Source: Rhodothermales bacterium
GTDB lineage: Bacteria > Bacteroidota > Rhodothermia > Rhodothermales > VXPQ01
Assembly (NCBI GenBank): GCA_040904565.1
Contig: JBBDTI010000076.1
Location: 7,028 to 20,570 of the forward strand
Direction of reading: 5' to 3'
DNA length: 13,543 bases
Below, one piece after another: positions 1-13,543 of this stretch; position 1 is the stretch's first letter; each line of letters begins with the position of its first letter. The translations under genes and the position numbers were made by a program. The notes beneath the pieces were generated by a model. That model had not been told where the DNA came from and did no database searches. It saw nothing but the letters and a program-made list of their open reading frames with translations.

Positions 1-10
1 TAGGCCTAAT

Positions 11-80
11 GTCGATGCCTTTCGTCGATGCCTTTCGTCGATGCCTTTCGTCGATGCCTTTCGTCGATTCCTTCCGTCGA
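11..80. repeat. 13-bp tandem repeat GTCGATGCCTTTC: 4 perfect copies, 1 degenerate copy and a partial copy
   Basis: Perfect units at 11-23, 24-36, 37-49 and 50-62; GTCGATTCCTTCC at 63-75; GTCGA at 76-80. Confidence 0.97.
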
Positions 81-125
81 GACCGACGTAAAGGACCTCG
101 TTTTGAGCAAAGCCTTTAAGTAACG

Positions 126-167
126 CCGGCCTAATCTATAAGTTCGTAAATTTTATATGGAGGCCGG
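126..167. other. Inverted repeat/hairpin immediately after the map stop codon
   Basis: CCGGCCT (126-132) pairs with AGGCCGG (161-167) around an AT-rich inner stem (TATAAGTT / AATTTTATA). No clear poly-U tail follows. Confidence 0.6.
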
Positions 168-168
168 A

Positions 169-987
169 TCATCCGCATCCGGGGACGCCGACGGCCCTGT
201 AGGGCGCATCGATCACGTCCTCGATGAAGGCGAAGGTGCTGAGAACCTCGGCCTCGCCCCGGCGGACGACGACCATGTGTTCGTAGTGGGCCGAAGGAAG
301 GCGGTCGCCGGTCCGGACGGTCCACCCGTCAGCGTCCGACACGACTTCGTGCGTGCCGAGATTGATCATCGGCTCGATGCAGAGCGTTAGCCCCTCGCGA
401 AGTTTCCGTCCCGTGCCTTTCTTTCCGAAATTCGGTACCTGAGGATCTTCGTGCAGGCTCTTCCCGATGCCGTGCCCGACCAGATCGCGCACCACGCCGT
501 ACCCGCGTTCCTCGCAATAGACCTGCACCGCGTTGGAGATATCGCCGACGCGCCGGCCGGCTACCGCCTGGCCGATCCCTTCATAGAGGGAAGCATACGT
601 CGCCTCGCAGAGTGCCCGCGCATCGTCGGACAGCTCACCGATCGCGAACGTATACGCGTAATCACCATAATATCCGTTCAGACGCACCCCGCAGTCGATC
701 GAGACCAGGTCGCCCTCTTTAAGCGGTTCGTCGTTCGGTATGCCGTGCACGACGACGTCATTCACCGACGTGCAGAGCGTGTTCGGAAATACGAGATCAC
801 CGACCTTATAGCCCTTGAATGCCGGTTCCGCGTCGTGCTTGAGAATGTACGCTTCCGCCACCTCATCCAGCTCGCGCGTCGTCACGCCCGGTTCTATACG
901 CTTCCCGACCTCGGCCAGCGTACGACCTACCAGGTCGGCACTCGCCTTGAGGCGGTCGATTTCGCGCTGGCTTTTAAGGTGAATCAT
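169..987 (-). CDS. map: Type I methionine aminopeptidase
   Basis: 272 aa with CTSVNDVVVHGIP, DLVSIDCG, GHGIGKSLHEDP, CIEPMIN and SAHYEH motifs; canonical position after secY. Confidence 0.98.
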   Translation of the reverse strand: MIHLKSQREIDRLKASADLVGRTLAEVGKRIEPGVTTRELDEVAEAYILKHDAEPAFKGYKVGDLVFPNTLCTSVNDVVVHGIPNDEPLKEGDLVSIDCGVRLNGYYGDYAYTFAIGELSDDARALCEATYASLYEGIGQAVAGRRVGDISNAVQVYCEERGYGVVRDLVGHGIGKSLHEDPQVPNFGKKGTGRKLREGLTLCIEPMINLGTHEVVSDADGWTVRTGDRLPSAHYEHMVVVRRGEAEVLSTFAFIEDVIDAPYRAVGVPGCG

Positions 988-1028
988 TTATCGTTTGAAC
1001 GTTTGGCGGTCCAGTTTTCGAATCGCCC

Positions 1029-2345
1029 CTACATATACCGCCCTCGAACCTTGCCGCTTTTCATGAAGCCGTCGTAGTGGCGCATCAGCAGGTGGCTCTC
1101 GATCTGTTGGAGCGTGTCCAGTGTTACCTGCACGAGAATGAGCAGACTCGTGCCGCCGAAGAACATGGCGAAGCCCTGCGAAACGCCCGCCTGCATGGCA
1201 AAGGCGGGCAGGATGGCGACGAAGCCCAGAAAGAGCGATCCGGGCAGCGTGATCTTGGTTAAGATGTTGTCGATGAACTCGCTCGTCTGCTTACCCGGAC
1301 GGATCCCGGGGATGAAACCGCCCTGGCGTTTCATCGTGTCCGCCATCTCCTTCGGATTGACGGTGATCGCGGTATAGAAGTAGGTAAAGAAGACACAGAT
1401 GACGAAGAAGACGCTGGAATAGCCCCATCCGGAAATATCCGAGAACCAGCGGCCGAACTCCTGCATGAAGGCGCTGTCGGGAAAGAACGAGGCGACCGTC
1501 GCGGGTACGAACATGATCGACTGTGCGAAAATGATCGGCATGACGCCCGCCGCGTTGACGCGAATCGGGAGGTACTGCGTCGTGCCGCCGTACACCTTCC
1601 GGCCGACGACGCGCTTGGCGTACTGGACGGGGATGCGCCGCATGCCCTGAGAGACCAGCACGACACCCAGCATGACGAGCCCCCAGATACCGATTTCAAG
1701 CAGGAAGATGAAGAGGTTGCCCGTCAACGTGAACTCGTTGAAAAACGCCGAGGGCAGGAAGGCGATGATTCCGATCATAATGACGATCGAGATTCCGTTG
1801 CCTATCCCGTTCTCCGTAATGCGTTCGCCGAGCCACATGACGAACACCGTACCGGCCGTCAGCACGATGACGGCCGTAACCATGAAGAAGGTCGGGCCGA
1901 TCACGATAGCCTGTCCCGTCGCCCCGTACTGCAGGTTGATGGCGTAGCCGATAGACTGAAAGGCCGTGATGACGACCGTCCCGTAGCGGGTCAGCTGTGT
2001 GATCTTTCGGCGCCCCTCCTCGCCTTCACGCTGCAGCTTCTGGAAATACGGTAAGACCGCACCGAGAAGCTGGATGATGATCGACGCCGTGATGTAGGGC
2101 ATAATGCCCAGGGCGAAGATGCCGGCCTGACTGAAAGCCCCGCCGACGAACATGTCCAGAAACCCGAAGATGTCATTCGGATTCCCCTGGGCGTTGACCT
2201 CGGCCAGAATACTTGCGTCCACGCCGGGCATGGTGACGAACGCGCCCAGGCGGTATATGAGCAGCAGGCCGAGCGTATAAAGAATACGCCGGCGCAGCTC
2301 CTCGATCTTCCAGATGTTGCGTACGTTCTCGCCAAGACCTGCCAT
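1029..2345 (-). CDS. secY: Preprotein translocase subunit SecY
   Basis: 438 aa membrane protein with IFALGIMPYITASII, WLGERITENGIGNGIS, GGFIPGIRPG and FGGTSLLI motifs. Confidence 0.99.
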   Translation of the reverse strand: MAGLGENVRNIWKIEELRRRILYTLGLLLIYRLGAFVTMPGVDASILAEVNAQGNPNDIFGFLDMFVGGAFSQAGIFALGIMPYITASIIIQLLGAVLPYFQKLQREGEEGRRKITQLTRYGTVVITAFQSIGYAINLQYGATGQAIVIGPTFFMVTAVIVLTAGTVFVMWLGERITENGIGNGISIVIMIGIIAFLPSAFFNEFTLTGNLFIFLLEIGIWGLVMLGVVLVSQGMRRIPVQYAKRVVGRKVYGGTTQYLPIRVNAAGVMPIIFAQSIMFVPATVASFFPDSAFMQEFGRWFSDISGWGYSSVFFVICVFFTYFYTAITVNPKEMADTMKRQGGFIPGIRPGKQTSEFIDNILTKITLPGSLFLGFVAILPAFAMQAGVSQGFAMFFGGTSLLILVQVTLDTLQQIESHLLMRHYDGFMKSGKVRGRYM

Positions 2346-2386
2346 GGTAGAAAATCAGATTAGAGGACCGCGGAGGATCCGGAATG

Positions 2387-2848
2387 TTATTCGACGATCG
2401 TGGCCGTACCGCCGGCGGCTTCGATCTTCTTCTTTGCCGATCCACTGAAGGCGTGCGCCTTGACGGTCAGACCTTCCGACAGATCACCACTGCCGAGGAT
2501 CTTGACGCGATCGGACTTCCGGGCCACTCCGGCATCTACGAGCACCTCGGGCGTAATTTCCGTCGAGCTGTCGATGACGCCCTCTTCGAGAAGGCGGCTG
2601 ATGCGCGAGAGGTTTACGGCGCGGTACTCCGTGCGAAACCTGTTGTTGAAACCGAATTTCGGCAGGCGGCGCTGCAGCGGCATCTGTCCGCCTTCGAACC
2701 AGGCGGGGATGCGGGCACCGGAGCGGCTTTTCTGGCCCTTCGTGCCCTTCGTAGAGCTGTGCCCTCCTTTTCCGGACCCGACGCCGCGGGCGATGCGCTT
2801 CTTCTTGCGAGTAGAGCCCTTGGCGGGCTTCAAATTGGAAAGATCCAT
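2387..2848 (-). CDS. rplO: 50S ribosomal protein L15
   Basis: RGVGSGKG, KGQKSRSG and FEGGQMPLQRRLPKFGF motifs. Confidence 0.99.
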   Translation of the reverse strand: MDLSNLKPAKGSTRKKKRIARGVGSGKGGHSSTKGTKGQKSRSGARIPAWFEGGQMPLQRRLPKFGFNNRFRTEYRAVNLSRISRLLEEGVIDSSTEITPEVLVDAGVARKSDRVKILGSGDLSEGLTVKAHAFSGSAKKKIEAAGGTATIVE

Positions 2849-2927
2849 GGTACCTCTTGGCTAATACGCCCGTCCGCAGACGGACTCGCGAAATGAGTAG
2901 GATGCGTCGATTACAGTTCGAAGCCGT

Positions 2928-3110
2928 TCAGGCCTCGTCGATGTCGACGAGATGCTTCACTTTGATCAGCATGCCCCGAATGGCGGGGCTATCGTCGAGC
3001 TCCACCGTCTGGTGCATCCCCCGGATGCCGAGCGCTTCCAGCGTTCTGCGCTGTCGCCTGGGAGAATCGATGGCCGATTTCGTCTGGGTAATCTTGATTT
3101 TCTTTGCCAT
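2928..3110 (-). CDS. rpmD: 50S ribosomal protein L30
   Basis: 60 aa, MAKKIKITQTKSAI...LEALGI...IRGMLIKVKHLV. Start moved to the ATG at 3110 because the ORF-track extension translates the repeat spacer. Confidence 0.96.
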   Translation of the reverse strand: MAKKIKITQTKSAIDSPRRQRRTLEALGIRGMHQTVELDDSPAIRGMLIKVKHLVDIDEA

Positions 3111-3207
3111 GTCTGGACGGTTGACTGTGGACGGTTGACAGGTGCGTGCAGCCGGCAACGGCGGACGGCTCGGAAAACCGTCGACCGTCGACCGTCAACC
3201 GATTCCG
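3111..3207. repeat. Heptamer-based inverted-repeat spacer element (rpsE-rpmD)
   Basis: Left arm has GGACGGTTGAC twice (3115-3125, 3129-3139). Right arm is ACCGTCG-ACCGTCG-ACCGTCA-ACCG (3177-3201). Inner stem AGCCG/CGGCT. Confidence 0.85.
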
Positions 3208-3732
3208 TTATCCGTTGAACACTTTCTTCAGTGGGATGCCCCTTCGCTTGGCAACCTCTATGGGGTCTTCGAGCTGCTCCAGGGCCTCGATCGTCGCGGC
3301 CACCTGGTTATGCGGGTTGCTCGAACCGAGCGACTTGGACAGAATGTCGCTGATGCCGGCGCATTCCACCACGGCGCGCACGCCGCCCCCCGCGATCACG
3401 CCCGTACCCGGTGCGGCCGGTTTCAGCAGCACCTTGCCGGCGTCCTGCCGGCCTACGACGGGATGCGGGATCGAGCCTCCTTTCAGCGGGACCCGTATCA
3501 GGTTCTTCTTGGCGTCGTCCGTGCCCTTCGAGATCGCGTCCGCGACCTCGTTCGCCTTGCCGAGCCCGGCGCCAACGGTTCCGTTGCCGTCACCTACGAC
3601 GACGACCGCGTTGAATGAAAAACGACGGCCGCCCTTGACGACCTTCGATACGCGCGAAACGGATACGAGCCGCTCCTGCCAGTCCTGGCCCTGCGCCGCC
3701 TGTCGCCGACGATTTCTACTTCCTCTCGCCAT
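3208..3732 (-). CDS. rpsE: 30S ribosomal protein S5
   Basis: [30 protein letters not shown] and [10 protein letters not shown] motifs. Confidence 0.99.
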
Positions 3733-3779
3733 TATCCAATTGCCAGATTAATGCGTGTCATTCCGCGTCGCGTCATTGT

Positions 3780-4142
3780 TCAGCACCGGAGGCCGCCCTT
3801 TCGCGCACCTTCCGCCAACGCCTGTACGCGGCCGTGATACCGATAGCCGTTTCTGTCGAAGACGGCACGTTCGATCCCCTTCTCCTTAGCGCGCTCGGCC
3901 AGTGTTTGTCCGACTGCCTTGCCCAGTTCCACCGGCGTCTCGCCCGTTATCCCGTCATCGAGACTGGAAGCGGCGGCAAGCGTAACGCCTTCGCGATCGT
4001 CGATCAGTTGCGCGTAGATATGTTTGTTTGAGCGAAAGACGGACAGTCGGGGCCTCGACGGCGTTCCGTCGATTTTTCCACGAATGCCGCGTTTTACGCG
4101 CCGTCTCCGCTCTTGCTTATGATGCTTTGCCATGGTTTCCAT
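3780..4142 (-). CDS. rplR: 50S ribosomal protein L18 (start may be 4133)
   Basis: [20 protein letters not shown] and [13 protein letters not shown] motifs. Confidence 0.97.
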
Positions 4143-4191
4143 CCGATAAATCAGTATCCAAACCCGTTCCGGCCCGCACGATGCGGTCCAC

Positions 4192-4746
4192 CTACCGGGC
4201 CGCCGTCTTGCCGGCCTTGCGGCGCACGTATTCGTCGACGTACCGCACCCCTTTGCCCTTATAGGGCTCCGGCGGCCGCAGTCCGCGGATCTTCGCCGCC
4301 ACCTGTCCGACCATCTGCTTGTCCGTCCCTTCGATCAGGATGATCGTGTTCTTGCCTCGCTTCGCGTCCACCTCAATGCTTACACCGTTCGGCGGCACGA
4401 AGTAGATCGGGTGAGAGAAGCCGAGTGCCAGCTCGAGTACGCCGTTGTTGACGGTCGCGCGGTAGCCGACGCCGATAACTTCCAGTTCCTTCTTGTAGCC
4501 CTCCGTGACACCGATCACGGCATTATCGATCAGCGAGCGATAGAGGCCGTGAAGCGATTTGTGCCGCTTCTGATCCGTCGCACGATTAACGAGGACCTGG
4601 CCGTCTTTCGACTCGACCGTGATACCGGGGTCAATTTGCACCGACAACTCTCCCTTGGGACCTTTGACGGTCACCAGGTTATTCGCAGCGACGTCTATCG
4701 ATACCTTGTCGCCGAGCTCAATCGGCTGGTTGCCAATACGAGACAT
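4192..4746 (-). CDS. rplF: 50S ribosomal protein L6
   Basis: [17 protein letters not shown] and [13 protein letters not shown] motifs. Confidence 0.99.
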
Positions 4747-4804
4747 AATTTCTTCCTGTTGGTCTTGACGTTCTTACGACTACCCGGGACGGGCTACACC
4801 GTAT

Positions 4805-5206
4805 CTAGTACACGTGGGCAAGCACCTCGCCGCCTACGTGCACTTTACGCGCCTCTTTATCCGTCATCATGCCCCTAGAGGTGGACAGGATGGCGACGCC
4901 GAGGCCGTTCTTTACACGTGGCAGGTTATCCGCCCCTACGTACTTACGAAGTCCCGGTGACGAGACGCGCTTCAGCATCCGTATAGCAGGGATGCCATCC
5001 ACATCGTATTTCAGATAGACGCGAATCAGGCCCTGCTTGCCGTCGTCGATGTTCAGGTAGTTACGGATATACCCCTTCTCGAGCAGAATTTGCGTGAGTG
5101 CACGTTTCTGCTTGGAGGCGGGAACGTCCACGTATTTGTGGTTGGCCTGCTGGCCGTTCCGTATACGCGTCAAGTAATCCGAAACCGGATCCGTTATTCC
5201 ACTCAT
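4805..5206 (-). CDS. rpsH: 30S ribosomal protein S8
   Basis: DPVSDYLTRIRN, RVSSPGLRKY, ILSTSRG and GGEVL motifs. Confidence 0.99.
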   Translation of the reverse strand: MSGITDPVSDYLTRIRNGQQANHKYVDVPASKQKRALTQILLEKGYIRNYLNIDDGKQGLIRVYLKYDVDGIPAIRMLKRVSSPGLRKYVGADNLPRVKNGLGVAILSTSRGMMTDKEARKVHVGGEVLAHVY

Positions 5207-5307
5207 ATTACCTTCATTGCTGGTTGCACGTCGCCGGCCGAAACTCGGAGCCCGTGCCGCATGGTGCGGCGCCTGCCCCGGAGCACGTCAACCGGTAACT
5301 GATTGAA
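5207..5307. repeat. Degenerate inverted-repeat spacer (rpsN-rpsH)
   Basis: CTGGTTGCACGT (5220-5231) pairs with ACGTCAACCGG (5285-5295). Inner hairpin GTGCCGCA-TGG-TGCGGCGC. Confidence 0.55.
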
Positions 5308-5577
5308 TTACCAGGATGCTTTGCGAACGCCCGGAATCTTACCCTCCAGGGCCATCTCCCGAAACACGATGCGCGAGACGCCGAAATCGCGCAGGAAGCC
5401 CCGCGTACGCCCGGTCAGCGGGCAGCGGTTGTTCAACCGAACGGGACTCGAATCGCGCGGCAGCTTCTGGAGGCCGACCCAGTCGCCCTCCTCTTTCAGG
5501 CGGCGGCGCCTTTCGGCATATTGCTTTACTAGGCGCTGACGCTTCTTCTCGCGTGCGATCCAACTTTTCTTAGCCAT
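5308..5577 (-). CDS. rpsN: 30S ribosomal protein S14, 89-aa zinc-independent type
   Basis: MAKKS...[19 protein letters not shown]...[11 protein letters not shown]; only one Cys. Confidence 0.98.
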
Positions 5578-5629
5578 AGGGACGAAACACTCTTACTGTT
5601 CGGTACGATGCATGCTGTAGCTCTTCGGA

Positions 5630-6244
5630 TCAGGTCTCTTCGGCCACCGCTTCAGGTTCTTCGGCGGCGTCGGACCCTTCCGTTTTCGGTTCTTCGCGAC
5701 GGACGAACGGCATGCCAAGCGCCTTAAGCAGCGCGTAGGCCTCTTCGTCCGTCTCGGCCGTCGTCACGAACGTCACGTCCATCCCGTCGATCCGCGGCAC
5801 CTTGTCCATGTCGATTTCCGGAAAGATGATCTGTTCCTGCACGCCCAGCGTGTAGTTGCCGCGTCCGTCGAAGCTGCGGTCAGGCACGCCTCGAAAGTCG
5901 CGCACGCGGGGCAGCGCCAGTGTAATGAGGCGGTCGAGGAATTCGTACATGCGGGCGTCGCGAAGCGTCACGCGGCAACCGATCGGCATCCCCTCGCGCA
6001 CCTTGAAGTTCGATATACTCTTGCGCGCTCGTGAAATAGCCGGCTGCTGACCGGTGATCCGGCGAAGCTCGTCTACCGCATTGTCGAGCGCCTTCTGGTT
6101 CTCGGCCGCCTCGCCAACGCCCTTGTTGACGACGATCTTGACCAGGCGCGGCACTTCCATCACGTTATCGTGACCGAAGCGCTTGGAAAGCTCCGGCACG
6201 ATTTCTTCGTGGTACCGCTCTTTAAGTCTTGGGGTGTAAGCCAT
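5630..6244 (-). CDS. rplE: 50S ribosomal protein L5
   Basis: [34 protein letters not shown] and IIFPEI motifs; acidic C-terminal tail. Confidence 0.99.
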
Positions 6245-6326
6245 AATCTTCAGTTGCCGGTTGCCGGTTAACGGTCGTTCGAGCGAGAGGTTATTTCCCT
6301 CGCGATCTATAAACCGTCACCCGTAT
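6245..6326. repeat. Heptamer-based inverted-repeat spacer element (rplX-rplE)
   Basis: Left arm CAGTTGC-CGGTTGC-CGGTTAA-CGGTCGT (6251-6278). Right arm ACCGTCA-CCCGTAT (6313-6326). Inner stem GCGAGAGG/CCCTCGC. Confidence 0.7.
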
Positions 6327-6680
6327 TTATGTAAGCTCTTCGCCGGTAGTTTTTGCATAACGTACCCAATGGCCGCGGCCGGTTTCGGGGTCTTCGATCC
6401 GCTTGCGGCCGACGCGTGTCGGCTCGCCGTTGGTATCGAGAGGCTGCACGTTCGACACGTGAATGGGGACCTCTTTCTCGATGCGTCCTCCCTGCGGATT
6501 GGCCGCGCTCGGCTTCTCGTGATGAAAACGCAGATTCACGCCCTCGACGATCACCCGATTCTTCTCCGGGAAGACGACGAGGATCTTGCCCTCGTATCCC
6601 CGGTAGTTCCCGGCGGTCACGCGGACGGTGTCGCCCTTCTTCACGTGAAGCTTCTTCTGTTTGTTGTGCGTTCTGGGCAT
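6327..6680 (-). CDS. rplX: 50S ribosomal protein L24
   Basis: KOW motif [12 protein letters not shown], plus VIVEGVN and PIHVSNV. Start moved to the ATG at 6680 (MPRTHNKQ). Confidence 0.96.
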
Positions 6681-6789
6681 GTCTGGATTTCGGTTGACGG
6701 TGGTCGGTGGCCGGTGGACTGCTCTGGGCGCAAGATGTCGCGTTACCGATCGCGAACCGTCGCCCCTCAACAGCCAACTGTCGACCGTT
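6681..6789. repeat. Heptamer-based inverted-repeat spacer element (rplN-rplX)
   Basis: Left arm CGGTTGA-CGGTGGT-CGGTGGC-CGGTGGA (6691-6718). Right arm ACCGTCG-CCCCTCA-ACAGCCA-ACTGTCG-ACCGTT (6756-6789). Inner stem TCGCG/CGCGA. Confidence 0.8.
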
Positions 6790-7158
6790 CTAAAGTACTT
6801 CCGGTGCTAGCGATACAATGCGCATGAACTCTCTTTCGCGCAGCTCGCGGGCTACGGGCCCGAAGATGCGGGTACCGCGCGGCTCGTCCTGAGGCGTGAG
6901 CAGCACGGCCGCGTTCTCATCAAATCGAATATAGGAGCCGTCTTTCCGCCGGAATTCCTTCTTCGTCCGAACGACCACGGCCGGCGAAATTTCGCCTTTC
7001 TTGACCGCCCCGCCCGGGATGGCGGACTTCACCGACACGATGATCTTGTCGCCGATGCGCGCGTAACGCCGACCGCTGCCGCCCAGCACGCGAATGCAGA
7101 GCACCTCTTTGGCGCCGCTGTTGTCGGCCACGTTAAGTCTTGACTCCTGCTGAATCAT
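6790..7158 (-). CDS. rplN: 50S ribosomal protein L14
   Basis: [17 protein letters not shown]...[13 protein letters not shown]...SLAPEVL. Confidence 0.99.
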
Positions 7159-7273
7159 GGCTGTATCTATGTTTGGACGCCTTCAACGACCGGCGCCGGT
7201 GTGTTCTCCAAATATCGTTACGATCACGCGGAGGTCGAATTGACCTCCTCTCGTTCCGTACCATCGGAACGCA

Positions 7274-7549
7274 CTACTTGGCCCGTTCGATCACTTCCGT
7301 CAGACGCCAGCGCTTCTTCTTGCTGAACGGACGCGTCTCTCTGATGCGGACGGTGTCACCCTCGTTCGCATCATTATTTTCGTCGTGTGCCATCAGCTTC
7401 GTCGTCTTCTTGACGAACTTGCCGTAGATCGGATGTTTGATCTGACGCTGCACGGCGACCGAGATGCTCTTCTCCATCTTGTCGCTGACGACCACGCCGA
7501 TACGCTCTTTGCGCATCGTCTGTCGTGCCTGCTGTTCCGTAGCTTCCAT
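7274..7549 (-). CDS. rpsQ: 30S ribosomal protein S17
   Basis: [22 protein letters not shown] and [11 protein letters not shown] motifs. Confidence 0.99.
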
Positions 7550-7635
7550 CGGTCTCTAATTCCTTATGACTCTTTTGACCCGAGCGCGGCAGCGAAGCAC
7601 AGGCTTCGCCTCACGAGCGGGGACTGCCGTGCGCA

Positions 7636-7842
7636 TTACGCTTCGGCGGTTTCTCGTTCTTTCTCGTTTTGTATCGTCTTCAAGCGAGCCACCAGACGAC
7701 GCTTCTGGCGAAGCAGCATCGGGTTCTCGATGTGCGCAATGGCGTGCTGGAACTCCAGCTGACGAAGCTGATCTTCCTCTTCGTCGATGCGAGAGCGAAT
7801 CTCGTCGACGCCCAGTTCGCGAATTTCTTTAGCCTTCAACAT
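7636..7842 (-). CDS. rpmC: 50S ribosomal protein L29
   Basis: 68 aa, KAKEIREL...LENP-like IENP...VARLKT; canonical position between rplP and rpsQ. Confidence 0.96.
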   Translation of the reverse strand: MLKAKEIRELGVDEIRSRIDEEEDQLRQLEFQHAIAHIENPMLLRQKRRLVARLKTIQNEKERETAEA

Positions 7843-7871
7843 GGTTTCGGTCGGCTTCGGTGAACGTCGTG

Positions 7872-8312
7872 CTATCGGATGGTCGTCTCGGCGGCACGGA
7901 AGTCCGGTCGCACGACGAATTTCGTCTTAATGGGCAGCTTATGCTGTGCAAGGCGCAGGGCTTCGCGAGCCAGTTCCTCCGAAATACCGCCTCCGATCTC
8001 GAAGAGGACGCGGCCCGGCTTCACCGGCGCCACCCAGAATTCCGGGGAGCCCTTACCCTTACCCATGCGGGTCTCGGCCGGCTTTTTCGTAATCGGCTTG
8101 TCGGGGAAGATGCGAATCCACACCTTTCCGACACGCTTCATGCGGCGCGTCATCGCCACACGGGCCGCTTCGATCTGGCGGCTCGTGATACGACCCGGTT
8201 CCAGCGCTTTAATTCCGAAGTCTCCGAAGCTGATGCGCGTACCCCGGGTCGCATTGCCTTTAAGGCGACCCTTTTGATACTTGCGATGCTTCGTACGCTT
8301 GGGCATTAACAT
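7872..8312 (-). CDS. rplP: 50S ribosomal protein L16
   Basis: [26 protein letters not shown] and RMGKGKG motifs; GAGGAG ribosome-binding site upstream. Confidence 0.99.
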
Positions 8313-8378
8313 GGGCGTACTCCTCGATACTTATCGATAATCTCTCTGTATTCGTCTCATTGTTTCCTGCCGGGCCGG

Positions 8379-9110
8379 TCAGGAGCGCTTGCTTCGCCCG
8401 CGCTTGCTCCGGCGCTTGCGGGCCGGCGGCTGCGACTGCTGCATCTGCTGGCGCTGGGCCTGCACGTTCGGACTGAGATCGGGCTGGCCGAGGATCTCGC
8501 CCCGGTAAATCCACACCTTCACTCCGATCGTTCCATAGACCGTGTAGGAAGTCGCCCGCGAATAATCGATGTCGGCACGGATCGTATGCAGCGGCACGCG
8601 GCCTTCGAGATACTGCTCCGTACGCCCCATCTCGGCGCCGCCCAATCGGCCGGCGACGCGTATGCGGATTCCTTCGGCACCCATGCGCATGGCGGCCGTG
8701 ATGGCCTGCTTCATGGCACGACGGAACGATACGCGGCCCTCCAGCTGCTGGGCGATGTTCTGAGCTACCAGGCTGGCATCCAGCTCCGGGCGCTTGATCT
8801 CGCTGATGTTGATCTGGATGTCCTTGTTCGTCAGCTTCTTGAGCTCCTCGCGGAGCTTCTCCACCTCGCTGCCGCCGCGACCGATCACGACGCCCGGACG
8901 ACTGGTGTGGAGCGTAAGAATGACGCGTTTCGGCGTACGCTCGATGACGCACCGGCTCAAGCCGGCACGGCGCAGGCGCGCCGCCAGATAGCGACGTATT
9001 TCCTCGTCCTCAAGGAGCTTCTCCGGCAGATCTTTCTCGGCATACCAGTTGGAGTCCCACCCCTTGATGATGCCCAGACGAAAGCCGACTGGATGCGTTT
9101 TCTGGCCCAA
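8379..9110 (-). CDS. rpsC: 30S ribosomal protein S3 (TTG start)
   Basis: [15 protein letters not shown]-domain [17 protein letters not shown] and [12 protein letters not shown] motifs. Confidence 0.99.
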
Positions 9111-9165
9111 TGTCTTGTCCTTCCCTTATTGAAATCGTAAGAGTGTCTGTATCTCCTCGTGCGAA

Positions 9166-9531
9166 TCAGGCTTCCACCCGTTCCACCTCGTCGACCGTCG
9201 CGACGACCACCGTAAGGTGGCACGTTCGCTTCTGGATCGGCTTGGCCCGCCCTCGGGCGGCCGGTCGGAACCGCTTAAAGCGCGGCCCGTCGTCGGCCCG
9301 AATCTCCTTCACGACCAGCCCGCCCTCGTCGAAACGCTCGTCCGGATTTTTATCCATCAGATTGTAGACGGCCGACTGAATCGTCAGCTCTACCGGACGC
9401 GTCGCGTTATGCGGCTGGTAATGCAAGATGTTCAACGCTTCCGCCACGGACTTGCCGCGGACGAGGTTGATAACCGGACGCATCTTGCGAGGCGACGTTC
9501 TAATATGCTTGCGAATAGCGCGTGCCTTCAT
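9166..9531 (-). CDS. rplV: 50S ribosomal protein L22
   Basis: SPRKMR, GPRFKRFRPAARGRA and KRTCHLTV motifs. Confidence 0.98.
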   Translation of the reverse strand: MKARAIRKHIRTSPRKMRPVINLVRGKSVAEALNILHYQPHNATRPVELTIQSAVYNLMDKNPDERFDEGGLVVKEIRADDGPRFKRFRPAARGRAKPIQKRTCHLTVVVATVDEVERVEA

Positions 9532-9616
9532 ATCCTTCTAAGGCCGTCGCGATACATCGCGCAGATCTGCACGATTTCTCTTCCGGCCACGTTTATTGCT
9601 TCTCAGTAATCTTCGG

Positions 9617-9904
9617 TTATCGTTTCATTCGCTTGTCGGCGCTTCCTCGACCGGAGTGCCCCCGGAAGGTCCGCGACGGCGCAAACTCACCCAGCTTGTG
9701 GCCGACCATGTTCTCGGTGATGTACACCGGGATAAATTGCTTCCCGTTGTGCACGGCAAAGGTATGGCCGACAAAATCGGGCGTAATCATAGAGGCCCGA
9801 CTCCAGGTCTTGACGACCTTCTTCGAGTTACTCTTGTTCAGTGCGTCGACCTTGCGCTGCAGTTTGTAATAGACGTAAGGTCCTTTGCGTAACGACCGTG
9901 CCAT
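9617..9904 (-). CDS. rpsS: 30S ribosomal protein S19
   Basis: [22 protein letters not shown] and [11 protein letters not shown] motifs. Confidence 0.99.
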
Positions 9905-9940
9905 GCTTACTCGGTTTAGCTCTGTGTCAAGAACCGCTGC

Positions 9941-10771
9941 CTACTTTTTCTTCTTGCGGCGGCGGATGATGTACTTGTTGGACTGTTTTTTCTTCTTTCG
10001 CGTCTTGTATCCCTTCGCGGAGACGCCGGTCGGTGACCGCGGATGCCCGCCGGACGCCTTGCCCTCGCCGCCACCCATGGGATGGTCGACCGGATTCATG
10101 GCCACGCCGCGCGTCTTGGGACGTACGCCGAGCCAGCGGTTTCGGCCGGCTTTGCCGAGATCGACATTCATGTGATCCGGATTGCTCGTCGTGCCGATCG
10201 TCGCCATACACGCGTTCTCGATCAGGCGCGTCTCGCCCGAGGGTAATTTCAATGTGGCGTACTTGCCTTCCCGAGCCGTCAGCTGCGCGTACGTACCGGC
10301 CGAGCGCGCGATCTGCGCGCCCTTCCCGGGCCGCATCTCGATCGCATGGACGAACGAACCGATCGGAATCTTGCCCAGCGGCAGGCAGTTGCCCGGATCG
10401 GGCGGCGCATCCGGACCGTTTTCGATCGTCGAACCTACCTTGACCTCGTCCGGCGCGATGATATAGCGCTTCTCCCCGTCCGCGTAGACGAGCAGCGCGA
10501 TACGCGCGGATCGATTCGGATCGTACTCGATGGTAGCAACACGTGCCGGCACGCCAATCTTCCGGCGCTTGAAATCGATAATGCGATAGCGACGCTTGTG
10601 GCCGCCGCCCTGATGGCGAGTGGTGATTCGACCGTTATTATTGCGGCCGCCCTTCTTCGTCAACGGCGCCAGGAGACTCTTCTCCGGCTTCGCCACCGTC
10701 ACGTCCTCGAACGAGTCGACGGTGTACTGCCTCCGGGCGTTTGACGTCGGCTTTACTTTTTTTATAGGCAT
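9941..10771 (-). CDS. rplB: 50S ribosomal protein L2
   Basis: [23 protein letters not shown] and [17 protein letters not shown] motifs. Confidence 0.99.
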
Positions 10772-10855
10772 CGTTCTATCTCTCTGGCGTCGTCGCTAAG
10801 TCCGGTCGTCCCTGATTCCAATGATCGAAGAGCGTGCTACGCGCTTCGATTCTCG

Positions 10856-11155
10856 TTATACCTGTTCGAAGAAGTCGATCGGCTCGGAGTCTTCCGTCAG
10901 CGTCACGATGGCGCGCTTGTGGTAGGCCGTCCGGCCCGACACCGTTCCGCGCCGGGTCTGCTGACTGCGACGCTTCCCCCGTACGATGAGGGTGCGCACG
11001 CTCTTAATCCGTGCGGTCGGATACCGATCCTTGACGGCCTTCTTGATTTCCACCTTATTGGCATCCATCCGGACCTCGAAGGTGTAGTGTCCTTCCTCCA
11101 TCAGCCTCGTCAACTTCTCGGTAACGAGCGGCTGGATCAGTACGTTGTTGCTCAT
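10856..11155 (-). CDS. rplW: 50S ribosomal protein L23
   Basis: LIQPLVTEK, ANKVEIKKAV and KRAIVTL motifs. Start at the ATG at 11155, with AAGGAG 5 nt upstream. Confidence 0.96.
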   Translation of the reverse strand: MSNNVLIQPLVTEKLTRLMEEGHYTFEVRMDANKVEIKKAVKDRYPTARIKSVRTLIVRGKRRSQQTRRGTVSGRTAYHKRAIVTLTEDSEPIDFFEQV

Positions 11156-11192
11156 TGGGTCTCCTTCGTCGATCTCAATTCGTGATCCGGGT

Positions 11193-11840
11193 TCAAGCCT
11201 CGGCCGTCTCCTTCGTTCCAAGCAGCTCTGCAAGCGTCGCGACGGCCTTCTCTTCCATAACCACAACGTCCGCCTTCAGAATGTCGAGCGTCGAGACGCG
11301 CTGCGCCTCCTTAACGTCCACCTTCTTTAGGTTTCGGCTCGACTGATACAGGTCCGGTCGATATTCGCTCGTCAGGATGAGAACCTTTTCCTCGGTAACC
11401 CCCAGCCCCGCCACCAGCGCGACGAGCTCCTTCGTGCTAACCCGCTCGAAGTCCAGCTCGTCCACCACCCGAAACGCCTCCTTCTGCGCCTTATAGGCGA
11501 AGGCGGAGCGACGTGCCAGCCGGCGCGTCTTCTTATTCACCTTGAATCCGTAGTCGCGCGGACGCGGACCAAAGGTGGTACCGCCGCTGCGACGGATCGG
11601 CGACTTGGCGTCACCCGCCCGAGACATGCCCGTACCTTTCTGGCGGTACAGCTTGCGCCGGCTGCCGCGCACTTCGTTGCGTTCCTTCGCTTTGTGGGTC
11701 CCCTGACGGGCGTTCGCCTGAATGCGCCGGACGTCCAGCCAAATGACATGGTCATTGGGCTCGACCTCAAACACCGAGGCGTCGAGCGTCACCTTGCGCT
11801 TCGTCGCGCTTCCGTCAGAACCGAAGACCTTGACTTCCAT
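11193..11840 (-). CDS. rplD: 50S ribosomal protein L4
   Basis: [14 protein letters not shown] and [12 protein letters not shown] motifs. Start moved to the ATG at 11840 (MEVKVFG). Confidence 0.97.
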
Positions 11841-11922
11841 GATGTACCTAAACGTTTCTTTCGTGCGCATCCCGGCAAAACGGGAGCGTGCAGTGTGTAC
11901 GGTGGCCGTGCGGCGCGAAGAA

Positions 11923-12558
11923 CTATTTCTTCTTGTGGATGGTGACGAAACCGCCTTTCGGACCGGGTATCGCACCCTTGACCAATACGGCGTTCTGGTC
12001 GTCGAGCACGCGGACGATCGCAAGATTGCGGATCGTAGTCCGCGCGTTCCCCATGCGGCCGCCCATCCGCATGCCCGGGAAGACCCGCGACGGATCGGAG
12101 GAGGCACCGATGGAGCCCGGTGCCCGCTCCCGATTGTGCTGACCGTGCGTGCGGCCGCCCACGCCGCTGAAGTTGTGGCGGCGAACGACGCCCTGGAATC
12201 CTTTCCCCTTCGACGTGCCGACGACGTGGACGATGTCGCCTTCTTCGAAGACGTCTACCGCCCTGAGTTCGTCTCCGAGCGTGACCTCGTCGACGTCGAA
12301 ATCGCGCCGGAATTCCACGATTTTCTTTTTCGGCGTCGTGCCCGCCCGGTCGAAATGACCGTGCGCGGCGCTCGTCACGTGCTTCTCCTTCTTCTCACCG
12401 GTGGCGAGCTGAACGGCGTCGTAGCCGTCAGCGCCATCGGCCGACTTAACCTGGGTCACCACGTTCGGCGTGACTTCGACGACGGTACAGGGGATGTTAT
12501 TCCCCGCGTCGTCGAAGACGCTCGTCATTCCGACCTTCTTTCCTATCAATCCACTCAT
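11923..12558 (-). CDS. rplC: 50S ribosomal protein L3
   Basis: [30 protein letters not shown] and VKGAIPG motifs. Confidence 0.99.
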
Positions 12559-12625
12559 TGGAATCGTCTTAAGACTGCTTGATGGAGGCGTCCGGCGGCG
12601 CGCCTCCGGGCATACGGTGCGTCAG

Positions 12626-13081
12626 CTACTTTTCGATGGTAAGGGTAACCGTCCCCTGGTAGATGTCCGTGCCGAACAGACCGTTCACGAAGGCCGCGTT
12701 GGCCGACAGATCCACGCTCGTATCGGTTTGGAACTCATAGCTGAACGGAATATTCTGACCGCTCGGCGGGGAAAGCACGAGCGACTTCGCTCCTTCGTCC
12801 ACCGTGTAGGTACCCGGGATCGTCGTCGGATCGTTGCCGCTTGCGGGCTTATAATCCACGAAAATGGAAAACTCACCGCTCGCGGTCAGCGTCGCCGTCA
12901 ATCCGTTGGCGATCTGACCGAAGAACGGCATGCGGTCTCCCTCTCCATCCTCGAACGCCGTCATGGTCCACGTGCCGACAAACAATTCAGCGTCGGACGT
13001 TTCGTCGTCGGTACCGGAGTCGCACCCGATCGCCACGAGGGCTACCGCCAGTGCGAGACAACATGCAGAAAGCTTACGCAT
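12626..13081 (-). CDS. Hypothetical lipoprotein, probably a lipocalin-like beta-barrel
   Basis: 151 aa. Signal peptide II (MRK, hydrophobic core, lipobox AIG-C20), then an acidic patch DSGTDDE. Lipocalin-like LFVGTW and GTYTV motifs; beta-strand-rich. AGAGGAG ribosome-binding site 5 nt before the ATG. Fills the rpsJ-rplC gap on the same strand. Confidence 0.85.
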   Translation of the reverse strand: MRKLSACCLALAVALVAIGCDSGTDDETSDAELFVGTWTMTAFEDGEGDRMPFFGQIANGLTATLTASGEFSIFVDYKPASGNDPTTIPGTYTVDEGAKSLVLSPPSGQNIPFSYEFQTDTSVDLSANAAFVNGLFGTDIYQGTVTLTIEK

Positions 13082-13086
13082 TTTCG

Positions 13087-13093
13087 CTCCTCT
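13087..13093 (-). promoter_or_regulatory. Shine-Dalgarno site (AGAGGAG) of the inserted lipoprotein gene
   Basis: Minus strand reads TGA-CCCAACCTA-AGAGGAG-CGAAA-ATG. Confidence 0.75.
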
Positions 13094-13102
13094 TAGGTTG
13101 GG

Positions 13103-13414
13103 TCAAACCTTAATTTCTACGTCCACGCCGCTGGGCAGCTCGAGCTTCATGAGCGCGTCGACCGTCTTGCTGCTCGTCGACAAAATGTCGATCAGGCGCT
13201 TGTGACTCCGCGTCTCAAACTGCTCCCGGCTTTTCTTGTCGACGTGCGGGCCTCGCAGCACCGTATAGATCGACTTTTTCGTCGGGAGCGGGATAGGCCC
13301 GCTCACTACGGCACCGGTCGACTTCACGGTCCGGAGAATCTTCTCCGCACTTTTGTCGATCAGCCGATGGTCGTATGACTTCAGCTTGATTCGTATTTTT
13401 TGACTTACGGCCAT
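13103..13414 (-). CDS. rpsJ: 30S ribosomal protein S10
   Basis: [18 protein letters not shown] and [12 protein letters not shown] motifs. Confidence 0.99.
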
Positions 13415-13510
13415 AACGTCGCTTCGCTCCTTCAGTTGGACGGTTGAGGGTGGCGGCTTCCCGGCAGCAAGGCGTTTCCCCTTGCGGACCGTCAGCCGAC
13501 AACCCTATGA
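13415..13510. repeat. Heptamer-based inverted-repeat spacer element (tuf-rpsJ)
   Basis: Left arm CAGTTGGA-CGGTTGA-GGGTGGC (13433-13454). Right arm ACCGTCA-GCCGACA-ACCC (13488-13505). Perfect inner stem GCAAGG (13467-13472) / CCTTGC (13480-13485). Confidence 0.7.
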
Positions 13511-13543
13511 TCAATCTAGAATCTTCGTGACCACGCCGGCGCC
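13511..13543 (-). CDS. tuf: Elongation factor Tu, C-terminal end (partial)
   Basis: Minus strand translates as GAGVVTKILD-stop, the typical EF-Tu C-terminus; canonical position upstream of rpsJ. Confidence 0.9.
   Translation of the reverse strand, partial: GAGVVTKILD

Follow-up and report, generated by a model that had tools for sequence, protein, structure and literature searches.

The locus studied here raises the question of what has filled the spacers of a ribosomal protein (r-protein) operon with inverted arrays of 7-nt repeats, and how such inserts are tolerated there. The window, a stretch of 13,543 nt from a Rhodothermales bacterium, contains the S10/spc operon on its minus strand, and the coordinates of the five spacers concerned equal ORF boundaries exactly. 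The original prediction held that four of these spacers share one layout, and our analysis bears this out. Read on the mRNA, the tuf-rpsJ, rplN-rplX, rplX-rplE and rpsE-rpmD spacers run from CGGTYGA repeats, whose matches adjoin the stop codon, through a core to TCRACCG repeats, whose matches adjoin the next start. The rpsN-rpsH spacer, which had been put forward as a weaker case, is indeed one, with about one heptamer per arm, a single motif match and no array by an 11-of-14 period-7 criterion.

Architecture of the spacer elements

The elements and their parts are the following:

13415..13510, minus strand: tuf-rpsJ spacer element; degenerate 5′ arm (GGGTTGT CGGCTGA CGG) at ~13489-13505
~13458-13488, minus strand: tuf-rpsJ core, a small hairpin
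~13430-13457, minus strand: tuf-rpsJ 3′ arm (..CCACCC TCAACCG TCCAACTGAAG)
13415-13429, minus strand: tuf-rpsJ leader, unpaired, with AAGGAG
6681..6789, minus strand: rplN-rplX spacer element; 5′ arm (CGGTCGA CAGTTGG CTGTTGA) at ~6767-6787
~6722-6766, minus strand: rplN-rplX core hairpin
~6690-6721, minus strand: rplN-rplX 3′ arm of 4 units (TCCACCG GCCACCG ACCACCG TCAACCG)
6681-6689, minus strand: rplN-rplX leader
6245..6326, minus strand: rplX-rplE spacer element; 5′ arm (CGGGTGA CGGTTTA) at ~6310-6323
~6277-6309, minus strand: rplX-rplE core hairpin
~6249-6276, minus strand: rplX-rplE 3′ arm (GACCGT TAACCGG CAACCGG CAACTGA)
6245-6248, minus strand: rplX-rplE leader
5207..5307, minus strand: rpsN-rpsH spacer, the weak case; GC-rich hairpin with ~1 heptamer on each side (CCGGTTGACG ... 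CGTGCAACCAG)
3111..3207, minus strand: rpsE-rpmD spacer element, the clearest case; 5′ arm (CGGTTGA CGGTCGA CGGTCGA CGGTTTT) at ~3173-3203
~3143-3172, minus strand: rpsE-rpmD core
~3115-3142, minus strand: rpsE-rpmD 3′ arm (TCAACCG TCCACAG TCAACCG TCC)
3111-3114, minus strand: rpsE-rpmD leader

In the rpsE-rpmD spacer, the predicted hairpin lies 1 nt from the stop codon and 4 nt from the start (d1 = 1, d2 = 4). The start-proximal heptamer degenerates to CAACTGA in the window, and an A/C-rich leader of ~14 nt precedes the next start codon. The initial 22 nt past the tuf stop codon in the tuf-rpsJ spacer are the same as those in the tuf-tRNA-Trp spacer on contig C53. None of the 16 terminator-like sites (GC-rich stem plus T run) falls in the five spacers, the spacers hold no sigma-70-like sites, and the sole match to the window of the Rfam covariance models, those for r-protein leaders included, at E up to 1, was a chance snoRNA. 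Start-codon calls are misled by spacers of this kind, with rplX, rpmD and rplQ being over- or under-extended under simple ORF rules.

Distribution of the heptamers in the window and the genome

Heptamer counts are far above chance both in the window and genome-wide. With up to three mismatches, TCRACCGTCRACCG has 29 matches in the window against 9.4 expected, a number reached by 0 of 200 shuffles, and 22 of the 29 lie inside the five spacers (8 in rpsE-rpmD, 1 in rpsN-rpsH, and 4, 5 and 4 in the other three). Period-7 arrays were called by TRF at 3177-3201, 6253-6269 and 6690-6717. The word that had been noticed as identical in two spacers, CTTCAGTTG, is present exactly twice, at 6248 and 13430, where 0.07 occurrences are expected. 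A search of the genome for heptamer arrays returned 55 segments of 21 nt within three mismatches of (TCAACCG)3, compared with 0 in a third-order Markov genome, and arrays with at most four mismatches are intergenic in 13 of 15 cases.

About 12 spacers in the genome carry the motif, all between co-directional genes or tRNAs. Six of these loci belong to the r-protein cluster (rpoA-rplQ among them), while those outside it are tuf-tRNATrp, tRNATyr-tRNAGly, atpD-atpC, cysD-cysN, tatA-amidase and GFO-MFS. The host operons are mostly highly expressed, and the elements lie a few bases past the stop codon or tRNA. Comparing the words common to the 12 elements confirmed that the arms are related and the cores are not, because 30 of the 32 common words of 9 nt or longer belong to the arms, to the tuf 3′ flank or to CAACTGAAG adjoining the start. 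Direct tandem repeats of 10-17 nt also abound in this genome, in every sort of intergenic DNA, so a general mutational habit explains part of the picture. A scaffold gap beside the window is bordered by a 13-mer array, and in the related genome G006 a gap falls within an array of heptamers; that assemblies break at such spacers is a practical cost.

Periodicity and turnover among Rhodothermales

The comparison set comprised 21 Rhodothermales operons, with spacers of at least 40 nt. Autocorrelation over 277 spacers from the 21 operons gave z values of 19.9, 12.1 and 7.2 at lags 7, 14 and 21, respectively. Heptamer arrays were found in 37 of 276 spacers, in 11 of the 21 genomes, and an inverted partner was nearly always present. 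Outside the best array, 298 heptamer words were in reverse complement vs 7 reversed, 48 complemented and 55 direct, and 30 of the 37 array spacers held at least three reverse-complement matches. The heptamer itself varies in sequence between genomes and also between spacers within a genome (at least 7 units in G028), and in G001 one heptamer is found in both arm orders. The common factor among the arrays is period and self-complementarity, not sequence. Arm pairing is not obligatory: in the nearest metagenomic relative the 5′ arm is absent and 12 direct CCAACCGN units are present, and the C54 locus has unequal arms (8 units vs about 1.5).

Some orthologous junctions in relatives are empty, a state that the original prediction had proposed to look for. 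At rplX-rplE, G004 has only 7 nt and G001 has 4 nt; at rpsE-rpmD, G004 has 12 nt and G024 has 6 nt; and many relatives make do with 4-12 nt between the genes. Turnover of the elements is very fast, and unit sequence, copy number and presence all vary among related genomes.

Folding of the spacers

Each spacer had been proposed to fold into a long stem joining the stop and start regions, and structure prediction agrees, with stems that take up the greater part of every spacer. From the stop codon to the beginning of the main predicted hairpin, the median distance is 3 nt (IQR 1-5); the hairpin covers 81% of the spacer, and a median of 14 nt (IQR 6-18) lies between its end and the start codon. 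Against shuffled controls, array spacers of the Rhodothermales operons have a mean fold z of -3.1, with 78% below -2, compared with -0.2 and 10% for the remaining spacers. The single elements of the window are only modestly stable, with z values of -0.5, -0.6, -2.6 (rplX-rplE), -1.55 and -1.1 under dinucleotide shuffling, and -1.2, -2.8 and -3.1 (rpsE-rpmD) under half-preserving shuffling. Pairing of the arms is kept between the window and G003, whose rplN-rplX homologues share 25 predicted pairs with 3 compensatory changes, 5 one-sided changes and none broken. Sense folds are the more stable in 16 of the 37 array spacers and antisense folds in 21; with sense folds no stabler than antisense, there is no sign that pairing acts in RNA over DNA.

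Relation to known heptamer repeats

STRR repeats of heterocystous cyanobacteria are intergenic tandem heptamers, some of them within operons. In Xanthomonas, heptameric GGGAATC repeats occupy ~190 sites per genome and were studied as quadruplex formers; according to the sections of that paper drawn on here, about 90% of sites are intergenic, and many consist of two convergent arrays capable of forming a stem-loop (Rehm et al., 2015, PMC4692102). The elements of the window share with them the tandem 7-nt unit, the convergent paired arrays, the intergenic position just past the upstream ORF the mostly co-directional neighbors, and the variability of the arrays among relatives, with close Xanthomonas species differing in repeat length and sequence (PMC4692102). 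Unlike the G-rich Xanthomonas unit, CGGTYGA is without G runs and fails the quadruplex criterion, and our elements occupy ~12 loci, mainly in translation-apparatus operons, with a unit that differs from genome to genome. Inverted heptamer pairs are already published in that work, and this kind of element is partly described. The TAACTGA direct repeats of marine Beggiatoaceae, some Cyanobacteria and Bacteroidetes resemble ours in placing heptamers a few bases before starts, including in r-protein operons without canonical ribosome-binding sites (MacGregor, 2015, PMC4679880). In the portion of that study used here, however, they are a single conserved heptamer in direct orientation, with 1 indirect repeat in 170 sets, whereas the window holds inverted pairs of an unconserved heptamer. 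The P6b stem-loop of the Nostoc tRNA-Leu(UAA) intron, in the part of the source consulted, has both of its strands built from 7-nt repeat motifs in two alternative classes and, like the window elements, varies in length, with whole regions replaced between lineages; it lies inside a cyanobacterial group I intron, whereas ours lie in operon spacers (PMC4476775).

Coxiella burnetii's intervening sequence (IVS), in the excerpts of the report used here, has tandem heptamers (GACAGAT) in its 5′ part, whose copy number varies by strain, and a 28-bp terminal stem, and is excised by RNase III (Warrier et al., 2016, PMC4990558). The window elements likewise have a long stem formed from complementary ends within a highly expressed transcript. 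Unlike the Coxiella IVS, which lies in 23S rRNA helices, carries an ORF and has been shown by experiment to be excised by RNase III (PMC4990558), they are ORF-less and lie between protein or tRNA genes. By this likeness, RNase III processing of the window stems is plausible, and an rnc gene is present in the genome. The rRNA genes are unassembled in this genome, and a 16S model search found none.

The suggestion that the elements are empty remnants of a cargo cassette gains support from relatives. In G001, G024 and G025, four-helix-bundle genes of the S23p family (PF05635) lie between inverted heptamer arms. In G001 these arms use the heptamer of its r-protein spacers, and in G025 the gene occupies the cysD-cysN junction, where the present genome has an ORF-less hairpin. 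No ORF fits within the 82-109-nt spacers of the window, and the present genome has no PF05635 match above cut-off, the best (24.5 bits) being located elsewhere and without arrays. Co-occurrence of arrays and PF05635 is only loose in the 21 genomes (both in 8, arrays only in 3, PF05635 only in 5, neither in 5, among kin that are not independent).

Origin of the elements and alternative explanations

The explanation we favor, with a probability of about one half, is that of an IVS-like hairpin element without an ORF, belonging to the inverted tandem-heptamer kind, tolerated by folding and perhaps cleaved out of the transcript. The build of the elements is the same as that of the arms of S23p-carrying IVSs, with mirror-image 7-nt arrays round an unrelated core. 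Slippage by 7 nt would lengthen and shorten the arrays, and the likeness of the arms may be maintained through hairpin-templated correction or else because pairing is selected. In essential operons, the element would be tolerated through folding of the transcript into a long stem, which could hold the stop and start regions near each other and shield the C-rich spacer. RNase III probably cuts this stem, by analogy with the heptamer-bearing IVS of Coxiella.

Slippage by 7 nt together with quasi-palindrome (hairpin-templated) correction might also build inverted arrays in length-tolerant spacers as a neutral by-product, implying neither function nor mobility as a unit. This is a possibility we take seriously while doubting it: extremely fast turnover among close relatives with some junctions empty, folds without sense-strand bias, other locus-specific repeats of 10-17 nt, and the report that no long simple repeats are commoner in prokaryotes than heptamers, for which polymerase slippage has been proposed (Mrazek, 2007, as summarized in the parts used of PMC4679880 and PMC4692102), all speak for it. 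Harder to reconcile with it are the recurrence of a single heptamer family in ~12 spacers, 6 of them in a cluster to which, by simple arithmetic rather than a formal test, roughly 27 of 1,726 co-directional spacers belong, the tight placement of the hairpin start after the stop codon, the same arms flanking a gene in relatives, and inverted partners being the rule for 7-mers. A translational-coupling device, in which the stem hides the region before the next start until a ribosome terminating on the upstream gene melts its base, or in which the ribosome is handed across the stem base, strikes us as improbable; in either form it would match r-protein yields in a lineage with little Shine-Dalgarno use. 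The stem base, 1-5 nt past the stop, would be reachable by a terminating ribosome, 3′ arms and leaders are rich in A/C and poor in G, and TAACTGA runs just before starts, r-protein operons included, have been proposed as translational signals (PMC4679880, in the portion used here). However, a median of 14 nt ahead of the start is already unpaired, many relatives manage on 4-12 nt, and the family is also found in the tRNA-Tyr/tRNA-Gly and tuf/tRNA-Trp spacers, where the downstream gene is untranslated. With tRNA genes beside these two elements, translational coupling cannot account for everything.

That the elements are a classical non-autonomous transposon (MITE) or a REP/REPIN mobilized in trans by a transposase, as had also been suggested, is very unlikely and, in the strict sense, unsupported. 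Inverted arms, an extragenic position within operons and several copies per genome would suit such an origin, and in G027, also of the Rhodothermales, spacers of the same sort contain a true REP-like palindrome. Yet the copies have no common internal sequence, and their arms are variable-number tandem repeats within which clear element ends are not definable, without fixed terminal inverted repeats; on these grounds a MITE was rejected. REP, BIME and REPIN elements were set aside on the ~12 loci, the variable arms, the unrelated cores and the lack of a Y1/RAYT transposase (0 matches to PF01797 in a genome 95% complete), and the two arm orders of the G001 heptamer could not arise by insertion of a single palindromic unit. 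We give scant credence to the idea that the arrays are binding sites of a single sequence-specific RNA- or DNA-binding factor (e.g., S1, a cold-shock protein or CsrA). The units are identical and regularly spaced, one family is shared within a genome, and the same idea has been put forward for TAACTGA repeats (PMC4679880, same portion), but the heptamer varies between related genomes and between spacers, and what is shared is period and self-complementarity.

Implications

The reading of the elements as ORF-less, IVS-like hairpins may be extended, tentatively and with less confidence, to a broader one, in which heptamer-armed hairpins with or without an S23p gene form one self-insulating insertion class across many phyla. 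Such elements would enter highly transcribed operons (rRNA, tRNA, r-protein, atp) directly past a stop codon or mature RNA end, would be harmless since their own stem is folded or cut by RNase III, and would diversify via 7-nt slippage. The ORF-less copies of the window would then be a decayed or minimal form, and S23p a maintenance or mobility factor.

R-protein operons count among the most compact and conserved stretches in bacteria, yet in Rhodothermales their spacers repeatedly hold 80-110-nt repeat-built hairpins whose replacement outpaces change in the proteins. Our data join three matters that are separate in print, namely heptamer simple repeats, the inverted pairs of Xanthomonas and the heptamer stems of S23p IVSs. 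If RNase III processing proves true, it would represent a general way to insert sequence harmlessly into essential transcripts, and may offer a handle on the role of the widespread S23p family.

Inverted heptamer arrays in the ribosomal protein spacers

All large ORFs of the window lie on the minus strand. On the mRNA they run as the end of tuf, rpsJ, a 151-aa lipocalin-like ORF, rplC, rplD, rplW, rplB, rpsS, rplV, rpsC, rplP, rpmC, rpsQ, rplN, rplX, rplE, rpsN, rpsH, rplF, rplR, rpsE, rpmD, rplO, secY and map, where gene names without Pfam support were taken from operon order and size. The spacers of this operon are unusually long (14 of 22 measured exceed 50 nt), and the limits originally predicted for the five with heptamer elements agree exactly with the ORF boundaries:

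13415-13510, minus strand: tuf-rpsJ spacer
6681-6789, minus strand: rplN-rplX spacer
6245-6326, minus strand: rplX-rplE spacer
5207-5307, minus strand: rpsN-rpsH spacer
3111-3207, minus strand: rpsE-rpmD spacer

Two other features of the window are the following:

12626-13081, minus strand: 151-aa ORF between rpsJ and rplC, with a weak lipocalin-like match below cut-off (PF13648, 21.1 bits)
11-80, plus strand: spacer after map, with a perfect 13-mer tandem array, 5.4 copies of GTCGATGCCTTTC

Of 18 Rhodothermales operons covering the rpsJ-rplC junction, 15 have a homologue of the 151-aa ORF at this site.

Four of the five spacers have the proposed architecture: degenerate CGGTYGA units, two to four of them, begin 1-5 nt past the stop codon; next comes a core with a small internal hairpin, and then a run of three or four TCRACCG units that ends 4-27 nt ahead of the ATG. 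The rpsN-rpsH spacer, put forward as a weaker case, indeed carries only about one unit per side. Throughout the five spacers CGGTYGA-sense matches are always on the stop side and TCRACCG-sense matches always on the start side, and three of them contain period-7 arrays called by TRF. The heptamers are enriched over background, with 29 two-unit matches in the window at up to three mismatches versus 9.4 expected (none of 200 shuffles reaches 29), and 22 of the 29 fall within the five spacers, which cover 3.6% of the window. Genome-wide, 55 windows of 21 nt lie within three mismatches of (TCAACCG)3, versus none in a Markov-simulated genome. CTTCAGTTG occurs exactly twice in the window, as had been claimed. 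The arms are related between elements and the cores are not, since 30 of 32 shared words of at least 9 nt are arm words, parts of a duplicated tuf flank or the start-adjacent CAACTGAAG. The long stem expected in each spacer fared less well, as folding against shuffles gives single elements modest statistics only; it is thus the repeat architecture, and not free energy, that carries the case. An Rfam scan of the window with E up to 1 returned nothing relevant, and a scan confined to terminator-like and sigma-70-like sites found none in the five spacers.

Distribution in the genome

The genome of the organism (4.02 Mb, 61.5% GC, 95 contigs) is a draft assembly with gaps at repeats, in which genes outside the window were called with a crude custom caller. 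About 12 of its spacers hold the heptamer family, all of them between co-directional genes or tRNAs:

r-protein cluster: the five window spacers, and rpoA-rplQ further down the same cluster
tuf-tRNA-Trp
tRNA-Tyr-tRNA-Gly
atpD-atpC
cysD-cysN
tatA-amidase
GFO/IDH/MocA oxidoreductase, then MFS transporter, with eight perfect units before the start

One r-protein cluster thus holds half of the heptamer loci, yet by simple arithmetic only about 27 of 1,726 co-directional spacers. Arrays with up to four mismatches are intergenic in 13 of 15 cases. The end of contig C53 and window positions 13489-13543 share the same tuf 3′ end and 22 identical spacer bases before they split, leading to tRNA-Trp and rpsJ, respectively. 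The arrangement suggests that tuf is present in two copies or that a repeat was collapsed, and each copy keeps a hairpin with the shared 5′ arm.

Intergenic DNA, which accounts for 13% of the genome, also abounds in direct tandem repeats of 10-17 nt that are specific to their loci and occur in convergent, divergent and co-directional spacers alike; arrays of this kind with periods that are not multiples of three number 92 in intergenic versus 14 in coding DNA. The 13-mer array after map continues at positions 6852-6927 of L070, a locus on contig C76, and so flanks a scaffold gap (N run) that lies just beyond the edge of the window. A direct repeat of about 16 nt is found in the spacer that follows, rpmJ-rpsM.

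Arrays and hairpins in Rhodothermales relatives

The whole operon was compared with that of 20 other Rhodothermales genomes. In 277 spacers of at least 40 nt, base autocorrelation peaks at lag 7 (z 19.9), lag 14 (z 12.1) and lag 21 (z 7.2), with z of at most 7.4 at every other lag. By an arbitrary threshold of at least 11 matches in 14, period-7 arrays are found in 37 of 276 spacers and in 11 of the 21 genomes, which, being related, are non-independent samples. Array junctions recur across genomes, rplN-rplX and rpsN-rpsH above all.

Heptamer units of arrays in the genome of the window and in Rhodothermales relatives (G-numbers)
Genome: unit(s)
Own genome and G003: CAACCGN
G001: GAGGTCA/GACTTCC
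G004: GCAACYT
G006: CCAGAAC, CGAGGAT
G019: GCTGAYR, AATCCAA, CATTACN
G025: CCGCAAT
G028: at least seven different units

Inverted partners proved to be the rule, as foreseen: 30 of the 37 array spacers have at least three reverse-complement matches, and words outside the best array of each spacer number 298 in reverse complement, 7 reversed, 48 complemented and 55 direct. Against shuffles in which each half retains its composition, the mean fold z is -3.1 for array spacers versus -0.2 for other long spacers. The main predicted hairpin starts at a median of 3 nt past the stop codon and ends 14 nt ahead of the start codon, the position of which is approximate in the relatives. Here, inverted heptamer arrays form the base of the predicted hairpin, right after the stop, and the hairpin fills most of the spacer, with a short A/C-rich leader remaining before the next start. 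Sense and antisense folding of the array spacers, compared as a test of G-U pairing and RNA-level selection, do not differ. Arrays are lacking and spacers are short in genus g8 of the Rhodothermales and in three other genera (for rplN-rplX, 4-5 nt across the 12 g8 genomes), and in a phylum-wide sample of 27 loci arrays occur in 2 of 85 long spacers, one with an inverted partner.

Several other elements were seen in these operons. The rplW-rplB spacer of G006 (L036) has a (GAGATAG)n heptamer array interrupted by a scaffold gap, with one flank appearing in duplicate to either side; the repeat has probably misled the assembly here. Genome G027 (L044, L022) carries a true REP-like palindrome, GCCTCTGGCGCCAGAGGC, in at least five r-protein spacers of the operon, and two lipoprotein-like ORFs of 135 and 162 aa inserted between rpmD and rplO. 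A conserved hairpin upstream of rpsQ, GGTAGTTGGTGAGG ... GGCTCACCAAGCC, is present at L037, L041, L044 and L055-L058, is absent from the window, and may be an undescribed S17 leader; rpsQ of L041 has a seeming N-terminal extension rich in Ala, Glu and Pro. Upstream of rpsH, the conserved motif pair TAGCTAAGCGC ... GAACTGGCTGAAG, with variants, is found at L007, L010, L022, L023, L028 and L055-L058, is likewise absent from the window, and may be an S8-binding leader.

Turnover of the elements

The rplN-rplX spacer is 109 nt in both the own genome and G003 and can be aligned. Of its 25 predicted pairs, three are changed on both sides yet still paired, five are changed on one side to wobble-compatible pairs and none is broken, which, for two sequences only, is suggestive of conserved pairing at best; conversion towards the repeat unit might also account for the double changes. 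A metagenome scan for close L24 relatives gave 11 loci, the nearest at 89% identity. In this nearest relative the r-proteins are 84-98% identical, rplX-rplE holds 12 direct CCAACCGN units and no 5′ arm, and rplN-rplX an unrelated 236-nt hairpin. The original prediction had proposed to look for empty sites at orthologous junctions, and some members of the same family do have near-empty ones (rplX-rplE, 4-7 nt; rpsE-rpmD, 12 nt for G004 and 6 nt for G024). Since orthologous junctions differ in this way, the elements turn over far more rapidly than the proteins change, and their copy number varies at orthologous sites. Contigs of four DNA runs, fragmented, from related strains and too patchy to weigh on either side, contain small indels in two spacers and no 7-nt steps.

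Association with S23p genes

Genes of PF05635, the S23p four-helix-bundle family, occur in 13 of 31 Rhodothermales genomes and in none of the 12 of genus g8. The suggestion that relatives might carry a cargo ORF between heptamer arms is borne out in part of the loci, with a called array beside the ORF at 5 of the 14 PF05635 loci examined. A flank-duplex test, which is noisy, is clear for L108 (z -6.2) and L110 (z -8.4) only, where pairing arrays lie on both sides (0 of 200 shuffles); at a third locus, L104, complementarity of the downstream flank was judged by eye. Around the PF05635 gene of G001, the arms have the same unit as the ORF-less r-protein spacer hairpins, with a 13-mer common to both, and in G025 an arm-flanked PF05635 gene lies between cysD and cysN, the junction that holds an ORF-less hairpin in the own genome. 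The own genome has no PF05635 gene over cut-off and one weak match without adjoining arrays, and a search for inverted partners up to 1.5 kb away from every intergenic heptamer array gave no convincing cargo cassette. Across the 21 whole-operon genomes, in which kin are not independent, eight have both arrays and PF05635, three arrays only, five PF05635 only and five neither, a loose association.

Discussion

CCAACCG would pair with a stretch of the conserved 16S 3′ end. Pairing between the two was dropped as an idea because unrelated heptamers occupy the same junctions in other genomes; a 16S rRNA search for the anti-Shine-Dalgarno region found no rRNA in the own genome's assembly.

Our literature search, which covered open papers, found no description of such hairpins in Rhodothermales, and parallels come from other bacteria. 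In the account of Rehm et al. (2015, PMC4692102), Xanthomonas genomes each have about 190 GGGAATC heptamer sites, with 70-75 convergent pairs that are potential stem-loops; most sites are intergenic and near the upstream ORF, with co-directional ORFs on either side, and their length differs between close species. For the Coxiella 23S intervening sequence (IVS), Warrier et al. (2016, PMC4990558) show a terminal stem of 28 bp, an ORF for S23p and tandem heptamers (GACAGAT) whose number varies with the strain, as well as excision by RNase III, which cuts at the first repeat. TAACTGA direct repeats are reported just upstream of starts, r-protein operons included (MacGregor 2015, PMC4679880), heptamers are reported to be the commonest long simple repeats (Mrazek 2007, as summarised in PMC4679880), and the P6b hairpin of the Nostoc tRNA-Leu intron is made of 7-nt repeat motifs (PMC4476775).

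The MITE/REP-like element originally proposed does not hold in its defined sense, given unrelated cores, few copies and no Y1/RAYT gene found. Insertion of a single palindromic unit was also rejected: in G001 one and the same heptamer has its purine-rich arm first at rplW-rplB and last at rpsN-rpsH, and one such unit could not produce both arm orders. A transposon is very doubtful, and so is an array of protein-binding sites, the units of which would vary from genome to genome at recurring junctions. Two elements flank tRNAs, which excludes a purely translational role, and we regard a device that couples translation of neighbouring genes as improbable. A purely neutral mutational origin is a lesser but real possibility.

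Our best reading, to which we give a probability of about one half, is a hairpin grown by slippage, folded away in the transcript and probably cut by RNase III. It has against it that folding lacks strand asymmetry, that some arrays have no partner and that the own genome is generally rich in other tandem repeats. In this slippage-grown hairpin, arrays would grow in 7-nt steps, and the arms would be matched by templated correction or by selection. RNase III would probably cleave the stem, by analogy with the IVS, and the genome has an rnc gene. The transcription units that hold the elements are co-directional and mostly highly expressed, and the elements turn over fast; such inserts would be tolerated there by virtue of a transcript that folds them away.

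Follow-up and report, generated by a model that had tools for sequence, protein, structure and literature searches.

Within a window of 13,543 nt from a Rhodothermales bacterium (the whole stretch of DNA that was analysed, to which all positions refer), we studied a 151-aa open reading frame, here called X, at 12626-13081 on the minus strand. Its upstream neighbour is rpsJ (13103-13414, minus strand), encoding the 103-aa ribosomal protein S10, and its downstream neighbour is rplC (11923-12558, minus strand), encoding the 211-aa ribosomal protein L3; both identities were checked with Pfam and NCBIfam (Ribosomal_S10, E 2.2e-38 and NF001861, E 2.1e-48 for rpsJ; L3_bact, E 2.6e-76 for rplC). Downstream of rplC, the remaining S10/spc cluster runs through secY and map. 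Few neighbouring genes in prokaryotes stay together as reliably as rpsJ and rplC. An earlier sequence-only reading of this DNA had placed an intact 151-aa frame between the two genes, on the same strand and 21 nt from rpsJ, and we find exactly this arrangement, on the minus strand, with 21 nt from the rpsJ stop to the X ATG and 67 nt from the X stop to the rplC ATG.

We found that both junctions are spanned with 0 differences by contigs of two runs, namely record 5 of run X2 (12506-13148) and record 11 of run X3 (12547-13500), the latter being the more independent check since run X2 may be a source sample. Additionally, all 19 related loci have the order rpsJ-X-rplC on a single strand, and several of these loci lie in single-contig genomes. 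A misassembly at the junctions, which the sequence-only reading had raised as a caveat, was rejected because the contigs of the two runs bridge them with 0 differences and the related loci agree. X is a real gene. A short contig of run X1 had two contacts of 20-27 letters with 219 other letters between them, and was taken to come from another organism.

Predicted precursor and barrel fold of X

Upon examining the N-terminus of X, we observe a predicted signal peptide over residues 1-19 (13025-13081, minus strand), in which MRK is followed by 14 hydrophobic residues, with residues 4-17 modelled as a helix, and by the lipobox residues A-I-G. The lipobox consensus ends in a Cys at about position 15-35, and here A-I-G-C is completed by Cys20 (codon at 13022-13024, minus strand), the predicted lipidated residue and first residue of the mature protein. 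The AIGC lipobox and the following DSGTDDE pointed out earlier are both present. The signal-peptide layout is retained in 20 of 20 orthologues, and the Cys shows no exception either in these 20 or in the alignment of 135 family members. Furthermore, the genome encodes Lgt (LGT, E 3.7e-38) and two LspA homologues (Peptidase_A8, E 3.1e-35 and 2.3e-29). With a basic n-region, a hydrophobic h-region, a lipobox Cys and encoded processing enzymes, X is predicted to be a lipoprotein-type precursor.

Residues 34-151 (12629-12982, minus strand) are modelled by AlphaFold as a lipocalin-like eight-stranded beta-barrel with a C-terminal helix (pLDDT 91.2, pTM 0.77 for X). The features of the lipocalin/calycin group are found in the model, namely an eight-stranded antiparallel barrel, a helix (129-136) before the last strand and an N-terminal G-x-W motif where the first strand begins, and the conserved barrel motifs are G36-x-W38 (GTW, residues 36-38), G90-T-Y92 (GTY, residues 90-92) and F113-x-Y115, with G36 and W38 invariant in 20 of 20 orthologues and present in at least 90% of the 135 family members. 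In structure comparison, 30 chains, for the most part lipocalins or lipocalin-like proteins, reached a Z of at least 8. Among solved structures Bacteroides 4qrl came first, with Z 11.8 and an rmsd of 2.0 across 93 residues, and Bla g 4 reaches a TM of 0.57 against the model. The lipocalin-like barrel proposed from the GTW and GTY motifs is thereby corroborated by motifs, model and structure matches, and the modelled fold of X is a lipocalin-type eight-stranded barrel.

At the family level, the protein atlas matches of X fall in Lipocalin_4, Lipocalin_5, DUF4923 and DUF5004 clusters. Against Pfam Lipocalin_4 (PF13648), X scores 21.1 bits, below the gathering threshold of 22.4 bits (E 5.8e-4), and 42 of the 135 family members match this model at E 0.01 or better, so X reads as a peripheral, below-threshold relative of Lipocalin_4. 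There is no match of X to DUF5004 (PF16395) at E 1 or better, and 12 of the 135 members match it; the NCBI name DUF5004 is carried by a protein in the same 90% cluster as one protein found at the rpsJ-rplC position, and homologues of X in public records are named hypothetical, DUF5004 or lipocalin-like only. In a large protein library, 370 cluster representatives match at E 0.001 or better, and the family profile finds nothing significant among the sequences of solved structures (best E 0.11). Word-indexed protein searches gave 3 and 12 matches, none with names. A search of the organism's own genome with PF13648 matched nothing, X itself included, and is hence uninformative on paralogues, and a search with X gave a single weak second match (E 0.0026).

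Among known proteins, the Bacteroides lipocalin-like structures 4qrl (BACUNI_01346), 4gzv (BACOVA_00364), 4i95 and 3hty (BT_0869), products of structural genomics, resemble X in their small eight-stranded barrels. X shares its phylum and the Lipocalin_4-type sequence signature with them, and 4gzv reaches Z 10.8 next to the 11.8 of 4qrl. They share 13-16% identity with X, their functions are likewise unassigned, and to our knowledge none of their genes lies inside a ribosomal operon. Another lipocalin barrel held by a lipid anchor in a Gram-negative envelope is E. coli Blc (1qwd; Z 8.6), but the sequence of X does not match the Lipocalin_2-type family; moreover, Blc faces the periplasm and is induced in stationary phase, the opposite of what a link to ribosomal-protein synthesis would lead one to expect. 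Potempin E of Tannerella forsythia (8ehc and 8ehd; Z 10.0 and 9.7) is another small lipocalin-like barrel lipoprotein of Bacteroidota, which acts as a protease inhibitor; its identity to X is 12-14%, and the sequence match over the N-terminus is not significant (E 1.7). Potempin genes stand beside the genes of their target proteases, whereas no protease gene adjoins X.

Occurrence and inheritance at the rpsJ-rplC junction

We surveyed the class Rhodothermia by samples. The 40 nearest genomes comprise 18 from the same family and 22 from other families of the order. X adjoins rplC in 17 of the 18 same-family genomes, and across the other families the slot holds a homologue in 15 of 22, is without one in 6 and is too fragmented in 1. 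In a class sample of 52 further Rhodothermales, the rpsJ-rplC gap exceeds 450 nt in 23 genomes and 29 are without the gene; an intact lipoprotein ORF was found in all 16 of the long gaps that were read, the occupancy of the remaining 7 being judged by gap length alone. Altogether, the occupied slots that were read contain 41 proteins in 40 loci, each a lipoprotein of X type with GxW. Clear homology (at least 20 bits to the family profile, or clear tblastn orthologues) is seen for 39 of the 41; on 20 further slot proteins the profile gives 20-168 bits for 18, and only 14 and 9 bits for two proteins of one family, f27.

A quick tree of the 41 slot proteins requires 14 changes to accommodate 15 taxonomic groups, which is the minimum possible, compared with a mean of 23.3 in shuffles, none of 200 being as low as 14. 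Five genomes without the slot gene have matches of 20-31 bits only elsewhere in the genome, which points to loss of X rather than relocation, and the pattern fits one old gain followed by losses under vertical inheritance. The repeated loss of X (29 of the 52 further Rhodothermales in the class sample) shows it to be dispensable. Outside the class, rpsJ and rplC stand within about 430 nt of each other in 94 of 98 Bacteroidota genomes, and no lipoprotein-like ORF was found at the junction (94 gaps computed, and 9 of the 14 gaps of at least 237 nt read); in the genomes sampled, X is confined to Rhodothermia. A comparison of the rpsJ-rplC interval across related genomes had been proposed earlier, together with the caveat that novelty would fall if the gene were already known at this position across the lineage: the 19 related loci all have slot homologues at the same position, and the caveat applies, as homologues are already deposited. 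In the openly accessible literature searched, we found no description of a lipoprotein or lipocalin gene at rpsJ-rplC or elsewhere in the S10 operon of Rhodothermales or other Bacteroidota.

With regard to selection and composition, within genus g8 the median dN/dS of X (0.275) lies above those of L3 (0.091) and S10 (0.025), and by this measure X is under purifying selection. The GC3 of X is 0.74 and equals the genome mean, and X is thus not recent foreign DNA. These observations bear on two alternatives. The idea that the frame of X is open by chance, or that X is a gene in decay, draws on the loss of the gene in many relatives, but it is practically untenable given that the frame is intact in every occupied slot read, that dN/dS, invariant motifs and a confident fold all speak for a constrained protein, and that 370 cluster representatives match it. 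The sequence-only reading had itself offered the other alternative, in which the junction is a slot for exchanged, unrelated cargo genes and X its current occupant. The junction does accept insertions, as seen in genome G144, where two tandem copies give a gap of 1051 nt, and in G158 of another class, where a 5-kb multi-gene insert occupies the same junction; presence and absence also differ inside one genus (G022 and G103). However, every one of the 41 slot proteins read in Rhodothermia is a lipoprotein with GxW and 40 have Asp at +2, 39 are clear homologues, the tree matches taxonomy, no mobile-element features were seen, and the composition is that of the genome, so that this alternative fails and we regard it as very improbable. 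X has long been fixed in the ribosomal operon as a passenger, and is neither a newcomer nor exchangeable cargo.

Transcription and translation signals around X

The 21-nt rpsJ-X spacer (13082-13102, minus strand) contains a Shine-Dalgarno-like AGAGGAG site (13087-13093, minus strand) 5 nt ahead of the X ATG. Cores of 4-5 nt resembling a Shine-Dalgarno site were matched by a regular expression ahead of 8 of the 20 window genes, and an AGGAG or GAGGAG stretch was seen, by eye, only ahead of X and rplP; a pre-start GGAG or GAGG is retained in relatives L007, L009, L010 and L019. The 67-nt X-rplC spacer (12559-12625, minus strand) carries a G+C-rich hairpin without a U-tail, whose stem arms (12584-12590 and 12601-12607, minus strand) are a diverged copy of the pre-rplC stem-loop of relatives. 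The homologous stem-loop of those relatives has one covarying outer pair, and the 101-nt stretch around the hairpin folds no better than shuffles (z -0.16). Rfam gave nothing reaching a gathering score on the rpsJ-X-rplC stretch or on the loci with the rplC stem-loop, and in other Bacteroidota the long non-coding gaps yielded just two matches, both at chance level and below gathering score. The G+C-rich hairpin could be a processing or attenuation site, in which case X and the proteins encoded downstream could be made in unequal amounts.

A scan for sigma-70-type promoters had no match, a motif type that may not be that of Rhodothermales, and no Bacteroidetes-type TAnnTTTG motif, which likewise may not cover the promoter types of this order, was found near X. 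Terminator-like matches numbered 3, compared with 1.9+/-1.5 in shuffles, and the sole one on the minus strand lies inside the X ORF, none falling in either the rpsJ-X or the X-rplC spacer. These scans agree with the earlier remark that X has a strong AGAGGAG site and no obvious U-tailed terminator on either side. In genus g8 the genes are packed closely as well. Across 12 loci X and rplC are 2-5 nt apart, and on the upstream side the earliest in-frame start of X overlaps the rpsJ stop by 4 nt in 4 of the 12 and otherwise follows within a few nt, a distance that a later start would widen to about 30 nt. X thus shares the strand of the S10 operon genes, with short spacers and no terminator or promoter motif between genes, and this tight spacing together with the absent motifs makes it likely that X is co-transcribed with rpsJ and rplC. 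A promoter internal to rpsJ, beyond the reach of motif scans, may also exist. The codon adaptation of X, which bears on the very high expression proposed earlier, is ordinary, at the 58th percentile of 2153 long ORFs; as a proxy for expression the measure is weak and tells little here, in that ribosomal-protein genes span the 16th to the 99th percentile.

Non-ribosomal genes fixed in ribosomal-protein operons are known from the spc operon, namely secY, adk, map and infA, of which secY and map are present in the window and secY is an envelope-related passenger like X. These spc genes are near-universal and essential, whereas X is limited to the class Rhodothermia, as sampled, and has been repeatedly lost.

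Acidic tract, localisation and proposed role

Between Cys20 and the barrel, residues 21-33 (DSGTDDETSDAEL; 12983-13021, minus strand) form an acidic tether resembling the Bacteroidota lipoprotein export signal (LES), and the pLDDT of 66-74 over residues 1-30 suggests that it is flexible. The net acidic charge of X over positions +2 to +8 is +4, a value that ranks it in the top 3 of the 192 lipoproteins predicted for the genome, and 35 of the 41 slot proteins have at least 3 net acidic residues over the same positions. We calibrated this measure on two SusD-like lipoproteins and three periplasm-facing controls only, all from this genome. The values are +3 and +2 for the SusD-like pair, -2 for BamD and -1 for each of two OmpA-domain lipoproteins. 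SusD-like lipoproteins are surface proteins in other Bacteroidota. Asp at +2 is found in 40 of the 41 slot proteins and in 112 of 117 lipobox-bearing family members, and in E. coli it is an inner-membrane retention signal.

The overall negative charge after Cys by which LES-bearing proteins differ from periplasm-facing lipoproteins is found in X, and an acidic run directly after the lipidated Cys is also a trait of SusG, the SiaC constructs and MucG. The tested LES patterns are C-X-K-(D/E)2-X and CS(D/E)2 in two LES studies (PMC5080379, PMC6222051), with the acidic pair at +3/+4 or +4/+5, whereas X, reading C-D-S-G-T-D-D-E, is acidic at +2 and +6 to +8 and has no exact match to either of these motifs. 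Most orthologues are acidic at +2, +5 and +6, the commonest reading after Cys being C-D-S-N-D-D. The LES-like stretch that had been noted from the letters is accordingly real, conserved and unusually strong, but it fits neither defined pattern exactly. Furthermore, the tract is not acidic (net -1) in the slot proteins that are identical or at least 90% identical to records of Salisaeta longa and Salinibacter ruber, so surface exposure, if real, would not be universal. As the tract of X resembles those of the two SusD-like proteins and not that of BamD, a position of X on the outer-membrane surface is plausible, at about even odds.

Two further explanations concern where X resides and how it is expressed. 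X could be a periplasm-facing or inner-membrane lipoprotein with the near-invariant Asp at +2 serving as retention signal, as Asp at this position does in the E. coli inner membrane; the prevalence of this residue in the family, the placement of the acidic pair of tested LES at other positions than +2 and the Salinibacter- and Salisaeta-type proteins without an acidic tract would agree with this. Yet a C-E-D start is found in one of this genome's two SusD-like lipoproteins, and if that protein is surface-located as in other Bacteroidota, an acidic +2 seems no bar to outer-membrane sorting; in addition, the periplasm-facing controls are non-acidic and the E. coli sorting rules fail even in other Proteobacteria, and we consider this explanation less likely, though not negligible. 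As for expression, X might be expressed alone, from an internal promoter or past a partial terminator, and be neither abundant nor tied to growth rate. A Shine-Dalgarno site of a quality rare among the operon genes, the hairpin ahead of rplC, the ordinary codon adaptation and promoter types of Rhodothermales that fall outside motif scans could all be read in this way, but the upstream spacer has only 21 nt and the genes of g8 are closely packed on both sides, leaving no room for signals outside coding sequence, neither spacer has a promoter or terminator motif, and transcription of rplC onward would need read-through across X anyway; we regard separate expression as improbable.

The best explanation, to which we assign a probability of roughly 0.6 as a whole, is that X is an exported lipocalin lipoprotein, an old vertically inherited passenger of the S10 operon that is co-transcribed with it and probably lies on the cell surface. 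A Sec/SPII signal peptide would be cleaved ahead of Cys20, and Cys20 would be lipidated, leaving a mature protein in which roughly 13 residues of flexible acidic tether lead into an eight-stranded lipocalin-type barrel. X would have joined the S10 operon at an early stage of Rhodothermales evolution, inserted between rpsJ and a pre-rplC RNA stem-loop that was already there, and have been inherited vertically at rpsJ-rplC thereafter, with losses in several families. It most likely resides on the S10 operon mRNA and would be translated from its own Shine-Dalgarno site, and its synthesis would therefore follow that of the ribosomal proteins. Once exported, X would most likely be anchored in the outer membrane and, because of the acidic tract after Cys, would probably face the cell surface. 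There its barrel would either take up a small ligand, probably a hydrophobic one, or make up an abundant part of the envelope; ligand binding as such is tentative, with the balance leaning against it. A bolder proposal, in which X is a surface lipocalin hard-wired to ribosome synthesis, made in near-ribosomal-protein amounts, hence ranking with the most abundant proteins of the envelope, and forming a growth-scaled structural or scavenging coat, seems to us rather improbable. It is also a possibility that co-translational export directed by the signal peptide of X, with secY downstream, tethers the ribosomal-protein mRNA to the membrane.

The retention of X at rpsJ-rplC through an order-level radiation shows that the S10 operon tolerates a non-ribosomal envelope passenger, and suggests that selection can favour the co-expression of an envelope protein with ribosomes. 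X is a tangible case, open to experiment, in which envelope synthesis would be coupled to growth rate. The slot is additionally a marker trait for Rhodothermales phylogeny, with one gain and several losses, and X is a natural test of the Bacteroidota lipoprotein export signal in a deep branch. If X is merely another lipocalin-like lipoprotein without assigned function, it would be a curiosity of operon evolution. Finally, for three of the slot proteins an identical or nearly identical (at least 90%) protein is recorded from a cultured species, namely Salisaeta longa, Rhodocaloribacter litoris or Salinibacter ruber, which makes experiments feasible.

Gene order and signals around the inserted gene

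The S10/spc ribosomal-protein cluster lies on the minus strand of the window, starting at the high edge with the tail of a tuf-like gene, identified by eye only from its C-terminal residues, and continuing through rpsJ to secY and map. We found that rpsJ (13103-13414, minus strand) and rplC (11923-12558, minus strand), both assigned by Pfam and NCBIfam, enclose an intact ORF of 151 aa (12626-13081, minus strand), here called X, with a spacer of 21 nt on the rpsJ side and 67 nt on the rplC side. AGAGGAG stands 5 nt ahead of its ATG, the N-terminus reads MRKLSACCLALAVALVAIGC-DSGTDDE, and GTW and GTY are also present. By scan, neither spacer holds a terminator-like site and no promoter-like site was found around X, and Rfam gave no match in the rpsJ-X-rplC stretch. 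The sequence-only reading had listed the intact same-strand ORF 21 nt past the rpsJ stop, these motifs and the lack of a spacer terminator, all of which were borne out; it had not stated that the strand is minus. It had also allowed for misassembly, and contigs of further runs span both junctions of X with 0 differences.

X has one of the operon's few good Shine-Dalgarno sequences. SD-like cores of 4-5 nt are rare in the operon, with regular-expression matches at 8 of the 20 listed gene starts in the window, and AGGAG or GAGGAG was seen by eye only before X and rplP; this scarcity is consistent with the weak use of Shine-Dalgarno sites in Bacteroidota. In the genus g8, X is packed so tightly that any signal would have to lie within coding sequence. 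Codon adaptation of X is ordinary, by a measure that discriminates poorly here. From the tight spacing, among other points, we infer on good grounds that X would be co-transcribed with the S10 operon.

Distribution and inheritance of the arrangement

The rpsJ-X-rplC order is genuine and conserved, a lineage-specific form of the S10 operon with a lipocalin-like lipoprotein gene in it. With X as query, a match was found in 35 of the 41 nearest genomes (own included), and the three genes follow in this order on one strand in 19/19 fetched loci. The status of the slot (the rpsJ-rplC junction) in the nearest genomes was judged by combining where X, S10 and L3 lie. Of 18 relatives in the window's own family, 17 have X next to rplC, and the contig of the 18th stops 144 nt past rplC. 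A slot homologue is present in 15 of the 22 nearest genomes from other families of the order, one of these homologues being a divergent 193-aa lipoprotein missed by X alone as query; six genomes have none and one is too fragmented to judge. The six genomes without a slot gene have rpsJ-rplC gaps of 41-263 nt with no ORF inside.

The class sample comprised 121 genomes, with both rpsJ and rplC found in 112. Its 52 further Rhodothermales include 23 with a gap above 450 nt, of which 16 were read and all 16 hold an intact lipoprotein ORF, the other seven being judged by gap length alone; gaps below 270 nt occur in 29, including families f3 (5/5), f26 (15/15) and f10 (3/3). Outside the order, the slot holds a lipoprotein of 145-150 aa with a GTW/GSW motif in two members of family f27, and the remaining 51 genomes of the class beyond the order have gaps of roughly 13-30 nt. 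The phylum sample held 131 genomes, 98 of them from other classes, in which rpsJ and rplC are close together with four exceptions: a multi-gene insert of 5 kb, a pair lying 20 kb apart, a pair split over different contigs and a pair at contig ends. Nine of the gaps of 237-430 nt in other classes were read and none contains a lipoprotein-like ORF.

Both states of the slot occur within one genus: genome G022 (locus L061) has an intact slot gene, whereas its congener G103 (L047) has a 60-nt gap with only the stem-loop that precedes rplC, apparently through a clean, recent loss. The 1051-nt gap of genome G144 (L046) is taken up by two divergent lipoprotein gene copies in tandem, each with an acidic tract after the Cys, the second scoring 48.6 bits to the family profile.

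The sequence-only reading had offered, as an alternative, that the junction is a slot for exchangeable cargo genes. For the occupied slots read, this alternative fails, being rejected by a common family profile, a tree that follows taxonomy, GC3 and dN/dS. The profile (135 members) gives 20-168 bits on 18 of 20 further slot proteins, as we call products of occupied junctions, with 14 and 9 bits for the two from f27. In a quick maximum-likelihood tree, the 41 slot proteins group by taxonomic family, several branches being long, and the 14 label changes are the minimum possible (shuffled mean 23.3; 0/200 shuffles as low). Five genomes without a slot gene have at best 20-31-bit matches elsewhere, X has the same GC3 as the genome on average, and the median dN/dS in g8 is higher for X (0.275) than for L3 (0.091) or S10 (0.025). 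Together, these sequence comparisons fit one early gain followed by several losses. The family is small, with 370 cluster representatives at E <=0.001 among 1.84 billion; some matches have tandem domain repeats, such as P0005 (557 aa, 4 stretches) and P0119 (990 aa, 11 stretches).

Three cultured-species entries, matched as protein records, are identical or at least 90% identical to slot proteins: WP_022836576.1 of Salisaeta longa ('hypothetical protein'), WP_166980897.1 of Rhodocaloribacter litoris ('DUF5004 domain-containing protein') and CBH24156.1 of Salinibacter ruber M8 ('Hypothetical protein, secreted' / 'Lipocalin-like domain-containing protein'). The available text of the literature searched held no description of the rpsJ-X-rplC arrangement. 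The protein type is already known, and the unusual part is its fixed position inside the S10 operon.

Predicted fold and localisation

The proposal of a lipocalin-like lipoprotein agrees with the structural model, by which X is predicted to fold and work as one. The AlphaFold2 model (135-row alignment) has a pLDDT of 91.2 and a pTM of 0.77, with residues 1-30 at 66-74 followed by eight strands, the last preceded by a helix at 129-136. Foldseek matched it to lipocalins, among them Bla g 4 (TM 0.57), and to lipocalin-like proteins of Bacteroides, including 4gzv and 4qrl. Among 48,161 representatives in a structure search, the closest in fold was Bacteroides 4qrl (Z 11.8, rmsd 2.0, 93 residues), then cockroach milk lipocalin, 4gzv, a DUF4822 protein and potempin E (Z 10.0), with the similar folds of Blc (Z 8.6) and the NlpE N-domain (Z 7.6) lower. 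Protein atlas neighbours belong to Lipocalin_4, Lipocalin_5, DUF4923 and DUF5004 clusters. Since Pfam Lipocalin_4 (PF13648) gives X 21.1 bits, just under the threshold of 22.4, X is by score a peripheral relative of that family and not a formal member; 42/135 family members match Lipocalin_4 and 12/135 DUF5004.

The Cys is invariant in 135/135 aligned family members, and genes for Lgt and two LspA homologues are present in the window's genome. Asp follows the Cys directly in 40 of the 41 slot proteins; at +2 in E. coli, Asp is an inner-membrane signal. Over positions +2 to +8, counted from the Cys (+1), X has a net acidic charge of 4, which only 3 of the 192 lipoproteins predicted in its genome by a simple pattern attain (median 1); LptE is not among the 192. 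Among controls, the two SusD-like proteins have +3 and +2, BamD -2 and two OmpA-domain lipoproteins -1 each. The charge is at least 3 in 35/41 slot proteins, and in those of Salinibacter and Salisaeta type the tract is not acidic. The suggested resemblance to the Bacteroidota lipoprotein export signal stands for the acidic charge after the Cys but not for its arrangement, the tested motifs placing the acidic pair differently, as far as the available text of the sources goes (PMC5080379, PMC6222051). On these sequence features, the odds that X would be exposed on the cell surface are about even.

The stem-loop before rplC and other junction contents

Within 50-70 nt before the rplC start in Rhodothermales lies a conserved motif, GCTTA..AATCCGG, a variable G+C-rich hairpin and GGATT(A/G)CA-ATG, found at L040:651-700, L042:670-724, L047:678-729 and L019:1430-1481 (minus strand), at L056:871-919 (plus strand) and in 12 more loci. 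Because it is common to relatives with ~60-nt spacers and relatives without X, comparison places X as an insertion between rpsJ and an older element belonging to rplC. One pair of the outer stem covaries (C-G 9, U-A 7, U-G 1 in 17 sequences). In the X-rplC spacer of the window (12559-12625, minus strand) the hairpin is kept and the outer stem diverged; in g8 nothing of the element remains, and only 2-5 nt separate the end of X from rplC. Rfam had no match for the element in the window or in loci carrying it; a role as translational operator of rplC is possible.

Family f32, of another class (L066, L067, L072, L073), has rpsJ-rplC gaps of 255-390 nt by match coordinates, with no lipoprotein-like ORF in these four. 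Conserved blocks seen by eye are GAAAAGAGCTCTGA, AACAAGCC.TTC..GGTTTGTTTA, CCGGTACTTCC, GGAAAAGGTCGG and GGGATTGAA; the gap, on which Rfam gave only a chance-level match, may be an undescribed leader RNA. In family f38 (L064, L065), the 400-nt gap is AT-rich and non-coding (23-25% G+C), and a hairpin then a T-run immediately past rpsJ suggests that the S10 operon is split there between rpsJ and rplC. The 5-kb insert, in genome G158 (L071), holds several genes on both strands, including a 178-aa opposite-strand ORF whose product has an acidic tract and a lipobox-like N-terminus.
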